DNA from: an uncultured Chloroflexia bacterium | GTDB lineage: Bacteria > Chloroflexota > Anaerolineae > JAAYZQ01 | DNA: 64,000 nt | Direction: 5' to 3' | Assembly: GCA_963783445.1 (NCBI GenBank) | Contig: CAWANP010000008.1 | Coordinates: 14,986 to 78,985 of the forward strand | Part shown: piece after piece, positions 1-64,000 of the stretch | Position numbering within the stretch: the first letter of the stretch is position 1 | Layout of the letters: each line of letters starts with the position of its first letter | Made by a program: the position numbers and the translations under genes | The notes under the pieces: generated by a model | Databases searched by the model: none | Told to the model about the DNA's origin: nothing | The model's input: only the letters and a program-made list of their open reading frames with translations

Positions 1-972
1 ATCCGCGATCCTGACTATGGCCGCAACGTCAGCTTTCACCGCTTGATGCAGGTTGGCCCCCGAGCCTTTACCGCCCGCATCGTCGAGGGTCGGGGAACAG
101 ATACGGCCTGGCGCAAGGCTTTGGCTGCCGGACAGGATCTGGAGGTAGCCGTTTGCCTGGGCGTGCCCATCCACGTTCTGCTGGCGGCGGCCATGAGCCC
201 AGCCAAAGGGGTGGACGAATTGTGCCTTGCCCATGCCCTGGCCCAGGCACCCCTGGTTCGCTGTGCAACGGTGGATCTGGAGGTGCCAGCCGAGTGCGAG
301 GTCATTCTGGAGGGACGGATCACCGGGCGTGAGGCCGACGAGGGACCGTTCATCGACCTGACCGAAACCTGGGACGTGATCCGCCATCAGCCGATCATCG
401 AGATCGATTGCATGACCCACCGGCAGTCACCCATCTATCACGCCCTGCTGCCTGGGGGGCTGGAACACAAGCTGCTGATGGGCTTGCCCCGAGAGCCCAC
501 CATCTTTCGAGCAGTGGCAGAGGTGGTCGACTGCCTGAATGTGAGCATCACACCCGGTGGGATGAGCTGGCTCCACGCCGTGGTGCAGATTTCCAAGCGC
601 AACCCCGACGACGGCTGGCACGCCATGGAGGCCGCTTTCCGGGGACATGGCTCTCTGAAGCACGTGGTCATCGTAGATGAGGACGTCAATCCCTTCGATC
701 CGGCAGCCGTCGAGTGGGCCATCGCTACGCGCTTCCAGGCAGACCAGGACCTGATGGTTCTTCAGGATCAGCCTAGCAGCAGCCTCGATCCTTCCGCCAA
801 TCAGGTACCAGGGCAGAAAGCCCGCTCGGCCAAGATGGGATTGGATGCCACCATACCTTGGGTTGACGGCGCCGGGCGTCCTAGAAGCCTGGCAGAGCGA
901 GATAGCTTCCGCAAGGTACCCTACGATGGCGTGGATCTCTCCAGGTACATTTCAGGCCCGGAGCAAGATTGA
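1..972 (+). CDS. UbiD-family prFMN-dependent decarboxylase, probable trans-anhydromevalonate 5-phosphate decarboxylase (5' end outside window)
   Basis: UbiD motifs EGPF, VIVDEDVN...VEWAIATRFQ, SSLDPS, KMGLDAT; frame open from window start; adjacent to aconitase X subunits and IPK. Confidence 0.88.
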   Translation: MRDPDYGRNVSFHRLMQVGPRAFTARIVEGRGTDTAWRKALAAGQDLEVAVCLGVPIHVLLAAAMSPAKGVDELCLAHALAQAPLVRCATVDLEVPAECEVILEGRITGREADEGPFIDLTETWDVIRHQPIIEIDCMTHRQSPIYHALLPGGLEHKLLMGLPREPTIFRAVAEVVDCLNVSITPGGMSWLHAVVQISKRNPDDGWHAMEAAFRGHGSLKHVVIVDEDVNPFDPAAVEWAIATRFQADQDLMVLQDQPSSSLDPSANQVPGQKARSAKMGLDATIPWVDGAGRPRSLAERDSFRKVPYDGVDLSRYISGPEQD

Positions 973-1019
973 CGGGAAGGCGCCCCATTCGACCATGATT
1001 TCTGTGATGAGAGATTCAC

Positions 1020-2318
1020 ATGACGAGCGATAACCCTCGCAAACATGAGACATCAAGACTACTTCTCACGAGCGAGGAACAAGCCATGTGGTCCGGTGAA
1101 GCCGGACCGGGCGTGCGAAAGGCTATGGAGATCGTGGTCGCCCTGGGCCAGATCTATGGCGCCGCTGATCTGGTACCGGCGGCCAGTGTTCAGGTATCCG
1201 GCGTGAGCTATAAGAACCTGGGCGACGCCGGCCTCGAGTTTCTGGAAGAGTGGGCGTCCCAAGGCGCCCGAGCCCGGGTGCCTGCTACCTTGAATCCAGC
1301 CGGCATGGACATGTTTGCATGGCGCAGGCTTGGATTCAGCCAGGGATTCGCCCAGCGGCAGAAGGCCGTCATCGCCGCCTACGAATCCTTGGGCATCGTA
1401 CCAACCTGCACCTGCACGCCCTACCTGGTAGGCTACAGACCCCAGTTTGGAGAGCATCTGGCCTGGGCCGAATCTTCGGCGGTGAGTTACGCCAACTCTG
1501 TCCTGGGTGCACGGACCAATCGCGAAGGGGGACCCAGTGCTCTGGCGGCAGCGATCACCGGGCGGACGGCACGTTACGGCCTTCACCTGGACGTGAACCG
1601 GACGGCGACAGCCATCGTCGACGTTCGCTGTGCCGTCACGTCAGATGCCGATCTGGGCGCCCTGGGTTACTTGGTGGGCCAACAGGTCAAGAATGGTGTC
1701 CCCTACTTTCGGAATCAGGGTATGGTAGATTGGGTAAACCTCAGGCTGGGGAACTGGGGGTTAAGGACGCTGGGAGCGGCAATGGCTGCCAGTGGCGCAG
1801 TTGCCCTGTATCACGTTGAAGGGATAACCCCAGAGGCAACGGCTGGGGGCGTGCTCACACCCGGCGCCCAGACCCTGGTCGTAGACAGCTTGGCTCCCGC
1901 CTACGCCCAACTCGACGGCCCCTCCGAGGCGGTGGATCTCGTGAGCCTGGGCTGCCCCCACGCCTCCCTGGGCGAAATTGGGGCCATTGCCGATTACCTG
2001 GAGGGGCGGCGGGTCAAGGCTGCCCTTTGGATAACCACGGCGCGAGCCACGCGAGATGCAGCCGACGAGGCCGGATTGGTAGCCCGTATCGAAGCCTCGG
2101 GCGGCCGGGTGGTACCCGACACGTGCATGGTGGTTGCTCCCGTAGCCGATCTCGGGTACCGCACACTGGCCACCAATTCGGCCAAAATGGCCTTCTACAC
2201 ACCCTCCCACAGCGGGCTCTCGGTGCGCTTTGGCACCATGGAGCAGTGTCTTGAGGCCGCCAGGACAGGCGCGTGGCCCAGCCTGCGATCTACACATCAC
2301 GAAACCCGGATCAGGTAG
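1020..2318 (+). CDS. Aconitase X catalytic (large) subunit, probable phosphomevalonate dehydratase large subunit (DUF521)
   Basis: Motifs SGVSYKN, CTCTPY, AWAESSAV, RTNREGGPSALAAA, LGCPH, DTCMVV (Fe-S cysteines); context. Confidence 0.92.
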   Translation: MTSDNPRKHETSRLLLTSEEQAMWSGEAGPGVRKAMEIVVALGQIYGAADLVPAASVQVSGVSYKNLGDAGLEFLEEWASQGARARVPATLNPAGMDMFAWRRLGFSQGFAQRQKAVIAAYESLGIVPTCTCTPYLVGYRPQFGEHLAWAESSAVSYANSVLGARTNREGGPSALAAAITGRTARYGLHLDVNRTATAIVDVRCAVTSDADLGALGYLVGQQVKNGVPYFRNQGMVDWVNLRLGNWGLRTLGAAMAASGAVALYHVEGITPEATAGGVLTPGAQTLVVDSLAPAYAQLDGPSEAVDLVSLGCPHASLGEIGAIADYLEGRRVKAALWITTARATRDAADEAGLVARIEASGGRVVPDTCMVVAPVADLGYRTLATNSAKMAFYTPSHSGLSVRFGTMEQCLEAARTGAWPSLRSTHHETRIR

Positions 2319-2319
2319 C

Positions 2320-2707
2320 ATGGAACTCACAGGACGGATCATCAAGAACGGAACCGCCAAAGGCATCGCCCTGGTAACATCAGAACCCATCGGATTCCTC
2401 GGTGGGATAGACCCGGAGACGGGTCTCGTCATTGAACCTGGGCATCCCCTGGAGCGACAGCTGTGTTGCCGGCCGGGTGCTGGTCTTTCCCACAGGCAAG
2501 GGCAGCACGGTAGGCTCGTATACCCTTTATCGCATGGCCAAGGCTGGCACAGCACCGGCTGCCATCATCAACGCCGAAAGCGAAGCAATCGTGGCTGTGG
2601 GAGCGATCATCAGCGACATTCCCATGGTAGACCAGGTGGACATCACCCAGATCCGGACCGGCGACCGGGTGTCTGTCGATGGAGATCGCGTGGAAGTAAG
2701 CCGATGA
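2320..2707 (+). CDS. Aconitase X swivel (small) subunit (DUF126), probable phosphomevalonate dehydratase small subunit; one frameshift near 2455-2462
   Basis: MELTGRII...FLGGIDPETG...GHPL in one frame, continuing VAGRVLVFPTGKGSTVGSY...IPMVD in another; KGSTVGS motif; frameshift probably a sequencing error. Confidence 0.85.
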
Positions 2708-3540
2708 TCCCAAGCAGTACAGGCCGGCTGGTATTCGTCAAGCTAGGCGGTTCGGTGATCACCGACAAGACTCAGCCCGAGAGGGATCGACCTGAAGTAA
2801 TCGGCCGCCTCGCAAACGAGGTTGCGCGCGCGCTGGCTCGCCGCCCTGACCTGCAACTGGTGTTGGGACACGGCAGTGGATCATTCGGGCACGTTGTTGC
2901 CCAGCACTATGGAACACGCCATGGGGTATGCGGTGAAGCCCAATGGCGGGGCTTTGCCGAGGTAGCATCGGTCGCATCGCTGCTGAATCGCATTGTAACT
3001 GAGGAATTCCTGGAGGTTGGCGTTCCAGTTTGGTCGCTCCAGCCATCTGCTATGGCCTGGTGCCGGGCTGGCGAACTGATATCGTTGGCTACAAGGCCCG
3101 TAGAACGCGCGCTGTCTTGTGGGTTGGTCCCTCTTTTGTACGGCGACGTGGCCCTGGACGAGGTACAGGGAGGCACGATCATCTCCACCGAGCAGATCTT
3201 TGCCTACCTGGCTCGCCAACTCCGCCCGGCCCAGATCGTACTGGTAGGAGAGGTAGATGGTGTATATGACCGGGATCCCTTGCGTGACCCATCAGCCAGC
3301 CCCATCCCAGAGATTTCGGCCTCGAACTGGGAAACGGTACGCGGCTCCCTGGGCGGCTCTCATGCCACCGACGTGACTGGCGGGATGCAGGCCAAGGTTG
3401 CAGAGATGGTGAGCTTGGTCCAAGAAATACCGGGGCTGACGGTACACCTGATCTCGGGCGAGCGTCGCGGCGCCCTGGAGACGGCCCTGCTTGAACCTGC
3501 CAGGGCTGCAGGTGGAACCATGATCCGCTGGAATGGCTAG
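2704..3540 (+). CDS. ipk: Isopentenyl phosphate kinase (amino-acid kinase family)
   Basis: KLGGSVITDK, GHGSGSFGH (IPK His signature), DVTGGM; ATG overlaps upstream stop (ATGA). Confidence 0.92.
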   Translation: MIPSSTGRLVFVKLGGSVITDKTQPERDRPEVIGRLANEVARALARRPDLQLVLGHGSGSFGHVVAQHYGTRHGVCGEAQWRGFAEVASVASLLNRIVTEEFLEVGVPVWSLQPSAMAWCRAGELISLATRPVERALSCGLVPLLYGDVALDEVQGGTIISTEQIFAYLARQLRPAQIVLVGEVDGVYDRDPLRDPSASPIPEISASNWETVRGSLGGSHATDVTGGMQAKVAEMVSLVQEIPGLTVHLISGERRGALETALLEPARAAGGTMIRWNG

Positions 3541-3568
3541 GTGGGCATCGGAAGGTAATCCAGCTAAC

Positions 3569-3597
3569 TTGCCCATAGACCCAAAAAGTGCTATGAT
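3569..3597 (+). promoter_or_regulatory. sigma70-type promoter upstream of the GHMP decarboxylase gene
   Basis: TTGCCC-17bp-TATGAT with extended -10 TG. Confidence 0.6.
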
Positions 3598-3621
3598 ATC
3601 GGCAAAGGCTGGCATACAGGA

Positions 3622-4608
3622 ATGTCGAAAGGCAAGACGACCGCGGTCGCAAACCCAAATATCGCTTTCATCAAATACTGGGGCAAGGCCAACGACGCCC
3701 TGAACCTGCCTGCGAATCCGTCACTTTCGATGAACCTGGCAGCACTGACGACAGTGACCACCGTCGAGTTTCGGTCGAGATTGTCCAGCGACATGGTGAC
3801 CATTGATGGACAGCCGGCAACGGGCCAGGCCCTGGAGCGGGTAGTCCAGCACCTTGATCGAGTCCGGACGTTGGCTGGAATCGATGAAAGTGCCCAGGTC
3901 GTCAGTCAGAATGACTTTCCGGCTGGGACAGGGTTGGCCTCATCAGCGTCCGCTTTTGCCGCCCTGTCACTGGCAGCGACGCAAGCGGCAGGGATTCGGC
4001 TGCACGAAGAAGAGCTGTCGCGCCTGGCGCGACTGGGATCTGGGTCGGCGTGCCGATCGGTTCCGGCAGGCTTTGTCCTATGGGATGGGGATCGCGATGA
4101 TACATCGTTTGCCCGTCAGGTAGCGCCCCCAGATCACTGGGACTTGTGCGATTTGGTTGCCATTGTCAGCCACCAGCACAAAGGGGTAGGCTCGCACGAC
4201 GGACACGAGATGGCGCCGACGAGTCCATTCTACGCAGCCCGGTTGAATGCCGTGCCAGGACTGCTGGCAACTGTCCTGTCAGGCATTCAGCAGCGTGATC
4301 TTGCGACAATGGGACCCGCCATTGAGGCCGATACCCTGGCCATGCATGGGGTGATGATGACCTCAGCTCCTTCGCTCTTGTACTGGGAAGCCGCGACGGT
4401 AGCCGTCCTGCAAGGGGTACGAGCTTGGCGCCAATCAGGTCTGGGCGTATTTTTCACACTGGACGCTGGCCCCAATGTGCACTGCTTCTGTGAAAGATGC
4501 GACGTCGCTGAGGTTGAGGCACGATTGCGTGGCCTGCCAGGCATCCAAGAAGTGCTGGTTAGCGGCCCGGGTGGTGGGGTGCGGCCAGTGGAATACCATT
4601 TGTTCTAG
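3622..4608 (+). CDS. mvaD: (Di)phosphomevalonate decarboxylase (GHMP family), likely mevalonate-5-phosphate decarboxylase
   Basis: NIAFIKYWGK, GLASSASAFAAL, GSGSACRS, FTLDAGPNVH motifs. Confidence 0.92.
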   Translation: MSKGKTTAVANPNIAFIKYWGKANDALNLPANPSLSMNLAALTTVTTVEFRSRLSSDMVTIDGQPATGQALERVVQHLDRVRTLAGIDESAQVVSQNDFPAGTGLASSASAFAALSLAATQAAGIRLHEEELSRLARLGSGSACRSVPAGFVLWDGDRDDTSFARQVAPPDHWDLCDLVAIVSHQHKGVGSHDGHEMAPTSPFYAARLNAVPGLLATVLSGIQQRDLATMGPAIEADTLAMHGVMMTSAPSLLYWEAATVAVLQGVRAWRQSGLGVFFTLDAGPNVHCFCERCDVAEVEARLRGLPGIQEVLVSGPGGGVRPVEYHLF

Positions 4609-4625
4609 AAGAGCAAAAGTCATAT

Positions 4626-5282
4626 TTGGAGGATCTCGAGTTGGAGTACAGCGAAAAGGTCATGGACCACTTTATGAACCCCCGCAACGTGGGGGTTATC
4701 GAGGATGCTGACGGCGTCGGCCGGACGGGCAACCCGACTTGCGGCGATCTTATGGAGATGTCAATCAAGATCAATGAAAACGTGATCACGGACATCAAGT
4801 TTCGGACCTTTGGCTGCGGGGCAGCCATCGCCACCAGCTCGATGGCCACGGAGTTGATCAAGGGCAAAACGATCGACGAAGCACTAGAGATCTCGAATCG
4901 GGCCATCGCCGAAGCGCTGGACGGGCTGCCGCCTGTCAAGATGCATTGTTCGGTTCTGGCTGCTGATGCCCTGCGCGCCACGCTGGCCGACTATTATACC
5001 CGCCAGGGTCAACTGGAAAAAGCCGCCGAGCTGACAGACGATGAAGTGGCCGAGCCCGTGGATTCGGAGGAAGCGCGCGAGCCACTGCATTGGGACGATT
5101 TTTGCAGAATGGTGCGGGCTCTGAACACCGCCTACCCGGATACAGATCCCCTGGACCTGAGCACGACCAAGCTATTCAAGATGGTCCTCAAGCTGCCCGG
5201 CTTTGACGACAGTCCGGAGGCGGCCAACGAGGAGCAGTTGGAAAAGCTGCAGATGGCCTGGCACGAGGTTCAGGCTGGTTAG
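4626..5282 (+). CDS. iscU: Fe-S cluster scaffold IscU/NifU-N fused to a C-terminal IscX(YfhJ)-like domain (alternative TTG start at 4641 after GGAGGA)
   Basis: GNPTCGD, FGCGAAIA, LPPVKMHC motifs; C-terminal LHWDD...YPDTDP...LPGFDDSPEAANEEQLEKLQMAW resembles IscX. Confidence 0.88.
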   Translation: MEDLELEYSEKVMDHFMNPRNVGVIEDADGVGRTGNPTCGDLMEMSIKINENVITDIKFRTFGCGAAIATSSMATELIKGKTIDEALEISNRAIAEALDGLPPVKMHCSVLAADALRATLADYYTRQGQLEKAAELTDDEVAEPVDSEEAREPLHWDDFCRMVRALNTAYPDTDPLDLSTTKLFKMVLKLPGFDDSPEAANEEQLEKLQMAWHEVQAG

Positions 5283-5305
5283 GGAAAGGCTTAGGGAATA
5301 GAACT

Positions 5306-6587
5306 GTGGTAACGGTTCTGTCGCTGGTAGTGGCACTGAGTGTCGTGGTATTTGTGCATGAACTGGGACACCTGCTCGCTGCCAAGCGCGCAAAGGTGGT
5401 GGTCGAGGAATTTGGCTTCGGCTATCCACCCCGCGTGTTTACCTTTTGGCATAGCGAAGGTGATATTGTCATCGGCGGGAGAAAAATCGTGATCCCCCGT
5501 GAAGTTCAAGTTGCCCAAAGGCTTGCAGGCTCGGTCTCTCGTGGTCTACCGAGACGGGAACCGACAAAAGGGCCGAGAGGTGTTGACCCACGTTGAGAAG
5601 GTTGAACCCGAGGATGCAGCCATCGAATCGGCCAGCTATGTCGAACTGCTGGATCCCGGCACACTCTACTCTCTCAATGCCATCCCCTTTGGGGGCTTTG
5701 CCCGCATGCTGGGCGAGGAGGATCCGACCTTCCCTGGCAGCCTGGCCAGCAAGAGCAAGATCACGCGGATTGTGGTACTGGCTGCCGGGGCAGGCATGAA
5801 TCTGTTGACTGGCCGTGGTCTTTTTTGCCCTGGCACTCCGTTTGGGCGCACCGGCTGTCGCGGAGCCAGAGAATGCAGTGGTGAACGCTGTAGCTCCAGG
5901 CTCGCCTGCCGAGGCTTCAGGGTTGCTGCCCGAGGGACGTGATCCTGCGCGCCGATGATCGGGAGATCTGAGAGATCACAGACCTGCAGGAGCATCTCAG
6001 AGCCCACCTGGGGGAGCCTGTGTCGCTGACGGTAAAGCGGGACGACGAGACACTAGCAGATCACGTCATACCCCGCATCACCCCGCCAGAGGGCGAGGGA
6101 CCGATGGGCATCAGCCTGACCCCACGCATGACCGTCAAGAACGTATCCGTGGCCGAAGCCCTCTGGCTGGGGATTAAACAAACAGCAGGCTACATCGGCT
6201 TCATCATCACCCTTCCCATCCAGATGTCAAGGGGTCTGATCCCAGCCGACCTGGCCCGGCCCGTGGGCCCAGTGGGAGTGGGGCGGCTGGTGGGCGATGC
6301 AGTACAGTACTCGCTCGACTAGCGGCTGGTGGTTTCCGGTGATGCAGATGATGGGTACCCTGAGCGTGGCTCTGGCAGTTACCAATCTGCTGCCGCTGCC
6401 TGCGCTGGATGGCGGGCGCATTCTCTTTGTCATTGTCGAAGGAATCCGTGGCCGCCGCATGGACCCGGCCAAAGAGGGCCTGGTACACCTTATTGGCATG
6501 TTGTTGCTGGTAGGCCTGATGCTATTCATTACCTGGCAGGATCTGATCAACCCTGTGCCCTCTTTGGACTGGGGCAGTTTCTTCTAG
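5306..6587 (+). CDS. rseP: RIP metalloprotease RseP (site-2 protease, M50 with PDZ), broken by several frameshifts
   Basis: HELGH, EFGFGYPP, AIPFGGFARM, AGAGMN, PDZ-like segment, GPVG, NLLPLPALDGGR spread over at least 4 reading-frame fragments. Confidence 0.85.
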
Positions 6588-6676
6588 CTCACAGCGTCCG
6601 GGACTGTAGCATGCATCTCACATCACAAAACGTGTCGTTCTAGTGGAGTCCAGCTCGCTGGCGACGAGGCAGTCCA

Positions 6677-7573
6677 TTGAAAAAGTGTAGCCGTTGTGGC
6701 ACCGAGGTCCAGACTGGACAACTCGTCTGTTCCCATTGTGGCAAGCCCCAGCGACGCCCCCGGAGCATTCGCTGCCGGCACTGTGGCACAGTCAGTAGCC
6801 GGGCTTTTGAGGTGTGTCCCAGTTGCGGCGAAACCCTGCGGCATGACTGGCTCCGGCCGCTGGCAATCGTAGCCGCCATCGCCATCATGATCGCGGTTGG
6901 GCTCTTGGTGATCCCCTGGTTGCAGCAGAGTCTGGAAGGCTTCCAGCCGCCATTGGCCGTGAGCACCGTTCAAGCAGTCGCCAGCGAGGTACCGGTTTTC
7001 GTCCTCGTCGAGGTGCCGACTCTCACGCCCACGCCGACACTGACAAGCAGCCCCACACCCACCAACACCCCCACGACAACGCCAACTCCCAGCTTGACAC
7101 CTACCCTGACACCGTCGGCTACCCCAACCGAAACGCCTACACCTACGCTGACCTGGACACCCACGCCCACGGTCACACGCGTGCGGCCCTCAGCGGTTCC
7201 GACAGAAACCCCGAGACCCGCGCCAACCGTCGCCCCGCCAACACCGCTCAGGCCTGAAGATGGCGCCTTGTTCAGCGGAGAAAACGCCAAGATCGAGTTG
7301 GCGTGGACCAGCGGACACACGCTGAGGCCCAATGAATGCTTCCTGGTGACGGTTCGCTGGACCGAGGGAGGGGCTCGGACAAGCACACAAGTATGCGTAC
7401 AGGCAACTTCCTGGTTCGTGGATGGGTCACTCCATCTTCGGGCTGATCAGGAGACCGATCGGGTCTACGGTTGGAGGGTACAGCTTGCCCGGGAGGAAAC
7501 GGGCGAGAACGGCCAAGAGACTTTTGCTCCTTTTAGTCCTTCAGGCGAGGAACGTTCCTTCCACTGGCAGTAG
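6677..7573 (+). CDS. Double zinc-ribbon, single-TM protein with Thr/Pro-rich stalk and C-terminal beta-rich domain
   Basis: Four CxxC pairs at N-terminus, hydrophobic helix, (TPTPT)n linker, Trp-rich C-terminus. Confidence 0.75.
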   Translation: MKKCSRCGTEVQTGQLVCSHCGKPQRRPRSIRCRHCGTVSSRAFEVCPSCGETLRHDWLRPLAIVAAIAIMIAVGLLVIPWLQQSLEGFQPPLAVSTVQAVASEVPVFVLVEVPTLTPTPTLTSSPTPTNTPTTTPTPSLTPTLTPSATPTETPTPTLTWTPTPTVTRVRPSAVPTETPRPAPTVAPPTPLRPEDGALFSGENAKIELAWTSGHTLRPNECFLVTVRWTEGGARTSTQVCVQATSWFVDGSLHLRADQETDRVYGWRVQLAREETGENGQETFAPFSPSGEERSFHWQ

Positions 7574-7602
7574 GCGCCTTCTGGCTCAAATTGCAGGGAA
7601 CA

Positions 7603-7654
7603 AAACAGCAGCCCCGCTTTCAGATGATTTCTGCCTGATACGGGGCTGCTGTTT
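7603..7654. terminator. Probable bidirectional intrinsic terminator between convergent genes
   Basis: AAACAGCAGCCCCG...CGGGGCTGCTGTTT inverted repeat with T/A tails. Confidence 0.65.
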
Positions 7655-7695
7655 GTGTTTGTACTGGAAAGCGCTACGGCATCATTGGGCCCGGG

Positions 7696-8343
7696 TTATA
7701 TCTCGCGAACGTCAATGATCTCGGCCCCTTCAATCTGGGACAGGCTGGAAAGCAATACCTCGCGATCCACATTCCTGACCTTGACAACCAGGCCAGCTTT
7801 GATGGGGTCTTGGGCCAGAAAAGCTCCGCAGGCGACAATATTGCCGCCTTGCCCGGCCACAGCCTGGGCAACCAGGGCCAGCTCACCTTCCCGATTTGGT
7901 ACCTCCAGGGTAATGCGCAAGCCTTTCTGCCGGGCGGCAAACAATTCCATGAAAGTCCGGAATACATCACTTTCGGTGACAATACCTACCAGTCTTCCGT
8001 CCCGCAGCACAGGTAGACAGCCGATCTTGTGATCCAGCATCAAGTGGGCTGCTTCCTCGATGGGAGTATCCTCCGAGGTGGTAATCACGGTTTTCACCAT
8101 GACTTCCTTCACCTTGACTTTGGTCAAGAGGGAATGAATCTCCCACACACTCAGCAAAGTTGCCTCTGATGGCCCGGCCTTTAGCAGGTCATCTTCGGTG
8201 ACAAGGCCCACCATCTTGCCCGTCTTGTCCACTACCGGGAGATGCCGGATACTCTGCTGCTGCATATATTGGTGCGCGCCCGATAGAGATTCACCTGCTG
8301 AGACGGTCAGAGGATGTTTGATCATTCGGTCCTTAACTAACAT
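7696..8343 (-). CDS. CBS-pair + ACT domain protein (AcuB-like)
   Basis: Two CBS repeats (IRHLPVV, IGCLPVL...GIVTESD) followed by ACT-like VPNREGELA. Confidence 0.88.
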   Translation of the reverse strand: MLVKDRMIKHPLTVSAGESLSGAHQYMQQQSIRHLPVVDKTGKMVGLVTEDDLLKAGPSEATLLSVWEIHSLLTKVKVKEVMVKTVITTSEDTPIEEAAHLMLDHKIGCLPVLRDGRLVGIVTESDVFRTFMELFAARQKGLRITLEVPNREGELALVAQAVAGQGGNIVACGAFLAQDPIKAGLVVKVRNVDREVLLSSLSQIEGAEIIDVREI

Positions 8344-8384
8344 TGTCTGTATCCCCCTATTCTACAAGGCTGAACTTCAGTACT

Positions 8385-8413
8385 ATTGTAAGGCCAAGGC
8401 TACAATATGTCAA
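8385..8413 (-). promoter_or_regulatory. sigma70 promoter for CBS-ACT gene, overlapped by a TATTGTA-N10-TACAATA palindrome
   Basis: Minus strand TTGACA-17bp-TACAAT. Confidence 0.65.
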
Positions 8414-8536
8414 ATGCTTAGCGCGTCTGGAGTTGAGGCTTATTCTAATCTCACAGAGGCTACACCAGCGAACTAGTTGAGCACACGTTTTATCCTGTGC
8501 GGCTGGGTCCACATCCCATACTTGATGTCCTACAAG

Positions 8537-8575
8537 AAACCCCGCTGGCGACCGAAACCGGCCTCAGCGGGGTTT
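8537..8575. terminator. Stem-loop downstream of LysM gene (terminator or REP-like)
   Basis: AAACCCCGCTG...CAGCGGGGTTT inverted repeat. Confidence 0.5.
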
Positions 8576-8671
8576 ATGACTTTCCGTTCAGGACAAGAGC
8601 CCACACCACCTCTGGTACCTACAGAACAGGTCTCCAAACAGTGGGCTCAACCGACGCTAGCCAGTACGTGC

Positions 8672-9889
8672 CTACCTGGCGCACTCCAATCTGATGGCAT
8701 CCAGGTTGACGTCTAGCTCTTTTCCTACCGTACCCCATTTCTTCCAGGCGCGGATGAAGATAGTGATTTTGCCCGACGGAGCCAAAAAAGTCGTGCTGTA
8801 GTTCTGCATGGCCCCTGGCGCCTCACGGGGGTACACCCCTTCCCACGGAAGGGTGACCCAGTTGTTCACGTGTTGCCAATTGGTGCTTCCGTTGGCAGTG
8901 TAACCCCACTGGACACGGTAGGCATCGTCATCGCGATCCTCGTCCTCAGCCAGCGCCCGCAACATACCGCTCATGGACAGCTTGTACTTTGCCCCGGGGA
9001 CCAGCCCGTGCACGGTCTGGAAGATACCGGCGTAGCGATCGGGATCTGAACCATCTCGGCAGAGCGTGGTCTTGCAGAAGCTGGCGATTTCGATCAACTG
9101 CGAGTGCTTTCCCTGAGCAACCACTGGCGCCCAGGTTTCATCGTAGAAACCATAGGTCACCTCGCCACCATTCTGGAAGGCGCCCCACTTGTTGCCCACA
9201 TCTCCGTTTGCTACTCGATGGAAGCCATTCTCAAAGCCGCCGTTCTGCAGGAAAGGCCTGTCTACACACTTGGCGTGAGGAATGTACTTGCAATGTCCCG
9301 CCGCATCGCATACGATGGTATACCCACCCGCAGGCGGCATGCTTGCAGCTGGCTTGCCTGCTGGCGGCTTGGCTGCTGGCGGCTTGCCTGCTGGCGGCTT
9401 GGGCGCCGGCTTCACGCACTTTGTCGGGACCTTGAGCTTCTGGCCAACATAGACTTTGTTGGCATTCTTGAGCCCATTGGCCTTGGTAATGGCCTTTATG
9501 GTGGTACCATACCGCTGAGCGATGATCTTTACGTATTCTCCGCGCTTTACGACAACGACTTTCGTGCAGGCATAGGTACTCCCACTTGACGAGGATGCTG
9601 GCTTGGCTGCAGCGCTACTCTTCTTGGGAATGCACAAGCGCTGACCACGATAGACCAAGTTTGCGTTTTTTATGTTGTTGGCGCGCACAATGGAAGACGC
9701 GCTGACTCCATACTTGCGAGCAATCTGGGTCAAGTTCTGACCGCGTGACACCTTGTGCCAGGTCTTGCAGGTAGCAGCAGAGGCGCTGCCAGACGCAGTT
9801 GCTGGCAGGACAAATACGGACAGCAGAGCGATGAGGACCAACACAGAAATCATACGGCTTTTCATCGGTTTAACTCCTTTCGGCACCAA
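8672..9889 (-). CDS. Secreted protein with two LysM domains, Lys/Pro/Ala linker and C-terminal CBM-like beta-sandwich
   Basis: Signal peptide; HKVSRGQNLTQIARKYGVS and VVKRGEYVKIIAQRYGTT LysM repeats; KPPAG repeats; NGGFE-initiated C-terminal domain. Confidence 0.85.
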   Translation of the reverse strand: MVPKGVKPMKSRMISVLVLIALLSVFVLPATASGSASAATCKTWHKVSRGQNLTQIARKYGVSASSIVRANNIKNANLVYRGQRLCIPKKSSAAAKPASSSSGSTYACTKVVVVKRGEYVKIIAQRYGTTIKAITKANGLKNANKVYVGQKLKVPTKCVKPAPKPPAGKPPAAKPPAGKPAASMPPAGGYTIVCDAAGHCKYIPHAKCVDRPFLQNGGFENGFHRVANGDVGNKWGAFQNGGEVTYGFYDETWAPVVAQGKHSQLIEIASFCKTTLCRDGSDPDRYAGIFQTVHGLVPGAKYKLSMSGMLRALAEDEDRDDDAYRVQWGYTANGSTNWQHVNNWVTLPWEGVYPREAPGAMQNYSTTFLAPSGKITIFIRAWKKWGTVGKELDVNLDAIRLECAR

Positions 9890-9922
9890 AAGGGCTTAGA
9901 AACTCAGATTCCGATTTACCAT

Positions 9923-9951
9923 ATTATACTGCAAAACTTTTTGTTTGTCAA
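9923..9951 (-). promoter_or_regulatory. Consensus sigma70 promoter for LysM gene
   Basis: Minus strand TTGACA-17bp-TATAAT. Confidence 0.75.
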
Positions 9952-10137
9952 GTCGCTCCCTGGGTGTTTCTCGTGTTGTTAATCTTTATCTACCGATTAC
10001 CTAGCTTCTAATCACATCACAACGGTTTTCAAAATTTTATTCTTGTATCAATCCGATATTAACGCAAATCAAGTGTTTCTTCATGTTAGTGGCGTCCAAC
10101 CAGAGAATTCTCGGATACAGAGAGGAAGAACATCAAA

Positions 10138-10170
10138 CGGCCGCCCCCTATTCGTCACAGGGGCGGCCGC
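10138..10170. terminator. GC-rich hairpin downstream of CBM48 gene
   Basis: CGGCCGCCCC...GGGGCGGCCG inverted repeat. Confidence 0.55.
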
Positions 10171-10238
10171 CGTATTCGTTGGGTACCGCAAGTGTCGCGG
10201 TGAGACCAGGCCGGGTCGAGGCCTGCGTCACGCAGCAA

Positions 10239-10565
10239 CTAGAGAGGAGTTGGCGCCTCTGCGTCACTCAGATCCACCACCGAGTCATACGATCCGTATG
10301 GATTCTCCTTGTGATCGTCGGCGTGCCAGTCGTTGAGCCACTCCTTGCCATCTACCAGATAGCGAAAGCGATACTGCTGTCCCTCACTCAACTGGACGGT
10401 CACCCGCCAATTGGCATCGGATCGGGTACGGGTCATGGGCGTGGCGGTGGTGTCCCAATCATTGAATTCACCTACCAGATTGACACGCTCGGCCCACATG
10501 GTCGAAGGCAACTCAAAAGTAACCGCTACAACCCCATCTTTGCCAACTGGCCCCTTGGTGATCAT
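10239..10565 (-). CDS. Stand-alone glycogen-binding / isoamylase early-set (CBM48-like) protein
   Basis: VTFEL...VNLVGEFNDW...YRFRYLVDG..W..D...D...NPYG pattern. Confidence 0.88.
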   Translation of the reverse strand: MITKGPVGKDGVVAVTFELPSTMWAERVNLVGEFNDWDTTATPMTRTRSDANWRVTVQLSEGQQYRFRYLVDGKEWLNDWHADDHKENPYGSYDSVVDLSDAEAPTPL

Positions 10566-10600
10566 GGCTTTCCCTCTGTCTGCGTAGTAGGCTGAGAGCC

Positions 10601-10629
10601 ATTATAGCGCAATTGACAGAATGTGTCAA
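10601..10629 (-). promoter_or_regulatory. Consensus sigma70 promoter for CBM48 gene
   Basis: Minus strand TTGACA-17bp-TATAAT. Confidence 0.75.
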
Positions 10630-10638
10630 TTCGGGGGA

Positions 10639-10667
10639 TTGACCCCTAGGAGAATCGGATGTACAAT
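10639..10667 (+). promoter_or_regulatory. sigma70 promoter for tsaC
   Basis: TTGACC-17bp-TACAAT. Confidence 0.65.
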
Positions 10668-10729
10668 AGTCAGGATATCAGATTAGCAAAGCCAGGTATG
10701 ACTCGCTATGCTTGCGCGGAGAGACACTC

Positions 10730-11404
10730 ATGGTCGAGACCCACAGGATCTCAGTACAGAAGCCTGGTGCCCTGGAACAGGCTGCAGAACGACTGTGCCA
10801 AGGGGATCTGGTTGCCTTTCCTACGGACACCGTCTATGGTGTCGGGACCCACGGATTCCTGGAGCATGCGGTTGCACGCCTGTACAGCGTAAAGCGACGA
10901 CCAGCGCAGCTGCCAATCCCTCTCTTGCTGTCAGAAGCAGGTGATATGGATACTGTCTGTACGGGAATACCTCCAGTAGCATGGCAGCTCGCTGAGCATT
11001 TTTGGCCAGGCGGCCTCAGCCTGGTACTGTACCGGGCGAGCGCTGTACCTGATGCCGTGACTGCTGGGGGCCCAACGGTGGCTGTACGCGTGCCCGGCCA
11101 TCCTTTTGTCCAAGCGCTCTGCTGCCAAGTGGGCGCCCCCCTGGCAGCCACGAGCGCCAATCTGCACGGCCAGCCGCCCCCCATCACTGCCGACGAAGTG
11201 CAGGTCATGCTAGGGGGGCGCATCCCTCTCCTGCTCGATGGCGGGGCCTGCTCGGGTGGTATGGCATCCACCGTGCTGGACCTGACCGTGTGGCCACCGG
11301 CAATCTTGCGAGCTGGTCCGGTGGAGGCAGATCAGTTGGCCAGCCTCGTGCCTTTGGCGCTCACCAAACCATCCGGTTTGGCCAAGGAGGCGCCACAACT
11401 CTGA
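10730..11404 (+). CDS. tsaC: L-threonylcarbamoyladenylate synthase (TsaC/YrdC/Sua5 N-domain)
   Basis: VAFPTDTVYG, KRRP, FWPGGLSLV, TSANLHG, STVLD motifs. Confidence 0.93.
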   Translation: MVETHRISVQKPGALEQAAERLCQGDLVAFPTDTVYGVGTHGFLEHAVARLYSVKRRPAQLPIPLLLSEAGDMDTVCTGIPPVAWQLAEHFWPGGLSLVLYRASAVPDAVTAGGPTVAVRVPGHPFVQALCCQVGAPLAATSANLHGQPPPITADEVQVMLGGRIPLLLDGGACSGGMASTVLDLTVWPPAILRAGPVEADQLASLVPLALTKPSGLAKEAPQL

Positions 11405-11433
11405 TTGACGCTCCCTCCAGATCGTGCTATAAT
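11405..11433 (+). promoter_or_regulatory. sigma70 promoter for glycosyltransferase operon
   Basis: TTGACG-17bp-TATAAT with extended -10 TG. Confidence 0.72.
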
Positions 11434-11524
11434 GCCCCCGCGCGATGCAATACACGCCCAACAGAGGGATTACTCGCCCAGGAGGCAAAACGTGTCATGT
11501 CACGGGCTCGGTGCGCAGAACTAG

Positions 11525-12667
11525 ATGCTCATCGGCATTGATGCCAGCCGATCGACGGCTGGGCAGCGCACAGGTACTGAGAACTATTCCCTTTACCTGA
11601 TCAGGGAACTTCTTGCCTCGACGAAAGGGCATCGATTCAGGCTCTATTTCAATCAGGCGCCGCCCCCTGGTCTATTTCCGGACAAAACAGAGTACAGGGT
11701 AATCCCTTTCACCCGGTTATGGACCCACCTACGTCTCTCATGGGAGATGTTCAGGCATGCACCGGATCTACTCTTTGTCCCATCGCACGTACTGCCGCTC
11801 GTCCATCCCCAGTGCAGTGTCGTCACAGTCCACGACCTGGGATATCTCTACTATCCGGAGGCGCACACCCTATCCCAGAACGCCTACCTGCGTTGGTCTA
11901 CACGCTTCAATGCCCGCTCTGCCGCCGCTGTGCTGGCTGACTCGGAAGCTACGCGCCAAGATCTTGTGCGTCATTACCAAATCCCTAAGGAAAAGATCAG
12001 CGTCGTCTATCCCGGTCGGGACGAGACTTTGCTTCGCATCTGCGATCCGGCTGCCCTTGCCGGCGTTCGCGCTCGCTACGGCCTGAACGAAGCGTACCTC
12101 CTTTACGTTGGCACCCTTCACCCACGCAAGAACCTGGTCCGCCTCGTCCAGGCATTCAGCCTCCTTGTCCAATCCCCGGCCTCCAATGCTCAGTCGCTGA
12201 TCCCCAATCTCCAATTGGTTCTGGCCGGGCAGAAGGGCTGGCTCTACGACGAGGTATTTGCCCTGGTCCGGAAACTGGGCCTGAGGGATCGGGTGCATCT
12301 GACCGGCTACGTACCCGAGGCTGACCTCGCTGCCCTGCTGAGCGGGGCACGGGCCTTTGTCTATCCCTCTCTATACGAGGGCTTTGGCTTCCCGGTCCTG
12401 GAATCGATGGCCTGCGGCACGCCAGTCATCTGCTCCAATGTCTCGTCCCTGCCCGAGGTGGCCGGGGATGCCGCGATCCAGGTGGATCCTCTGGATGTGG
12501 AGGCATTGGCCCAAGCACTGTACCACGTCATATCAGACGATGGGCTTTGTCGCGAACTGGTGGAGCGCGGCTACCGGCAAGTCCAGCGCTTCTCCTGGCA
12601 GCGCTGCACCCGGGAGACGATGCAGGTGTTCGAGGAAGCGGCCAGAACCAGTGGAGACAGGGCATGA
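11525..12667 (+). CDS. Glycosyltransferase family 4 (GT-B)
   Basis: VTVHDL, YVGTLHPRKN, YPSLYEGFGFPVLESMACGTPV motifs. Confidence 0.92.
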   Translation: MLIGIDASRSTAGQRTGTENYSLYLIRELLASTKGHRFRLYFNQAPPPGLFPDKTEYRVIPFTRLWTHLRLSWEMFRHAPDLLFVPSHVLPLVHPQCSVVTVHDLGYLYYPEAHTLSQNAYLRWSTRFNARSAAAVLADSEATRQDLVRHYQIPKEKISVVYPGRDETLLRICDPAALAGVRARYGLNEAYLLYVGTLHPRKNLVRLVQAFSLLVQSPASNAQSLIPNLQLVLAGQKGWLYDEVFALVRKLGLRDRVHLTGYVPEADLAALLSGARAFVYPSLYEGFGFPVLESMACGTPVICSNVSSLPEVAGDAAIQVDPLDVEALAQALYHVISDDGLCRELVERGYRQVQRFSWQRCTRETMQVFEEAARTSGDRA

Positions 12668-13455
12668 ACAGGGTTGAGATCCTGGGCGTGGGCGTGGACA
12701 ATGCAGGCTACACCGAGCTTTTGGACCACGTGGACGCCTATATCGCCAGCGGCCAGCCCCATCAGATCGTCACGCTCAACACAGAGATGCTGGTCGCGAC
12801 CCACAGCGACCCGGCATTCCGCCAGATACTGAATAGGGCCGACCTGGTCGTGGCCGACGCCGTGGGATTGGTTCTGGCCGCCCGCTTGCTCGGCCATTCC
12901 CTGGGGGAGCGGGTGACCGGCTCCGACGGCATCCACCGGCTTTCGGCCCACTGCGCCCGGTGGGGTTACCGGCCATTTTTCCTGGGGGCTGCGCCAGGTG
13001 TTGCCGAGGTCGTCGCCGAACGGCTGGCGGCGGCCAATCCAGGCTTGGAGGTGGCCGGCACCTTTGCTGGCACCCCGCGCGGCGAGGACGAAGACGAGGT
13101 CATTGCTCAGGTACGCGCCACGGCGCCGGATCTGCTCTTCGTAGCCTATGGCGTCCCGGCTGAGGAAAAGTGGATTGCCCGCAACCAGGATCGCTTGGGC
13201 GTGCCGGTCATGATCGGAGTGGGTGGCAGCTTTGATTTTGTAGCTGGCGTCACCAAAAGAGCGCCCGCTTGGATGCGCCGGCTAGGTATGGAATGGCTCT
13301 ACCGCTTGATCCGCGAGCCATGGCGCTGGCGGCGCCAGTTGGCGCTACCCCGCTTCCTGACATTGGTACTCAGACAGCGGTGGATGCAGCTACGGGGAAC
13401 CGAATTGAATTCCGGCAATCAAAATAACTCGAGTTCTTTGGAGGAACAGGAATGA
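12664..13455 (+). CDS. WecB/TagA/CpsF family glycosyltransferase (GT26)
   Basis: TLNTEM, ERVTGSD, VAYGVPAEEKWI, GVGGSFDF, RAPAWM...EWLYRL motifs. Confidence 0.92.
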   Translation: MNRVEILGVGVDNAGYTELLDHVDAYIASGQPHQIVTLNTEMLVATHSDPAFRQILNRADLVVADAVGLVLAARLLGHSLGERVTGSDGIHRLSAHCARWGYRPFFLGAAPGVAEVVAERLAAANPGLEVAGTFAGTPRGEDEDEVIAQVRATAPDLLFVAYGVPAEEKWIARNQDRLGVPVMIGVGGSFDFVAGVTKRAPAWMRRLGMEWLYRLIREPWRWRRQLALPRFLTLVLRQRWMQLRGTELNSGNQNNSSSLEEQE

Positions 13456-14633
13456 AGGCAAGCGAAATCTGGAAGCTAGCAGAAGCGAATCGCCAGGGCC
13501 TGGTGTCCTTTGCTCAGAAACTGATCCAAACACCAAGCCTATCTGGCCAGGAAGGCGACTTGGCTGCGCTGGTAGAGGCCGAAATGAGGCTCCTGGACTA
13601 CGATAAGGTCTGGGTGGACGAGGCAGGCAATGTCATCGGCCGTATCCCTGGCAGCGGGGGACCGTCGTTGATGTTCAACGCGCACATGGACCAAGTGGAT
13701 GCTGGCGACCCGACCCGCTGGCCCCATCCACCATTCGGTGGCGAGATCTATGACGGCGAGCTGTGGGGCCGGGGCGCGGCTGATATGCAGGGCGCCCTGG
13801 CGGCGATGGTCTATGCCGGGGGTCTGATCAAACAACTGGGGGCCAGCCCACCGGGTGACGTATACGTGAGCGCGGTCGTCCAGGAAGAGGTGGGCGGTCT
13901 GGGAGCACGGCATCTGGCCCGAACCCTGCCCGTGGACAGGGCTATCGTCGGAGAGGCGAGCGGCAACCACCTGCGCCGCGGGCACCGGGGCAGGATAGAG
14001 CTGCTGGCCCACTTTGAGGGACGGTCGGTTCACGCCTCCATGCCAGACCTGGGCATCAATCCGCACTTTTCGATGATGCACTTTGTGGAGAAACTGCGAT
14101 CCCTGCACATGGCCTCGGACCCGGTCTATGGCGCCTCAACGGTGGCTCCAACACGCGTAGTTAGTGAACCAGGAAGCGCCAACGTGACCCCTGGTGAGAT
14201 CCGCCTTGTGCTTGACTGGCGTAACATCCCCGGTGAAGGGCCAGCGGAAATCCTGGGCAAATTGGAGGCTCCGCTCGCTCGCAGCCTGGAGTCCGGCTGC
14301 CAGGGTCGGGTCGAGGTCACCACCAAGGAATTAACCACCTACACCGGCTTTCAGATGACCTTTCCCGACACCTTTCCCTCTTTTACTACAGATGCCGACC
14401 ATCCCTGGTTGGCCGCGGCGCAAGAGACATTGACGACGGCACTAGGTCGTGAAATAGAGGTGGACGTCTGGCGCTTTGCCACCGACGGCGGCCACTTTGC
14501 TGCCGCAGGTACCACCGTTCTCGGGTTTGGCCCCGGGGTCGATACGGTGGTCCACACGGTAGAAGAGCGGATATCTCTGGACCAACTCGTGGAGAACGCG
14601 GTAGGCTGTGTGGCTTTGGCCATGGCAGGCTGA
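13452..14633 (+). CDS. M20-family metallohydrolase (DapE/ArgE/YgeY-like)
   Basis: NAHMDQV, WGRGAADMQG, QEEVGG, VGEAS, HASMP, TDGG, HTVEE motifs. Confidence 0.88.
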   Translation: MKASEIWKLAEANRQGLVSFAQKLIQTPSLSGQEGDLAALVEAEMRLLDYDKVWVDEAGNVIGRIPGSGGPSLMFNAHMDQVDAGDPTRWPHPPFGGEIYDGELWGRGAADMQGALAAMVYAGGLIKQLGASPPGDVYVSAVVQEEVGGLGARHLARTLPVDRAIVGEASGNHLRRGHRGRIELLAHFEGRSVHASMPDLGINPHFSMMHFVEKLRSLHMASDPVYGASTVAPTRVVSEPGSANVTPGEIRLVLDWRNIPGEGPAEILGKLEAPLARSLESGCQGRVEVTTKELTTYTGFQMTFPDTFPSFTTDADHPWLAAAQETLTTALGREIEVDVWRFATDGGHFAAAGTTVLGFGPGVDTVVHTVEERISLDQLVENAVGCVALAMAG

Positions 14634-14649
14634 GAGTGGAATGCTGCCA

Positions 14650-14724
14650 CCTATCAGCAATCAGCCCCTGAGATGCGGCAAATGGAAGCTGATGGCTGAT
14701 AGCTGGCAGATAGCCGCTGATAGC
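14650..14724. repeat. Degenerate short tandem repeats (GCTGATA/TATCAGC heptamer type) in inverted arrangement
   Basis: CTATCAGCAATCAGC ... GCTGATGGCTGATAGCTGGCAGATAGCCGCTGATAGC. Confidence 0.55.
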
Positions 14725-14743
14725 AGATTCTTGGAGGAGAGAC

Positions 14744-15517
14744 GTGACAACAGAGTACGACATGTTTGCCGATGTGTATGACTTGCAGTATGGAACCACC
14801 ACGATGGACCTGGACTTCTATCTCGAGGAGGCCAGGGCTGCGCAGCCGCCGGTGCTGGAACTGGCCTGTGGTACCGGCCGGGTCACGCTGCCCATTGCCC
14901 AGGCTGGAGTGCCGATTGTTGGGGTAGACAGCTCGGTGCGGATGCTGGATAAGGGCCAGGCAAAGGCCAGGGAGTTGGGTGATCTGCCGGTACGCTGGCT
15001 GCAAGCCGACATGCGCAGCTTTTGCCTGGAGGAACGTTTTGGCCTGGCCATTATCCCCGCCCGGTCGTTCCTTCACCTACTCAACCCCGACGATCAGATC
15101 CAGGTCCTCACGAACATCGGCGAGCATCTGGCTCCTGGTGGCCGGCTGGCTCTGAATCTGTTCATCCCCGACCTGAGAAGGATAGCCGAGCACACGACCA
15201 CGACCCAACAAGGGCTCAGCTACTTGCAGGAGATCAGCGATGCGACCCGCGGTACCCGCGTGGCCGTCTGGGCGAGCCACCGCTACGAGATCCACCAACA
15301 GCGCATCCGCGTGCAATACCGCTACGAAGAACTGGATGGCGAAGGCTTGGTGACGAGCACGCGCTACCGCAGTTTCACCCTATGCTACATTTGGCCGCGG
15401 GAGATGGAACACCTGCTGGCCCGCTGCGGCTTTGAGGTTGAGGCGGTCTATGGCTGGTTCGACCGGCGCCCTCTGGATGAACACAGCGGCGAGCAAGTTT
15501 GGGTCGCAAGGCGGTGA
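14744..15517 (+). CDS. Class I SAM-dependent methyltransferase
   Basis: VLELACGTGR, GVDSS, ADMRSF, LAPGGRL motifs; GGAGGA RBS before GTG. Confidence 0.9.
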   Translation: MTTEYDMFADVYDLQYGTTTMDLDFYLEEARAAQPPVLELACGTGRVTLPIAQAGVPIVGVDSSVRMLDKGQAKARELGDLPVRWLQADMRSFCLEERFGLAIIPARSFLHLLNPDDQIQVLTNIGEHLAPGGRLALNLFIPDLRRIAEHTTTTQQGLSYLQEISDATRGTRVAVWASHRYEIHQQRIRVQYRYEELDGEGLVTSTRYRSFTLCYIWPREMEHLLARCGFEVEAVYGWFDRRPLDEHSGEQVWVARR

Positions 15518-15518
15518 C

Positions 15519-16442
15519 ATGGGAAAACATCTCAAAGTTATCATTGATTTCGATGGCACACTGACCGCTGAGGAGACACAGGTCGCGGAATTGGCCGCGA
15601 GGTCGCTGGATACGCTGGCACAAGAGATCATCCGGGTATCACGGCAGACCTTGGCTGACGATTATCAAGAGACACAGGAACGGCTACTGAGAGAGCCGCA
15701 CCGCTACTTCTGGGAAGTCCATGGGTTGGTAGCCTCCTACTGTGACGAAGGCGCCTTTATCCTCAATACGACGACGCTACAAACTATGCTACGCGAAAAC
15801 CCGGTCTATGCCAAGGCCATCGCCGCCGCCTACCCACAGGCCGAATACGACCCTGTCGTTGACTGTACCAACCATCTCTTTCATCATCACACGGCGGAAT
15901 TGCTGCCTCAATTTCGCCCGGCGGCTCGCGACGTATTGATCGGGCTGGCCGAACACCCCGGCCGTACGCCCATCATCCTCACCAATTCGCTGGGCGACAA
16001 GGTGCACAAGCAACTGAAGACGATTGGACTCGCGGAGGAAGTAGCGGTACTGGGTGATACCCGCCAGTACGAAATGGCCCCCGGGTGGCCGCATCGCTTC
16101 CGTCATCCAGAACTGGGCGAGATCCAGGTCTGGCCCGTGGACGAGCTGCATGCCGTGGACCTGCGCCGTCCGGCCTACTATCAGGCTCTGGTCCAAGCAG
16201 CGGCTGACGACGGCTCCGGCCGGCTGCATTTGGCGGTGGTCGCCGACACCTTTTCCCTGCCGGGGGCGATGCCACTGATGCTGGGCATCCCCTTCTTCCT
16301 ACTACGCACACCCTACACCCCAGCCTGGTGCGCTCGTGTCGTAGCGCAGCATCCCCTGGGTCATGTCCTGGACGACCTGGCCGAATTGCCTACGGAGCTG
16401 GACCGGTTCTCGCCGCCGGTCCTTGGTTCAGACCTACCTTAG
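15519..16442 (+). CDS. Hypothetical protein, HAD-superfamily-like
   Basis: N-terminal IIDFDGTLT (HAD motif I), ILTNS (motif II-like); motif IV degenerate. Confidence 0.6.
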   Translation: MGKHLKVIIDFDGTLTAEETQVAELAARSLDTLAQEIIRVSRQTLADDYQETQERLLREPHRYFWEVHGLVASYCDEGAFILNTTTLQTMLRENPVYAKAIAAAYPQAEYDPVVDCTNHLFHHHTAELLPQFRPAARDVLIGLAEHPGRTPIILTNSLGDKVHKQLKTIGLAEEVAVLGDTRQYEMAPGWPHRFRHPELGEIQVWPVDELHAVDLRRPAYYQALVQAAADDGSGRLHLAVVADTFSLPGAMPLMLGIPFFLLRTPYTPAWCARVVAQHPLGHVLDDLAELPTELDRFSPPVLGSDLP

Positions 16443-16640
16443 CTAACCATTCTCAGTAGCCCACAACAAGGGTTTGTCGTGGGCGCTTCTGAGTACGAAG
16501 CGCTCACGTGTGTATTGATGCATGGCCCACATTGCTTGGGTTCCGCAAGGACCTGTGGTACAATCCCCTGCACCTCGGTCCCGAGGGCAGATGTGGCAGA
16601 TAGCTAGCGCCCTTGCGGGTAGGTATCTAGGAGATAGAGA

Positions 16641-17657
16641 TTGTACTGTATCCAGTGTGGTGCCAAGCTGACAGAGAAGCAACTCGATGGCCGGCTGCGA
16701 CCGGTCTGTCCGGCGTGCGGCCATGTCGCTTACCAACAGCTCAAGGTCGGCGCCGGCGTACTGGTGGAACAGGAGGGAGCGTTGCTCCTGGTACAACGCT
16801 CGCCGGAGAACAAGGCATTCCCCGGAGCCTGGAACCTGCCCGCTGGCTACTGTGAGGCCGATGAGCCTCCGCTCATCGCCGCTGCTCACGAGGCTGCTGA
16901 GGAAAGCGGCCTCCAGGTTCAGGTAGGCCGCCTGGTCGACGTCTACTACTTTGATGATGACCCGCGGGGCAACGGCCTGCTAGTGGTCTATGAAGCCAAA
17001 GTCGCAGGCGGCGAGCTGCGCAAAGAAGGCACGGGTCCAGAGGTCTCTGCTGCTGGTTTCTACCCACCCGAGCGGTTGCCGGCGCCCTTGTGTGGCGGCG
17101 GACACGCACGGGCCATCCGTGCCTGGCAAAGCCGGATCCTTGACCGCTGGCAGCCGGGAGCGCCTCTGCGCTTCTGCCCCCATTGTGCTCATCCATTGGA
17201 GAAACACGTGGCTTTTGGCCGGCAGCGGCCTGCGTGCCCGGGTTGTGGCTTTGTCCATTTTCGCGATCCGAAAGTCGGGGTCTCGGTGTTGGTAGAACGC
17301 AGCGGGCAGGTAGTGCTTGTGCGGCGGGCCATCGAGCCAGGCTTGGGCCAATGGTGTCTGCCCGCCGGCTTTGTAGAATGGGACGAGGCGCCCGAGGCCG
17401 CGGCCGCCCGGGAGTGCGCAGAAGAAACAGGCTTGATCGTCGCCAACCTCGAGCTGTTGGAGGCAACCCACTACACGCAAGACTTCCGCGGACCAGGGAT
17501 CAACCTGATCTATAAGGCGCAGGTAGCAGACGGAACCCTGAATCCCGGTGATGACGCAGCCGCTGCCCGCTGGTTTTCACCTGCTGAACTTCCTCCCCAG
17601 GGGATGATCGCTTTCCACAGCCATTATGTCATTTTAGAACGCTGGCGCCAGGGGTAA
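16641..17657 (+). CDS. Tandem (zinc-ribbon + NUDIX) x2 hydrolase
   Basis: Two CxxC..CxxC modules, each followed by a Nudix box (PAGYCEADE...EAAEESG; PAGFVEWDE...RECAEETG). Confidence 0.88.
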   Translation: MYCIQCGAKLTEKQLDGRLRPVCPACGHVAYQQLKVGAGVLVEQEGALLLVQRSPENKAFPGAWNLPAGYCEADEPPLIAAAHEAAEESGLQVQVGRLVDVYYFDDDPRGNGLLVVYEAKVAGGELRKEGTGPEVSAAGFYPPERLPAPLCGGGHARAIRAWQSRILDRWQPGAPLRFCPHCAHPLEKHVAFGRQRPACPGCGFVHFRDPKVGVSVLVERSGQVVLVRRAIEPGLGQWCLPAGFVEWDEAPEAAAARECAEETGLIVANLELLEATHYTQDFRGPGINLIYKAQVADGTLNPGDDAAAARWFSPAELPPQGMIAFHSHYVILERWRQG

Positions 17658-17745
17658 GCGGACCCAAGCCCCTCTGGGGAAGGCGATGCTCCCGTCCAGC
17701 TACGCCCCGGCCTCAACATGGGCGGCGTATGGCCCGGGGCGGCCT

Positions 17746-17774
17746 TTGACGGGGCACAGTGCCTATGATAGAAT
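17746..17774 (+). promoter_or_regulatory. sigma70 promoter for GH13 gene
   Basis: TTGACG-17bp-TAGAAT. Confidence 0.65.
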
Positions 17775-17837
17775 GGCGCCCGGCCAACACCAGGGCTAGA
17801 GCAGAATCACCGATATAGAGAAGGAAGGAACAAGGCG

Positions 17838-19304
17838 ATGGCGTCTATTGAAACTCCCGACTGGGTCCGGGACGCGGTCTTTTACCAGATCTTTCCAGAT
17901 CGGTTTGCCAGCAGCGCCCAGGTACCCAAACCATCCAACCTGGAGCCGTGGGACAGCCCGCCCACCGTCTTTGGCTTCAAGGGCGGCGATCTATTGGGCG
18001 TGGTCGAGCGCCTGGACTACCTCCAAGAGCTGGGAGTCACGGCCATCTATTTCAATCCCATCTTTCAGTCCGCAGCCAACCACCGATATCACACCCACGA
18101 CTACTATCAGGTGGATCCCATTCTGGGTGGCAACGACGCCCTGCGGACGATGCTGGACGAGGCGTACCGGCGCGGGATGCGCGTGGTCCTCGACGGGGTC
18201 TTTAACCACGCCAGCCGGGGCTTCTTTCAGTTCCATCACATTCTGGAGAACGGGCCAGCCTCCCCCTATCTGGACTGGTTCATCGCCAACAACCACCCAT
18301 TGCGCCCCTACCATTCGGAGAGGGGGCAACACGGCTATGAAGCCTGGTGGGGGCTGCCTGCCCTGCCGAAACTCAACACCTCTACGCCTGCCGTGCGCGA
18401 GTACCTGTTGGATGTGGCCTGTTATTGGATAGAGTTTGGTATCGATGGTTGGCGCCTGGACGTGCCGGCTGAAATCGACGATGATGACTTTTGGCGCGAG
18501 TTCCGCCGTCGCGTGAAGCGCATCAACCCAGAAGCCTACATCGTCGGCGAAATCTGGCACGATGCCGGACGCTGGCTGCAAGGCGACCAGTTCGACGCCG
18601 TGATGAACTACCCCTTGACCCGCGCCTGTCTGGGCTTCTTTGTGGGTGACAGGCTAAACCAAGAGGAGGTAGCCAAGTCCGGCTACCGGCATGTTGAAGC
18701 CTTGGATGCCCAAGCCTTTGCCGTAGAGATCGAGCGGATGTTGAGTCTCTACCCCCGCCCGATGACGGAGGTGCAGTTCAATCTACTGGGCAGCCACGAC
18801 ACACCCCGCTTCAGGACGCTGGCCCAAGGGGACAACTCGGCCTACCGGCTGGCCACGTTGCTCCAGATGACCTATCCCGGCGCGCCAAGCATCTACTATG
18901 GCGACGAAATAGGCATGGAGGGCGAGCACGATCCCGGCTGCCGGGGCGCGTTCCCCTGGGACGAGCAGGCATGGGACCAGGATCTGCGCGAGTACGTTCA
19001 GCGCTGTATTGCCCTGCGTAAGGCCCATCCCGCATTGCGGCGAGGTGATTTTGAGCACCTCTTTGCCGGACGCGGCATCGTGGCCTATGGCCGGCGGCTG
19101 GGACCCGAAACCCTGGTTGTGGCCTTGAACAGTGGCTGCCAGCCGGTGACGGTGGACCTGCCAGTGACAGGATACCTGGACGACGGCGCCGTCCTTCAGG
19201 ATGTGTGGAGTGACGTGGTACTGCCGGTCGTCCGGGGGAGAATCGCCGGAGTGCAAGTGCCTGCCAGGGCTGGGATCGCGTTCGCGGCGAGGGACCAGGG
19301 TTGA
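17838..19304 (+). CDS. GH13 neopullulanase/cyclomaltodextrinase-like alpha-glycosidase
   Basis: FYQIFPDRFA, GGDL.G, DGVFNH, GWRLDV, GEIW, LGSHDTPR, YYGDEIG conserved regions. Confidence 0.93.
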   Translation: MASIETPDWVRDAVFYQIFPDRFASSAQVPKPSNLEPWDSPPTVFGFKGGDLLGVVERLDYLQELGVTAIYFNPIFQSAANHRYHTHDYYQVDPILGGNDALRTMLDEAYRRGMRVVLDGVFNHASRGFFQFHHILENGPASPYLDWFIANNHPLRPYHSERGQHGYEAWWGLPALPKLNTSTPAVREYLLDVACYWIEFGIDGWRLDVPAEIDDDDFWREFRRRVKRINPEAYIVGEIWHDAGRWLQGDQFDAVMNYPLTRACLGFFVGDRLNQEEVAKSGYRHVEALDAQAFAVEIERMLSLYPRPMTEVQFNLLGSHDTPRFRTLAQGDNSAYRLATLLQMTYPGAPSIYYGDEIGMEGEHDPGCRGAFPWDEQAWDQDLREYVQRCIALRKAHPALRRGDFEHLFAGRGIVAYGRRLGPETLVVALNSGCQPVTVDLPVTGYLDDGAVLQDVWSDVVLPVVRGRIAGVQVPARAGIAFAARDQG

Positions 19305-19342
19305 GATAGAAATCTTCCGCAGCAAGTGCCTACGGGGGCGCG

Positions 19343-20128
19343 CTACCATTCCAGGAGTTCGCGCAGCTCCCTGGCCCGTACCCGGCTCAGATCTATCTCC
19401 GCACCACTGGTCAGTCGAAGGATGTGGCTACCCTTGAACCAGGGGATCACTTCTTGCACCCGATCCAGGTTGACGATGGCCGAGCGATGGGCGCGGAAAA
19501 AGTGGACTGGGTCCAGGCGGACCTCCAGTTCGGCCAAGGTGCGACGGATCGGGTAGGTCTGATCTCCCGCGTGAACAAGGACCTGCTCTTCCTGAATGTC
19601 AATCCAATCCACCTCGCCCACATCCAGCACCCGAATCCGATCCCGATCGCGCAACGCCAAGCGGGTCAGGTACCTCCCCTGGGCCGCCATGCTTTCCAGC
19701 AGCGGACGGAACTGCGTCGCAAAGCGATCCGCAGAGGGCGCACCGAGCTTGTGAGCCTCGGCGGGGGAATGCTTGGTCCGGCTGATGGCTTCCCGCAACC
19801 TCTGCTGGCTGAACGGCTTGAGCAGATAGTCGAGAGCCTGGATCTCGAAGGCGCGGATGGCATACTGGTCGTAGGCAGTGACAAAGATGATGGCTGGCGG
19901 GTGATCCAGCGCCTCGATGACACCAAAGCCGTCAAGGCCCGGCATCTGCACGTCGAGCAGCACCAGATCCGGCGACAGGCGCTCGATCATTTCCACCGCC
20001 TGCAGGCCATCCTCAGCCTCGCCGATGACCTCGACCGATTCAGTATCTGCCAATAGGCGGCGCAAGCGCTCGCGTGCGGGTTTTTCATCATCAACGATCA
20101 ACGTTCGTATCGACACCTCTTGCTCCAA
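19343..20128 (-). CDS. LytTR-family response regulator
   Basis: IVDDE, LLDVQMP, FVTAYD, DYLLKP receiver; FFRAHRSAIVN LytTR domain. Confidence 0.93.
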   Translation of the reverse strand: MEQEVSIRTLIVDDEKPARERLRRLLADTESVEVIGEAEDGLQAVEMIERLSPDLVLLDVQMPGLDGFGVIEALDHPPAIIFVTAYDQYAIRAFEIQALDYLLKPFSQQRLREAISRTKHSPAEAHKLGAPSADRFATQFRPLLESMAAQGRYLTRLALRDRDRIRVLDVGEVDWIDIQEEQVLVHAGDQTYPIRRTLAELEVRLDPVHFFRAHRSAIVNLDRVQEVIPWFKGSHILRLTSGAEIDLSRVRARELRELLEW

Positions 20129-20131
20129 TCC

Positions 20132-20458
20132 CTAGTCCTGGTGTGCTCGCTGACCGGCTGCCCCGGTGACTAACACCAAGGCGGCCGGGAGTATCAGATT
20201 GAGCGCCATTAGGATGGGGTAGGGCGACCAGCCCAGCAGGGCCACCTCCGCCATATGCACTCCTAGTCCTACGAGTCCTCCCACCAGGATCTCTCGCCGG
20301 TCAGACCATCGGTAGCCGACAATCAGTAGGATCGCATAGAAGAGAGTTCCGATCAGAGGCCCATTTGTGCGCGCCAGGAATAGGAACAGTACGTTTGTCG
20401 CTACCAGTGCCACCAGCAATGTCCGGCCAGTCCAGACCCACCGCTGCCCCGAGTCCAC
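20132..20458 (-). CDS. Small hypothetical membrane protein (about 4 TM) between kinase and regulator
   Basis: Hydrophobic ORF tightly packed in operon. Confidence 0.6.
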   Translation of the reverse strand: MDSGQRWVWTGRTLLVALVATNVLFLFLARTNGPLIGTLFYAILLIVGYRWSDRREILVGGLVGLGVHMAEVALLGWSPYPILMALNLILPAALVLVTGAAGQRAHQD

Positions 20459-21517
20459 TCACATCCTCTTTGCGACCGGGACCCTGATGGTAACTACCGT
20501 TCCATGTGGTTCGTTGTCCCGAATGGTGAGCCCGTGTTTCTCCCCATATACCAAGCGCAGGCGCTCGTCCACGTTCCGCAGACCATGCCCAGATCCTTTG
20601 CCGACCTTGTGGCTTCTGGGCATGCCTGGTCCCTGGTCTGTGATGTTGATCTCCAGCTCGTCGCCGTCCAGTTCGACGCGAATGCCCACATCGATGTTAC
20701 CATTGGCCCCGCTGCCATGCTGGACTGCATTCTCCATCAGAGGCTGGAGAACCAGACCGGGGATCAGCACACCCAGAGCCTCCGGGTCGATCGCCCGGCT
20801 GACCCGCAACCGCTTCCCGAAGCGGGCTTGCTCGATCTCCAGATAGTTGTCCAGGAAAGACAGGCTTTCCTCCAGGGGTACCCACCCCCGCTCGCTGCCG
20901 TTCAGCACGTAGCGAAACATCTCAGCCAGCCGCTCGACCGTGTCCTCGGCCTTGTCAGAGTCCGTATGGATCAGTTGGGCGATCGTATTCAACGTGTTAA
21001 AGAGAAAATGGGGGTTGACCTGGGCTCTCAGTGCCCGTAGCTCCGCCTCTGTAGCCAGCGCCCGGAGCTGCGCCTCCTGGCTCTCCTTCTCCTGCAACCG
21101 CCGGAAGTAGCGCAACGCCAGCTCGGTGCCATGGATGATGGGAAAAGCGAGCGCCATGCCGACCACCGGGATCCAGGCTGCCCAAGGGGCAAGCTCGAAG
21201 CCAAAGACGCTGCTGGAGACGAAGAGAGTAACCATTACCCCGAGGACGTGGTCAACGAGAGTGAGGGTCATTTCCAGGCCCAGGCGCAGCCAGTCCCAGG
21301 ACAGGGCCTCCAGGTGGGGGTGGAGCAGCCTCTGATCCAGCCAGGAGAACAGGCAGATGGTGCCGCTCATGGCCAAGCCGGTGACGAAGGAGACCGGCCA
21401 GTTCCTTGTGGCATAGCCGACACCCAGGGCAAAGGCGAGCGCGGGCAAGCCGAACTCTGTCAGCACGCGCAGGGCAGCGGAATCCTGCCATTGGCCACCA
21501 CCTGTCTGCTCTTCCAC
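20459..21517 (-). CDS. LytS/YehU-type sensor histidine kinase
   Basis: N-terminal TMs; LRAQVNPHFLFNTLN, LQPLMENA, DQGPG, GHGLRNV; GTG start after AAGGAG. Confidence 0.92.
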   Translation of the reverse strand: MEEQTGGGQWQDSAALRVLTEFGLPALAFALGVGYATRNWPVSFVTGLAMSGTICLFSWLDQRLLHPHLEALSWDWLRLGLEMTLTLVDHVLGVMVTLFVSSSVFGFELAPWAAWIPVVGMALAFPIIHGTELALRYFRRLQEKESQEAQLRALATEAELRALRAQVNPHFLFNTLNTIAQLIHTDSDKAEDTVERLAEMFRYVLNGSERGWVPLEESLSFLDNYLEIEQARFGKRLRVSRAIDPEALGVLIPGLVLQPLMENAVQHGSGANGNIDVGIRVELDGDELEINITDQGPGMPRSHKVGKGSGHGLRNVDERLRLVYGEKHGLTIRDNEPHGTVVTIRVPVAKRM

Positions 21518-21643
21518 TGAAAACTCCTTCACGCCAACCGTCCGTCCTATCATATACTCAATCCGGCGGGCTGGCAAGTCAAACTTCTGGACAGCGGTTG
21601 TTGAATCCCCAGCCAGGCAGCATAGGTGATGGATGAAGCTCCC

Positions 21644-22399
21644 TCACACCGAGGCTGTCCCGTCGACGGGCCGGAGACGGTGGCTCAAGGCTAGCCAGCC
21701 CACGACCAGAGCCAGAGCGATGAGCCAGGCCAGCCTGCCCAGCAGACCACCCTCAGGTCCGTAGCTGCCTCCCGTCACCAGCGTACTGCCAACCGCTTGC
21801 TGTGTCACCAGGCCCCCTAGGTCAAACCCGCTGACGGGAAAGCCCACTACCGGTCCCTGAAAAGCGTTCCAGCCAAAATGCACGGCAAACGGCAGCCATA
21901 TGCGCCCGCTCCACAGGAAGGCGATCCCGTACAGCAGCCCGTCCAGCCCATTCCCAAAAACCGACAGCACCGAAGCACTTGGATTCCCGGCGTGCGCCAG
22001 ACCAAAGAGAGCAGCCATGACACCCAGGGCCAGCCAGGACCTGCGGAATAGGAGGGCCAATCCACCCAGCATGAGACCGCGGAAGATAAACTCCTCCTCG
22101 AAGGCAAAGGCGGCACGTTTCAGGAGTTCAGCCCAGAAACCTACGTCAGGAGGGTGCAGGCCATCGACCCGCAGCAGGCCGAGCATCCAGCCCACGACAA
22201 AGATACCGACCATGACCAGGCCGCTAATCAGGAGCCCAACGCCCAGGTCGCACAGGGTCCACACGTCGAAACGCAACCCCAGCCCTTCCCACCAAGGAAT
22301 CTGGGTTCTGCGCCAATGCTGCACGGCCACGAAGCCGCAGCCCATGGAAATCACGACCATCGGAGCTATAATCCAGAACACGTTTTTCCCCCTTTCCAA
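21644..22399 (-). CDS. CPBP (Abi/CAAX) intramembrane metalloprotease
   Basis: EEFIFRG, FGLAH, HFGWN, GGSYGPEGG motifs. Confidence 0.88.
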   Translation of the reverse strand: MERGKNVFWIIAPMVVISMGCGFVAVQHWRRTQIPWWEGLGLRFDVWTLCDLGVGLLISGLVMVGIFVVGWMLGLLRVDGLHPPDVGFWAELLKRAAFAFEEEFIFRGLMLGGLALLFRRSWLALGVMAALFGLAHAGNPSASVLSVFGNGLDGLLYGIAFLWSGRIWLPFAVHFGWNAFQGPVVGFPVSGFDLGGLVTQQAVGSTLVTGGSYGPEGGLLGRLAWLIALALVVGWLALSHRLRPVDGTASV

Positions 22400-22455
22400 G
22401 CGTGCAACCTGGCGTGCGGATCCTCAGACTCCCAACGTGCTGAGAAGGGTCGTCG

Positions 22456-23127
22456 CTAGTCGGCCCCTCGGTGCTCCACGAGGTGTACCACGTGGAGGCT
22501 CGATGGTCGAAGGCGCCAGTATCTGATTAGCACCACCAGAGCGTATACGCCTGCTGCGAACAGGATGCAGTCCTCATAACAGTCCAGAACGCCAAAGCAT
22601 TTGGGCAAGCCCATCAGGGCCCAGGGCAACAAGAAGACATAGACCTTCTTGTCCACTATGGGTGCTGCCGCGGCGACCAAGGCCAGGGCAAACACCGTCA
22701 GCGGGCAGGGGAACATGGGCATCAGCCTCCGTGGGTATAGGTGCCCCAGAGGCCATCCGAGCAGAGGGTAGAGGAAAGCGAGGGCGATCCAAGAGACCGT
22801 CAATACCTTCCGCCATCTCTCCTCCGGCAGCCGGAAGTGGGTCCTCTTGGTCCGGACATCCGCGGCGAACAGGATAGCCACGATGATGAATAGCGGGGCT
22901 CCGGTGAACATAGAAACCGGATTCCCCAGGAAGACCAGGAAAAACGCGATGCCATTCCAGGCGAAGGCAAAGGATAGGAACACCTTCATCAGGATATCAG
23001 TTTTCGTGCCTGGCCTGGCAAACACCCGGTACGTCAAGAACGCCGCTATGGCAGCCAGGAGCAGTTGCAGTGGCCACGTACCCTCGTTGTACACACTCAC
23101 CTGGGTCCAGAATGCTTCGGTACTCAT
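22456..23127 (-). CDS. Membrane protein, DUF6064-like
   Basis: FW....YN...WPLQ start, multiple TMs, PCP motif; AAGGAGG RBS. Confidence 0.65.
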   Translation of the reverse strand: MSTEAFWTQVSVYNEGTWPLQLLLAAIAAFLTYRVFARPGTKTDILMKVFLSFAFAWNGIAFFLVFLGNPVSMFTGAPLFIIVAILFAADVRTKRTHFRLPEERWRKVLTVSWIALAFLYPLLGWPLGHLYPRRLMPMFPCPLTVFALALVAAAAPIVDKKVYVFLLPWALMGLPKCFGVLDCYEDCILFAAGVYALVVLIRYWRLRPSSLHVVHLVEHRGAD

Positions 23128-23193
23128 TGCTGTGCCTCCTTCACTGTGCTCTCATAGTACCAGATTGGGAGAGCAGTAGCAATGGTTTTCCGG

Positions 23194-23246
23194 CAAACAG
23201 TCGGGACTGGCGGGTGAACGGTCGAGGAGAAAGCGCCAAACGTGGG
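23194..23246 (-). promoter_or_regulatory. Candidate LytTR-binding direct repeats
   Basis: CAAACAGTCG / TGAACGGTCG / CAAACGTGGG at 21-22 bp period, upstream of a TACTAT -10 on the minus strand. Confidence 0.5.
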
Positions 23247-23264
23247 ATCTCTGCCAGCGGTCAC

Positions 23265-23293
23265 TTGACGCCATCACATTTGTGGCCTATATT
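23265..23293 (+). promoter_or_regulatory. sigma70 promoter for MFS gene
   Basis: TTGACG-17bp-TATATT. Confidence 0.6.
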
Positions 23294-23330
23294 TGTCTCT
23301 GCTCTACGTTAATCCAGGGCAGGAGATTCC

Positions 23331-24563
23331 TTGGCTGGTTCCAGTAGATTGCACAGCATCAAGCGCCTCATCGCCGAGTACCCCCGCCAGTTCTGGCTGC
23401 TCTTCGCCGGCATGCTCATCAGCGCAGTCGGCGGCAGTATGGTCTGGCCATTCCTGACGATCATTGTCCGGCAGCGTTTGGACATTCCCCTGACGATGGT
23501 CGGCCTGTTGCTGGCGCTCAACTCAGCCTCTGCGTTGGTCGCGACCCTGATCGCCGGTCCTGTGGCCGATCGCCTCGGTCGCAAGGGCGTCATGGTTTTC
23601 AGCTTGTTCGCCAGTACCCTCATCTATGTGGCCATGAGCCAGGCCAGCAGCCTGCCGGCTTGGGCCATTCTGATGGTGGCCAACGGGGCGCTCAACCCCT
23701 TGTTCCGCGTTGGAAGCGACGCAATGGTGGCCGACCTGCTGCCGCCCGAGCAGAGATCGGGCGCCTACGCCTTGATCCGCATGAGTAACAACGTGGGGAT
23801 TGCCGTTGGTCCAGCGGTTGGAGGATTCCTGGCCGCCGTTTCCTATGACTGGGCCTTTTATGCCGCGGCTGCGGCGTCGGCCGCATTTGGCCTGCTCGTC
23901 CTGTTCTTTGTCACCGAGACACTCCCCTCGCCGCAGGAGGAACAGGGTGAGAGCGAGACCAGCGGGGGCTATGGTCGCCTATTGCGCGACAGGCGATTCC
24001 TGGCTTTCTGTGCTGTCACGACGCTGGCCATCGTGCCTTCAGCCCTCGTGTTTGTGCTGCTGCCGGTCTATGGCAAGGAGCAATACGGTGTGGTGGAAAG
24101 CCAGTACGGTTTTGTGATGGCGACCAACGCGGCCATGGTGGTCCTGTTCCAGTATGCCGTCACCAAAAGAACCAAACAGTACCCTGCCCTTCCAGTCATG
24201 GCCGCCGGGGCCGTTCTTTATGCTCTGGGGGTGGGAAGCATCGCACTGGGTACCGGATTCGTGCATTTTCTGCTGAGCATGGTCGTGATTACCATCGGCG
24301 AAATGCTCCTGATCCCGACCGGCACGACGCTGGCGGCCAACCTTTCCCCTCCCGACATGCGGGGACGGTATATGGGCTTCTACGGCCTCACCTGGCGGCT
24401 GGGCATCGGCCTTGGCCCGGTGATCGGGGGCTTCCTCAACGACCAGATCGGGCCAGCCGCCATTTGGTATGGTGGCCTGATCGCCGGCCTGGCTGCGGGG
24501 GTGGGCTATCTGCTACTGGGGTGGCTGACACGGGGCAAGAAACATGGGGAGCCTGCAAGCTGA
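23331..24563 (+). CDS. MFS transporter (MdtH-like)
   Basis: GPVADRLGRK motif A, about 12 TM, RGRYMG. Confidence 0.9.
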   Translation: MAGSSRLHSIKRLIAEYPRQFWLLFAGMLISAVGGSMVWPFLTIIVRQRLDIPLTMVGLLLALNSASALVATLIAGPVADRLGRKGVMVFSLFASTLIYVAMSQASSLPAWAILMVANGALNPLFRVGSDAMVADLLPPEQRSGAYALIRMSNNVGIAVGPAVGGFLAAVSYDWAFYAAAAASAAFGLLVLFFVTETLPSPQEEQGESETSGGYGRLLRDRRFLAFCAVTTLAIVPSALVFVLLPVYGKEQYGVVESQYGFVMATNAAMVVLFQYAVTKRTKQYPALPVMAAGAVLYALGVGSIALGTGFVHFLLSMVVITIGEMLLIPTGTTLAANLSPPDMRGRYMGFYGLTWRLGIGLGPVIGGFLNDQIGPAAIWYGGLIAGLAAGVGYLLLGWLTRGKKHGEPAS

Positions 24564-24724
24564 GGCTTTGGACGATGGCCTCCAAAAAACCCAGCCAAGC
24601 TGGCGTCCGGCATTCCAGGAGCGACTCAGCGAGGAGGCTTGCCCCACTATGTCTCAAGCATGCAGAAGAGCGCCGCCTGTCCAAGACAGACAGCGCCCTC
24701 CAACTGCTTCCGGGCGGTCGAACC

Positions 24725-25231
24725 CTACTCTACCTCAAAGAAGCGATTGTGTCGCGCTCCACAGATAGGGCACCTGTCCGGCGCTTCGCCATAGACCGTA
24801 TTGCCGCAGACGTCACAGACAAAGATCCGCTCTTCTGACAGATCCTTGCCGGCCTTCACGGCAGCCAGGGCCTCGATGTACAGGTTGTAGTGGATCTCCT
24901 CGACGTCCAGGGCGTTCTTGAAGGAATTCGCAGCCTTCCTGTCGCCCTGTTCTTCAGCCTGGGCCAGATAGGGCGGATACATCTCCTGGAATTCAAAGCC
25001 TTCGCCGTCAGCGGCCGCCTGCAGGTTTTCAGCGGTATCCTTGATGCCGCCCATGGCCCGCAGGTGGGCCATGGCGTGGACGGTCTCCGCCCCGGCCGCC
25101 GCGCGAAAGAGCTTGGCGACCTGAGGGTAGCCATCAGCCTCTGCTTTCTTGGCAAAAGCCAGATACTTTCGATTGGCCTGGCTCTCGCCGGCAAAGGCAT
25201 CCTGGAGATTTTCGATCGTTGCCATAGTCAT
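24725..25231 (-). CDS. rbr: Rubrerythrin
   Basis: AFAGESQANRKY, ETVHA, EEIH di-iron ligands; C-terminal CDVCG..CPICG. Confidence 0.93.
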   Translation of the reverse strand: MTMATIENLQDAFAGESQANRKYLAFAKKAEADGYPQVAKLFRAAAGAETVHAMAHLRAMGGIKDTAENLQAAADGEGFEFQEMYPPYLAQAEEQGDRKAANSFKNALDVEEIHYNLYIEALAAVKAGKDLSEERIFVCDVCGNTVYGEAPDRCPICGARHNRFFEVE

Positions 25232-25269
25232 TGTCCTTTCTTCCGAGTTTTGTACCGAACCCCCAGGCC

Positions 25270-26682
25270 CTAGACGTGTTCTATGGCCGTATGGTTCGAG
25301 ATCTCTGAGTTTGTCGTACAGAGGTCTGAGATCGATAAGTCGTGCACATCACTGTGGCCGGTCAGCCGGGCAAAGGTCTCGAGTTCCGCTGTGGATACCC
25401 TCAGAAACCTCTCCAGCCGCCCCGCCGCTGCCTCAATGTCCACCCTTGCCCGCAATTCGGGGTCCTGTGTGGCGATGCCCACAGGGCATCTGCCCGTATG
25501 GCAGAGCCTGTACTGCTGGCAGCCCGCAGCCATCATGGCCGCTGTGCCAATCGCAATGCCGTCGGCCCCCAACGCCAGCGCTTTGGCAAAGTCGGGCGAG
25601 ATCCGCAGACCGCCCGTAATCAGCAGGGACACGCCCTCCACCCCGTTTCGATCCAGGTACTCCCTGGCCCGGCAGAGGGCAAACACTGTCGGAACAGAGG
25701 TATTGCTCTTCACGAACCTGGGCGCCGCGCCCGTCGCTCCCGGCCGGCCGTCGATGGTAATAAAATCCGGGCCGGCAAATAGCGCTACCTCCAGATCATC
25801 TTCTACGTTGCCGGCAGCGAACTTGATCCCGATCGGTTTGCCCCCGGACTTGGCACGGAGCCAATCCACCCTCTTTCTGAGATCGTGCTTGTCCTTGATG
25901 TCCGGGAAATGAGAGGGGCTGATGATATCGAAACCCTGAGGAAAGCCCCGGATGGCGGCGATCTCGGCGGTCACTTTTTCGGCTGGCAGGTGGCCGCCCA
26001 TGCCGGGCTTCGCGCTCTGCCCTATCTTGATCTCGATGGCATCCACGCGCTGCAGGTACTCGTCCGTCACGCTGTAGCGGTTGGGGACGTATTCAAAAAC
26101 GTATTTGTAGGCACTCGCCAACGATTCGTCCAGAATGCCACCTTCGCCCGAGCACATGGCGGTCTTGACTGCGGCACTGCCCCTGGCCAGTGCCACCTTG
26201 ATCTCCTTCGAAAGCGCGCCAAAGGACATGTGGGTGACATAGATGGGGGATTCAATCACCAGCGGGTGCTCCGCCCTGGGTCCAATGATGGTCTGGGTAT
26301 TGACCGCATCCTCCTCATTGAGCGGCAGTCTGGCCAGTTGGGCGCCCTTGATCAGCAGATCGTCCCAGGAAATGACAGGCGCCGGGGTCCGCATGGGCTC
26401 AATGATTGACTCCCCACTGGTGGCCATCTGGTGGATGGCAGCCATATAGACTTCCTGCTCGTCGCCCTTGCGGGTCCATTCCCCCGGAAATCCGGTGGCG
26501 GCCGTTGTTTCCGGTGCTGGCGGCTGGGCTTGAACAGGTGACGCCGGCTGGATGAGACGAAAGTCCGACTTGTCTGCGCCACAGGCAGGGCACTCCCACT
26601 CATCACCCAGTTCGTCCCAGGAAATTCCCTCCAACTCTTCATCATAGATGAAGCCACAGACGTCACATTCGTAGACAGCCAT
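25270..26682 (-). CDS. Rubredoxin fused to FMN-binding glutamate-synthase-like domain
   Basis: N-terminal YECDVCGFIYD...WECPACG; MSFGALS, SGEGG, EIKIGQSAKPGMGGHL, CQQYRLCHTGRCP. Confidence 0.88.
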   Translation of the reverse strand: MAVYECDVCGFIYDEELEGISWDELGDEWECPACGADKSDFRLIQPASPVQAQPPAPETTAATGFPGEWTRKGDEQEVYMAAIHQMATSGESIIEPMRTPAPVISWDDLLIKGAQLARLPLNEEDAVNTQTIIGPRAEHPLVIESPIYVTHMSFGALSKEIKVALARGSAAVKTAMCSGEGGILDESLASAYKYVFEYVPNRYSVTDEYLQRVDAIEIKIGQSAKPGMGGHLPAEKVTAEIAAIRGFPQGFDIISPSHFPDIKDKHDLRKRVDWLRAKSGGKPIGIKFAAGNVEDDLEVALFAGPDFITIDGRPGATGAAPRFVKSNTSVPTVFALCRAREYLDRNGVEGVSLLITGGLRISPDFAKALALGADGIAIGTAAMMAAGCQQYRLCHTGRCPVGIATQDPELRARVDIEAAAGRLERFLRVSTAELETFARLTGHSDVHDLSISDLCTTNSEISNHTAIEHV

Positions 26683-26792
26683 GTCAACGGTACCCTTCTC
26701 TCAATAGAAGCCTGACAGCTCGTCCTGTCGCGACCAGCCTGGTGAGTGTCGATACAATCACGTACGACAGAACGGGGAATCATCTGCGGAGG

Positions 26793-26821
26793 ATTATACA
26801 ACAGGGGAAACCAAATGTCAA
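26793..26821 (-). promoter_or_regulatory. Consensus sigma70 promoter for rubredoxin-GltS/rubrerythrin operon
   Basis: Minus strand TTGACA-17bp-TATAAT. Confidence 0.72.
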
Positions 26822-27220
26822 TTGCGCCCAATTTGGTGATGTATACGATGGTGAGGAAATGTTATGGGCGAACGGGCTACTGTGTCACTGTATCACTGTC
26901 CCTGAGTGTGCCCTCAGCTTTACGTTCCCCCATTCTGATTGGCGCCGAAGCCGAACAGTTTGCCGATGGCAGATGCACTCTGGGTGAGTCTATGGTATAA
27001 TGGACCCTGCACTTTCCATAGCATAGGATTTCGGGACAGACTGTGGTCATGCCTGGAATGACAGATGAAGCAAGTTCCCTGATCCATACCAGACTCTACC
27101 ATGCCCGTAGAAAGATGAAGCACCACATAGCGCGAAAGAGCGGGTCCAGTCATCGTGAAGAGCAGGACTGGCCCCCGCCATCAGCGCCAGCCCGCAACCT
27201 CGCTGGCACAGGCTGTGCAA

Positions 27221-27275
27221 TGGACACCTGTACAGGGTTGTCACTGGACACCTGTACAGGTCCAGTACTGTACAA
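27221..27275. repeat. 16-bp direct repeat x2 (TGGACACCTGTACAGG) plus a partial third copy
   Basis: Copies at 27221 and 27245, each containing the palindrome CCTGTACAGG. Confidence 0.7.
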
Positions 27276-27572
27276 AAGGTTGATGCGCGAGAAGCGATAT
27301 TGTGATACAATTGATCTGCGTTGACTTGCTCCAGTTCAATCGCGGGCTGCGAAGCCAGTTCCCGGGCCAGATACTGGGCCCCAGTCAAGAGCTATCTGGA
27401 CGACAGCTATCCCACCCGGATAGGAGACATGAACATCACCACCGAGAGTAAGGGAGGCCACCTGTGTGTCCTCCCATTGGCAAAGAAGGCAGTACCGGCC
27501 AGCGGGTTGAGTACCTTCTTTGAAGTGCGGCACTCGCTGTAATCGGGAAAGTCAGAGACGAGGAAAGGCGAT

Positions 27573-28382
27573 ATATCAAAAAAGGACCAGAAAACAAGAA
27601 AGATGAAACGCAAAGCGTACGAAAAGGAGTTGGCCAGGCTGGAGGTGGAACTGGTCAAGCTCCAGGGGTAGATCAAGAACGAGGGCCTGAAGGTAGCCGT
27701 TATCTTTGAAGGCCGCAATTCGGCCGGCAAGGGAGGGGTCATCAAGCGCATCACCGACCGGCTCAGTCCCCGCGTTGCCCGGGTAGTTGCCCTGCCCGCG
27801 CCGACGGAGAAGGAAAGGACGCAGTGGTATTTCCAGCGTTATGTACCCCACCTGCCATCGGCCGGCGAGATGGTGCTCTTTGACCGGAGCTGGTACAACC
27901 GGGCCGGAGTAGAACGGGTGATGGGCTTCTGCACCGATGAGCAGTACCAGGAGTTCATGGGTACGGTCAACGGCTTTGAGCTGTCCCTGACCCGTTCGGG
28001 GACGACGCTGATCAAGTACTGGCTGGACATCGAGGACGAGACACAGGAAGAGCGATTCGAGCAGCGCATTGAGGACCCGCGCCGCCGCTGGAAGCTGAGC
28101 CCCATGGACCTGGAGGCGCGTTCCCGGTGGGTGGACTATTCCAAGACGCGGGATGCGATGCTGATGCACACTAGCACGGCCCACGCGCCGTGGTACGTCG
28201 TCGATACCAATGTCAAACGGCATGCCCGCCTGAACATCATCAGACACCTGCTGAGCCAGGTCCCCTACGAAGATCTGACGCCCGAACTGTTGGAGTTTCC
28301 ACCGCGGCAGGAAGCCGGGGACTATACACGTCCCGATTTCTCCAAGTCCAATGTCACACTTGTTCCGGCCGCGTATCCGTGA
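27573..28382 (+). pseudogene. ppk2: Polyphosphate kinase 2 (class I) with in-frame TAG at 27669 and apparent ATA start
   Basis: ELVKLQG*IK, FEGRNSAGKGG (Walker A), WYFQRY, FDRSWYNRAG, WKLSPMD, HAPW in one frame. Confidence 0.85.
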
Positions 28383-28637
28383 GGCCCAGGAGGGTGGAAT
28401 TCAAAGCCCCCCCCTGCGGACAGGAGGCATGCGCGGCCGCCGAAGAGAAGAACCAGAAGTTGCCGGAAGAAGTCTCCTTCCGAGGGACGGTGGCCCCAGA
28501 GTGGGATCTAGCGAGCATGAGGCGGCGGTTGGGGGACGTTGATCGGCAAAGACACGCGCCTACAACTAGCAAGCGTTTTGGGAACACAACAACGTGAGCT
28601 TCCGGCTCTGGCAGGCCGGAAAGAGGAGGAAACATAG

Positions 28638-30425
28638 ATGCCAAAATCGATGCTACGCATGTTTGGAATCACCACCATGTTCAAGGGCAGGTTGGTGCTC
28701 TCGCAGGTTCTGCTGTTCCTGTCGGCACTAACCACCATCGGCTTTGCCACACTGACCCAGGGGCTGGTCAACCAGGGGATTGAGGCTGGTGACCCGCGAA
28801 CTCTTTTGAATATCGCCGTCTGGATGTTCGTGCTGGCGGTGATCGCCGGGCTGTGCATGGCTGGGGCAGCCGCCCTGGCAGTCTTTTTCTCCCAGGGAAC
28901 CTCGTACATGATCCGGACCAGACTGTACAAGAAGCTCCAGACCTTCTCCTTTGCCAACTATGACCGATTCTCCACAGGCAGGTTGATGGTCAATCTAAAC
29001 TCTGATGCGATCAATGTCCAGAATGGGATGCTCTGGGCTCTCATGCTGGGACTGTACGCGCCCTTTATGATCCTGTGCACGCTGGTACTGGTCATCATCA
29101 ATACACGGGAGCTGCTGTGGTTGCTGCTGGTGGTGATCGCCGTCGTTCTGGGTACCATGTTTCTCCTCATCCCTGCCGTCTTTCGGGCCTACGAGAACCG
29201 TCAAAAACGGCTCGACGACCTGAACAGTACGCTGCAGGAGGACGTGACCGGTATACAGGTGGTCAAGGCCTTTGTGCGCGAAGACTATGAGATCGAGCGC
29301 TTTAGCAAGCGATCCGATGCCATGCGCGTGCCGGCCTATGGCGCAGCCTGGCGGGTCGCCTTTCTCTCGCCCCTGCTCACCGGACTCGGCCAATTGGCCA
29401 TGCTCTCGGGGGTACTCGTCGGCGGAATGCAGGTACTGAACAATACGGGTCTGAACGTGGGGCAGGTGTTCGCCTTCACCCAGTACCTTTCCCTCACTGT
29501 CGCCCCCCTGGCCATGTTGGCTATCGTCATTCCCATGGTCCTGCGCGGCGACACGTCGGCCGAGCGCATCCTGGAAGTGTACGACAGCGTCCCTGCCGTA
29601 CAGGACCAAGAAGGCGCCCATGCTCTCGATCCAGAAACGGTCAAGGGCCACATTGCCTTCGAGAACGTGTCCTTTGCCTTCCAGCGACCGGATGGCGAAC
29701 TGGATCCCCCGGTGTTGAAAAACATCGACCTCGTCATCAAACCGGGCCAGCAGGTGGGATTTCTGGGTGCGACCGGCGCCGGCAAGTCAGCCCTGGTCAA
29801 CCTGATCCCGCGCTTCTACGACGTCACCGAGGGACGAATCACCATCGACGGTATCGACGTGCGCGACATCCCCCAGGACAACCTGCGCGACATCGTGGGC
29901 ATTGCCCTGCAAGAGGCGGTACTCTTTAAGGGTGACATGCGCTTCAACCTTAAGTTCGGAAATCCCGAGGCGGAGGATGGCGTCATGTTCAACGCGGCCA
30001 AGGCGGCCGACTCCTGGGGTTTTGTTAACCATCTTCCTGAAAAGTGGGAGGCGCCGGTGGCCAGGCGGGGCTACAACTTTTCCGGTGGCCAGCGCCAGCG
30101 CCTGTCGATCAACCGAGCCCTGACACCAGAACCCAAGATCCTGATCCTGGACGACAGCACGAGTGCCCTGGACGCTTCTACCGAGGGTCGCGTGCAGGCA
30201 GAGATCCCCGAGTTTACGCACGGCAGTACGACACTGTACGTCGCCCAGCGCATCAGCGCCGTGATCGAACTGGACAACATCGTGCTCCTGCAGAACGGGG
30301 AAATCGTGGCCATGGGTACCCACGAAGAGTTGCTACAGAGCAGCCCGCTTTACCAGGAAATCTACGAGTCCCAGCTGGGTGGTGCGGTCACGGCTGGAGT
30401 GGGTTTGGAGGAGGTGCCAGCATGA
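28638..30425 (+). CDS. ABC exporter half-transporter (TMD+NBD), degenerate-site subunit of a heterodimer
   Basis: GATGAGKS, FSGGQRQR, ILDDSTS (Glu to Asp), VAQR (His to Gln). Confidence 0.92.
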   Translation: MPKSMLRMFGITTMFKGRLVLSQVLLFLSALTTIGFATLTQGLVNQGIEAGDPRTLLNIAVWMFVLAVIAGLCMAGAAALAVFFSQGTSYMIRTRLYKKLQTFSFANYDRFSTGRLMVNLNSDAINVQNGMLWALMLGLYAPFMILCTLVLVIINTRELLWLLLVVIAVVLGTMFLLIPAVFRAYENRQKRLDDLNSTLQEDVTGIQVVKAFVREDYEIERFSKRSDAMRVPAYGAAWRVAFLSPLLTGLGQLAMLSGVLVGGMQVLNNTGLNVGQVFAFTQYLSLTVAPLAMLAIVIPMVLRGDTSAERILEVYDSVPAVQDQEGAHALDPETVKGHIAFENVSFAFQRPDGELDPPVLKNIDLVIKPGQQVGFLGATGAGKSALVNLIPRFYDVTEGRITIDGIDVRDIPQDNLRDIVGIALQEAVLFKGDMRFNLKFGNPEAEDGVMFNAAKAADSWGFVNHLPEKWEAPVARRGYNFSGGQRQRLSINRALTPEPKILILDDSTSALDASTEGRVQAEIPEFTHGSTTLYVAQRISAVIELDNIVLLQNGEIVAMGTHEELLQSSPLYQEIYESQLGGAVTAGVGLEEVPA

Positions 30426-32297
30426 CGGCAGCAACAGCTACAGCAAACAACAAGTCACTCAGTGCACAAGGAAAAGACAAAGGACAGCAGCGCCGCCATC
30501 AAAGAGAAGAGCACTAGCGGCGCGACCCTGCGGCGGTTGCTGGAGTACATGGCCGGTGGAGAGTCCCGGGGCAAGTTCATCGGGGGGATCCTCGTCCGCG
30601 TGGTGGCCCTGCTCGGCCTGACGGCCATGCCCTTTGTCATCGGCCAGGGGACCAACGTCATCAGCGACCCGGATGGCACCACTGCAGAGCTACTGCAGTG
30701 GGCGATAATCGGGGTCATTGCGGGTGCTGTCTACCTGGCGGGGAGCTTTTTTGCCGATCGAATATTCTCCGACCTGGCGACCAAGGCACTCAGCAAGCTC
30801 CAGATCCATCTATTCTCCCATATGCAGTCCCTGTCGATGGGCTTTTTCTACAGGACGCCTGTGGGCGAGATCCTGAGCAGGGTAACCAACGACGCGGAGG
30901 CCGTGGCGCTGTTCTACGAGTCGGCAGTCGGCCAACTCGTACGCGCGGTCCTGCAGATCCTCATGATTCTGGTCGTGATGTTCGCCATCCAATGGCAGTT
31001 GACCCTCGTCGCCCTGTTCGTCGTACCGGTGATGCTGCTCTCGATGTATGTGATTTCGCAGGTCTCCACACCCGCGTTTGCCATGCTTCAGGAGCAGCTG
31101 GGGGAGACCAGCGGTTTCCAGGAAGAAACCCTGGCCGGGCACAAGGTGATCATCAGCAAACGGCGCCAGGACTGGTCCGACGCAGAAAACGAAGCCAACG
31201 CCGCCGAAGTGTTTCAGACCGGCAGCAGAGCCTTCTTTACCTCGCTCATGCAGTATCCGCTAACGCTGAGCCTGAGCTACGTCCAGGTCGTCCTCGTCAT
31301 GGCCGCCGGCGGATTGATGGTGATCGCGGGAGTCTCGACGCTGGGCGTCGTGATGGCTTTTTCCGGCTATGTGGCCCTGCTGACATCGCCCCTGTCGCAG
31401 ATAGCCAACCTGGTTTCGAATGCACTCAACGCGGCGGCCGGTGGCGAGCGAATATTCGAGGTCATCGACCAGGTGCCAGACATCGAAGACGCGCCCGACG
31501 CCGTTGACTATGAGTTCAAGGGCGGGCACATCCAGTTCATCGACGTCGACTTTGGCTACGTTCCCGGGCAAAAGATCCTGCGCAACAACAACTTTGACGT
31601 CCAGCCCGGCGAAAGCATCGGTATCTGCGGCCCCACGGGCGCGGGCAAGAGCACGATCATCAACATCCTGACCCGCTACTATGACGTGGACAGCGGCACC
31701 ATCCTCATCGATGGCCAGAACCTGGGCCAACTGACACGGGATAGTCTGCGCAAGCAGATCGGTGCAGTCCTACAGGAAGCGTTCCTGTTCACCGACACGG
31801 TGATGAACAACCTGAAATATGCCCGCAAAGGGGCCACCGACGAGGACTGCATCGAGGCAGCCAAGAAGGCCAACGCCCACGACTTTATCGTGCACCTGCC
31901 CCAGGGCTACGACACGATGCTGACCGAGCGCGGGGCCAACCTCAGCCAGGGGCAGCGGCAGATGATCACCATCGCCCGGGCCATGGTGGCCGACCCCAAG
32001 ATCATGATCCTGGACGAGGCCACCAGCAACGTGGACACCCGGACCGAAAAGCTGATCCAGGAGGGCTTGAGGAACCTGATGGAGGGCAAGACTAGCTTTT
32101 CCATCGCCCACCGGCTGGCCACCATCCGAGACTCGCACCGGATCATGGTCGTCAACGGCGGCGAGATCGAAGAGATGGCATCGCACGATGAGCTGATGGC
32201 CGAGCGAGGCTTCTACTATGCCCTGTACATGAGCCAGTTCAAGGGCAAGGCTCCAGCCGGCTCCGAAGAGTCGGACGTGGACTTTGTGAGTACCTAG
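30422..32297 (+). CDS. ABC exporter half-transporter, consensus-site subunit; probable frameshift near 30445-30480 (ATG 30422 overlaps upstream stop)
   Basis: GPTGAGKS, LSQGQRQ, ILDEATS, IAHRL; main ORF 30462-32297. Confidence 0.9.
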
Positions 32298-32300
32298 ATA

Positions 32301-32347
32301 AGATTGTGTTGGGGTGGGGTAGGCGCTGCCCCACCCCAACACAATCT
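32301..32347. terminator. Long perfect hairpin after ABC operon
   Basis: AGATTGTGTTGGGGTGGGG...CCCCACCCCAACACAATCT. Confidence 0.75.
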
Positions 32348-32432
32348 GAAGATACGCACATCTTTCAAGCCTGTGACTATTGCCCTGATTCGACGACCTC
32401 CTTGATTCCCCTCTGACAGTCGGAGTAGCCAG

Positions 32433-32462
32433 TTGACACTAGGCAGCTGAGTAGTGTATACT
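32433..32462 (+). promoter_or_regulatory. sigma70 promoter for the channel/DUF2252 genes
   Basis: TTGACA-18bp-TATACT. Confidence 0.55.
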
Positions 32463-32496
32463 GTGTACCGTCGAATAGTCCTGAAAAGAGTGTTTC

Positions 32497-33633
32497 GTGA
32501 ACCAAGAACCGGCGGTCCACAGTACCACACTTCGACCGGCAGTCTGCGTGATACTGGCTCTTACACTCGCTACTGCCCTAGCCAATGTGGCCTACGCCCT
32601 GTCGCCAGAAGCTGATGGTCAGATTACTCAGGACGAGCAGCCCCTGCGCGTGGTGACCAAAGAGATCGAACCCTTTGTCATCAAGGACGGCGACCGGCTC
32701 ACCGGGTTCAGCATCGACCTGTGGAATGAGATTGCCCTTCTAACTGGCCTCGCTTTCGAGTACATCGAGGTGGAGTCGGTTGGCGAGCAGTTGGAGGCTG
32801 TGGAGCAGGGGCAGGCCGATGTGGGCATTGCCGCCATCAGCATAACGGCCAAGCGCGAGGAAGCGCTTGATTTCTCGCATCCCTACTACAACTCTGGATT
32901 GCAGGTCATGACGGCCACAAGTGCCAAAACGCGCCTACTCACAGTGCTGGCCAATGTGCTGTCCTCCAGGCTACTACCTGTCCTCGGGGTCATGGCCCTA
33001 TTCATCGTGATCGCCGGTCACCTCGTCTGGCTGTTCGAGCGCGGGGACAACCCGGACTTTCCAAGGGAGTACCTGCCAGGGGTGTGGGCGGGTATCTGGT
33101 GGGCGTCGGTCTCGGTCACAACCGTTGGCTACGGCGACCTGAAGGTCCGGCGGGTGCTAGGCCGGATGCTGGGGATCGTGTGGATGTTCTTCGGCCTGGT
33201 TCTTATTGCCGGTTTCACAGCCACAGTGACCGCTGAACTCACTGTCGCTCAGTTCACCTCCACGATTCAGGACGCCGACGACCTGCGCGGGCATCGGGTG
33301 GCCACGGTTGAGGGTACCACCTCAGCCGAGTACTTGGCCAACCAGCGCATCCCCTACGTCGGCGTGGAGGACATCGAGAGCGCGTATGCTATGCTTTACG
33401 GCGGGGCGATCGATGCCATCGTCTATGACGCACCGGTTTTGGCTCACTATGCGTCCACCACGGACGAATATCGATTCTTCCTGGTGGGGGCGCCCATCAA
33501 GGAGGAGAACTATGGCATCGCCCTGCCTCCGGAAAGTCCCCATGAGGAGTTGATCAACCAAGCCCTCCTGGAACTGATGGAGAATGGCACCTACGACGAG
33601 TTGCAGAGAACCTGGTTTGGAATCGAAAAGTAG
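32497..33633 (+). CDS. GluR0-like ligand-gated K+ channel (split amino-acid-binding domain + pore with TTVGYGD)
   Basis: EPFV...GFSIDLW, ISITAKREEALDFSHPY (S1), TM1, WWASVSVTTVGYGD filter, TM2, GTTS...YDAPVL...YGIA (S2). Confidence 0.88.
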   Translation: MNQEPAVHSTTLRPAVCVILALTLATALANVAYALSPEADGQITQDEQPLRVVTKEIEPFVIKDGDRLTGFSIDLWNEIALLTGLAFEYIEVESVGEQLEAVEQGQADVGIAAISITAKREEALDFSHPYYNSGLQVMTATSAKTRLLTVLANVLSSRLLPVLGVMALFIVIAGHLVWLFERGDNPDFPREYLPGVWAGIWWASVSVTTVGYGDLKVRRVLGRMLGIVWMFFGLVLIAGFTATVTAELTVAQFTSTIQDADDLRGHRVATVEGTTSAEYLANQRIPYVGVEDIESAYAMLYGGAIDAIVYDAPVLAHYASTTDEYRFFLVGAPIKEENYGIALPPESPHEELINQALLELMENGTYDELQRTWFGIEK

Positions 33634-33683
33634 CTAGACCCACTGTGGACGACCTGCCAGATTGCCAAGAAAGGAAACGGCCC

Positions 33684-35105
33684 ATGACAGAGGACATACA
33701 AAACTCACTAAGCCAGTCCCGTTCAGATCGCAGAGAAGCGGGCAAAGCGCTTCGTGAGAAGGCGCCGCGTAGCAGCCACGGAAGCTGGGCGCCCGCCGTC
33801 GACCGGCCGGATCCCATCGGCCTGCTACAGGCCCAGGATGAGGGCCGTATCGAGCACCTGCTGCCCATCAAGTACGGCCGCATGCTCGAGTCGCCCTTTG
33901 CTTTTCTGCGCGGCTCGGCGGTGGTGATGGCTGCCGATCTGGCCGCCACACCCGTCACAGGCCTGAAGGCCGTACTATGTGGCGACGCCCATTTGTCCAA
34001 TTTCGGCCTGTTTGCCACACCGGAGCGCCAACTCGTTTTCGACATCAATGACTTTGACGAAAGCTATCCAGGTCCCTGGGAGTGGGACCTCAAGCGGCTG
34101 GCAGCCAGCGCCGTAGTGGCCGGCCGCGAGAATGGGTTCAGCGAAAAGACCTGCCGGCGGATGGCGGTTACCATTACCGAGACCTATCGCACCGCCATGG
34201 AGCGCTTTAGCCAGATGCACGTCCTGGATGTGTGGTACTACCACGTGGATGCGGAGGCGGTTCTGGCCGTCTTTGAAACAACTTCCTCGCGAAAAGCGGA
34301 GAAACACGCTCAGAAACTGATCAAGAAGGCACGCTCCCGAACACAGGAGCAGACCATGGAAAAGCTCACCCGAGTCGAAGCGGGACAGCGACGGATCATC
34401 AGTAATCCGCCACTGCTGGTGCCTCTGCGTGAAATGGGCCTTGAACAGATTCTGAATGACGAGGATCGGCGCCAGATGAGGGAGAAGGCCGTCGAAGACA
34501 ATTGGGCCCAATACCTGGACAGCCTGCCAGCCGAGCGGCGCTACCTCTTGCAGCAGTTCCGGTTGGTGGATGCCGCCCTGCGGGTGGGGGGGGTGGGCAG
34601 TGTGGGCACCCGTTGCTCGATCGTGCTCCTGGAGGGAAGGGGTGGAGATGACTATCTGCTGCTACAGCTCAAGGAGGCCGGTTCTTCAGTTTTGGAACAA
34701 TATGTGGACAGGCGCGGCTCAATGCAACAGGCGGAACGGGTGGTGACTGGACAGCGGCTTATGCAGGCCTCCAGCGACATCTTTCTTGGGTGGCACAGGA
34801 GCACAGTCTCGGACCGGGACTATTACTGGCGCCAGCTCAAGGATATGAAAGGCTCGGCCGACGTGGGAGCTATGGACGAAGAAACCTTCACGACCTACGT
34901 GGCATTGTGTAGCTGGTGCCTGGCCCGCGCCCACGCGCGGACCGGCGAAGAAACCAGCATTCTGGGCTACATGGGCAAGAATGACACTTTCCCCAAGGCC
35001 ATCGCCGATTTTGCCGTGGCCTATGCCGACCAGACCGAGCGCGACTACCAATCGCTGGTGGAAGCGGTCAAGTCCGGGCGCGTAGCGGCCGAAACTGGCG
35101 TGTAA
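33684..35105 (+). CDS. DUF2252 family protein (kinase-like fold)
   Basis: YGRMLESPFAFLRG, CGDAHLSNFG, FDINDFDE, WEWDLKRL, GVGSVGTR, LQLKEA, LARAHARTG. Confidence 0.9.
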   Translation: MTEDIQNSLSQSRSDRREAGKALREKAPRSSHGSWAPAVDRPDPIGLLQAQDEGRIEHLLPIKYGRMLESPFAFLRGSAVVMAADLAATPVTGLKAVLCGDAHLSNFGLFATPERQLVFDINDFDESYPGPWEWDLKRLAASAVVAGRENGFSEKTCRRMAVTITETYRTAMERFSQMHVLDVWYYHVDAEAVLAVFETTSSRKAEKHAQKLIKKARSRTQEQTMEKLTRVEAGQRRIISNPPLLVPLREMGLEQILNDEDRRQMREKAVEDNWAQYLDSLPAERRYLLQQFRLVDAALRVGGVGSVGTRCSIVLLEGRGGDDYLLLQLKEAGSSVLEQYVDRRGSMQQAERVVTGQRLMQASSDIFLGWHRSTVSDRDYYWRQLKDMKGSADVGAMDEETFTTYVALCSWCLARAHARTGEETSILGYMGKNDTFPKAIADFAVAYADQTERDYQSLVEAVKSGRVAAETGV

Positions 35106-35413
35106 GTCGGGACGAGGACCCGCTGATGTTGTCGCTTGCGTTTCTGTCTTTTGCGGTCAGCCGCCAGGTACAGACAGCGCACCACATTGAGGGTCATCAA
35201 GCGCCAGTAGGCAACAACGAAGGTTCGCGGTGAGCAGCCTTTGACAGATCCTTCGCGGACTCGGGACAAGCTCAGGACATGCTTTCGCGCCCTGATAGGC
35301 GCGAGAATACCAAGAAGAACGGCACCAAAGTGCCCACTACGAACGGGTACTGTAGTTTACTGTTAATGCAGCGCATTTGAGTTATCACATGATCTGGGAA
35401 GGAAAAGCCTAGC

Positions 35414-37849
35414 ATGGCGCACGTTTCGCACAAACTATCCAATTCTGTTGAAGGCGCACTGGCCGGGGGAGGCGATCCGGCGACCTCACCTCTGTATGTC
35501 TTTGGGCCTTTTCTCAGGCTGATCGTCGTCGGCGGGGTGGCTGCCGTAACCTTTGGGACCACCATCTGGCTGGTGGTCTTTACCATCGCCATGGTGTCGG
35601 CAATGTATCGCCTGGTGATGCTGTGGGTGACCGACGGCAGTGGCGGAACCGGCCTGAGCGAGGAGGAGTTCGGGGGCTGGGCGGCCAAGGTCAACGCTGC
35701 AATCACTTTTGTGGAGTATACTCTGACCTTCCTGGTGAGCATGGCCGCCCTGGTCACGTTCCTCGCCGACCGCCTGCCCATGCTGAACGAGTCGGTCTTG
35801 GGCATCCAGTACCGGACCCTGGTGGCCATTCTGCTGAGCCTCGCCATCGGCTATCTGGTCAACCGCGGACCCAAAACCTCGGCCTTTGTCTTTGGTCCGG
35901 CCACGGCGGGTGTCCTGATCCTGCTGTGGGCCATGATCGGCGCCACAATCTGGCAGTATGGCCTTCATCTGCCTACCCTCAATCTGCAGGCATTCACGGG
36001 CGAGTACCTTCACTTTACCTTTGGGGGCTTTACCCGCATGCTGGCCGTGATGACGGGCATCGAGGTCTTTGCCAACCTGGTGGCTGCCTACGGGGGACAG
36101 CCCCGCCAGCGCAGCAACAAGGCATTCGGCAGCTTGTTGATCATTATGGGCACCACAGCGGTGACGATGTTGATTGTCGGACCGGCCATCGCCAACCTCT
36201 CGGATCCCACCGACCTGCACGTCTCAGTATTCACCCAGACGATGGACCAGCTCTTGCCGGCACCGCTGCCCTACCTGGGCACGCTGGTCAGTGTACTGGT
36301 CCTGGGATCGGCTGCCGCGGCCAGCTCCCAGGGATTGCAGAATCTGGCGCTGGGCCTAAAAAATCGGAACTATGTCCCCGCTTCCCTGGGCCAACAGAAT
36401 CGCTTTGGCGTGGCCGACAAGCCGGTGTGGCTGGAGGTGGGTCTGGTGACGCTCATCTTTTTGGTGGCGGGCACGAACGAAGAGACCTACCTGGCCATCT
36501 ATGCCGCAGGCGTATTCGTCCTTTTGAGCATGACCGGTTGGGCGGCCTCCAAGCGCCTGGTACGGGAACTGCGCCAGGGTTTCTCGGCATCGTACATGGC
36601 CATGCTGGTTGGTACGGTACTGGCAGCAAGTATCACCACAGCCGCCACGGTAGTCATCTTTCAGGAGCGATTCTTTGAGGGCGCCTGGACCTATTTTGTT
36701 TTCATCCCTGTACTCTTTGGGGCCTTTACCTACGTTCGCGGGCGGCTTGGCGCTCCCAGTTCTCTGGCAGAGCAGCTAGGCGAACTGGAAGGGGCCATGC
36801 TGGGCGGCTTTGGCTTTGGACAATCCTTTGCCGCTGAGGCTGCTGGCATGGCTGGTACGGTCAGCCTGCCGGCTACTTTTTCTTTCCAGGAGGGGGAGGC
36901 TGTTATTGCGGCTCCCAGCCACCTCTGGCAGCAGGCTCGCGGGACACCCGACCACGTCCTGGTGACCCTGGATGGTTCGGACTTTGCGGAACAGGCACTT
37001 CCGGCAGCAGAATCGATCTGCATAGCCTTCAATGCTCGGTTGACGCTGGTTTCCGTGCTCTCGAAGCAACCTCGTTTCTGGCCCTTTGGCCGCTCCAAGG
37101 AGCCAGGCAGCAGGCGCCGGGAGACCGAAGCCTATCTGAAGGCCGTGGCAAAACGGATGCAGGCTAAGGAGATTGACACAGCCTACTCGGTGCTAAGAGG
37201 GCCGGTAGTCAAGTCGGTCAACCAACTCATGCAGGAACAGTCCATTGACATGTCCATCATCTGCACGCACGGCCGGTCTGGGATACAGCGCTGGGTGCTG
37301 GGCAGTGTGGCAACCGACCTGATCCAAAGCGTGACCGAGCCGGTGCTTATCATCCATCCTGCTCCTGAAGGCCCACCGCCGGTGCCGGATTTTGGGAAGC
37401 TGCTGGTGGCGCTGGACGGTTCCGAGTTCGCAGAGCGGGTCCTGCCCATGGTACGAGCCTCGGCCATGTATGGAAGCGTTGTCCTGCTGTTGCGGGTGCC
37501 GGAGGTACCCAGACCGCAGCGGTTCGGCACCATGACGGAGGAGATCGAGCGGCTAAGAGCTGAGGCCGAAGCCGAAGCCTCCCAGTACCTGGAGGGAATT
37601 GCGGCCGCCCTGCGGCAAGAGGGGATCGAGACTCACGTGCTGGTCGCCGGGTCGCGACCGGCGGAGAAGATCATCCAGGTAGCCGAGGTGGAGGACGTCG
37701 ACGTGATCATGCTCTCCACCCATGGCCAGGGGGAAATGCAGGGACTGCTGATGGGCAGCGTGGCCGACCGCGTGGTGCAACAGACCCACCGCCCGGTCCT
37801 GCTGGCGCCCATTCAGGAACGAAGATCGTCTGAATCTTCAGAATCATGA
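35414..37849 (+). CDS. APC-fold KimA/KUP-like transporter fused to two universal stress protein (USP) domains
   Basis: TM1 GDPATSPLY, GSGG, VEYTLT, MTGIEVFAN; C-terminal LVTLDGSDFAE...THGRSG...LGSVA and LVALDGSEFAE...THGQG...MGSVA. Confidence 0.82.
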   Translation: MAHVSHKLSNSVEGALAGGGDPATSPLYVFGPFLRLIVVGGVAAVTFGTTIWLVVFTIAMVSAMYRLVMLWVTDGSGGTGLSEEEFGGWAAKVNAAITFVEYTLTFLVSMAALVTFLADRLPMLNESVLGIQYRTLVAILLSLAIGYLVNRGPKTSAFVFGPATAGVLILLWAMIGATIWQYGLHLPTLNLQAFTGEYLHFTFGGFTRMLAVMTGIEVFANLVAAYGGQPRQRSNKAFGSLLIIMGTTAVTMLIVGPAIANLSDPTDLHVSVFTQTMDQLLPAPLPYLGTLVSVLVLGSAAAASSQGLQNLALGLKNRNYVPASLGQQNRFGVADKPVWLEVGLVTLIFLVAGTNEETYLAIYAAGVFVLLSMTGWAASKRLVRELRQGFSASYMAMLVGTVLAASITTAATVVIFQERFFEGAWTYFVFIPVLFGAFTYVRGRLGAPSSLAEQLGELEGAMLGGFGFGQSFAAEAAGMAGTVSLPATFSFQEGEAVIAAPSHLWQQARGTPDHVLVTLDGSDFAEQALPAAESICIAFNARLTLVSVLSKQPRFWPFGRSKEPGSRRRETEAYLKAVAKRMQAKEIDTAYSVLRGPVVKSVNQLMQEQSIDMSIICTHGRSGIQRWVLGSVATDLIQSVTEPVLIIHPAPEGPPPVPDFGKLLVALDGSEFAERVLPMVRASAMYGSVVLLLRVPEVPRPQRFGTMTEEIERLRAEAEAEASQYLEGIAAALRQEGIETHVLVAGSRPAEKIIQVAEVEDVDVIMLSTHGQGEMQGLLMGSVADRVVQQTHRPVLLAPIQERRSSESSES

Positions 37850-38103
37850 TCCGGAGCAGGCGCACACCGTAAAACTTAATCCTGTCAACCTGCGACTGCG
37901 CTCAGGACATGCTTCATTTCACTCAGGATGGCGGCTGCCCGAAAGCAGGATTCTTTCACCTGGAGTGGCGCCCCGGGCCATGGATCACTCAGATGTGCGC
38001 TGAAGCGTATCCTGAGCGAAGCCAAAGAGCGCGCAATACAGACGATGCCCGTCTCATTGCCCAAATTGACGCGAGAGGAATCCAAAGTAGGAGGCATTGG
38101 ACT

Positions 38104-39438
38104 ATGACCCTGATCGTACGGGGCGCCCTGTGGTTTGGACTCTACTTGTTCTTGATCCTGCTGCCGCTGGTTACAGCAGCCATCTCCGCCCCGGCCCGCG
38201 TGGCGCCGTCCTTCAGCGTAGAGCTGGGAGTGGGCGCTGGCTTTGTCGGCTTGGCGCTCATGTGCCTGGAGTTTGCGCTAATATCGCGAACCAAGGCAGC
38301 GGCCCAGGCATTCGGAGAGGACGCCCTCCAACTCTTTCACAACCTGATGGGCATGGTGGCTCTGGGTTTCCTGGTGGCCCACCCCACCCTACTCATCATC
38401 TCCGGCTACCCCGCCGACTGCTGGCTCAATCCCTTTGCCGGTTGTGCGAACACTGCGACGCGGACGGCATCCCTGGCGCTCTATGTCTTGGTTCTCTTGG
38501 TTGGGCTCTCGATCTGGCGCAAGAAACTCGGGATCAAGTACGAGCTGTGGCAGGTCACCCATGGCCTGTTCGCACTCTATGTGCTTGTCGCGGCCATGGT
38601 CCACATCTTTGTCCTTGGCCGGTACACCACCACCCCGATCATGAAGGCCGTGTGGCTAGTCTATGCGATCCTGGTCACGGTACTGCTATTGTACTACAAG
38701 ATCCTGATGCCCATTCTCAACTGGAACAAGACGTGGGAGGTTGTTGAAAACCGAGAGGAACGAGGGGACTCACGCACACTGATACTAAAGCCGGTGGGCC
38801 ACAAGGGCTATTCCTTCCAACCGGGCCAGTTTGCCTGGCTGAAAACAGGTCGCACGCCCTTTGGAGTTGGACAGCACCCCATCTCCATGTCATCCTGCGG
38901 GGATGTTGAACCGGGCGGCCAGGTGGCCTTCACCATCAAAGACCTGGGCGACTGGTCGGGCCAGGAGGTGCCCGCTCTCAAACCTGGCGATACCCTGTGG
39001 TTGGACGGCCCGCACGGCGTCTTTTCCATGGATCGCGAGCAGGGGATGGGCTATGTCTTTGTCGGGGGCGGGGTCGGCATCACCCCGCTCTACTCAATGC
39101 TGCAAACGATGGTCAAGCGGGAGGACGTGCGGCCGGTACTGCTCTTCTATGGCGGGTCCGACTGGGAAAGCCTGACCTTTCGCGAGGAACTGGACGACCT
39201 GGCAGGGAAGATGAACCTGCAGATCATCCACGTTCTGTCACATCCACCCGAGGGATGGGAAGGGGAGAGCGGCTATGTGACCGGCGAGGTCATGAAGAGT
39301 TATCTGCCCAAGCAGTACAAACGATTCATCTACTTTGTTTGCGGCCCAGAACCGCTGATGGATGCCATGGAGCAAGCACTGCCCGAACTTGGGGTCCCGC
39401 CCGAGAACGTCCACACAGAACGCTTTGACATGGTCTAG
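38104..39438 (+). CDS. Ferric-reductase-like TM + FAD/NAD(P)H-binding flavocytochrome (bacterial NOX-like)
   Basis: TM histidines (FHNL, AHP, THG, VHI); FQPGQF, HPISMS, DGPHG, GGGVGITP, CGP, terminal ERF. Confidence 0.85.
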   Translation: MTLIVRGALWFGLYLFLILLPLVTAAISAPARVAPSFSVELGVGAGFVGLALMCLEFALISRTKAAAQAFGEDALQLFHNLMGMVALGFLVAHPTLLIISGYPADCWLNPFAGCANTATRTASLALYVLVLLVGLSIWRKKLGIKYELWQVTHGLFALYVLVAAMVHIFVLGRYTTTPIMKAVWLVYAILVTVLLLYYKILMPILNWNKTWEVVENREERGDSRTLILKPVGHKGYSFQPGQFAWLKTGRTPFGVGQHPISMSSCGDVEPGGQVAFTIKDLGDWSGQEVPALKPGDTLWLDGPHGVFSMDREQGMGYVFVGGGVGITPLYSMLQTMVKREDVRPVLLFYGGSDWESLTFREELDDLAGKMNLQIIHVLSHPPEGWEGESGYVTGEVMKSYLPKQYKRFIYFVCGPEPLMDAMEQALPELGVPPENVHTERFDMV

Positions 39439-39453
39439 GAGGAGGGAACGAAT

Positions 39454-39555
39454 ATGCATCATCTCGTAGTCAAGAGCGTTGCCGTTGGCCTGACCATTTT
39501 GTTGATCGTTGCCATCGTGGTCTTTGCCATTCTCGTCAAGGCGCCGGTAGGCTAG
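39454..39555 (+). CDS. 33-aa single-TM microprotein (MHHLVVKSVAVGLTILLIVAIVVFAILVKAPVG)
   Basis: Strong AGGAGGAGG RBS right after the upstream stop; one long hydrophobic helix; below the ORF-track size cutoff. Confidence 0.6.
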   Translation: MHHLVVKSVAVGLTILLIVAIVVFAILVKAPVG

Positions 39556-39609
39556 GCACAATTGATGGCAGAGTTGGCTGGTAAGGTCACCTGCCAGTTT
39601 CCTTGGCGA

Positions 39610-40257
39610 TCACTCTACCGAGGGAAAGACGACCTCCTCCTTACCCGCCAGCCGATCCTGGATGCGCTGGACGACGATGTCCAGGTGCCCGGACCTGTGG
39701 ACAAAGTCCAGGTCGTCAGTACGGATGGTGATCACCGGACAGAGGTCAAAGGATTGCAGCCACTCATCGTAGAAGGTTTCCAGTAGCGACAAGTACTCAT
39801 CTGTGATACCGGTTTCGATGGCCCGCCCCCGCCGCCCAATGCGCGCCAGAAGGACATCGACAGGACAATGGAGGTAGAGTAGGAGATCAGGTCGGGGCAA
39901 GCTGGCGACTACTTGCTCGAAAACGGCCCGATAGGCATGGAAGTCGCGTTCGCTCAGGTTGCCCAGGTGGTACAGGGCCCGGGCAAAGATGTGAGCATCC
40001 TCATAGATGCTACGGTCGGCGATGGCCGACTCCGGACCACTGGCCAATTCCAGGTGTTGCTCCGCCCGGTGGCCCAGAAAAAAGACCTGCAGGTGGAAGG
40101 ACCATTGGGCCATGTCGGCGTAGAAATCGGCCAGGTAGGGATTGTCGGCCACCGATTCAAAGGCTGTGCGCCAGCCCAGCCGCGAACCCAGCCGCTCCGT
40201 CAGCGAGGTCTTGCCCGAGGCGATGTTGCCGGCGACGAGAACGAGGCGCTTGGTCAT
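39610..40257 (-). CDS. Deoxynucleoside kinase
   Basis: AGNIASGKT P-loop, NPYLADFY, DRSIYED, RIGRRGR lid. Confidence 0.92.
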   Translation of the reverse strand: MTKRLVLVAGNIASGKTSLTERLGSRLGWRTAFESVADNPYLADFYADMAQWSFHLQVFFLGHRAEQHLELASGPESAIADRSIYEDAHIFARALYHLGNLSERDFHAYRAVFEQVVASLPRPDLLLYLHCPVDVLLARIGRRGRAIETGITDEYLSLLETFYDEWLQSFDLCPVITIRTDDLDFVHRSGHLDIVVQRIQDRLAGKEEVVFPSVE

Positions 40258-40408
40258 GGTTTCCTCCCACATGAAAAGTGCAGTCTCTCAACAGTGTGCT
40301 CCAGAAGCTGCTGCAGAACGGCAGTCTGTGGCCACTAACCGCCTTCCGCCAACAAGGACGAAAGCCTGGCCAGTGAGGTCCAACTACCTTAAACCGGATC
40401 TGCAGTTG

Positions 40409-41530
40409 TCAGGCAGACTGCGAACGCTGGCCCCAGGCCAGCAGAATCTCTCCAGCGGCCCGCTCAGCAGCCGCAGCGGCGCGCAGACCGCCAGCTACCT
40501 GGCGCGCCTCCACCCTGTCCGCGATGCCATCTTCCAGGGCCGCCAGCAATGCCCCATAGGTATCCGAAGCCTGGTCAAATAGCATGGCAGCTTTCTCCAG
40601 ATCAGCCTCGCCCGGAAACGCTTCCCGCAGGTAAGTGGTATTCTCCTGGCGCACATAGATGGCTGTCTTCAGGCCAGGCTGCATCTCCGTGGCGTCGACC
40701 TTGGCACCTCGCAACTCGATCTGGCTGGCCAGTCTATCGATGACGTCAGCACCCTGGGGCGGGCCGTACCGCGCACCGCCGATGAGCGAGTGGCCATTGT
40801 GAACCCAGACCGGGCCCAGATCCGGTTCTAGGGGTCCTGGCTCAAAGACTGAGAGCGAATAGCGCCAGGGATAGTCAAAGAGCCGCGCCTGACCCAACAC
40901 AGCCTCCAATAGCTTCTCACTTTCTACGAAAAGACCGGCTGCGCCAGGGAGCCGGTGGCCCGGCTCACAAGGCACATCTGGCAGGCAGACCGTCTCATAG
41001 TAGTAGAAGCCGACTGTGTCGTATCCTACCAATATGTCGCTATGGGGAATTGCTGCCTCCAGGCCATCATACAGAACAGCCATGTCCAATCCGACGCGAA
41101 CCGGGTATCCTTGCGAGAGGTAGTATCGCAGGGCATCAAGATAAGGCCCGGCATCGTCGGTGACGTGGAAGCGGCGCTCCAGGCCCAAGTAGGGTGCGGC
41201 GATGACAAAGCCAGGCTCGGGATCCGTACCCGGATAGAATCCCAGGCCACCCGGAATCTGGCCCGCACCGTAGGTGAAGCCCATGAGAAAGTCAAAGTAC
41301 CGCCGGGGTTGGGATATGCCGTGCTGGGCAGCGATCATTTGCAGGCTGGTGGATTGGCAAACCGCTTCCCGGGCCGCAATCCAGGGAACGTCATCCAGGT
41401 GATGCTCCTCCGGATAGCCACCGAGACCGTCAGGCTGCAGTCCCAGCGGATGGTAGGACTCCTCGTAGTAGCGCCGCACAAAGAAGCGCGTGAGGGCTCG
41501 CCTAAGACCCAAATACAGCTTGCTACTCAC
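40409..41530 (-). CDS. BtrH-like / papain-fold (C39-like) hypothetical protein
   Basis: CQSTSLQM (Cys) and PHSDILVGYD (His) arrangement, YPVRVGLDM, helical C-terminus. Confidence 0.55.
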   Translation of the reverse strand: MSSKLYLGLRRALTRFFVRRYYEESYHPLGLQPDGLGGYPEEHHLDDVPWIAAREAVCQSTSLQMIAAQHGISQPRRYFDFLMGFTYGAGQIPGGLGFYPGTDPEPGFVIAAPYLGLERRFHVTDDAGPYLDALRYYLSQGYPVRVGLDMAVLYDGLEAAIPHSDILVGYDTVGFYYYETVCLPDVPCEPGHRLPGAAGLFVESEKLLEAVLGQARLFDYPWRYSLSVFEPGPLEPDLGPVWVHNGHSLIGGARYGPPQGADVIDRLASQIELRGAKVDATEMQPGLKTAIYVRQENTTYLREAFPGEADLEKAAMLFDQASDTYGALLAALEDGIADRVEARQVAGGLRAAAAAERAAGEILLAWGQRSQSA

Positions 41531-41580
41531 CCGTTCCCCTCTTTCATGTTGCCCTCCACACCCCGGGCTACCAACGATTC

Positions 41581-42501
41581 CTAGTCTCGAGCCTGTACCT
41601 CAAGTAGACCAATGGCCTGGCTCACGGTCAGGTCCACCCGGTCCTTAGCCGCATCATAGCCGGGTGAGGTGTAAACATCACCATCGCGCTGGTAGCCATC
41701 GGGCATCACCCGCACCGCAATACCACTGTCCGCATGAATACGGGCTTCCAGACCATCGGGAATGACAACCGTTGTCATCCCAATGGCCCCATCAACACCG
41801 GCCTGATAGCGACCTTGAGACGGCAGCGTGACTTTTGTGAATCCAACGCCCATGTCGGTTTGAAGGTCGCCCAACGCCAGGCCGGTCAGGTTCAGGCTGG
41901 CTTCTCCCATGCCCATGCTCGTCTCCAGCTGGAACAGGGGCGCAGGACTCAACCCCAGATCCCAGGCCCGCTGCAGGCCAAAGCCGCCATTGAAGGGGCC
42001 CCATCCGTACTGAGTGGTTCGCAGCTCAAGAGTCACCCGATCACCATCACGAGAGAATTCCTGATCCACTTTCTCGCCGTCGGCCAATTGAAGGCTGCCC
42101 TCGATCAAGTTCGCTGACTCGGGCAGAGCCTCAATGCGAAGAACTCCCACCCCAGGCTCGACCACTACCCTCGCCTCCGTAGCGCCTTCCAAGGGCTGGC
42201 TGATCTCTTGGCTAGCCGTCGTGCGTTCCCCCATCACGTCAGCCTGGCTAAGCCACAGGGCACCTGCCGCGATCCCAATGACCAGTATCACAACCAAGAG
42301 AGAACCCCAGATCGAACGGCGACCGATGAGAATCTCCAGACCCAGCGCAATCAGGAATACCGGCCAGAGTTGGATGATTGTCCACCACACGCTCCATTCC
42401 AGGATCCCGAGCACGTTCAGCAAAAGGACAATGCCCACGGCGATCAACAGCACCGGGCCTAAAAGATCGACCTGTTTTTGCTTCTGTTTCTGTTCTTCCA
42501 T
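41581..42501 (-). CDS. LiaF/LiaI-like membrane protein with C-terminal beta-helix ('toast-rack') domain
   Basis: N-terminal TMs with LWPVFLIALG; repeated GxGxxxLxL segments. Confidence 0.7.
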   Translation of the reverse strand: MEEQKQKQKQVDLLGPVLLIAVGIVLLLNVLGILEWSVWWTIIQLWPVFLIALGLEILIGRRSIWGSLLVVILVIGIAAGALWLSQADVMGERTTASQEISQPLEGATEARVVVEPGVGVLRIEALPESANLIEGSLQLADGEKVDQEFSRDGDRVTLELRTTQYGWGPFNGGFGLQRAWDLGLSPAPLFQLETSMGMGEASLNLTGLALGDLQTDMGVGFTKVTLPSQGRYQAGVDGAIGMTTVVIPDGLEARIHADSGIAVRVMPDGYQRDGDVYTSPGYDAAKDRVDLTVSQAIGLLEVQARD

Positions 42502-42555
42502 TTCAGACTCCTTGTCTCCACCTGTCCAGGGACCCCGATGGCGTCCCCCATACGT

Positions 42556-43374
42556 CTAAAGGGTTGCTCTCAGCGCACTGACCTCTGTCGGGTAGTTCTT
42601 GAGCAACCGATTCTTCTTCAGGTTCTCCTTCACGATCCAGCGGACGTCCCGATCGTCGAGCACGGCCAACTCGGCCAGGAAAGAGAATCCCTTCTGGGGA
42701 ACCGCACAAACGACGACGCTCAAAGTATAGCCCAGGCCCTTTCTAAGCGCACGAAAGGCATCCGACCTGCGGTCGTCCATCTCTAGTATCCGGGTGAGAA
42801 TCTCCCGGTGCAGTCGCAGGGCCGTCATCGCTGTCGCCGGGTCCCGAAGGAGCGCAGGCTCAGCTACGCCCGCCGCCACGGCCCGCATCTCCAGGGGATG
42901 CCCGCCTGCTACCCAGGTCGCAAGGGCCGCCAGGGTCTCCTCGCTGCGTACAGGTAGAAGATGCTGCAGCCCAAAACACACGGCCTCCCTCATCCGCCAA
43001 CGGGGATCGCGAGCCAGCTCGCGGAGGGCGCCTAACGCAAGCTCAGTATACGCTGCATTCGTTGCACCGATGGCCCCGAGACCAACGGTCCCACAGAAGG
43101 GAAGAAACTCGCGAGGATCGTTGACGGGAGCCTCTGCCGCCGAGATCTCTGTCATGCCCTCACACAGCGCCCAAATGGACTCCAGCGACGCATCGCAGCC
43201 GGCCAGATCCCCCACAACGTCACCGAAGGCCAGGGCCAACTCCAGGTTTCCCCTGGGGCCTGGCAGGTTGCTGTTTGAGAGGAAGTAGGCAGTCAGATCT
43301 TTGACATCGCCAGTTGCCACGAAGCCATCAAAGAGGCTGACCAGGTCTCGCTTATGCACGTCTCTTTTGCCCAT
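42556..43374 (-). CDS. HEAT-repeat protein (DNA alkylation repair-like)
   Basis: SNLPGPRGNLEL, DPRWRMREAV, LRKGLGY, WIVKENLKKNRL. Confidence 0.65.
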   Translation of the reverse strand: MGKRDVHKRDLVSLFDGFVATGDVKDLTAYFLSNSNLPGPRGNLELALAFGDVVGDLAGCDASLESIWALCEGMTEISAAEAPVNDPREFLPFCGTVGLGAIGATNAAYTELALGALRELARDPRWRMREAVCFGLQHLLPVRSEETLAALATWVAGGHPLEMRAVAAGVAEPALLRDPATAMTALRLHREILTRILEMDDRRSDAFRALRKGLGYTLSVVVCAVPQKGFSFLAELAVLDDRDVRWIVKENLKKNRLLKNYPTEVSALRATL

Positions 43375-43391
43375 CTTGCACAGGTACCTCT

Positions 43392-44117
43392 CTAGCCGCG
43401 GACAGCTCGTTCGCCACGCCACTGGGTCCCGTGCTCTCCGGCATGCCCGATAGTTGTGACCAGGCTGGCTGGATCCAGCCCGCTGAAATCGCTCACCACG
43501 TCGAGGACGGAGGATGGGACACGAAATTCCTCAGCCTGTGGATTCGTAGCGATGACAATGACGTGCATTCCAGCGAGATGCGCTGCTTCGACACCGGACT
43601 GTGAATCCTCGAATACCAGGCATTGCCCTGGGCTGATGCCCAGCTTCTGGGCAGTAGTCAAAAAGATCTGGGGCCCACTCTTTCCCTGGAGAACGTCATC
43701 GCCCCCGACGATGACGTTGAAGCAGGTATTGAGGCCCAGCCCATCCAGGGTGAATTCGATGTTGCGCCTGCCAGCCGATGTAGCCACGGCCATCGGGATG
43801 CCCAATGCCTGCGCTTCACGCAGGAAGCGATGGACCCCGGCGACTGCTCTGAGGTGAGGTCCATAGAATTTGCGGTAGATAACCTCCTTGCGCTCCGAGT
43901 GCCTGTCGATATCTTGGCCGGAAATACTCCCGGCAAGTACGTGCCGGAGCAGTTCCGGGGTCGTATGGCTGCCCATAAGACGAGCAAGGCGTCCGGGGGT
44001 CATCTCGATGCCCAACTCGGCAAACATCTCCAGCCAGGATTGGGTATGGAAAGCCATATTGTCGACAAGGGTGCCATCCATGTCAAAGATGAACCCACTA
44101 CAGGTCATGGAGGTCAT
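43392..44117 (-). CDS. HAD-family phosphatase (beta-PGM/YqaB-like)
   Basis: FDMDGTLVD, ATSA, GK, VFEDSQSGV. Confidence 0.9.
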   Translation of the reverse strand: MTSMTCSGFIFDMDGTLVDNMAFHTQSWLEMFAELGIEMTPGRLARLMGSHTTPELLRHVLAGSISGQDIDRHSERKEVIYRKFYGPHLRAVAGVHRFLREAQALGIPMAVATSAGRRNIEFTLDGLGLNTCFNVIVGGDDVLQGKSGPQIFLTTAQKLGISPGQCLVFEDSQSGVEAAHLAGMHVIVIATNPQAEEFRVPSSVLDVVSDFSGLDPASLVTTIGHAGEHGTQWRGERAVRG

Positions 44118-44426
44118 TGATGGCTCCTTTCAGCGTCTCAACATTCTACCATGATTCGGTACTTTGCGGCAAATGGGTCGGAGGCTAGCCGGAGGCCGAG
44201 AAGACACTGTAGCGCTGAAAGCGCACAAAAGTGCGCACTACGAACCAGCGACTCCAGTTACAGCCCTGACGTGGTAGGTGTAAACTGCTGCGATTGGATT
44301 GGCAGCCGGGCTGCTGGAACCTGTTTGGCGCCACGCCCAAGCTGTGGTAAGATGAGTGCAGGAACGCTTGTGTTTGCGTTCGCGCCAGCCAGCGGGGTTT
44401 GCCGCAAGGGCCCCACAGGGAATGAG

Positions 44427-47132
44427 ATGATCGCACCGCTCCTGACCACCAAACTTTACATCCCACCGCCGCGCGCCAACCTGGTGTCGCGCCCTCGTCT
44501 GGTCCAGCGCATGGATGAGGGGCTGCGTCTGCGCCACAAGCTGACCCTCGTCTCCGCCCCGGCGGGCTTTGGCAAAACGACACTGATCACTGAGTGGATT
44601 CTCGGCAGCCCACGAGAGATCGCCTGGCTGTCCGTGGATGAGGGGGACAATGATCCCGTACAGCTGCTCCACTACCTGATTGCCGCACTGCAACCGGTCG
44701 ATGGCCGCATCGGAGGAACCGTCCGGCAGATCCTGCAGGCTGCCCAACTACCGCCCACCCAAAGCCTGATCACGGTATTGGTCAACGACATCAGCGCCGC
44801 GGCCAGCGCCTTGACGCTCGTACTGGACGACTACCAGCTCATCACTTCACCAGAGGCACACCGGGTCGTGGCCTTTCTCCTGGAACACCAGCCGCCCAAT
44901 ATGCACCTGATCGTCGGCACACGACAGGACCCCCCTCTGCCCCTTCCGCGTTTGCGCGCCCGGAGCCAGGTGACCGAAGTCCGGGAGCAAGAGCTGCGTT
45001 TCACGGTAGAGGAGACGGCGGACTTTTTCGCCAAGACGATGGACCTAGCCCTCTCGTCCGAGGCCGTGGAAGCCATTGAGTCGCGTACCGAGGGGTGGGT
45101 CACGGGCCTGCAACTGGCCGCGGTTGCCGCCCTTTCCTACGAGCAGGCGCCATCGCATCCAGTCTCCTCGGAGGAACCAGATGCAGCGAGATCCGAAGCC
45201 CTCATTTCCGCTTTCACCGGGGATGATCGCTACGTCATGGACTATCTCGTTGCAGAGGTACTCCAGCGGCAGCCAGAGGCGATGCGCAGCTTTTTGCAGC
45301 AAACGGCCATCGTAGACCGGCTCACCGCCTCCTTGTGCAATGCGCTGACAGGGAGAGAAGACGGCCAAGCAGTCCTGGACCAGCTAGAGGGTACGAACCT
45401 ATTTCTGATCTCCATCGACCACCGGCGCGAATGGTACCGGTACCATCGCTTGTTTGCCGAGGTGCTGCGCACAATGCTCGACCCGCAAGAGCAGATGATT
45501 CTGCAGCAGAAGGCTGCGAATTGGTACGAGGGCCACGGCTATATGCGCCAAGCCATCAAACACGCGCTGGCCTACGCCTCGGCCTCCGGTGATCTGGATG
45601 AGGCCGAGCGGCTGATCTGCCACGCCGCGGACGAGACGATCCACTCGGGCAGTCTACTGACCGTGGGCAGATGGCTGGACTCGCTGCCGGACGAACGGGT
45701 GCGAGCCAGTGGAGGGCTGGCTACCTACAAAGGCTGGGTCCTGGTCTTGACCGGCGAGATAGACCGGGCGGAGGAGTATGCTCATGCGGCCGAACTCTGC
45801 TTCAAAAAGGCCGAGGCCCCGGACAAGGACTTGGGCAGGCTCCTGGTCCTGCGTGCCTTCATCGCCGTCTTTGGCCACCAGGACCATAAAGCTGCCATCG
45901 AGCTGGCCGCAGATGCCCTCCAGATGATGGGCGAGGACCAGGCACACTGGCGCGTGATCGCGCTTTGGGCCATGGCTGAGTCGCAGGAGCGGACGACCAA
46001 CATCACGGAGGCCATAGCCACCCTGTACAAAGCGCACAGGACCCGACACACGCTGGGCAAATTGATGTTTTCAGTCACCGTGGATCTTTTTTTGGCAACG
46101 GCCCTGTACCTACACGGGCAGCGGCAGGAAGCGGTTGCTGTTTGTACAGATGCCCTCGAGCAGCATAGCGACGAGTCAGGCCGGCCATCACCGGTAGCGG
46201 GGATGATAATCAGTTGGCTGGGCATGCTCCACTATGAGGCGAACCAGCTTGAGCAGGCGCGCGCGTACCTGGAACAGGGCCTGGCCCTTTGCCGCCAGCT
46301 GGGGTTGGATGCCAGCCTCCTGTTCGCGCACGGTTATCTGGCGCCAACCCTCTGGGCACAGGGAGACACCAAAGGTGCCCTGGTAGCCCTGTACAAGGCG
46401 CGCGAACTCGCCACGCAGACCGGCTTGACCGAGGCTGATCCCTTCCTCGCCCGGGAGGTCAACATGCGCCTGCAGCAGGGCGACGTTTCTTTCGCCCAGC
46501 AGTGGGCACAACAGTTAGGGCTGTCGCCCGACGGCGACCCCGACTACCTGGGCATCGAACGGCACGTGGCCTACGCCCGCCTGCTGCTGGCCCAGGGCCG
46601 GCTGTCGGACGCCCAGCGCTGGTTGGCCCGCCTGGAAAGCTTTGCGCTGGAAAGAGGTCTCTATCGCTGGCTTCTCACCGTCCACATCCTGCAGGCGCTG
46701 GCTGCCGCGCGCATGGGAGATCGCCCCTCCTCTCGCGCGCACCTCTCCGAAGCAGTACGGATCGGCGCCCCCGAAGGCTTTTACCGGGCCTTCCTGGACG
46801 AGGATGAGCAGGTTCTGGCCCTGTTGCCCGATGTCCGCGAGACTGCCCCGGCCTTTGTTGACCGACTGAGAGAATTCGTCGGAAGCTTCGAACTCAGTCC
46901 TGAACCTGGCAGCCAGCCAGCGGCGGCCCAAGCCCTGGTCGAAGCCCTTAGCGAGCGCGAGCTGGAGGTATTGGCTTTGATCGCCGCCGGGTTCTCCAAC
47001 CGCGAGATTGCCCAGAAGCTCTTTATCGCTCAGGGCACGGTCAAGAGGCACATCAACAACATCTATGGCAAAATGGAGGTTCGCAGCCGGACGCAGGCGG
47101 TAGCGCGGGCGCGAGAACTCGACCTGCTGTAG
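44427..47132 (+). CDS. MalT-like STAND ATPase/TPR/LuxR-HTH transcriptional regulator
   Basis: LLTTKLYIPP start, APAGFGKT, VLDDY, TEGWVTGLQL, YRYHRLF, C-terminal LSERELEVL...SNREIA...TVKRHINNIYGK. Confidence 0.93.
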   Translation: MIAPLLTTKLYIPPPRANLVSRPRLVQRMDEGLRLRHKLTLVSAPAGFGKTTLITEWILGSPREIAWLSVDEGDNDPVQLLHYLIAALQPVDGRIGGTVRQILQAAQLPPTQSLITVLVNDISAAASALTLVLDDYQLITSPEAHRVVAFLLEHQPPNMHLIVGTRQDPPLPLPRLRARSQVTEVREQELRFTVEETADFFAKTMDLALSSEAVEAIESRTEGWVTGLQLAAVAALSYEQAPSHPVSSEEPDAARSEALISAFTGDDRYVMDYLVAEVLQRQPEAMRSFLQQTAIVDRLTASLCNALTGREDGQAVLDQLEGTNLFLISIDHRREWYRYHRLFAEVLRTMLDPQEQMILQQKAANWYEGHGYMRQAIKHALAYASASGDLDEAERLICHAADETIHSGSLLTVGRWLDSLPDERVRASGGLATYKGWVLVLTGEIDRAEEYAHAAELCFKKAEAPDKDLGRLLVLRAFIAVFGHQDHKAAIELAADALQMMGEDQAHWRVIALWAMAESQERTTNITEAIATLYKAHRTRHTLGKLMFSVTVDLFLATALYLHGQRQEAVAVCTDALEQHSDESGRPSPVAGMIISWLGMLHYEANQLEQARAYLEQGLALCRQLGLDASLLFAHGYLAPTLWAQGDTKGALVALYKARELATQTGLTEADPFLAREVNMRLQQGDVSFAQQWAQQLGLSPDGDPDYLGIERHVAYARLLLAQGRLSDAQRWLARLESFALERGLYRWLLTVHILQALAAARMGDRPSSRAHLSEAVRIGAPEGFYRAFLDEDEQVLALLPDVRETAPAFVDRLREFVGSFELSPEPGSQPAAAQALVEALSERELEVLALIAAGFSNREIAQKLFIAQGTVKRHINNIYGKMEVRSRTQAVARARELDLL

Positions 47133-47152
47133 GCGGCACAGGTTCTTGAGTG

Positions 47153-47176
47153 AGGCCACCCGCGGGTGGCCTTTTC
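47153..47176 (+). terminator. Intrinsic terminator after MalT-like gene
   Basis: AGGCCACC-CGCG-GGTGGCCT followed by T run. Confidence 0.65.
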
Positions 47177-47319
47177 GCGTTTTCCCACGGCCGGCGCTCT
47201 CCGAAATGTACCCCCCGAATGTGCCCTTTGGCCCATGACACTGCACCCCCTTGCCTGGTATCCTCCTCGGTAGAGCTGTGGAAGACAGCATCCGCGCCAG
47301 CAACACGAGGAGGGTTATC

Positions 47320-48156
47320 ATGCTATCGTACGCCGAGATCGGCAAAGTAGGTAACACAACAAGCTCCGCTCTGAAGCAGTCACTTCGGACTGCTTCAGAC
47401 AAAAGCCTGTACTGGATGGGGCAGTCCGTCGTCGACCTGTACGCTCACATGGCACTCAAGATGGACGTCGAGTGGCAGGCGCCACTGCCCGAGGGGCCCA
47501 AGATCATCGCCCCCAACCACCCCACGACGCTCGATCCCTTTCTGATGCTGCACGTTGTGCGCGAACCGGTCAGCATCCTGGTCACGGGGGCGGCCTTTGA
47601 GATTCCCGTCTTTGGGCATACCATCCGCCGCATGGGCCACGTGCCGGTCGTGCAGGGCAACGGCCGGGCAGCCTTTGAGGAGGCCAGACAACTGCTGAGG
47701 GAGGGGCGTACGCTGGCCGTCTTCCCTGAGGGGGCGCTGAGCCCAGCGGAGGGTGGCTGCCAGGCACCCCGCACCGGGGCAGCCCGCCTGGCCCTGAGCA
47801 GCGGCGCGCCGATCATCCCCGTGGGCATCCATCTGGATCGCGACCACGTCCGGCCCATCGGAGGGGAGATCGCGGGCGAAGAGGCGGAGGGCCGGGTGTG
47901 CTATGGGGGACCGTACGCAGTCACCGTGGGCCGGCCCATCTGGTTCGCCGGGGAACTGGCGGATCGCGAGTTTGTGCATACCGTCTCGGACATTGTTATG
48001 CGGCGGATCGGGCATCTCGCCGGTATGAGCGCCCAGCGCATAGAGTTGGCGCAGTCGAGTTCGGCCAGGCCCTTCAACAGCCCGGTCGAGGTGGGCAGCA
48101 GCCCGTGGGCCAGCCTGAAGGGCAGAATCGCCAGTGGCAGCAGGGTATCACCATGA
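47320..48156 (+). CDS. Lysophospholipid acyltransferase (PlsC family)
   Basis: NHPTTLD (HxxxxD), FPEG, GAARLA, PIIPV. Confidence 0.88.
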   Translation: MLSYAEIGKVGNTTSSALKQSLRTASDKSLYWMGQSVVDLYAHMALKMDVEWQAPLPEGPKIIAPNHPTTLDPFLMLHVVREPVSILVTGAAFEIPVFGHTIRRMGHVPVVQGNGRAAFEEARQLLREGRTLAVFPEGALSPAEGGCQAPRTGAARLALSSGAPIIPVGIHLDRDHVRPIGGEIAGEEAEGRVCYGGPYAVTVGRPIWFAGELADREFVHTVSDIVMRRIGHLAGMSAQRIELAQSSSARPFNSPVEVGSSPWASLKGRIASGSRVSP

Positions 48157-48767
48157 TCACGCTGGACTTGACTGATCTGTTCCTGACAGGGATGACCTCC
48201 TACGGGCCCCTGCTGTTCGGCCTGGCCCTCCTGCTGAGCCCGCTGGGCCTGCCGATCCCAACAGGCCTGCTGGTACTGGCTGCCGGGGCCTTTGCCCGGC
48301 AGGGCCTCATGGACTGGCCGGTGGCTGCCGCCGTGGGGTTGGCAGGAACGGTCCTGGGTGACATTGGCAGCTATGGCCTGGGGCGCTTTGCCGGTGACTG
48401 GGTACAGCACCGTCTGAAGGGGAACCGCGCCACGCTGCGGCTCAAGGCCCAGGCCCAGTTCCTGAGACATGGCGTCCTGACCCTCCTATCGACGCGGGTT
48501 CTGTTCACCGGCCTCGACGTGCCCACCAACCTGGTCGCGGGCAGCAGCCACTTTCCCTTCCGCCAGTTCCTGGCCTGGGACATGCTCGGCCGCCTGAGCT
48601 GGCTGCTGCTCTATGGTGGGCTGGGCTATGCCTTTGGCAGCCAGTGGCAGGTGGTTAGTCAGGCGATCAGCGATTATCAGGGCTGGTTCGCCGGCGTGGT
48701 GGTTGTGGGGACTGGCTTCCTTCTGCTGCGGCGGCTGCGCCAGAACCAACAACCACGCACGGCGTAG
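48153..48767 (+). CDS. DedA/VTT family membrane protein
   Basis: GLPIP, GDIGSYGLGR, LSTR, LYGGLGY; ATGA overlap with plsC-like gene. Confidence 0.85.
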   Translation: MITLDLTDLFLTGMTSYGPLLFGLALLLSPLGLPIPTGLLVLAAGAFARQGLMDWPVAAAVGLAGTVLGDIGSYGLGRFAGDWVQHRLKGNRATLRLKAQAQFLRHGVLTLLSTRVLFTGLDVPTNLVAGSSHFPFRQFLAWDMLGRLSWLLLYGGLGYAFGSQWQVVSQAISDYQGWFAGVVVVGTGFLLLRRLRQNQQPRTA

Positions 48768-48814
48768 CGTCATGCCAGTGCGGGGGGGTGCAAGCTACCA
48801 AGAAACCCGATCCT

Positions 48815-48882
48815 GTCATTCTGAACGAAGTGAAGAATCTCAGCTGAGCATTGAAGAGATCCTTCGCTTGGCTCAGGATGAC
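48815..48882. repeat. REP-like palindromic element (complete copy)
   Basis: GTCATTCTGAACGAAGTGAAGAATCT...AGATCCTTCGCTTGGCTCAGGATGAC; related half copies near 35246, 37891, 38009, 57230. Confidence 0.7.
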
Positions 48883-48958
48883 GACTACCCCAGGGACAGT
48901 TCTTAATCATAGAATGGTACCCTGTACCATGGAATACTCAGAATGTACGCGAGCGGAC

Positions 48959-49834
48959 CTATTTCGGCACGACAACATGCAAAGAACGGGGGAGGCAGCG
49001 TATCTCGACCGGAGTCATGCCCAAGTAATCACCATCAACCTGAACGGTCTGGGGAGGGTCGACCTGTATACTGGCATGTGTGACCTGCCAATGCTGAAGC
49101 GCCTCCATCCCAAGAGCGCCGCCAACATTATCAGCAATGAATTGCACGATGAGCTTGAGGTCCACACGCCGGAGGACAAATACGTCGAGCAGGCCGTCTT
49201 CGATGTCGATCATGGGTGACAACCTCAAACCAGGGAATCCCAAGTGACCCGAATTTGCTACTGTGCAGACCACGCCCTGCGTCTCGTGAGTCTTGCCATC
49301 CAGATCTAGAACATAAGTCATTGGGCGAGACTCAATCAATGCCTGCAAACCGCCAATGCCGTACGCCAATAGGCCAAAGCGATCTTTTAGCTCGCGTGGG
49401 GTTCGTTCTATCGCGGTTGCTTCCAAACCCACACCGGCCCTCAAGAGGAATTTTCGATTTCCAATTTCCCCCAAATCTACGAGACGGAGAGCATGCTCGG
49501 AAACAAGCAAACGTGCGGCTGCGACAAAATCACGAGGGATCCCAAATTCGTAGGTAAGCACATTGCCAGTGCCGCCAGGAAGAAGGCCAAGCGCCGTCTG
49601 GGTGCCGGCAAGACCCGTTGCTACCTCGCATATCGTCCCATCACCGCCGTACACTGCAACAATCTGTGCCCCTTGCTCGACAAGCTGCCAGGCAAGTGTT
49701 ACCCCATCACCTTCTGCCTGGGTAATCTCAACTGACCAGCGGACACCGGCGGCCCGAAAAACCTGGTTTAGCTCTGCCAGAATCGCTGTCTTTCGACCCG
49801 CAGAAGGATTGACGATGACCGGTATCCAGTTCAT
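48959..49834 (-). CDS. Diacylglycerol kinase family lipid kinase (YegS/BmrU-like)
   Basis: VNPSAG, GGDGT, PGGTGN, QVDGD. Confidence 0.9.
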   Translation of the reverse strand: MNWIPVIVNPSAGRKTAILAELNQVFRAAGVRWSVEITQAEGDGVTLAWQLVEQGAQIVAVYGGDGTICEVATGLAGTQTALGLLPGGTGNVLTYEFGIPRDFVAAARLLVSEHALRLVDLGEIGNRKFLLRAGVGLEATAIERTPRELKDRFGLLAYGIGGLQALIESRPMTYVLDLDGKTHETQGVVCTVANSGHLGFPGLRLSPMIDIEDGLLDVFVLRRVDLKLIVQFIADNVGGALGMEALQHWQVTHASIQVDPPQTVQVDGDYLGMTPVEIRCLPRSLHVVVPK

Positions 49835-50622
49835 CAGGCCATCTCTGCCACCATCCACTGCATAGCGCGGCGCCGGATGGTTCGTTTGAAGGGCAGATTC
49901 CCCGGCTCAGCAAGGAAGCAGAGGATCTCGCCTGATGTGGAGGGCAGCATCATAGCCACATGGAGGCCGTCCCGCCAGGTGAAGGGCCATGCCGGAGCGC
50001 CGACTACAACGAGGTCACAATTTGACTCCACGTGACCATTGCGGATGACCGGCTGCATCGTCGTGACGTAGGAGATATGCGCTGGCCCGTCGGGGATGTC
50101 TTCCGCCAAACCAAAGAGCTGCCGGATTCCCACCTGAACCGAGTGGCCCTGCCGGACATGCTCTTTCAGTTTCTCCAGATTGCCGCGCACGCGATTCCCA
50201 TCGGCATCATGTTCGTAGACAGTTCGCCAGCGGTCGCAGACAAACCAGCGATAGACCCCGTAGGAATAGGCTTGGCTCTCATCCACGCGGACATCACCCC
50301 ACATCCACTTCACCTGGCAATAGACCCCAGAAGCATCGTATTTGAAAATGCTGATATAGGGCTGTTGAATGTCTCGCCCGCGGTGGACGTAGCTATGGTG
50401 GTGGCTCATGAGTCCGGCGAAAGCATCCCCCTCACCCACGTAGGTCTGCTGGAAATAGAGCGTTTCCTCATACAGATCCGTGGTCATGTAGAGTCTCAGG
50501 TCTGCACCGCTGCGTACCGCTCCGACCAACCCGGACACGTCGCCAGCGGTGATTGTCAGGTCCGTCTGCTGTTCGAGGGCAAGCTGCCAGCCTTGTTCCA
50601 TCCGGCTATTCCTTTCAGTCAC
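49834..50622 (-). CDS. Hypothetical protein with internal two-fold repeat
   Basis: 262-aa ORF overlapping the DAGK start; repeated W..(V)..H...G....G....L...VR.G..V unit. Confidence 0.65.
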   Translation of the reverse strand: MTERNSRMEQGWQLALEQQTDLTITAGDVSGLVGAVRSGADLRLYMTTDLYEETLYFQQTYVGEGDAFAGLMSHHHSYVHRGRDIQQPYISIFKYDASGVYCQVKWMWGDVRVDESQAYSYGVYRWFVCDRWRTVYEHDADGNRVRGNLEKLKEHVRQGHSVQVGIRQLFGLAEDIPDGPAHISYVTTMQPVIRNGHVESNCDLVVVGAPAWPFTWRDGLHVAMMLPSTSGEILCFLAEPGNLPFKRTIRRRAMQWMVAEMA

Positions 50623-50662
50623 TGTCCTTCGACAGGCATCTTTGGCACGCGGGCACGCGCGT

Positions 50663-51625
50663 TCAGTGCTGGCTCAAACTCTGCCTTCGGACGAGAGCAT
50701 CCGCCAGAACACACACAATCTCGTACAACAAGGTGGCGCCAACCAGGGCCGTATTCCCGGTGGGATCAAAAGGCGGTGACACCTCAACCACGTCCGCGCC
50801 GATCAGATTGAGACCTGCAAGCCCTCGTATGAGCGCCTGTGCCTGGATGGGCGTCAAGCCACCTATCTCTGGTGTCCCGGTACCCGGGGCAAAGGCCGGG
50901 TCAAGGCTGTCGATATCGAAGGAGAGGTAGGTAGGTCCCCAGCCGACCACGCTCCTTACTTGGTCAAGCGTGGCCTCGACGCCCAGGGAGGTGAGTTCTT
51001 CCATGTATACGACGCGAATGCCTGCATCCTCAGAACCATGCCAACTCTCCTCCGAGTTCTGCGCCCCTCTTATGCCGATTTGGATCGTCCTGTTGGGGTC
51101 CAGGAAACCCTCCTCCATGGCTCGGCGGAATGGGGTACCGTGGGTATACTTTTGCCCAAATTCATGGTCACTCGTATCGGTGTGGGCATCGATGTGAACC
51201 AAACCCACTGGCCGGTCAGCCGCAACTGCTCGTAAAATGGGAAGCGTGATGGAGTGGTCGCCGCCAGCGCTCAGGGGAGTTGCGCCAGCAGCACAGACCT
51301 CGTCGTAGAAAGCGGCAATGTCGGCGAAGCATTGTCGCAGGTCAAAAGGATTCGAGAGAGGCACGTCCCCCAGATCTGCGATGTTGCAGAGTTCGTAGGG
51401 ATTTACGCGCGTCACATGATGGACAGCACGTGTGAAGCTGGACATGTTGCGGATTTCCCGAGGGCCGTGCCGAGCGCCAGGCCGGTTTTCGGTGGCACCA
51501 TCATAGGGCACGCCAATCAGAGCGATATCCACGCCGGATGGATCGCTGACCAGAGGTCTTTGCAACAGCGTGGCTACGCCAGCATATCGAAGCGGGGCCG
51601 CTTCAGTCTCAGGCACCTGGTTCAT
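50663..51625 (-). CDS. speB: Agmatinase / ureohydrolase
   Basis: RPGARHGP, GGDHS, DAHTD, HGTPF, SFDIDSLDP, PGTGTPE. Confidence 0.85.
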   Translation of the reverse strand: MNQVPETEAAPLRYAGVATLLQRPLVSDPSGVDIALIGVPYDGATENRPGARHGPREIRNMSSFTRAVHHVTRVNPYELCNIADLGDVPLSNPFDLRQCFADIAAFYDEVCAAGATPLSAGGDHSITLPILRAVAADRPVGLVHIDAHTDTSDHEFGQKYTHGTPFRRAMEEGFLDPNRTIQIGIRGAQNSEESWHGSEDAGIRVVYMEELTSLGVEATLDQVRSVVGWGPTYLSFDIDSLDPAFAPGTGTPEIGGLTPIQAQALIRGLAGLNLIGADVVEVSPPFDPTGNTALVGATLLYEIVCVLADALVRRQSLSQH

Positions 51626-51749
51626 ATCTCACATCCTCCTGATTGGGCAGCAACCGAGTCACCGTAGAACGGGACAAAACCCAGACCAAAGGCCGCAAGC
51701 ACCAAGCGCATCACGTGGGTGAGTATCACCGGGTACTTCTCGGCTCTGA

Positions 51750-52232
51750 TGTCGGAGGCACTTGCCGAACGAGCACCGTAGGCCTTCCAATCGCCTGTCG
51801 AGCTCGGCACGAGATAAAACTGCACGACGGCACAGGCAAACTGTCGATCAGGCACTGGCGATCTTGGGCCAAGTCTAACCAGCTCAATAGGATTCATCGA
51901 ATGAGATTGATAACAAACATCAGGTTCCGTCGTCGTCGATTGAAGCGGCTCTGCGAAGGGATGCAGGGAAACAGATCCGTGTGCTCCTGCATATAGCTGA
52001 GCAATTCGGTTTCCACATCCAGCCTCGACACTCCCCTACAAGAGTCATCGCTATCAGTTCACTGTCCACAGACCGGAGCCGGCCCAGGCCGATCAGAACT
52101 GGCCAAGTTCTGGAGAATATCATCGACTATCACGAATACGTATGTGCAGAAATCTTCAAAATCGTGTATCATGGACCGTCCTCCGATGTGACTAGCGGGT
52201 TTGTGGTGAACCATTCTATATCACATCAGAGG
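51750..52232 (-). mobile_element. Degenerate IS982-family transposase fragment (5' portion) with upstream RBS-overlapping inverted repeat
   Basis: From ATG at 52172 across frameshifts/stop: MIHDFEDFCTYVFVIVDD...DSELIAMTLVGECRG...LFPCIPSQSRFNRRRRNL...LIDSLPV...; IR TCCTCCGATGTGA...TCACATCAGAGGA. Confidence 0.75.
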
Positions 52233-52244
52233 ACTTTTTGTGCG

Positions 52245-52802
52245 CTAGGTCGCGTAAGCCACCTGATAGGTCGTTTGAACAAATCCATTGCTGAAGGATT
52301 TCGTAACCTGGTGAAGCAATGACCGTTCAACCCCCAGGGAGCCAAACAGCGGAATGCCGCTACCAAGAATGACAGGTATTTGCGTGATCGTGATCTCGTG
52401 GATCAATCCAGCTTTCATAAAGCCTTGGATGGTTCTGCCGCCATCGATATAGAGGTGCCTGGCCCCCTCACGCTCCAGATGAGAAACCAGTTCGCCTGGG
52501 GCCAGGTTTTCTACCCTAACTTTGCCGTGGAGGTGACTAGGAACGACCAGGGCACGGTGCGATAAGACGATGACCAGAGTCTCTTCATAAGGCCACTCGC
52601 CGAAGGATAGTACCTTTTCAAAGCTTGCGCTGCCCATGACCAGAACGTCAACCGAGTTGATGAACTCGCCATAGCCCAAGTCGCCCCCATCGGCTACTGC
52701 ATAGGCTGGATTGTGAAGCCAGGCGATGTCGCCATCTGGCCGGGCGATGAACCCGTCAACACTGGTGGCAATATACACTGAGCATTGAATGCTCACGGCC
52801 AT
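52245..52802 (-). CDS. Dihydrofolate-reductase-like (RibD C-terminal) protein
   Basis: YIATSVDGFIA, VMGSASFE, YIDGG, PVILGSGIPLF. Confidence 0.9.
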   Translation of the reverse strand: MAVSIQCSVYIATSVDGFIARPDGDIAWLHNPAYAVADGGDLGYGEFINSVDVLVMGSASFEKVLSFGEWPYEETLVIVLSHRALVVPSHLHGKVRVENLAPGELVSHLEREGARHLYIDGGRTIQGFMKAGLIHEITITQIPVILGSGIPLFGSLGVERSLLHQVTKSFSNGFVQTTYQVAYAT

Positions 52803-52864
52803 ATCTCCTTCTTTGACACAGAATACCAGCCAGCTATGTCAGGTCTGCAGGCCCAAACCGCCAG

Positions 52865-53812
52865 CTAGGGAGTTATTCTGGCAAGCAGGGCAGCTGCATT
52901 GAAAATGAGTCGTGCTGCAGTCAGGGCAGAGGTCCCGTCGCTGTCTCTGCTTGGCATAAACTCAACCAGATTGAAACCACAGAGGAGGGCCCTGGCAGCC
53001 ACGCCTTGCAGGATTTCCACGACATCCCAGTAGGTGAGGCCGCCCGGCGTGGGGGACATGACGGCGGGCATGATGCTTGAATCAAGCACATCGCAGTCAA
53101 AGGTCACCAAGACGTCGCTATCCTTCGGAATGAGGTCCAATATTGGTTGAATCCCCTCACGATTGACCTGTTGGGCGGTGATGAGTTTTGCTCCCCAGGC
53201 CAACGCATCCTCAACCTCGCCCGCCCGGGCACTGCCCATGGAGCGCATCCCGACCTGAACGATACGCTCAATCCAGGGCATTTCGGAGGCGCGGCGCATG
53301 GTACTGCTCAGGCCGTATCGCTCACCGTTTACTTCTTCCCGCCAATCGATGTGGGCGTCGAATTGCAGAATGGTATAAGGGCCTCGACCCTCATAAGCCT
53401 GGAAAACTGGAATGGGGACAGAATCATCCCCCCCGATCACGATGGGAGCCGCCCCAGCCTGCAGAATCTGCTTGACGGCGCTGGTGATGATCGTCCGATT
53501 GCTGGCATAATCCGACTCACTCGTCGCCAGATCTCCGGCATCAACGACAGGCCCGAATTCGTCATCTAGCAGCGAGCCGCTAATTTCAAAGTCATAGTGC
53601 CCGCTAAGAGGAGTATAGTAGGACATGGCCGCTCGAAGGGCAGCCGCTGTCGTGGCCGAGAAATTGCCAAAGCCCGGATACGGTGTTGCAGTGGGTGCGC
53701 CGATGATGGCCACCGCCGCCTCCAGTTGAGCCAAGTCAGCACACGCTGGCAAGCCAAGAAATGTGTCCTTGCCAGTGCGGTCTGGATAGAATACATCCCG
53801 CATTTCAGACAT
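52865..53812 (-). CDS. Second ureohydrolase (arginase/agmatinase family), GGDDS variant
   Basis: GGDDS, FDAHID, QVGMR, TFDCDVLD, PTPGG, NLVE; ATG after GGAGG. Confidence 0.85.
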   Translation of the reverse strand: MSEMRDVFYPDRTGKDTFLGLPACADLAQLEAAVAIIGAPTATPYPGFGNFSATTAAALRAAMSYYTPLSGHYDFEISGSLLDDEFGPVVDAGDLATSESDYASNRTIITSAVKQILQAGAAPIVIGGDDSVPIPVFQAYEGRGPYTILQFDAHIDWREEVNGERYGLSSTMRRASEMPWIERIVQVGMRSMGSARAGEVEDALAWGAKLITAQQVNREGIQPILDLIPKDSDVLVTFDCDVLDSSIMPAVMSPTPGGLTYWDVVEILQGVAARALLCGFNLVEFMPSRDSDGTSALTAARLIFNAAALLARITP

Positions 53813-54060
53813 TCGATGCACCTCCATTAGTATCTCTCGCCAACGCAGCCAGATTGTAGCACAGGTCCTCTTTGCGAGCAACAGCCAGAAGTGGGGATTT
53901 CCGTGACACAACGAGCCAATGAAGGGGAGTCCGTTGGAACCCGCCGGTGCGTCCCTGCGCTAGCAACGAGCTACGGGCTGACGCGGCACGGCACACATCG
54001 AAGAAGCGTCGTCTGAAGCAGATCCCAGCCATCCTAAAGACGGCTTTGACTCAGCTACGG

Positions 54061-54852
54061 CTAGCCGGCTTGGTCTGCGCTGCGCCACCAAGCGACTGTC
54101 GCCCCGACCCCAACGATGAAGGCCAGCAGTACCAGAATATAGCTGTGTAGCCCAATCTGCCCAGCTCCGTCCCGCCCGACCATACCGCTGATCATCACCG
54201 GCACGGACCACGGAAACCAATCGCCCCAACCCAGGACGCCCGCGATCTGGGCCAGAATCAGTGTGAGAAAGGCCCAGCCCAGCGCTGGCAGGTAGCCGCG
54301 TCCCACGCTGGCAAACAGCGCAACAAAAGGTACGAGCATGAAACCCAGGAGGGCAACGAGCAGGAGGGACCAAAACGAGAACCATGCCAATTCAACAGAC
54401 CAACCCGGAATCCCGACGACCGCTCCCACAACCAGCCCAAGCACAAAGACCATGAGGGCGAGGCCCAAGATCCAGAGCGCCGTCACAACTAACTTTGCAG
54501 CGACAATGGTCGCCCGCGAGGTGGGGAGAGCAAGCAGTTCTTTGGCCGTATGGTCGGAGAACTCGCGTCCAAAAACCCAGGCGGTGATGAACGCAAACAG
54601 GATGGCTCCAGCAATTGCCATTCCCTGCAAGAGTATCTCAAAATGGGTGGGCCAGTCGGCGGCCCCCGCGATAAGCTGGGATTTCATGCTGATCAAGCCC
54701 ATGGAACGGGCGGCCTCGGGATCTTTAAGAATCACCATGAACAGCCCGCTGACCAAGGGCAAGATAGAGAATGCCACGGCCGACAGCAGGGTTACTTTGG
54801 AGCGGCGTACTTTGAGCCCCTCGGCCCAAAAAGATGCAAGAAAGTCTCTCAC
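54061..54852 (-). CDS. ABC-2 type permease (BcrB/lantibiotic-immunity-like)
   Basis: WVFGREFSDHTAKELLALP, WFPWS, about 6 TM. Confidence 0.85.
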   Translation of the reverse strand: MRDFLASFWAEGLKVRRSKVTLLSAVAFSILPLVSGLFMVILKDPEAARSMGLISMKSQLIAGAADWPTHFEILLQGMAIAGAILFAFITAWVFGREFSDHTAKELLALPTSRATIVAAKLVVTALWILGLALMVFVLGLVVGAVVGIPGWSVELAWFSFWSLLLVALLGFMLVPFVALFASVGRGYLPALGWAFLTLILAQIAGVLGWGDWFPWSVPVMISGMVGRDGAGQIGLHSYILVLLAFIVGVGATVAWWRSADQAG

Positions 54853-55760
54853 GGTGCTCCGCCTGTCAGGCGCAGGAAATGGCCTTCGAGATCCTCCTGC
54901 TCCACGGCCAGTCTCGACGGGGGCGCTCCCGCTTTGACAAGGAGGGTTGCCACGGCTTCCGGCGCGCGGATGGCGCGCGCTTCGGTCAAAATGAGCGTAC
55001 CCCCTGTCGCTTTTACGGCAAAGCCAGCCCGGGTCAGCGCGGTTTGGGCGGCGTCCAGGTTGCGCGCCTGGATTTCCAGACGCTGCAGCCTCAATGCCTC
55101 CAGCTCGTCCGCATCGAGTTCCTCCAGCAGGCGGCCGTTGTGGATAATGCCAATGCGCGTAGCGAGGCGGTCCACCTCTGTGAGGATGTGGCTCGACATG
55201 AACACGGTCACGCCTTGCTCACGGGCGAGACCCGCCAGGAGTTGGCGTATTTCAACCACCCCCGCCGGGTCGAGCCCATTGGCCGGTTCGTCGAGGATCA
55301 GCAGCTCGGGCTCATGCAACAACGCGCGCGCCAATCCCAGGCGCTGGAAATTGCCCGTCGAGAGCGTACCGGCCTTTCGGTCCGCGTAAGGAGCAAGGCC
55401 AAGGCGCTCAATCACACGGGACGTGACCTTCTTGTCGGATACCTCCTGCAGTCGCCGGGCGATCTCTAGGTTCTCCCGCACGCTTAGTTCTGGATAAGCG
55501 GCGGGCCTTTCGACCAGATGGCCAACCCGCCGCCATGGCCCGCGCCCGTTCGGCCCGACATCTTGGCCCAGTACCTTGACCGAGCCTGCACTCGGACGGA
55601 TCATGCCCAGTAGAGCCCGGATCGTTGTCGTCTTGCCCGCACCGTTCAGGCCGAGGAAACCATAGATCTCCCCAGGCTCAACCCTCAGGGTGACCGAGTC
55701 AACCGCATGCACCGGACCATAGTGTTTTGATAGCTTGTCTGTTTCGATTACCGGAGTCAC
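54849..55760 (-). CDS. ABC transporter ATP-binding protein (BcrA-like)
   Basis: GLNGAGKT, LSTGNFQR, ILDEPANGLDP, SSHIL. Confidence 0.92.
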   Translation of the reverse strand: MTPVIETDKLSKHYGPVHAVDSVTLRVEPGEIYGFLGLNGAGKTTTIRALLGMIRPSAGSVKVLGQDVGPNGRGPWRRVGHLVERPAAYPELSVRENLEIARRLQEVSDKKVTSRVIERLGLAPYADRKAGTLSTGNFQRLGLARALLHEPELLILDEPANGLDPAGVVEIRQLLAGLAREQGVTVFMSSHILTEVDRLATRIGIIHNGRLLEELDADELEALRLQRLEIQARNLDAAQTALTRAGFAVKATGGTLILTEARAIRAPEAVATLLVKAGAPPSRLAVEQEDLEGHFLRLTGGAP

Positions 55761-55784
55761 GCTGCACCCGTTGGCGCCATCGCC

Positions 55785-56234
55785 TTAGCTGCTCCCGGCT
55801 AGCGCCCGTGCCCAGCCTGTAGCACGCTCGACCTCACCTTTCTTGAGCGGCCCCTTTTTGAGGCCCCTGACGAGAAAACCGCCCGGCTCGGCTGCGAATG
55901 TCCAGCCATTGCCCTTGAGCGCCTCCGCCATTCTATCCGCGGCAAAACCATAACGCCGGAGGAATCTCCAGGACAAGCGAGTATCAAAGGTGGCTACTCG
56001 AGCACCCTCGCGAGCCGGCGGCCCTATCTTTTCAACCAGGCCCTGGACCGCCTCCGTTGGCAACGCTCCGTGGGTAGGCGAGCCAATGATGAGCAGATCG
56101 ATGCCCTCCAATACACCAGCATTGACTTGACCCACACGCAGTACCTGTACCTCACCAGGAAGCGCACCACCGATAGCCCGTGCGATGCTCTCTGTATTCC
56201 CATAGACCGAGTCATAGATGACCAGCGCCTTCAT
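55785..56234 (-). CDS. Flavodoxin-like protein
   Basis: IYDSVYGNTE, IGSPTHG, FDTR. Confidence 0.88.
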   Translation of the reverse strand: MKALVIYDSVYGNTESIARAIGGALPGEVQVLRVGQVNAGVLEGIDLLIIGSPTHGALPTEAVQGLVEKIGPPAREGARVATFDTRLSWRFLRRYGFAADRMAEALKGNGWTFAAEPGGFLVRGLKKGPLKKGEVERATGWARALAGSS

Positions 56235-56480
56235 GATTTCCCTCCCCTCTGGCGTCTAGCATACGATGCTTTCTACGAATGTACCTGACACCAATCTGTC
56301 GTTTTCTGGATACTGGACGCAGACGCCAGCAGAAGGGCCAGCAGCAAGAGAGCAGACAGAAAAAGCAAAGGCAGGAAACCCTGTCTCACAACTGTGCGCC
56401 TGCTTTCAGATACCTGCTGTGAATCGTTCTATTGGGAAGGGGTCGCCATGCCTGGGGTCAAGGGTCTTGATCAAGGCCGC

Positions 56481-57161
56481 TCAGGTTTTGTCGACGCGGG
56501 CCTGCGCCAGTGCAGGGTCGTCCACCATGGGCTGCCGGACGACCACACGGCATGGCGACCCAGACACCCCTGTAAGCCGCAGTGGCAGCGCAATAAGCTC
56601 TCCACCGGGCCTGACCCGCATGGCCGCCCCTTCATCTACATCCTCAACCAAGTACTTTCCAGCCTCAGCCAGCGCTTGATGAAAGTAGAACATTCCCCTG
56701 CCTTTTACCCGAACGCCAAATACGCTCAGCCAGACGGCACACGGCAGCTTGAGCAATGCATTCATAACCTCTTCTGATACCGTGGTCACAGTACGGGCAG
56801 ATGAGGTCAAGAATAGAATCGTCTCGCCGTGATAGGTTGGCTGAAAGCCACGTTCTGCCTTCTGCATCGTTTCGTGAAGGTCCACCCACAAATACCTGCC
56901 GATCAGCGCATCAAGAGGCAGTGCCTCCAACGCTGCCCCGCCTTCCGCAAAGTGGGAAGGAGCATCAATGTGCGTGCCGGTTTGAGTCCCCATCGACAAG
57001 CGTGAGACCTTGAATCCCTGGCTCTGAATCGTACACCAAGTTTCCACTTCAAGAGGCAGGTCAGAATAGTCGCCATGTGTGTAGATGGGCAGGTGCTCAT
57101 CAAGTACTCTTGTCAGATCGATGATTTCCAGCCTGCCCCCCCCGGCTTCAGTCAAAGTCAT
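56481..57161 (-). CDS. Cyclase family metal-dependent hydrolase (kynurenine formamidase-like)
   Basis: IIDLT, QTGTHIDAPSHF, LVED, LPLRL.G.SGSPCR. Confidence 0.8.
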   Translation of the reverse strand: MTLTEAGGGRLEIIDLTRVLDEHLPIYTHGDYSDLPLEVETWCTIQSQGFKVSRLSMGTQTGTHIDAPSHFAEGGAALEALPLDALIGRYLWVDLHETMQKAERGFQPTYHGETILFLTSSARTVTTVSEEVMNALLKLPCAVWLSVFGVRVKGRGMFYFHQALAEAGKYLVEDVDEGAAMRVRPGGELIALPLRLTGVSGSPCRVVVRQPMVDDPALAQARVDKT

Positions 57162-57297
57162 CGCACGCCCTTTCTTTCGGCACTTGCCATCGACATAGCC
57201 TGCTATTGGAAAACATTCCCATCATTCGTCGGCTGCGCTCAGGACAAGATTCGATGTACTCAGGACGACGGACCAGCCTCAAAGAGTGCATAGGTAC

Positions 57298-58674
57298 TCA
57301 GGACAAGAGCAGGTGAGGCGCCATTTCCTCAACGTAAGGCATCAGCTGGCCCAGCACGGTATGTACAGCCTCCGTGGCACGATCGATCTCCTGCTCGGTC
57401 ATGGGCGTAGATACGGCCAGCTCGCCGCGATAGGGCAGCCAGATGCCCTGGTTGAGCAAGCCCAACTGCAGCAGCATCAGCAACTGGCCCGCATCCCTGG
57501 CCGCCCGAGCAGCGTCGACCGCGGTATGGATCTCGCCACTGGTCCAGTGGATGTAGGCCAACGAACCCCGACCCGTGACATTGACTTGCAGCCCGTGTAC
57601 AGTGAAGGCATCGGTAATACCCTGTCGCAGTCGATCGCCAAGCCTGTTGATTCTGTCGATCTCGCTCTGCCCATAGTGCTTTAGCGTGGCGATGCCGGCA
57701 ACCATGGTAACGCTGTTCCCGTTAAAAGTACCCGAGTGCTTGAGGCTGTCCGGGCGCGTGGGGTTAAAGAGTTCCATGATCTCCGCCCGGCCGCTGATTG
57801 CGCCCACCGGGAATCCGCCGCCGATGATCTTGCCCAGCGTGGTAATGTCAGGCCTTACGCCATCCAGCAGCTGCCAGCCGCCCAGGCTCAGGCGAAAAGT
57901 CACCACTTCGTCAAAGATCAACAGCACGCCGTACTTGTCCGTCAGTTTCCTCAAGCCGGCGAGATAGCCCGCCCGCGCGGCCACCAAGCCGCCGGCATTC
58001 ATCATCGGCTCCACGATCACGGCGGCGATCCTGTGGTTGTAGGCGCTGAACGTTTCCTCGACGGCGTCCAGGTCGTTGAAGGGAACGACCATCATCGACT
58101 GCAAGAGGGTGTCCGGAATGCCTTGGCTTTCCTTGCGCAGGCGCGGCGGGCCCGCGGCATCGGCCGAAGCTGTGATATTGACCTCAGCAAAGTCGTGCGT
58201 CCCGTGGTAGCCGCCATCCATTTTAAGGATCACATCCTTACCGCTGTAGGCCCGGGCCAGCCTCATGGCCATCATGGTAGCCTCAGTGCCTGAATTGCAG
58301 AAACGGACGCGTTCCACGCTCGGGATCCTGCCGCTCAGCATGCCCGCCAGCTCGTACTGGCAGGCCGCCGGCGAGCCAAAGAGCGTCCCCTCGGCGACCT
58401 GGGCCTGGACCGCCTCGACGACAGCCGGGGGCGCATGTCCGTGGATGAGGCTCGTATAGTTGTTGCTAAAGTCGATGTACCGGTTCCCGTCGGCGTCATA
58501 GAGGATACAGCCCTCGCCCCGCTCCATGTACGTGGGATAGGGTTCAAAGTAGACCGACCGCCGCGTATCGCCCCCGGGGAGAACGCGGCTAGCGAGTTCA
58601 CAGTGGGCCCACGATCGTGGGGTCCGGTTCAGATAGTCGTCGATGATCCGCTGTACGACCGGATGCGTTGCCAC
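57298..58674 (-). CDS. Class III aminotransferase (glutamate-1-semialdehyde aminomutase-like)
   Basis: DADGNRYIDF, NSGTEATM, GGYHG, IFDEVVTFR, LGKIIGGGFP, HSGTFNGN; GTG start after AGGAGG. Confidence 0.88.
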   Translation of the reverse strand: MATHPVVQRIIDDYLNRTPRSWAHCELASRVLPGGDTRRSVYFEPYPTYMERGEGCILYDADGNRYIDFSNNYTSLIHGHAPPAVVEAVQAQVAEGTLFGSPAACQYELAGMLSGRIPSVERVRFCNSGTEATMMAMRLARAYSGKDVILKMDGGYHGTHDFAEVNITASADAAGPPRLRKESQGIPDTLLQSMMVVPFNDLDAVEETFSAYNHRIAAVIVEPMMNAGGLVAARAGYLAGLRKLTDKYGVLLIFDEVVTFRLSLGGWQLLDGVRPDITTLGKIIGGGFPVGAISGRAEIMELFNPTRPDSLKHSGTFNGNSVTMVAGIATLKHYGQSEIDRINRLGDRLRQGITDAFTVHGLQVNVTGRGSLAYIHWTSGEIHTAVDAARAARDAGQLLMLLQLGLLNQGIWLPYRGELAVSTPMTEQEIDRATEAVHTVLGQLMPYVEEMAPHLLLS

Positions 58675-58687
58675 AACAGTCCTCCTC

Positions 58688-60136
58688 CTAACCCTGCGTC
58701 CAATCGGGCGCAGCGACAGCGCGGGATGCGGCCCTGTCGCGCAGGTACTGCTTGATACGCTCCACGGCCTCCGCTGGTGCACCATAGGCAAGCGGCTCGC
58801 TGAGGATCTCTTGCACGCGCGCGTGCGCCCGCGCCAGCATGGTATACTGCTCTCCAGGTCGCCCGCTGCGATCAAAAGAGCCGCCATAGTAATGCTCGCC
58901 GCTGCGCAGCCAGGCCAGGGTGTGATCCGTCTCAAAGTAAGAACCGCCAATACCCACTTCTACCGCCGTCTCGTAGGCCAGCCGTTCGGTGTCCACCACG
59001 ATCTCGGTAGTGCAGCGATCGACGAATTCCCAGATGTCGTGGTCGATGACGAGGGACTCGTAGCTCTGGTGGGCTGCGTTCTTCAGCGGCCCCCCCATAA
59101 GAACGAGGTCCGCGCCACTCAAGGCGATCATCATGGTAAAGGCTGCCTTTTCAATGCCGGTCTGAATGTCCAGATAGTAGGGATCGCTGTAGCCACCCAT
59201 GCGCATGACCGGCAGCCCGTGCAGGCGGGTCATGGCCGCCTCGGCGCTGGCCAGCAGCATCGACTCCGGGGCGGCCAGGGAGAGGTTCGCGCCCTTCATG
59301 TTCATGACCGAGCCAACCGTGCTCTCCATGACCTTGGCTCCCGGCAGGATACTGTTGGCCAGGCACAGCATAAAAAGTACTTCGGCATTTTCGACCATCA
59401 GCGTGCCGGCCAGGGTAAAGGGCGTCGTGGCCCCCGCGGCTGTCATCGGCTCCACGTCTATGGGTACCCCCGCCTCCACGGCGCGACGCAGGACGCGGCA
59501 TTCCTCGTAGGCCATCTGGAGGGGGCTGGTCGTATTCACGCAGACCATGAGGTTGGGCTCTTGATCCAGGTTGCCTGATGCAGACGCGGCAGCAGCCAAC
59601 TCGATACACATCTGCATGCCGGCTTCCGTAGTCGGCGCCGTCAGCACCGGGTGGCCCATGATGGCCAGCGCCAGGCCCATGACCTCGGGATAGTCTATCT
59701 CGGGCAGCCCATCAGAGGCGGGGGCATCGATCACGACCGACCACTCGTAGCGGGGCAGGGCGCTCGTCAGGCGGCAGAGGTTGATGCTGTCCTGGCGGCG
59801 CACGGGACGGTTTTCAACGGCGCCATAGTCCAGGAAATTGGGCATTCTGACCCGCGATCCGGCCCGGGGCCTGTCGCTGGGCAGGGGCAGCGGAAGGCCG
59901 CGCAGGTCGAAGAGGCTGAATGACCCGGTGAGTTGATCTACCGCCTCAAGGATCATAGCCCTGGGCAAACGGACGACATCGGATTGCCCAGAGCCCCTTG
60001 CGCCTGCTCTTCTCAAGGTCTCGACGGCTTTGGGGTCGCCGACATGGACGCCCACATCCTCAAGAAGGCGGAGGGACTCGCCTTGGATCCTTTGCAGGGT
60101 ATCTTGGTCCAGCAGTGAAACCGATTTGTATGGCAT
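58688..60136 (-). CDS. Trimethylamine methyltransferase (MttB) superfamily protein, non-pyrrolysine
   Basis: SLRLLEDVGV, NTTSPL, GATTPFTLAGTL...NAEVL, APE, QTGIEK, VGIGGSY; no in-frame TAG. Confidence 0.88.
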   Translation of the reverse strand: MPYKSVSLLDQDTLQRIQGESLRLLEDVGVHVGDPKAVETLRRAGARGSGQSDVVRLPRAMILEAVDQLTGSFSLFDLRGLPLPLPSDRPRAGSRVRMPNFLDYGAVENRPVRRQDSINLCRLTSALPRYEWSVVIDAPASDGLPEIDYPEVMGLALAIMGHPVLTAPTTEAGMQMCIELAAAASASGNLDQEPNLMVCVNTTSPLQMAYEECRVLRRAVEAGVPIDVEPMTAAGATTPFTLAGTLMVENAEVLFMLCLANSILPGAKVMESTVGSVMNMKGANLSLAAPESMLLASAEAAMTRLHGLPVMRMGGYSDPYYLDIQTGIEKAAFTMMIALSGADLVLMGGPLKNAAHQSYESLVIDHDIWEFVDRCTTEIVVDTERLAYETAVEVGIGGSYFETDHTLAWLRSGEHYYGGSFDRSGRPGEQYTMLARAHARVQEILSEPLAYGAPAEAVERIKQYLRDRAASRAVAAPDWTQG

Positions 60137-60185
60137 TTGGCTAGGCGTCCTTTCAGACCTGCACAGGCAGGGAACTCCAGGGACA

Positions 60186-60214
60186 ATTGTACCTTATCGA
60201 ACGCGGGCTGTCAA
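60186..60214 (-). promoter_or_regulatory. sigma70 promoter for mttB-like operon
   Basis: Minus strand TTGACA-17bp-TACAAT. Confidence 0.7.
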
Positions 60215-60424
60215 TCGGGGGTAATCACTTTCGGCAATCGTTCACTCGCCATTGCCCGGGTGTTGATCGGCGGAATGAGCGGGGTCTCCGCACCGGATTG
60301 CCGATGCAATCAAGTACTGGCCGCGGGTGGCTCGCCGCCGGCAGGATAGGTCTGCATCGGTACCTCGTTGTTGGCCCAAGCCTTGACGATGGGGGCGAGA
60401 ATACGCCACAATACAGGGCAACAA

Positions 60425-60772
60425 TGCTCTTTTGAGCAGGCCCGTCGGCAGAGCGAGGTAGACAAGCGTCGGTTCGTGGGCGTCGCCGACAACGGCCCTC
60501 ACGTCGGCCGGGTCAGTGACGTTGGCAGTGCGGAAGTTGAGCATATCAACAACCGTCCGCATGACCTCGGGGGAGAGGCCGGAAGCATGTTGGTCGAGGG
60601 CCACCGCCATCCGCTCGCGGAAATCCTCCGGTGTTCAATCCCTGGTCGATGAGCCTAAAATGCTGAAGCCATCGGGCAGCAGGCCCTCCGCCGTCACTTG
60701 GGCAATGGCCGGCATCAGAAGGCGCGAGGTGAGGTCACCGGATGCACCGAACAGTACGATTCGCTGGATCAT
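60425..60772 (-). pseudogene. zwf: Glucose-6-phosphate dehydrogenase N-terminal fragment
   Basis: MIQRIVLFGASGDLTSRLLMPA...; in-frame TGA at 60635-60637; YLALP then loss of similarity. Confidence 0.75.
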
Positions 60773-60959
60773 AGTAGACTCTCTGGATTGCTGGTACCGA
60801 TCAACTTGCGAGCGAGTTCCCGCCGGCTATCGTTCTTGAGGGCCTGCGCGTCCGGACGCACCAAGTAGCTCACGATCGCCAGCAGGCGGTGGCCCAGGCG
60901 CAAGCGTTGGGACTTTTGCCGGTTGATGAGTAACCATCCGCAGCCATCTGGACTGACCA

Positions 60960-61848
60960 TCATACGTCATCAACTCCTGCAAATAGATCACGCTCTACCC
61001 CGCCACGCTCAAAGGGAGGGACCACTCGTGAAAACGTGTCAAACCGGACCAGCCGCCCCATCAGGTCGAGCACCCGGCTGCTGCTGCCGCCGGTCTGGCT
61101 AGTATGGCAGCGGGCAGCCAACTGGCTGGCTTGGAAGTAAGGCCTGATCCCGATTCTGGTCGTCACAGCCTGATCCACCTCGGCCAGACGCCGGAGATTG
61201 ATATCGTGGTTCCGCCCAAATGCCTCCGGGTTCTGCCCAAACAGGGGCAGTATCTTGACAAAGAGTCTTACCAGCCCGCGAGGGAAAGCCGTATAGTACA
61301 GCTTTTGCGGCTGGTAGGCAACCAAGCCTGGTACTAGCTGATCAGTGAAAGCGATCAAGGCTGCCGGCCGCATGGAAAGCCAGGGTGGTGGCCCGGTGTA
61401 TCTTGATGTGGTCAGGATGAAAATAGCCGCCGGTTGGATCGTGGGTGAGAACCACCTGTGGCTGGATCTGCCGGATCAGCCGGGTTATCTTTTCGGCGAC
61501 ATCCTCCAAGGGAGCCTGCATCAAAGAGGCTGGGTTTTGGTTCTCTGGCGTATCCTCCATGCCAGAATCATGATAGTCCAATATGTGCACCGCGGCCAGT
61601 CCAAGGTAGCCCGCCGCGCAGCACAGCTCTGCAGTACGCAATTCAGCCAGAGAGTCGTATCCCTCGAGAAGTTCGGGAGCCACATCGCCGGCCTCGCCCC
61701 GCGTGGCGCATACATAGTGGACGGCTACTCCCTGGCTGGCATAGCGCACGAGTGTCCCTGCTGGGCCAAATGACTCATCGTCGGGGTGAGCAAAGGCTAC
61801 CAGCAGGCGTAGTAGGGTATCAGGTTCTCTGAGTACGATCGATTCCAT
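60960..61848 (-). CDS. PIG-L family deacetylase (MshB/Mca-like); frameshift near 61350
   Basis: AHPDDE, ATRGEAG, DSGM, GGYFHPDH; C-terminal QKLYY...E.DLFAG in another frame. Confidence 0.85.
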
Positions 61849-61873
61849 TACTTCATACCTGCCTTGACCGCCG

Positions 61874-62991
61874 CTAGCTCGAATAGCGGTATCCGCTTCC
61901 AGCCAGCCGCCGAAACAGGGCCACGGCACCCACCAGCAGCGCCAGCAGTAGGCCCAGCCCGGCCAGCGTGCTGCCCCAGCGCAAGGGGATCTGGGCGCTG
62001 CCCTCCGGCATCGGGGGGACCTCGGGATCAAAATAGGGGTACAGGCGGTCGATGGCTGGCGTGGGTACCTGCGTCGTCCCAGCCAGCGCCAGGAACTCGT
62101 CAGCCAGGTATACCATCTCGTCCCGGGCCGCATTGGCATGTTTGGCCAGGGCCACCTCGATGAGTTCGCTTCCGAGCCGCCGCTGAAAGAAAAGAACCAA
62201 CAGCGGCTCGGGCAGCCAGGCCAAGGGCCTCAGCCTGGACGGTGTGATGGGCAAGCCCCGCGACTGCAGCACGCGAAAACCCTCCCGCATGGCCCGAATG
62301 GCCAGGACGATCAGATCGCGCGTCCGGGCCAGGCGGTAGTTGTCCGCGCCCGCCGCATAGAGCGCAGCCGCCAGCGAGGGCATCAGCAGGGCAACGTGGT
62401 ACTTGAGCCAGGTGTCCATGTCGGTCCGGATCTCGGCCCCGAATCCCGGCCCGCTCTCCAGGATGCTGGCTACCTGCAGGGTCCGAGCCGTTACGCAGCC
62501 ATCGACCTCGCCAAAGGGCACATTTGCCGGTTCCTCCTCCGTGCCGGTCAGGCAGTGGACGACATGGCCCTCGCGGTATCCGGCCGAGTTCGGGAATCCG
62601 ATGAGAACCCGCTCCTGGCCCAGCGCCTCGACCAGTTTGCCGGTCCAGCAGCGTTGTTCATCAGGAACAGGACGTTGGGCGTGTGCTCGTTGGCCGCCAG
62701 CACCGGCAGGATCTTCAGCGCGTGGTTCTTGCGCATGATGACCAGCACCAGGTCGTAGGCGTCGCCAGGCGCCAGCTCCTCGACGACGTTGACCCGGGTC
62801 ACGGTTCTCTGCTGGGTCACTGCGTCCTGCAACACGATGCCGTGCTCACGCAGATCGGCCAGGCGCTGCCCGCGGGCCAGGATCGAGACCTCGTTGCCGC
62901 CTTCCTGCAGCCGCGCGGCGAACAGGCTGCCCAGGGGGCCGGCGCCGTACACCAGTACGATTGGCGCTTCTGTCTTCTTGCATGGGTACAC
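61874..62991 (-). CDS. Ketopantoate reductase-like (PanE/ApbA) oxidoreductase with C-terminal hydrophobic tail; frameshift near 62640
   Basis: VYGAGPLGS, LARG, YDLVLV, FLMNN; WLKYH; tail LAGLGLLLALLVGAVALFRR. Confidence 0.78.
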
Positions 62992-63170
62992 TCACTTTCT
63001 GATTCTGACCTCTCACCATGATTTGGCCCAAGTAAGGGCGAGGCATCGCCAGCAACCGATTTCTCGAGCGGCGGCTGGCATATAGGAGTAAACTTCCAGA
63101 AATGGGACAGCTTTCCTGCGATGCCTCGCCCCTACGGAAGCAGGTGAACAAGGGCGTTGCACGCTATACT

Positions 63171-63972
63171 TCAGTCCTCAAGGCCGTGTCCATTTTCCAG
63201 CAGTTCTTTGAAGTGCTGGGCAAAACGCGCGGCCGGGGCGCCATCCACGATGTCATGGTCAAAGCTGAGGGTGACGCACAGAGTTTCGCGTTCCTCAAGC
63301 TGGCCGCCGACCCAGACCGGCCTTTGGACGATGCTGCCCAGGGTGACACCCAGGGTATAGAGGGGCATGGTGATGCCCCAGCCGGCGCCCTGGCCAAACA
63401 TGCCAACGGCGGTCAGGATGGTGGTGCCGACGTTGCTGCTTGGCCAAATGAGGGCTGCGAAAAAGGGCCTTCCACACCAGCCGCCGGAGGGGACCGGGTA
63501 CCAGGGTGTAGAGGGGGAGCAAGCGCTCGTACGGATTGGGCTGCCGCTTCCGCTCCGCCTGGTGGCCGCGGATCTCGTCGTGGATCTCGCGAAAGGTGCG
63601 CTTGTTGGCAGCGCGGATGACGTGGGGCAGGGGAAAGCGCTCATCGCCGTCCTGGACCTCGATCATGGTCGCCACATCTACCTCATCAAAGAGGACCAGT
63701 TGGTTGCGCCAGTTGCGAAGGCATGCATGTAGCGGTTTCGTGTCCACGGCCTGGCCCAGGCAAGCGAGGACGAAGGCGGTGAAGGACAGGGTTTCCCCCG
63801 TACGGGCTTTGTGCGCGGCAATGAGCGACCGGGCATCGGTGACGTCAGCCTCAATCAAAGCGTGGACGGTGTGCTTGCGGTGCCCCAGATGCAGAGCTAT
63901 CCACGTAAACCTGGCGCATCCGCGGAAAGGGCACGACGCGATGATTGGCCTGGGTTTTTTCCACGGCTGCAA
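63171..63972 (-). CDS. Stand-alone 2-oxoacid dehydrogenase E2-type acyltransferase catalytic domain; frameshifted (near 63440, 5' end uncertain)
   Basis: EADVT, LSFTAF, IRAAN, TLSFDHDIVDGAPAARF; no lipoyl domain seen. Confidence 0.8.
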
Positions 63973-64000
63973 CCTCTCTGTAATACAGCTAGTCCGCCGG

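What the first reader, a model, noticed from the sequence alone, without database searches (positions are those of the whole stretch)
1..4608. Two parallel routes from mevalonate-5-phosphate to isopentenyl phosphate in one bacterial cluster
Seen: UbiD decarboxylase, AcnX large and small subunits and IPK lie in one tight operon. A GHMP decarboxylase follows immediately with its own TTGCCC-17-TATGAT promoter (3569-3597). Established: AcnX plus UbiD make up the archaeal (Aeropyrum-type) route, which is ATP-sparing and needs an O2-labile Fe-S cluster and prFMN; it has also been reported in a Chloroflexota bacterium. A GHMP phosphomevalonate decarboxylase plus IPK is the haloarchaeal/Roseiflexus-type route, which uses ATP and no Fe-S. 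The segment that aligns by eye to the SSRxGM diphosphate-binding motif of firmicute MVD reads GSHDGH, which fits a monophosphate decarboxylase. Inference: both routes feed the same IPK and may be switched by oxygen, iron or energy status.
Basis: partly seen in the sequence, partly recalled or inferred. Interest (0 to 1): 0.85.

Follow-up and report, generated by a model that had tools for sequence, protein, structure and literature searches.

The report
Dual-route mevalonate gene cluster in Anaerolineae
A Chloroflexota bacterium carries, side by side, both known ways of turning phosphomevalonate into isopentenyl phosphate: the iron-sulfur "archaeal" enzyme pair and an ATP-using decarboxylase. 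The pairing is conserved across its family, which looks like the intermediate stage long proposed for how one route replaced the other.

Summary
The contig carries ubiX–ubiD–acnX(large)–acnX(small)–ipk in a tight array. An 81-nt gap follows, then a GHMP decarboxylase and an IscU-like gene.

- **Frameshift.** The acnX small-subunit frameshift is one extra C at 2461. Four relatives and one independent metagenome contig lack it. The same assembly also breaks RseP, HMG-CoA synthase and galactokinase, so I read it as an assembly error.
- **Decarboxylase.** It is the only MVD-like gene in the genome. Its best solved relative is a PMD structure (6N0X). It falls inside a clade of Anaerolineae enzymes from genomes without AcnX. 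It has His where true diphosphomevalonate decarboxylases have Met, and it lacks their Arg.
- **Rest of the pathway.** No phosphomevalonate kinase and no MEP-pathway genes were found. MVK, HMGR, HMGS and IDI2 are present.
- **Conservation.** Both routes occur in 15 of 23 genomes of the family, adjacent in 12. Elsewhere in the class they co-occur in 2 of 18.
- **Promoter.** TTGCCC-17-TATGAT is conserved in 9 of 9 related loci. It also drives iscU where the decarboxylase is missing, and one such locus keeps a decayed decarboxylase stub.

Switching by oxygen or iron remains inference. The only support is that cytochrome oxidase genes are more frequent in decarboxylase-bearing genomes.

The parts
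1..972 (+). UbiD-family decarboxylase, C-terminal 323 aa of a 453-aa gene; candidate anhydromevalonate phosphate decarboxylase (AMPD). The gene starts at L001:14596, 389 nt before the window. UbiX (182 aa) lies just upstream at L001:14045-14593.
   Evidence: PF01977 E 2.3e-40 and PF20696 E 2.3e-30. TIGR00148 365 bits against cut-off 245; UbiX TIGR00421 193 bits against 109. 36-53% identical to UbiD genes that sit beside AcnX in archaeal MAG loci.
1020..2318 (+). AcnX large subunit; candidate phosphomevalonate dehydratase (PMDh) large subunit
   Evidence: PF04412 E 3.8e-148. Best solved relative 7CNR at 355 bits, against cis-3-hydroxy-L-proline dehydratase at 243 bits. Sits in a Chloroflexota clade with UbiD/UbiX/IPK neighbours. 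Only copy in the genome.
2320..2707 (+). AcnX small (swivel) subunit, read in two frames in this assembly
   Evidence: PF01989 E 3.2e-24 on 2432-2707. Only copy in the genome. Intact 128-aa gene in the same-genus locus L024. dN/dS 0.20 against L024 once base 2461 is skipped.
2461..2461 (+). Single extra C that causes the frameshift; most likely an assembly error
   Evidence: Absent from 4 of 4 aligned relatives. Absent from the one metagenome contig that covers it (run X1, 'left out 1' at 2462, depth 6.18 of 6.18).
2704..3540 (+). Isopentenyl phosphate kinase; its ATG overlaps the small-subunit stop (ATGA)
   Evidence: NF040647 174.6 bits against cut-off 120. PF00696 E 1.7e-31. Sequence read.
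3563..3597 (+). Conserved promoter block GCTAACTTGCC-N14-GTGCTATGAT (-35 TTGCCC at 3569, extended -10 TGCTATGAT ending at 3597)
   Evidence: Scan hit. Conserved in 9 of 9 related loci while the flanks diverge. Unique in the own genome.
3622..4608 (+). GHMP-family decarboxylase, His-type; candidate phosphomevalonate decarboxylase (PMD)
   Evidence: PF22700 E 5.4e-55. Only MVD-like gene in the genome. Best solved relative 6N0X at 339.5 bits, against 200.7 bits for the best DMD. Clade placement. dN/dS 0.18.
4626..5282 (+). IscU/NifU_N scaffold fused to an Fe-S_assembly (IscX-like) domain, 17 nt after the decarboxylase; probably in the same transcript
   Evidence: PF01592 E 1.5e-50 and PF04384 E 9.2e-17. 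Follows the decarboxylase, or the same promoter directly, in relatives.
5306..6587 (+). RseP-like M50 protease, broken into at least 3 frame pieces here; a marker of assembly quality
   Evidence: The M50 profile is split over three ORFs in the window but is one 425-aa ORF in L024. Indels against contigs of up to three other runs.

Best explanation
This is the lower-mevalonate gene cluster of an Anaerolineae (Chloroflexota) bacterium. It encodes two complete, parallel conversions of mevalonate-5-phosphate to isopentenyl phosphate.

Route A is the archaeal type. AcnX large and small subunits (phosphomevalonate dehydratase, an Fe-S enzyme) make trans-anhydromevalonate-5-phosphate. The UbiD enzyme, with prFMN supplied by the adjacent UbiX, decarboxylates it.

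Route B is a single ATP-dependent GHMP decarboxylase of the phosphomevalonate decarboxylase (PMD) type.

Both routes feed the one IPK. MVK, HMGR, an archaeal-type HMGS and IDI2 lie elsewhere in the genome. No phosphomevalonate kinase and no MEP pathway genes were found.

The small-subunit frameshift is an assembly error, so route A is intact.

The cluster is two transcription units. ubiX-ubiD-acnXL-acnXS-ipk is tightly coupled. The decarboxylase, with iscU and probably rseP, runs from its own conserved promoter.

The two-route state is ancestral to this family and kept by selection. Some lineages later lost the decarboxylase.

Shown here: gene content, synteny, conservation, purifying selection, the promoter footprint. 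Inferred: substrates, activity, and that both routes run in vivo.
For: **Gene identities.**

**Single copies.** One MVD-like gene, one AcnX-L and one AcnX-S in the genome.

**Rest of the pathway.**
- MVK 244 bits against cut-off 163.
- HMGR 386 bits.
- IDI2 399.5 bits against 281.
- Archaeal-type HMGS present but in 3 frame pieces that sum to 502 bits against a cut-off of 353.

**No competing routes.**
- None of the 6 GHMP kinases reaches the PMK model; the best scores 25 bits against 166.
- IspH, IspG and IspE were not found in a genome that is 90% complete.

**Decarboxylase type.**
- 339.5 bits to 6N0X against 200.7 bits to the best DMD.
- His in place of the DMD Met and no Arg.
- Clade of 16 family rows (support 99), sister to a decarboxylase from a genome without AcnX (G034) and nested among His-type enzymes.

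**Frameshift is an error.**
- The extra C is absent in 4 of 4 relatives and in one independent contig.
- The same-genus locus has every gene intact.
- RseP, HMGS and galactokinase are also broken in this assembly.
- dN/dS is 0.20 across the small subunit.

**Conservation.**
- Both routes occur in 15 of 23 family genomes, adjacent in 12. They co-occur in 2 of 18 genomes from other families of the class.
- dN/dS is 0.09-0.20 for all seven genes.

**Promoter.** Conserved in 9 of 9 loci.

**Ancestral state.** Locus L028 keeps a stub of decarboxylase residues 2-38 (43% identical, one internal stop) between the promoter and iscU.
Against: - No enzyme was assayed and no RNA data exist for this organism (one search listed no RNA holder).
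- The decarboxylase keeps Lys in YWGK, a residue that Zhu et al. 2024 call the conserved lysine of DMD. It passes the old DMD model TIGR01240 (242 bits against 171) and fails the PMD model NF040704 (184 against 475). Its specificity is therefore not settled.
- Only one metagenome contig, from a related population and not the same strain, covers position 2461.
- The genome is 90% complete and error-rich, so 'not found' for PMK and MEP genes is not proof of absence. The search for the animal-type PMK family rang in no control genome, so it says nothing.
- 6 of 23 family genomes have AcnX without the decarboxylase. The decarboxylase is therefore dispensable in some lineages.
- No AMPD structure or family model exists to test the UbiD directly.
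Confidence: 0.7

Rival explanations
1. The GHMP enzyme is a classical diphosphomevalonate decarboxylase, or a dual-specificity enzyme, that works with an unrecognised phosphomevalonate kinase. The cluster would then hold an archaeal route plus a eukaryote-type route rather than two routes to isopentenyl phosphate.
For: It passes TIGR01240 (242 bits against 171) and fails NF040704. It has the Lys of YWGK, as the two aligned DMDs do. Pipelines name its close homologues 'diphosphomevalonate decarboxylase'. Zhu et al. 2024 state that a Chloroflexota DMD homologue has additional PMD activity.
Against: No GHMP-type PMK among the 6 GHMP kinases. His replaces the DMD Met, and His replaces the Arg of S-R-x-G-M. 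All 83 Met-type rows fall elsewhere in the tree, while this enzyme nests with decarboxylases from Anaerolineae that lack AcnX. 11 of 53 His-type representatives also carry Lys, so Lys alone does not mark a DMD.
Confidence: 0.1
2. The frameshift is real. In this strain the archaeal route is dead (only one small-subunit gene exists) and the decarboxylase carries all flux, making this a snapshot of route replacement.
For: The extra C is in the deposited sequence and is not in a homopolymer. Only one small-subunit gene exists. Other members of the class have the decarboxylase alone (6 of 18).
Against: Four of the 13 genes checked in this assembly are broken: AcnX-S, RseP, HMGS and galactokinase. 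One of them is HMGS, which both routes need. RseP indels are contradicted by contigs of up to three other runs. There is no excess of amino-acid change after the shift (dN/dS 0.20). The same-genus relative is intact.
Confidence: 0.08
3. The redundancy is neutral and transient. The decarboxylase is a leftover on its way out and adds nothing physiologically.
For: It was lost in some lineages: the L028 stub, L033, and 6 of 23 family genomes with AcnX only.
Against: It is kept adjacent in 12 genomes of at least 10 genera, with catalytic motifs intact in all 16 family rows. dN/dS is 0.18, the same as AcnX-L. It sits first behind a conserved promoter.
Confidence: 0.1
4. The AcnX/UbiD pair acts on another substrate (for example a hydroxyproline-type dehydration) and only the decarboxylase serves isoprenoid synthesis.
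For: The only NCBIfam hit of AcnX-L is cis-3-hydroxy-L-proline dehydratase, though at 320 bits against a cut-off of 700.
Against: The pair is translationally coupled to IPK and sits next to UbiX and UbiD. The same order is seen in archaeal MAGs. AcnX-L is nearer 7CNR than the hydroxyproline dehydratases. It lies outside the clade without mevalonate neighbours. 10 of 18 genomes from other families of the class have AcnX and no MVD-like gene at all.
Confidence: 0.02

Closest known systems
Archaeal mevalonate pathway of Candidatus Promineifilum breve (Kanno et al. 2024, Appl Environ Microbiol). I saw only the title in two reference lists; the paper is not held.
   Same: A Chloroflexota bacterium with AcnX-type phosphomevalonate dehydratase, a UbiD-type decarboxylase and IPK.
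   Different: Here a PMD-type decarboxylase sits in the same cluster behind its own conserved promoter, and this holds across a family. I could not check whether that paper reports a PMD homologue in Ca. P. breve, nor how close that organism is to this one.
Haloarchaea-type pathway (PMD plus IPK) of Chloroflexi and haloarchaea. Dellas et al. 2013 was seen as a citation only. Passages of Aoki et al. 2022 (PMC9254496) were read. The link between PDB 6N0X and the Anaerolinea thermophila PMD is recalled.
   Same: A His-type GHMP decarboxylase, 339.5 bits to 6N0X, with IPK present and no PMK.
   Different: This family's enzyme has Lys, Arg or Gln where 6N0X and 5 of 6 decarboxylases from class genomes without AcnX have Asn. 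It has His or Tyr where they have Thr, Ser or Ala. It also coexists with the dehydratase/decarboxylase pair that PMD is thought to have replaced.
Archaeal pathway of Aeropyrum pernix and Methanosarcina mazei. Hayakawa et al. 2018 was seen as a citation only. The abstract and passages of PMC12547664 were read.
   Same: The same enzyme set, and the same ubiX-ubiD-acnXL-acnXS order as in archaeal MAG loci. The pathway is described as using two thirds of the ATP of other mevalonate pathways and as containing an oxidation-sensitive Fe-S dehydratase.
   Different: Bacterial host. AcnX-L forms a Chloroflexota clade separate from the archaeal ones. An ATP-using bypass is encoded alongside.
Classical diphosphomevalonate decarboxylases (solved structures 5V2L and 2HK2)
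   Same: Same fold family. YWGK, GLASSAS, GSGSA(C/S)RS and DAGPN motifs are shared.
   Different: S-R-x-G-M reads S-H-D-G-H. About 200 bits against 340 for the PMD structure. No PMK in the genome.

Membership tests
Phosphomevalonate dehydratase (AcnX, two-subunit archaeal type) | Separate large (PF04412) and small (PF01989) subunit genes, adjacent | tested here: met
   There is a 1-nt gap between the genes. The small subunit is split by one extra base, which I judge an assembly error.
Phosphomevalonate dehydratase (AcnX, two-subunit archaeal type) | Closer to the archaeal enzyme than to cis-3-hydroxy-L-proline dehydratase | tested here: met
   7CNR scores 355 bits against 243.5 for 7D2R. NF051439 scores 320 bits, below its cut-off of 700. 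The protein lies outside the 10-row clade without mevalonate neighbours (FastTree, 67 of 80 loci used).
Phosphomevalonate dehydratase (AcnX, two-subunit archaeal type) | Cysteines that hold the Fe-S cluster | tested here: inconclusive
   Three Cys columns (CTP, GCPHAS, PD-x-C) are shared with 7CNR in the alignment. That these are the cluster ligands is recalled, not tested.
Phosphomevalonate dehydratase (AcnX, two-subunit archaeal type) | Dehydrates mevalonate-5-phosphate | not testable with these tools
   Needs an anaerobic enzyme assay.
Anhydromevalonate phosphate decarboxylase (UbiD family) | UbiD fold with a UbiX partner, encoded beside AcnX | tested here: met
   The same neighbourhood occurs in Hadarchaeota, Bathyarchaeota and Methanobacteriota MAG loci.
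Anhydromevalonate phosphate decarboxylase (UbiD family) | Family-specific sequence model or solved structure | not testable with these tools
   No such model appeared in NCBIfam or Pfam hits. The best solved relative, 6H6V, is a different UbiD enzyme.
Phosphomevalonate decarboxylase (PMD) | His in place of the DMD Met, and no Arg, in the S-R-x-G-M segment | tested here: met
   GSHDGH against SSRDGM and PSRYGM. The His is kept in all 16 family rows.
Phosphomevalonate decarboxylase (PMD) | Loss of the DMD lysine in YWGK | tested here: not met
   The protein reads YWGKAND. 11 of 53 His-type representatives also keep Lys, so the feature may not be defining. It is named as a hallmark in PMC11052028.
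Phosphomevalonate decarboxylase (PMD) | Curated model NF040704 (MvaD) | tested here: not met
   184.4 bits against a cut-off of 475. I could not check whether the Chloroflexota PMD of 6N0X passes this model.
Phosphomevalonate decarboxylase (PMD) | Genome context: IPK present, PMK absent | tested here: met
   IPK is in the cluster. No PMK among the 6 GHMP kinases. The genome is 90% complete.
Diphosphomevalonate decarboxylase (DMD) | Curated model TIGR01240 | tested here: met
   242 bits against a cut-off of 171. This model is the broadest of the three decarboxylase models that hit.
Diphosphomevalonate decarboxylase (DMD) | S-R-x-G-M diphosphate-binding segment, and a PMK to make the substrate | tested here: not met
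Isopentenyl phosphate kinase | Curated model NF040647 | tested here: met
   174.6 bits against a cut-off of 120.

The most novel reading that the evidence does not exclude
The decarboxylase is an Fe-S-independent emergency bypass wired to Fe-S status. It is the first gene behind the conserved promoter that otherwise drives the IscU-IscX scaffold gene. When oxygen or iron shortage damages Fe-S clusters, including that of the dehydratase, the cell would raise scaffold and bypass together. It would pay one extra ATP per isoprene unit to keep lipid and quinone precursor supply going. The archaeal-route operon starts 25 nt after a strong conserved terminator hairpin with no promoter of its own in between, so it would be set separately by read-through. 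[quoted passage not shown]
Probability: 0.25. Interest if true: 0.8.

Novelty: new variant of a known kind. Interest (0 to 1): 0.6.

Why it matters
Aoki et al. 2022 (passages) propose that PMD arose in a cell with the archaeal route and then replaced the dehydratase/decarboxylase pair. That scheme needs an ancestor that had both.

Here such a state is conserved under purifying selection across at least ten genera. Sister lineages have gone either way: one kept a decarboxylase stub, and others in the class have the decarboxylase alone. This makes the replacement step open to experiment in living bacteria.

It also offers natural parts for engineering. PMC12547664 describes the archaeal route as ATP-saving but containing an oxygen-sensitive enzyme. 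An organism that keeps both routes, and carries a cytochrome oxidase gene, may show how cells combine economy with robustness.

Across six literature searches of the held library I found no paper describing this co-occurrence. The key 2024 paper on Ca. Promineifilum breve could not be read, so priority is uncertain.

Tried and rejected
**Programmed +1 frameshift in the small subunit.** Rejected. Four relatives encode the protein in one frame without the extra base.

**Homopolymer error at CCCC 2446-2449.** This was my first guess. It is rejected: the alignment puts the extra base at C 2461, in CAG[C]TGT.

**A regulon sharing the promoter motif.** The full motif occurs once in the genome. Two other loose matches look unrelated.

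**Known RNA element between the L25 gene and ubiX, or before the decarboxylase.** No Rfam match reached a gathering score. The best was ctRNA_p42d at 24.9 bits against 50.

**Expression data.** No RNA holder was listed, so nothing can be said about expression.

**Habitat.** The runs holding related sequence are sediment metagenomes with small shares of the words (0.05-0.21). I draw no conclusion from that.

**Animal-type PMK (PF04275).** No match, but the control rang nowhere, so the search is uninformative.

**Bacterial-type HMGS model (TIGR01835).** Only weak hits to the archaeal-type gene.

**Names from the protein search.** The best 120 hits are all close relatives (69-92% identity) that carry only pipeline names. 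They were no help for outgroups.

**Cytochrome oxidase association.** Any COX1 match at E <= 1e-20 occurs in 21 of 24 decarboxylase-bearing genomes and 8 of 16 AcnX-only genomes. At 290 bits or more the counts are 13 of 24 and 3 of 16. The Fisher p values (0.014 and 0.047) ignore relatedness. I chose the 290-bit line after seeing the scores, and the weaker matches (about 200 bits) may not be oxygen reductases. I treat this as a hint only.

**Not used.** No structure prediction, complex prediction or atlas search was run, because family assignments were clear without them. Supplements of papers were not opened. The supplements of PMC11052028 (its Figure S6, motif patterns) may bear on the Lys/His rule.

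Full report
**Where the window lies.** The window is contig C8:14986-78985 of a 7.32-Mb, 23-contig genome. The genome has 60% G+C and is 90.4% complete. Titles of the nearest public loci name Anaerolineae or Chloroflexota MAGs.

**Anatomy.** The finding starts inside a gene, so I fetched the upstream contig. In order on the + strand:

| Gene | Position |
|---|---|
| Ribosomal protein L25 gene | L001:13216-13965 |
| UbiX | L001:14045-14593 |
| UbiD | L001:14596-15957 (window up to 972) |
| AcnX large subunit | 1020-2318 |
| AcnX small subunit | 2320-2707 |
| IPK | 2704-3540 |
| 81-nt gap | 3541-3621 |
| GHMP decarboxylase | 3622-4608 |
| IscU-like gene | 4626-5282 |
| RseP-like protease | 5306-6587 |

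The first five genes are separated by 2, 47, 1 and -4 nt.

**The frameshift.** The small subunit reads in frame 1 up to about 2460 and in frame 2 afterwards.
- Aligned to four relatives, the window has one extra C at 2461 (CAG[C]TGT). Without it the protein reads like its same-genus homologue.
- Contigs of four metagenome runs were laid on 1-6600. The one contig that covers the site lacks one base at 2462 (run X1, depth 6.18 of 6.18).
- The same table lists eleven more single-base differences in 5302-6230. Several are shared by contigs of two or three runs. There the RseP-like gene is cut into pieces that carry M50 profile positions 2-44, 46-97 and 156-220.
- In the same-genus locus L024 every gene of the cluster, including a 425-aa RseP, is one open frame.
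- Elsewhere in this genome the archaeal-type HMG-CoA synthase is in three frame pieces, and galactokinase stops at profile position 259 of 382.
- In all, four of the thirteen genes I looked at are broken. One of them, HMGS, is needed by either route.
- After skipping base 2461, the small subunit shows dN/dS 0.20 against L024.

I conclude that the frameshift is an assembly error (about 85% sure). This matters because the genome has only one small-subunit gene.

**Route A.**
- AcnX-L matches the archaeal AcnX structure 7CNR at 355 bits and cis-3-hydroxy-L-proline dehydratases at 238-244 bits. It fails the curated hydroxyproline dehydratase model (320 bits against 700).
- I built a FastTree of 67 related loci plus the window. 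Of 80 loci, 12 were dropped because the matched stretch held a stop and 1 for short cover. The window sits in a 28-row Chloroflexota clade (support 99). Many members of that clade have UbiD, UbiX or IPK next door. A separate 10-row clade from Bacillota, Pseudomonadota, Thermodesulfobacteriota and one Chloroflexota MAG has no such neighbours.
- The order ubiX-ubiD-acnXL-acnXS recurs in Hadarchaeota, Bathyarchaeota and Methanobacteriota MAG loci.
- The UbiD has no solved or modelled AMPD to compare with. Its best solved relative is another UbiD enzyme, so its role rests on context.

**Route B.**
- The decarboxylase is the only MVD-like gene in the genome.
- Its best solved relative is 6N0X (339.5 bits, E 1.9e-100). 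By recall, 6N0X is the Anaerolinea thermophila PMD that Aoki et al. mention. True DMDs score 200 bits or less.
- In the HMMER alignments, the DMD segment S-R-x-G-M reads GSHDGH here and GSTQGH in 6N0X.
- The engineered variant 6N0Z differs from 6N0X at exactly two visible places. One is Asn to Lys in YWGN. The other is His to Met in this segment.
- Zhu et al. 2024 call these the conserved lysine of DMD and the conserved histidine of PMD (passage). The window's enzyme has both the Lys and the His.
- I tallied 159 rows. These were 150 library representatives filtered to 280-420 aa, plus locus sequences, four of which are duplicates. 79 of 83 Met-type rows have Lys. 11 of 53 His-type representatives also have it. 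His against Met is therefore the cleaner divider.
- In the tree, the 16 rows of this family (12 distinct genomes) form one clade (support 99). That clade is sister to the decarboxylase of a genome without AcnX (G034), and it sits inside a His-type group.
- Decarboxylases from class genomes without AcnX read YWGN in 5 of 6. The family rows read YWGK, YWGR or YWGQ.
- The substrate is inferred to be mevalonate-5-phosphate. Some activity on the diphosphate cannot be excluded.

**Rest of the pathway.**
- MVK: 244 bits against 163.
- HMGR.
- IDI2.
- Archaeal-type HMGS.
- Of six GHMP kinases, none approaches the PMK or IspE models.
- IspH and IspG were not found.
- A heme-copper oxidase subunit I gene is present (452 bits).

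**Conservation.** I surveyed 41 genomes: the window's own genome plus 40 relatives.

| Group | Both | AcnX only | Decarboxylase only | Neither |
|---|---|---|---|---|
| Family f1 (n = 23) | 15 | 6 | 1 | 1 |
| Other families of the class (n = 18) | 2 | 10 | 6 | 0 |

- Overall, AcnX passes its cut-off in 33 genomes and the MVD-like domain in 24 (table computed).
- In 12 of the 15 'both' genomes, the two genes lie on one contig and strand, 1.3-1.7 kb apart.
- Public loci show the same acnXL-acnXS-ipk-decarboxylase-iscU order in L024, L026, L027, L034, L035 and L067 (L026 ends within the decarboxylase).
- L028 and L033 go from ipk straight to iscU.
- All seven genes show dN/dS of 0.09-0.20 between the window and L024.

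**The promoter.**
- The block GCTAACTTGCC-N14-GTGCTATGAT is kept in all nine loci while the rest of the spacer diverges. In one search the L035 row was anchored on an upstream look-alike; its true copy is visible.
- Where the decarboxylase is missing, the same block sits before iscU.
- In L028 it is followed by a decayed stub that matches decarboxylase residues 2-38 (43% identity, one stop).
- The decarboxylase was therefore lost from a two-route ancestor, not newly inserted here.
- The motif is unique in the genome.

**Upstream of ubiX.** A strong hairpin with a T-run lies between the L25 gene and ubiX (91-nt stretch, -45 kcal/mol, z -5.55). It ends 25 nt before the ubiX start and is conserved in sequence in relatives. 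No sigma-70-like site lies between them. The nearest one precedes the L25 gene.

**How it most likely works.** Mevalonate-5-phosphate from MVK is turned into isopentenyl phosphate in one of two ways. The Fe-S dehydratase plus the prFMN decarboxylase use no ATP. The GHMP decarboxylase uses one ATP. IPK and IDI2 finish the pathway. The two routes sit in different transcription units. The decarboxylase shares its unit with an Fe-S scaffold gene.

That the units respond differently to oxygen or iron is inference. The only comparative hint is that oxidase genes are more common in decarboxylase-bearing genomes than in AcnX-only genomes (21 of 24 against 8 of 16, not corrected for relatedness).

**Novelty.** Each route is known in Chloroflexota. 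The archaeal route is known from the title of Kanno et al. 2024, seen in reference lists. The PMD route is known from passages of Aoki et al. 2022.

None of six searches of the held library found their conserved coexistence in one cluster, with a shared IPK and a separate conserved promoter. I rate this a new variant of a known kind.

Noticed in passing
window 5306-6587; G000:C12:205631-206658; G000:C4:852219-853076: The assembly carries many single-base indels. RseP is in at least 3 pieces, archaeal-type HMG-CoA synthase is in 3 pieces, and galactokinase is truncated. Any broken gene in this genome should be distrusted until reads are checked.
   Followed up: partly
window 4626-5282: The scaffold gene is a fusion of NifU_N/IscU with an Fe-S_assembly (IscX-like) domain. 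In this family it is conserved directly after the decarboxylase, or after the same promoter where the decarboxylase is missing.
   Followed up: partly
L001:13988-14030 (upstream of the window): A strong terminator-like hairpin (GGATCACGCC...GGCGTGATCC plus a T-run) lies between the L25 gene and ubiX. It is conserved in sequence, not by covariation, in relatives, and it ends 25 nt before the ubiX start. It could be a terminator that sets read-through, or a palindromic protein site.
   Followed up: partly
L028:6403-6520: A decayed stub of the decarboxylase (residues 2-38, with an internal stop) remains between the conserved promoter and iscU in a relative that otherwise lacks the gene.
   Followed up: yes
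L074:5682-10348: A Halobacteriales MAG contig carries UbiD-AcnXL-AcnXS-UbiX followed by a PMD-like gene (34% identity). Both routes may therefore also coexist in a haloarchaeon.
   Followed up: no
L069:499-9130: A MAG titled Deltaproteobacteria (placed in Myxococcota by the tree tool) has IDI2-MVK-decarboxylase-HMGR-UbiD-AcnXL-AcnXS-UbiX. Its decarboxylase is Met-type (KSTGM), so an archaeal route sits beside a DMD-like enzyme.
   Followed up: no
L050:1832-9321: An Elusimicrobiota MAG has a complete IDI2-HMGR-MVK-UbiX-UbiD-AcnXL-AcnXS-IPK array without a decarboxylase. This is the archaeal route in yet another bacterial phylum.
   Followed up: no
P0126, P0136, P0165, P0224, P0258: Library representatives of 608-690 aa carry the decarboxylase as one half of a longer protein, which suggests fusions with another pathway enzyme.
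   Followed up: no
L102:441-4299: A Chloroflexota MAG has two tandem AcnX large/small pairs with no mevalonate genes nearby. They group with the clade that has no mevalonate context.
   Followed up: no
G000:C9:348275-348844: A second UbiD-family gene lies elsewhere in the genome (197 bits). Its role was not examined.
   Followed up: no

What the first reader, a model, noticed from the sequence alone, without database searches (positions are those of the whole stretch)
4626..5282. IscU scaffold fused to an IscX (YfhJ)-like domain
Seen: a complete IscU (three Cys, LPPVK chaperone motif) continues through an acidic linker into about 65 aa (from about 5085): LHWDDF...ALNTAYPDTDPLDL...LPGFDDSPEAANEEQLEKLQMAW. 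This closely follows the pattern of E. coli IscX. Established: IscX is normally a free-standing acidic iron-binding modulator of IscS, mostly in proteobacterial isc operons. Inference: this is a natural scaffold-regulator fusion outside Proteobacteria, supporting a direct IscU-IscX partnership. No iscS is adjacent.
Basis: partly seen in the sequence, partly recalled or inferred. Interest (0 to 1): 0.72.

Follow-up and report, generated by a model that had tools for sequence, protein, structure and literature searches.

The report
Iron-sulfur scaffold fused to IscX
In two families of uncultured Anaerolineae bacteria the iron-sulfur cluster scaffold protein ends in a conserved, fused copy of the small helper protein IscX, which likely works as a built-in second grip on the sulfur-donating enzyme, a role still untested.

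Summary
The fusion is real. One 213-residue gene (start TTG 4641, not 4626) joins a complete U-type scaffold to a true IscX domain (Pfam and NCBIfam cut-offs passed; predicted fold 1.0 A from E. coli IscX). It occurs in 20 of 22 genomes of the same Anaerolineae family and 4 of 4 of a second family, arose once, keeps a fixed linker length and is under purifying selection (dN/dS 0.09). The scaffold is MIS-like, not ISC: no HscA/HscB, ISC ferredoxin or CyaY was found. The likely desulfurase lies on another contig, in the rrf2-nifS-mnmA cluster that holds iscU in related families. The acidic face that E. coli IscX uses to bind IscS is charge-reversed here (two Arg, 101 and 100 of 101). And most Anaerolineae IscX are free genes before nuoB, in families with no IscU-type scaffold. 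I found no paper on the fusion in ten searches and no earlier scan note on it; the iscX-nuoB link was noted before on other DNA. Best reading: a tethered second contact on the desulfurase (untested). New variant of a known kind.

The parts
4628..4632 (+). Ribosome-binding site GGAGG, 8 bases before the start codon
   Evidence: Sequence; GGAGG in 18 and GGAG/GAGG in 4 of 22 related loci
4641..5282 (+). Whole fusion gene, 213 aa, TTG start, TAG stop
   Evidence: the record of this protein and most homologues are 213 aa
4641..5006 (+). U-type scaffold domain (residues 1-122), MIS-like IscU/NifU-N with Tyr3, Cys34, Asp36, Cys59, LPPVK 96-100, His102, Cys103
   Evidence: PF01592 171 bits; TIGR03419 206.5 over cut-off 187.9; TIGR01999 154.3 under 192.4; Cys34, Asp36, Cys59, His102 in 105 of 105 rows, Cys103 in 104; model closest to A. 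fulgidus IscU 4EB5, rmsd 1.6 A
5007..5084 (+). Acidic linker (residues 123-148), fixed length, predicted partly helical
   Evidence: Cys103-to-Trp151 distance 48 residues in 101 of 101 same-type proteins, mean charge -7.2; pLDDT about 78-89; dN/dS 0.18; no conserved internal start codon
5085..5279 (+). IscX (YfhJ) domain (residues 149-213); helix-1 acidic residues replaced by Arg156 and Arg159; Asp153, Asp190, Glu197, Glu201 kept
   Evidence: PF04384, TIGR03412 over cut-off; predicted fold TM 0.92, rmsd 1.0 A to 1UJ8; residue counts; dN/dS 0.093
3622..4608 (+). Upstream neighbour: mevalonate-pathway decarboxylase (context, not part of the fusion)
   Evidence: TIGR01240 242 bits over cut-off; this gene or isopentenyl phosphate kinase lies upstream in 22 of 22 same-type loci
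5306..6587 (+). Downstream neighbour: rseP-like M50 protease, split by assembly indels in this window (context)
   Evidence: PF02163 in three of four pieces; downstream in 22 of 22 same-type loci; indels against relatives' contigs

Best explanation
This gene encodes a U-type iron-sulfur scaffold with an IscX domain fused to its end, and the IscX domain likely serves as a tethered second contact on the partner cysteine desulfurase. Step 1 (shown by sequence): the scaffold keeps every cluster-binding residue. Step 2 (inferred from gene order): its sulfur donor is the NifS-type enzyme on contig C2, whose gene cluster holds iscU in related families but not here. Step 3 (inferred from E. coli, where IscX and IscU bind IscS side by side and IscX shuts out TusA): when the scaffold docks, the fixed-length linker would place the IscX domain in the pocket beside the active site at one-to-one ratio, turning a weak contact (about 10 micromolar in E. 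coli) into a standing one. That would favour cluster assembly over the other user of the same desulfurase, the tRNA thiolase MnmA encoded in its cluster, and could hold iron near the scaffold through the acidic residues that remain. Step 4 (inferred): the contact face has been rewired; two Arg replace the E. coli glutamates, and the desulfurase has Glu where E. coli has Arg112.
For: Fusion in 20 of 22 same-family genomes and 4 of 4 of family f3; one origin for both halves (IscX domains 100/99; scaffolds 98/90); dN/dS 0.093 on the IscX domain; linker length fixed in 101 of 101. It is the only scaffold of this type and the only IscX in the genome. C2 NifS passes TIGR03402 (550.4 over 530.75) and sits in rrf2-nifS-(gene)-arsA-like-mnmA-udk; related families have nifS, iscU and mnmA together; an orthologue was found in 23 of 26 f1 and f3 genomes with no iscU in the 1.5 kb flanks of those 23 loci. 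All 40 free-IscX genomes tested also keep a type I desulfurase, in line with the report that IscX depends on IscS (PMC5801593, passage). E. coli: IscX and IscU bind IscS together, TusA is excluded (PMC2854127, passages); Kd 8-14 micromolar (PMC5801593, results read).
Against: The E. coli IscS-binding residues of IscX (PMC5346568, Fig. 6 legend) sum to -4 in E. coli but +1.3 in 23 same-type fused domains; Glu10 is Arg in 101 of 101, Glu13 is Arg in 100 of 101, Glu64 is never acidic. The matching basic patch is eroded in the C2 NifS: R112E, R223 deleted, R225P, R340L, with R220, R237 and K at 116 kept. Glu at 112 also occurs in NifS of families without IscX, so it is not shown to be a compensating change. 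CyaY, the competitor that IscX displaces in E. coli, was not found (genome 90% complete). Free Anaerolineae IscX lies before nuoB in 39 of 40 loci, which points to clients rather than to the desulfurase.
Confidence: 0.45

Rival explanations
1. Client-targeting adaptor. In Anaerolineae IscX works on the receiving side, helping load clusters into complex I subunits (NuoB, NuoI); the fusion hitches that adaptor to the scaffold so that clusters pass directly to such clients or to the iron-sulfur dehydratase of the mevalonate operon it sits in.
For: Free iscX lies directly before nuoB in 39 of 40 loci, in families where no IscU-type scaffold was found. This genome has nuoB-nuoCD-nuoI without iscX before it, and no HscA/HscB to release clusters was found. 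An aconitase-X pair lies upstream in the window. The IscS-binding face is reversed.
Against: The fused domains do not group with the nuoB-linked IscX in the best tree, although one clade is not rejected (p-AU 0.188). In family f3 the fusion has unrelated neighbours. Residues typical of the nuoB-linked form (Tyr9, Trp29, Glu60) are not kept in the fused form.
Confidence: 0.22
2. Intramolecular cap. The IscX domain folds back on its own scaffold, stabilising it or shielding the new cluster and feeding it iron; this is the first reader's direct IscU-IscX partnership made permanent.
For: Fixed linker length and conserved linker residues (Gly123, Ala128, Pro139 in 101 of 101); the two-domain model has no low-confidence stretch (pLDDT 87.5, pTM 0.71); new invariant residues (Phe154, Arg156) suggest a new packing face; iron raises IscX-IscU affinity in E. 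coli (PMC8593673, passage).
Against: Both domains and the linker are net acidic (-5.8, -7.2, -5.1). IscU does not change IscX affinity for IscS in E. coli (PMC5801593).
Confidence: 0.2
3. Passenger. Two neighbouring genes fused once by loss of a stop codon; the domain does whatever free IscX did, and the tether itself has no role.
For: Anaerolineae scaffolds take on C-terminal add-ons often (DUF59, zinc ribbons). IscX is dispensable in E. coli (PMC5801593, passage), and many Anaerolineae families with the scaffold have no IscX.
Against: No split form among 21 f1 loci and 4 f3 genomes; linker length fixed and under selection; long branch with invariant new residues after fusion.
Confidence: 0.12
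4. Assembly artefact: a missed stop or frameshift joins two genes.
For: The window has indel errors in the next gene.
Against: Hundreds of independent records show the same fusion; no indel listed in the gene and a gap-free contig across the junction.
Confidence: 0.01

Closest known systems
E. coli IscX (YfhJ; PDB 1UJ8, 2BZT) in iscRSUA-hscBA-fdx-iscX
   Same: Family models passed, same predicted fold (TM 0.92, rmsd 1.0 A), 38% identity, core Trp, Pro and FDDDP-type motif kept.
   Different: Fused to the scaffold; no isc operon; no CyaY, HscA/HscB or ISC ferredoxin found; IscS-binding acidic face reversed in the f1 form.
MIS (minimal iron-sulfur) MisS-MisU systems; A. fulgidus IscS-IscU (PDB 4EB5)
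   Same: Single U-type scaffold, 67% identical to the 4EB5 chain, with a type I desulfurase and no chaperones.
   Different: MIS is described as having no additional components (PMC13066941, passage); here an accessory domain is attached and the two genes are on different contigs. The genome also has a full SUF locus.
U-type scaffold fused to DUF59 (SufT 'S5' architecture, PMC4982691) and three-domain NifU
   Same: A U-type scaffold with an iron-sulfur accessory domain on its C-terminus; the DUF59 form also occurs in other Anaerolineae.
   Different: The add-on is IscX; the IscX-fused and DUF59-fused scaffolds are separate clades.
Free iscX heading nuoB-nuoCD-nuoI in other Anaerolineae
   Same: Same protein family, same class, no isc operon.
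   Different: Free gene, in families where no IscU-type scaffold was found; separate branch in the best tree.

Membership tests
IscX/YfhJ | Family profile over the curated cut-off | tested here: met
   PF04384 61.9 bits over 25; TIGR03412 58.6 over 40.4
IscX/YfhJ | Three-helix IscX fold | tested here: met
   Model pLDDT 91.6; top matches 1UJ8 and 2BZT, TM 0.92 and 0.91, next best 0.51
IscX/YfhJ | Acidic face (Glu10, Glu13, Asp17, Asp63, Glu64) used for IscS and iron binding in E. coli | tested here: not met
   Arg at 10 in 101 of 101, at 13 in 100 of 101; 64 never acidic; only 63 kept. Sum +1.3 against -4 in E. coli, -2.9 in 54 mostly proteobacterial loci picked by query-like patterns, -1.9 in 24 free Anaerolineae, -1.2 in 6 f3 rows
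IscX/YfhJ | Free-standing gene at the end of an isc operon | tested here: not met
   Fused, between a mevalonate decarboxylase and rseP
IscX/YfhJ | Binds Fe(II) and the cysteine desulfurase | not testable with these tools
   Needs binding assays
U-type scaffold (IscU/NifU-N) | Three Cys, Asp, His, Tyr3 and LPP(V/I)K | tested here: met
   Cys34, Asp36, Cys59, His102, Lys100 in 105 of 105; Cys103 in 104; Tyr3 in all 74 rows that reach it
ISC system | IscU and IscS of the ISC type | tested here: not met
   TIGR01999 154.3 under 192.4; TIGR02006 412.1 under 643.2 for the C2 desulfurase
ISC system | HscA, HscB, ISC ferredoxin | tested here: not met
   PF07743 no match; TIGR01991 best 623.7 under 708.55; TIGR02007 best 28.4 under 132.1; genome 90% complete
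MIS system | Type I desulfurase plus single U-type scaffold without chaperones | tested here: met
   TIGR03419 206.5 over 187.9; TIGR03402 550.4 over 530.75
MIS system | No additional components (PMC13066941) | tested here: not met
   An IscX domain is fused to the scaffold
MIS system | Placement in the MisS/MisU clades of the defining phylogeny | not tested
   Garcia et al. 2022 seen only as cited in PMC13066941; its reference sets were not available
SufU | SufU profile and suf operon context | tested here: not met
   TIGR01994 81.7 under 92.5; a separate SufU (98.0) lies near sufRCBDS on C19

The most novel reading that the evidence does not exclude
In Anaerolineae IscX is not the IscS modulator known from E. 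coli but a client-side cluster-loading factor: free beside the complex I iron-sulfur subunits in lineages without a U-type scaffold, and fused with a rewired, Arg-bearing face to the scaffold in lineages that have one, where it replaces the HscA/HscB release step. The fusion would then reveal the conserved job of IscX.
Probability: 0.2. Interest if true: 0.75.

Novelty: new variant of a known kind. Interest (0 to 1): 0.5.

Why it matters
The role of IscX is still open (iron donor, regulator or adaptor; PMC13066941, PMC8593673, passages). A natural, strongly selected one-to-one fusion to the scaffold, in a genome where no CyaY or chaperones were found, is a clean test object: full-length, domain-deleted and split forms can be compared in standard cluster-assembly assays. 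It also shows a MIS-like system carrying an accessory part, and a lineage in which the canonical binding face of IscX has changed sign.

Tried and rejected
Complex prediction of the IscX domain (142-213) with two NifS chains and the scaffold domain: no answer, score 0.00 in both runs, controls not folded; no evidence either way. ESM Atlas: no result for the window's protein or for one homologue. Internal start that would also give a free IscX: no start-type codon in more than 9 of 22 loci at any linker position. Promoter/terminator scan of 3400-7800: 2 promoter-like sites against 1.2 expected, 6 terminator-like against 3.3; none frames the gene. RNA runs X5 and X15 held only short pieces of other organisms' scaffolds, so expression is not shown; the run list gave no holder above 0.21 of the words. 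Other IscX fusions: a profile search found 1543 clusters, of which only the best 150 were listed; P0040 is this fusion, and none of 11 other long hits that I scanned had a NifU_N domain; a second word search over longer proteins listed only this family. So IscU-IscX fusions outside Anaerolineae are not excluded. An Arg-rich stretch in f1 NifS at E. coli positions 90-95 looked like a matching surface, but similar basic stretches occur in NifS of other families and not in f3; kept only as a weak lead. Origin of the fused domain (from nuoB-linked IscX or from outside): unresolved on 68 columns. Functional link to the mevalonate operon: not supported by f3, where neighbours differ. Papers not held: Kim 2014, Kim 2015, one recalled paper on the Chloroflexota mevalonate pathway.

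Full report
Observation. Window 4626-5282 (+) is one open frame. The N-part scores 171 bits on PF01592 and the C-part 61.9 bits on PF04384 (cut-off 25) and 58.6 on TIGR03412 (cut-off 40.4). The last 70 residues hit only the two E. coli IscX entries in the PDB. A model of the domain (pLDDT 91.6) matches 1UJ8 at TM 0.92, rmsd 1.0 A; the best unrelated match in rank order is 0.51. The start is very likely TTG 4641 behind GGAGG; the equivalent codon is TTG in 17, GTG in 3 and ATG in 2 of 22 related loci. The protein is then 213 aa: scaffold 1-122, linker 123-148, IscX 149-213.

Not an artefact. The window has indel errors: rseP, the next gene, is in four frames. Contigs of near relatives list 12 indels at 5302-6230 (2 more rows not shown) and none inside the fusion gene, and one contig spans 4790-5136 without a gap. 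A search with residues 130-218 gave 265 hits among 292 candidates; 119 of the 120 listed, the window's own protein included, carry both domains.

Range. Named relatives are Anaerolineae MAGs. Among 22 same-family (f1) genomes 20 have an IscX match and all 21 such loci are fused to the scaffold; the two misses are 81% and 75% complete. In 401 genomes of the class, 108 have IscX: this genome, 16 of 16 f1, 4 of 4 f3 (all four fused) and 87 others. In a phylum sample of 301, all 21 matches were in this class. The fused IscX domains of f1 and f3 form one clade (100/99; 72 rows after removing duplicates and two thirds of the outgroup rows), and so do their scaffolds (98/90): one fusion event. In f1 the gene lies between mevalonate-pathway genes and rseP in 22 of 22 loci; in f3 the neighbours vary, so the neighbours are probably positional.

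Selection and anatomy. Over 23 f1 genes dN/dS is 0.053 for the scaffold, 0.18 for the linker and 0.093 for the IscX domain (synonymous sites near saturation, so rough). The distance Cys103 to Trp151 is 48 residues in 101 of 101 f1-type proteins and 50-51 in 4 f3-type ones. All cluster-binding residues are kept. The two-domain model has mean pLDDT 87.5, pTM 0.71 and no segment under 50; its closest solved chain is A. fulgidus IscU in 4EB5.

Which machinery. The scaffold passes TIGR03419 and fails the ISC IscU and SufU models. It is the only one of four PF01592 matches in the genome that passes TIGR03419; a SufU lies near sufRCBDS on C19. The best type I desulfurase, on C2, passes TIGR03402 and fails TIGR02006; it sits behind an Rrf2 regulator and before an ArsA-like ATPase, mnmA and udk. 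Other Anaerolineae families have iscU inside this cluster (for example L157, L165, L186, L190, L199). Orthologues were found in 23 of 26 f1 and f3 genomes, none with iscU within 1.5 kb. CyaY and HscB gave no match; HscA and ISC ferredoxin stayed under their cut-offs; one A-type carrier is present (genome 90% complete). The system works like MIS, which a 2026 review describes as a desulfurase and scaffold without additional components (PMC13066941, passages). Formal MIS membership by phylogeny was not tested.

Results against a simple reading. First, the binding face. E. coli IscX uses Leu3, Lys4, Glu10, Ile11, Glu13, Ala14, Asp17, Leu58, Trp61, Leu62, Asp63, Glu64 for IscS (PMC5346568, Fig. 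6 legend). Their summed charge is -4 in E. coli, -2.9 in 54 mostly proteobacterial loci (picked by query-like patterns, so biased), -1.9 in 24 free Anaerolineae IscX, -1.2 in 6 f3 rows and +1.3 in 23 f1 rows. In 101 f1-type proteins position 10 is Arg in all, 13 in 100, and 64 is never acidic, while Asp7, Asp44, Glu51 and Glu55 are acidic in all. The reversal is f1-specific, so it came after the fusion. On the desulfurase, the residues needed for IscX binding in E. coli (R116, R220, R223, R225, R237, R340; R112 partly; PMC2854127, Table 3 and passages) read K, R, deleted, P, R, L and E in the C2 enzyme, but similar states occur in families without IscX. Second, free IscX. In the same 401 genomes no match to TIGR03419 at E 1e-42 was found in f4 (0 of 17), f10 (0 of 17), f13 (0 of 2), f14 (0 of 12), f20 (0 of 3) or f29 (0 of 15), and no f36 or f48 genome is among the 123 with a match; these families hold 86 of the 87 other IscX genomes. 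Their iscX lies directly before nuoB in 39 of the 40 loci that I read, and all 40 genomes tested keep a type I desulfurase, under the NifS cut-off, next to mnmA in 16 of 20 loci read. This genome's nuoB-nuoCD-nuoI has no iscX before it. Whether the fused domain derives from the nuoB-linked one is open: the best tree separates them, the AU test does not reject one clade (p 0.188, 44 rows).

Mechanism. Shown: an intact scaffold, a folded-by-prediction IscX domain under selection, a fixed tether, a candidate desulfurase. [quoted passage not shown] Inferred: tethering would make the domain a standing one-to-one second contact on the desulfurase, favouring cluster assembly over MnmA and perhaps holding iron through the remaining acids and the acidic linker, with a rewired interface in f1 (0.45). 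Rivals: client-targeting adaptor (0.22), intramolecular cap (0.20), passenger (0.12), artefact (0.01).

Prior description. Ten full-text searches were run. IscX + IscU + fusion: 44 papers, 25 listed, none on such a fusion by title or abstract start. IscX + Anaerolineae 0; IscX + nuoB + Chloroflexi 0; IscX + complex I + Chloroflexota 0; 'IscU-IscX' 3 papers, in the passages read all about E. coli complexes; IscX + MisS + MisU 2 listed; IscX + Fe-S + phylogenomic + fused 6 listed, one read in passages without mention; one search was uninformative; two searches served other questions. I did not see Pastore 2006, Kim 2014 or Garcia 2022 or their supplements; the last could list these sequences, and automated annotations already call some of them 'FeS assembly protein IscX' or 'NifU-like'. 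A U-type scaffold fused to DUF59 is published (PMC4982691, passage) and occurs in other Anaerolineae. Earlier scan notes: none on this fusion among those shown; two on iscX before nuoB, which I had found before seeing them.

Verdict. A real, conserved, apparently undescribed domain fusion of two known iron-sulfur proteins, in a MIS-like setting, with a rewired IscX face. New variant of a known kind; interest 0.5.

Noticed in passing
L132-L135, L137-L156, L257-L271: Free iscX lies directly before nuoB-nuoCD-nuoI in 39 of 40 Anaerolineae loci, often after an aldehyde dehydrogenase or divergent from a SufR-like regulator and an A-type carrier, in families where no IscU-type scaffold was found.
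   Followed up: yes
window 43-4608: UbiD-like decarboxylase, aconitase-X pair, isopentenyl phosphate kinase and a mevalonate decarboxylase in one run: genes of both the archaeal-type and the decarboxylase-type mevalonate routes (recalled names); several relatives lack the decarboxylase at this place.
   Followed up: partly
window 5306-6587 and about 2230-2713: rseP is split into four frames by indels that relatives' contigs do not share; the small aconitase-X subunit also appears frameshifted (not checked against contigs). The assembly carries indel errors.
   Followed up: partly
L193-L198: Anaerolineae IscU-type scaffolds with a C-terminal DUF59 (PF01883) domain next to a divergent nifS; one long-branched clade. 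The architecture is published (PMC4982691, S5).
   Followed up: partly
L184, L189, L191, L192, L205, L206: IscU-type scaffolds with a C-terminal Cys-rich double zinc ribbon.
   Followed up: partly
L131 (G028:C1:1-8400) and L199: One genome (family f7) has a free, more proteobacterial-like IscX after nifS, a mevalonate decarboxylase and a SufR-like gene, before 4Fe-4S proteins, plus a separate rrf2-nifS-iscU-mnmA cluster; a possible picture of the state before fusion.
   Followed up: partly
L127:5989-7017 (-): An ArsA/GET3-like ATPase sits between nifS and mnmA in this genome and near nifS in many relatives, in one case between nifS and iscU; role unexplained.
   Followed up: no
G000:C8:174844-176175 and C11:8877-10103: Two near-identical type I desulfurase paralogues with a SAGAACH active-site loop; not the likely scaffold partner.
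   Followed up: no
P0193: A 225-aa protein with three IscX-like stretches in tandem.
   Followed up: no
G010:C12 and C133: One f1 genome holds two copies of the fusion in the same gene order; duplication or bin mixture.
   Followed up: no

What the first reader, a model, noticed from the sequence alone, without database searches (positions are those of the whole stretch)
32433..39555. Candidate K+/stress-signalling module: ligand-gated K+ channel, DUF2252 kinase, KimA/KUP-USP transporter, NOX-like oxidase and microprotein
Seen: five consecutive plus-strand genes after a strong hairpin and a new promoter, preceded by a decayed ppk2 and an ABC exporter pair. Two are independent predicted K+ pathways (a TVGYGD channel and a KimA/KUP-motif transporter), flanking an uncharacterised kinase-fold protein. 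Established: polyphosphate chelates K+ and Mg2+; K+ transporters are often controlled by nucleotide-binding domains; NOX-type flavocytochromes move electrons across the membrane and need charge compensation. Inference: an undescribed circuit coupling amino-acid sensing, K+ flux or membrane potential, phosphorylation and transmembrane redox, which could give DUF2252 a functional context. Gaps of about 250-300 bp with REP-like repeats mean single-operon status is unproven.
Basis: partly seen in the sequence, partly recalled or inferred. Interest (0 to 1): 0.72.

Follow-up and report, generated by a model that had tools for sequence, protein, structure and literature searches.

The report
KimA-like potassium importer with USP tail
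These five genes are not a conserved module; what stands out is a widespread, unnamed relative of the potassium importer KimA that keeps KimA's ion-binding residues but ends in two stress-protein domains, so it likely imports potassium under a different control, and next to it a membrane oxidoreductase that is nearly always followed by a tiny, likely partner, membrane protein.

Summary
All five genes are real, but the proposed circuit is not supported. In 80 loci of transporter homologues there is no channel, DUF2252 or ppk2, and 45 of 50 such genomes show no DUF2252. The same-genus genome keeps the transporter intact but lacks the channel, DUF2252 and the oxidoreductase at this site.

Two separate units are worth keeping. 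(1) The 811-aa gene is annotated only as a USP, yet it folds like KimA (Z 38 against at most 30 for amino-acid APCs). Its ten positions matching KimA's K+, H+ and gate residues are invariant in 211 of 211 homologues (nine identical, one D to E). It forms its own clade, about 21% identical to KimA, ends in tandem USP domains and lacks KimA's c-di-AMP arginine. It is likely a K+/H+ symporter with different regulation. (2) The SpNOX-like flavocytochrome is followed by a 30-39-aa single-helix ORF in 24 of 30 loci (control 3 of 1898); predicted binding is weakly supported.

The channel is an ordinary GluR0-type receptor. DUF2252 loci do carry small K+ channels more often than background (6 of 85), a loose link only.

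The parts
35414..37849 (+). KimA-related KUP-family transporter (membrane domain about residues 1-449) with tandem USP domains (about 513-650 and 660-798); the main finding
   Evidence: No Pfam, NCBIfam or PDB-phmmer hit for the membrane domain. Foldseek and VIA top hits are KimA. The ten KimA-equivalent positions are invariant in 211 of 211 sequences. Own clade, support 100/99.
38104..39438 (+). SpNOX-like membrane flavocytochrome (ferric-reductase domain + FAD/NAD(P)H domain), 444 aa, six predicted helices, bis-His pairs H79/H93 and H153/H167
   Evidence: Pfam Ferric_reduct and NAD_binding_1; His pairs; Foldseek top hit SpNOX, TM 0.72-0.74.
39454..39555 (+). 33-aa single-helix membrane microprotein, conserved directly behind the flavocytochrome
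   Evidence: 24 of 30 homologous loci against 3 of 1898 control ORFs. Changes by codon position 45/27/84 in six close pairs. No NCBIfam family.
32497..33633 (+). GluR0-type amino-acid-gated K+ channel (split binding domain around an M1-P-M2 pore, filter TTVGYGD)
   Evidence: Pfam SBP_bac_3, Lig_chan, Ion_trans_2; best PDB hit 2pyy, bacterial iGluR binding domain, E 1e-50; motifs.
33684..35105 (+). DUF2252 kinase-fold protein with intact family motifs; substrate unknown
   Evidence: PF10009 484 bits; motifs present in 69-84 of 85 homologous loci.
32301..32347 (.). Strong single-copy hairpin after the ABC pair
32433..32462 (+). Sigma-70-like promoter match upstream of the channel
   Evidence: 11 of 12 consensus; function untested.
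35226..35368 (.). Genome-dispersed intergenic repeat between DUF2252 and the transporter; similarity to the sister genome resumes at 35372
37874..38050 (.). REP-like dispersed repeat between the transporter and the flavocytochrome; the sister genome's deletion starts at 37891
27603..28382 (+). ppk2 with an in-frame TAG at codon 23 (context, not part of a conserved unit)
   Evidence: further PPK2-like loci on contigs C12 and C3.
28638..32297 (+). Heterodimeric ABC exporter pair (context); second gene has a 5' frame break
   Evidence: a similar second gene (69%) lies near the flavocytochrome gene in G007.

Best explanation
The stretch is a lineage-specific row of three independent units, and its core gene encodes an unnamed KimA-related transporter that likely works as a K+/H+ symporter controlled through its two USP domains. 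Shown: the units occur separately across genomes; the fold is closest to KimA; D21, Y28, T105, S109, T214 and Y363 (KimA D36, Y43, T121, S125, T230, Y377), E217 (KimA's proton-coupling E233), E101 (KimA D117; E116 in E. coli Kup) and the Y102/N221 pair (KimA Y118/N237) are invariant; KimA's c-di-AMP-contacting R337 is not kept. Inferred: K+ binds at D21/T105/Y363, protonation of E217 drives uptake, and the tandem USPs, the first of which superposes on KimA's cytosolic domain, sense an adenine nucleotide and lock or release the Y102-N221 inner gate. Second unit: the SpNOX-like flavocytochrome likely moves electrons from cytoplasmic NAD(P)H through two b-hemes to an outside acceptor, with the 33-aa helix as a likely small subunit. 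Third unit: the GluR0-type channel and DUF2252 were gained or lost as a block; DUF2252 belongs to a shuffled accessory gene pool (SulP, MFS, DUF1269, MscS, small K+ channels).
For: Non-conservation: (63 of 80 loci had at least 3.2 kb upstream and 63 of 80 at least 1.8 kb downstream). Transporter: VIA Z 38.4/37.5/35.8 to KimA against at most 29.8 to amino-acid APCs. HH-align family vs KimA-like E 2.8e-24, vs Kup E 0.04. Residue map; invariance. Between the two same-genus genomes the membrane domain has 72 synonymous and 17 non-synonymous codon differences. The own genome (90% complete) has no Kup, TrkH, KdpA or canonical KimA match. Flavocytochrome pair: (the held-out Nonomuraea ORF scores 26.5 bits, above every non-self control of 1096, best 19.1). 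Predicted complex 0.53 against best control 0.00, 'weak support'; runs agree in at least 88% of contacts, partner pLDDT at least 75. The mark was reached by 116 of 157 solved and 2 of 215 mismatched pairs, but at 0.60 or under by only 18 solved pairs and both mismatches.
Against: No transport assay. 149 of 449 columns are at least 99% conserved, so invariance of the ten positions is less striking than it looks. Another APC clade (L210, L211) also has the TM1 D and Y, the TM3 DY, the TM6 E and the TM10 Y, so part of the signature is not unique to K+ carriers. KimA's higher Z includes its cytosolic domain (aligned to model residue 652). The family does not replace KimA: canonical KimA occurs in 32 of 50 family genomes against 33 of 58 relatives without the family (my counts), and TrkH is rare in this class anyway (13 of 61). 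Both USPs lack the first Gly of the G-2X-G-9X-GS ATP motif (motif recalled). The sister-genome comparison cannot tell insertion here from deletion there, because that genome has also deleted parts of the ABC pair, gltS and the MalT-like gene. The flavocytochrome's HPISM fails the strict NOX FAD filter of PMC5676040.
Confidence: 0.7

Rival explanations
1. One reading: channel, DUF2252 kinase, transporter, NOX and microprotein form one signalling module coupling amino-acid sensing, K+ flux, phosphorylation and redox.
For: Same strand; two predicted K+ pathways within 5 kb. DUF2252 loci carry small K+ channels above background (6 of 85), one sits beside a KimA-like gene (L181) and four share a KdpA cluster. 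The flavocytochrome and DUF2252 are neighbours in one other genome (L258).
Against: 0 of 80 transporter loci, 0 of 85 DUF2252 loci and 0 of 4 other GluR0-type loci hold the other partners. DUF2252 is found in only 5 of 50 transporter genomes, never on the same 10 kb. The three phylum-level channel homologues inspected do not show a GYG filter (two read ALATQAE). Dispersed repeats sit in both large gaps.
Confidence: 0.05
2. The genes are members of a loosely co-regulated accessory pool, like the MalT-activated MRLGR of Actinoplanes, here perhaps under the MalT-like regulator at 44151-47132. They would share a stress condition without forming one machine.
For: MRLGR-like regions contain DUF2252 (A. 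missouriensis, Table S4) and ppk2 (passage), with shuffled order. DUF2252 neighbours here are SulP, MFS, DUF1269, MscS, DAGK and holin/phosphodiesterase. A MalT-like gene lies 4.6 kb away and is also eroded in the sister genome.
Against: The published MalT box is not enriched in the window (4 matches, 3.8 expected) and is absent from four of five spacers. The transporter's 80 loci show none of the pool's genes as recurrent neighbours.
Confidence: 0.15
3. The transporter is a KimA-derived carrier for another solute (NH4+, Na+, Cs+/Rb+, a cationic amino acid or a polyamine), or it exports K+.
For: Only about 21% identity to KimA and a long stem branch. It coexists with canonical KimA. The ESM Atlas look-alikes are labelled APC or amino-acid permease. 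A nested subgroup has lost several site residues, so the scaffold can change function.
Against: All residues that were essential or affinity-setting in KimA mutagenesis (D36, Y43, E233, Y377, T121, S125; PMC6994465 passages) are kept. The TM1 motif DPATSPLY matches Kup's DIGTSPLY in register.
Confidence: 0.15

Closest known systems
KimA (YdaO) of Bacillus subtilis, K+/H+ symporter of the KUP family (PDB 6S3K, 8B70, 8B71)
   Same: LeuT/APC fold, top structural hit; D36, Y43, Y118, T121, S125, T230, E233, N237, Y377 kept and D117 as E; a cytosolic alpha/beta domain in the same position.
   Different: About 21% identity to KimA-like proteins and a separate clade; TM1 reads GGGDPATSPLY, not SSDALSSVAY; two canonical USP domains instead of one c-di-AMP domain; R337 not conserved (R in 12 of 211).
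Kup of Escherichia coli and the Pfam K_trans family
   Same: D23/E116/E229 equivalents present; TSPLY motif shared in TM1 (equivalence from PMC6994465 passages).
   Different: About 16% identity, no profile match (HH-align E 0.04; PF02705 no hit in the own genome); different C-terminal domain.
GluR0 of Synechocystis and the bacterial iGluR binding domain 2pyy
   Same: Split amino-acid-binding domain around a K+-type pore with a GYG filter. GluR0 rescues K+-uptake-deficient E. coli and buffers KCl shock (PMC13099474, abstract).
   Different: Rare in this phylum (3 of 400 sampled genomes besides this one); ligand untested.
SpNOX, the bacterial NOX of Streptococcus pneumoniae (PDB 8QT6, 8QQ7)
   Same: Six helices, two bis-His pairs, FAD/NAD(P)H domain, TM-score 0.72-0.74.
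   Different: About 20% identity; FAD motif HPISM here (HPFSF in most homologues); a conserved downstream microprotein that I did not find described; acceptor unknown.
MalT-activated MRLGR of Actinoplanes sp. SE50/110 (PMC7567727)
   Same: Shuffled pool of poorly annotated membrane genes; related regions include DUF2252, DUF1269, DAGK, MFS and ppk2.
   Different: No MalT-box enrichment here. The supplement search found no ferric reductase or universal stress protein annotation, and the Table S4 rows I read list no K+ channel or KimA.

Membership tests
KUP family (KimA/Kup) | LeuT/APC fold, closest to KimA | tested here: met
   Foldseek ranks 1-2 and VIA ranks 1-3 are KimA; model pLDDT 73, pTM 0.59.
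KUP family (KimA/Kup) | K+ site D36/Y43/T121/S125/T230/Y377 and proton-coupling E233 | tested here: met
   Mapped by sequence through a bridge protein (L004 to 6S3K); invariant in 211 of 211.
KUP family (KimA/Kup) | Proton-coupled K+ uptake | not testable with these tools
   Needs complementation or a transport assay.
KimA subfamily proper | Falls inside the KimA clade, SSDALSS motif | tested here: not met
   Separate clade 100/99, KimA-like clade 95/96; motif differs.
KimA subfamily proper | c-di-AMP pocket with R337 | tested here: not met
   A323 here; R in 12 of 211. R337 is not essential for inhibition in KimA (PMC10284832 passages) and the genome has a diadenylate cyclase, so c-di-AMP control is not excluded.
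Kup / Pfam K_trans | VFGD/IYGD motif and PF02705 match | tested here: not met
ATP-binding USPs | G-2X-G-9X-G(S/T) motif (recalled) | tested here: inconclusive
   Later G and GS conserved (G771 97%, G781 99%, S782 96%; G620 91%, G630 84%, S631 49%); first G replaced by C or S. Tandem USPs Rv2623 and TTHA0350 match at Z 25.7-26.3.
GluR0-type prokaryotic iGluR | Split S1/S2 binding domain around M1-P-M2 with a TXVGYGD filter | tested here: met
GluR0-type prokaryotic iGluR | Ligand-gated K+ current | not testable with these tools
   Needs electrophysiology.
Bacterial NOX (Hajjar et al. filters) | [quoted passage not shown] | tested here: met
   H79-X13-H93, H153-X13-H167, GVGITP (filters from PMC5676040 passages).
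Bacterial NOX (Hajjar et al. filters) | FAD motif H[PSA]F[TS][LIMV] | tested here: not met
   HPISM here; most homologues read HPFSF, which also fails the last position. It is filed as NOX-like, not NOX.
DUF2252 (PF10009) | Pfam match above cut-off with conserved motifs | tested here: met
   484.6 bits against cut-off 22.3; motifs.
MRLGR-type MalT regulon | TCATCC-N5-GGATGA boxes at promoters | tested here: not met
   a Chloroflexota regulator may use another box.

The most novel reading that the evidence does not exclude
The 811-aa protein founds a third branch of the KUP family, hidden in databases as 'universal stress protein'. In it tandem USP domains replace c-di-AMP control and gate K+/H+ uptake directly by the cell's ATP or other adenine-nucleotide state, with a site-dead paralogue subgroup as possible regulatory subunits. 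Separately, a clade of bacterial NOX-like flavocytochromes needs a 30-residue single-helix subunit.
Probability: 0.35. Interest if true: 0.65.

Novelty: new variant of a known kind. Interest (0 to 1): 0.42.

Why it matters
KimA was the structure that defined K+/H+ coupling in the KUP family. A compact, strongly conserved sister clade with the same ion site but a different tail is a natural experiment on how cytosolic domains control these carriers. It also gives USP domains, whose targets are mostly unknown, a covalently attached target with a simple growth read-out. It corrects annotation too: the sources name these proteins only as universal stress proteins, so K+ uptake in many Anaerolineae and some Acidobacteriota and Gemmatimonadota is being missed. 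The microprotein is a short gene, matching no NCBIfam family, that may be a missing subunit of a bacterial NOX-like clade. The five-gene circuit itself should not be pursued.

Tried and rejected
- phmmer of the membrane domain against PDB: 0 hits to E 10. A full-length profile hit only USPs.
- Conserved neighbours of the transporter: none. The top clusters were generic ABC ATPases (14 of 80) and lineage synteny (at most 9 of 80).
- 'The family replaces KimA': rejected, 32 of 50 against 33 of 58. TrkH and KdpA were not searched in those 50 genomes.
- 'The family is closer to Kup because of TSPLY': rejected by profiles. The tree leaves the deep branching open and flags long-branch joins.
- My tblastn with the channel pore found 0 of 85 DUF2252 loci but missed small channels. 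The motif scan found 6; three of them were confirmed as Ion_trans_2, and for L118 I submitted the wrong ORF.
- 'The microprotein is the anchor of a cytochrome c': in L258 a diheme-motif cytochrome gene starts at the same place, but its N-terminus was not among the top 12 scores of the microprotein profile, so it stays a lead.
- MalT box: not enriched.
- Expression: no RNA holder listed, no evidence either way.
- GC and GC3 do not separate the genes (GC3 0.72-0.83).
- Earlier scan findings: no look-alike by sequence; two long word queries were empty.
- Literature: searches (KUP/KimA/USP/APC/Chloroflexota terms; bacterial NOX/small protein terms) listed no paper on this transporter clade or the microprotein. 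I judged by listings and abstract starts, and the library lacks most subscription journals. DUF2252 appears in 5 papers, once each.
Full report
Observation. The five ORFs, the hairpin, the promoter-like match and the repeat-filled gaps are present as described. Pfam gives: channel SBP_bac_3 + Lig_chan + Ion_trans_2; DUF2252 at 484 bits; for the 811-aa protein only Usp (two stretches) above cut-off; Ferric_reduct + NAD_binding_1; nothing for the 33-aa ORF. The upstream ppk2 has an in-frame stop at codon 23, and other PPK2-like loci exist on two contigs. The host is a 7.3-Mb, 90%-complete assembly. I infer an Anaerolineae-type Chloroflexota from the titles of its closest homologues.

Is it a module? 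No. A scan of species-representative genomes confirmed 360 relatives of the transporter and kept the best 80 (68 titled Chloroflexota and 12 other phyla by my count, some possibly misbinned). In those 80 loci tblastn found the channel in 0, DUF2252 in 0, ppk2 in 0, the microprotein in 0, and one weak flavocytochrome hit (29% over 135 aa, opposite strand). 63 of 80 had at least 3.2 kb upstream and 63 of 80 at least 1.8 kb downstream; no neighbour family recurred beyond lineage synteny. In 50 of those genomes DUF2252 was found in 5, on other contigs or 368 kb away. From the other side, 85 DUF2252 loci (80 metagenome contigs, many short, plus 5 relatives) had no GluR0 channel, ppk2, this transporter or flavocytochrome. 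The four other GluR0-type loci had no module gene, and 1 of 29 other flavocytochrome loci had DUF2252. The same-genus genome G001 is collinear on both sides at 84-94% DNA identity. There, 32297-35371 is replaced by 293 unrelated bases, 37891-39511 is deleted (leaving the 3' half of the microprotein gene) and the ABC pair is eroded, while the transporter is intact. G001 has DUF2252 (46-62%) and a channel (44%) elsewhere. This does not show whether genes were gained here or lost there, but it shows the transporter persists without them.

A filter-motif scan found K+ channel genes in 6 of 85 DUF2252 loci (0.66 Mb), against 0 of 80 transporter loci (1.27 Mb), 0 of 29 flavocytochrome loci and 3 in the 7.3-Mb own genome. 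The three I scanned correctly are small Ion_trans_2 proteins, not GluR0. The loci are not independent: two come from one genome and two look related. Recurrent DUF2252 neighbours were SulP (9 loci), MFS (9), DUF1269 (6), MscS (5), holin/phosphodiesterase (5), DAGK (5) and KdpA (4). An earlier scan note led me to PMC7567727 (passages and supplementary Table S4 read): MRLGR-like regions of Micromonosporaceae are shuffled, one contains DUF2252 and related ones contain ppk2. So DUF2252 belongs to a loose membrane/ion gene pool. Two papers treat it as a circularly permuted kinase-like fold (one passage each: PMC9758233, bioRxiv 10.64898/2026.09.18.752743). No substrate evidence was found.

The transporter. 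Its membrane domain has no Pfam, NCBIfam or PDB sequence hit. Yet 1949 of 7992 scored candidates match at E 0.001 or better (a count that may include distant KimA-like proteins). The best 120 are 73-100% identical, and those that carry a source name are called universal stress proteins or, in one case, hypothetical. An unfiltered search shows a compact family with a drop from about 40% identity to KimA-like proteins at 27%. Of 14 long representatives of the family and its degenerate subgroup, 11 have Usp; only one also reaches AA_permease_2. The AlphaFold model (pLDDT 73) matches KimA best by Foldseek and by VIA (Z 38.4, rmsd 5.5, 520 aligned, against Z 29.8 for BasC). The KimA alignment runs to model residue 652, so the first USP overlays KimA's cytosolic domain. 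I mapped KimA residues through a KimA-like bridge protein using the mutagenesis passages of PMC6994465: D36=D21, Y43=Y28, D117=E101, Y118=Y102, T121=T105, S125=S109, T230=T214, E233=E217, N237=N221, Y377=Y363. All ten are invariant in 211 of 211 sequences (120 database proteins, 80 loci, 11 representatives; the sets overlap, and the degenerate subgroup was left out), against 149 of 449 columns at 99% or more. R337, the one membrane residue that grips c-di-AMP (PMC10284832 passages), is A, P or other in 199 of 211. A 32-sequence tree puts the family with its degenerate subgroup in one clade (100/99), apart from KimA-like (95/96) and Kup (100/100); deeper order is unresolved. Profiles place it nearest KimA. 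The own genome shows no Kup, TrkH, KdpA or canonical KimA, which fits a housekeeping K+ role here. Across genomes, however, the family coexists with KimA at background rate (32 of 50 against 33 of 58). Caveat: a different APC clade shares six of the ten positions.

The flavocytochrome and microprotein. The 444-aa protein folds like SpNOX (TM 0.72-0.74, 19-20% identity) and has both bis-His pairs and the NADPH motif, but fails the strict FAD filter of PMC5676040 (passages). A 25-45-aa hydrophobic ORF starts within 70 nt of its stop in 24 of 30 loci spanning 32-100% identity, including this window and Nonomuraea. One locus without downstream DNA and two weak matches were left out. The six misses are L125, L275, L277, two alphaproteobacterial plasmids, and L258, where a cytochrome c gene starts at that place. 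The same rule fires on 3 of 1898 long ORFs of the own genome. Most copies have a purine-rich ribosome-binding site, third codon positions change most, and a profile recognises the held-out Nonomuraea ORF above all controls. The complex prediction passed weakly (0.53 against 0.00; such passes are more often wrong than right unless likely beforehand, which the synteny makes plausible).

The channel is a GluR0-type receptor, a known class (PMC13099474, abstract and opening seen). It is rare in this phylum and has a canonical filter, unlike the two phylum homologues whose filter I could read.

Verdict. The circuit is not supported. The locus holds one new variant of a known kind (a USP-tailed, KimA-related K+/H+ symporter clade; K+ transport about 0.8, USP-mediated nucleotide control about 0.45, both inferred) and one conserved flavocytochrome-microprotein pair (real gene about 0.9, physical subunit about 0.6). 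No paper on either was found in the searches named under Tried and rejected.

Noticed in passing
P0134, P0137, P0143, L209:960-3365: A subgroup nested in the transporter family has lost E101, Y102, T105 and N221 (and variably D21, Y28, E217, Y363); L209 and P0137 keep the USP tail. 12 of 149 representatives score best with it. G109 has both an intact (L212) and a degenerate copy on different contigs. Possible pseudo-transporter, sensor or changed substrate.
   Followed up: partly
L258:10098-10796 and L257:3303-4382: c-type cytochrome genes follow the flavocytochrome in two of the closer homologous loci: a 232-aa protein with 2 CxxCH in place of the microprotein, and a 359-aa protein with 5 CxxCH after it. 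These are candidate outside electron acceptors.
   Followed up: partly
L207, L208: Another KimA-related clade (TM1 GVDYFTSYYY) with the TM1 D/Y, TM3 DY and TM6 E, about 22% identical to KimA-like proteins.
   Followed up: partly
L210, L211: APC clade (TM1 YADVGADVY) sharing the TM1 D/Y, TM3 DY, TM6 E and TM10 Y with KimA; possibly another cation carrier.
   Followed up: no
window 44151-47132: MalT-like LuxR regulator; largely deleted in the same-genus genome, like several genes of this locus.
   Followed up: partly
window 27208-27267: Tandem imperfect 24-nt repeats with ACAGG/CCTGT ends upstream of ppk2; possible operator.
   Followed up: no
L115:8554-9915: A Neur_chan_LBD (pentameric ligand-gated channel) gene lies in the row with the closest DUF2252 homologue (75%), a holin/phosphodiesterase fusion and MscS.
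   Followed up: no
L116: In G007 a similar ABC exporter gene (69%), an unknown 262-aa protein, the flavocytochrome (76%) and the microprotein (66%) form a row, suggesting ABC pair + flavocytochrome is the older frame into which other genes came.
   Followed up: partly
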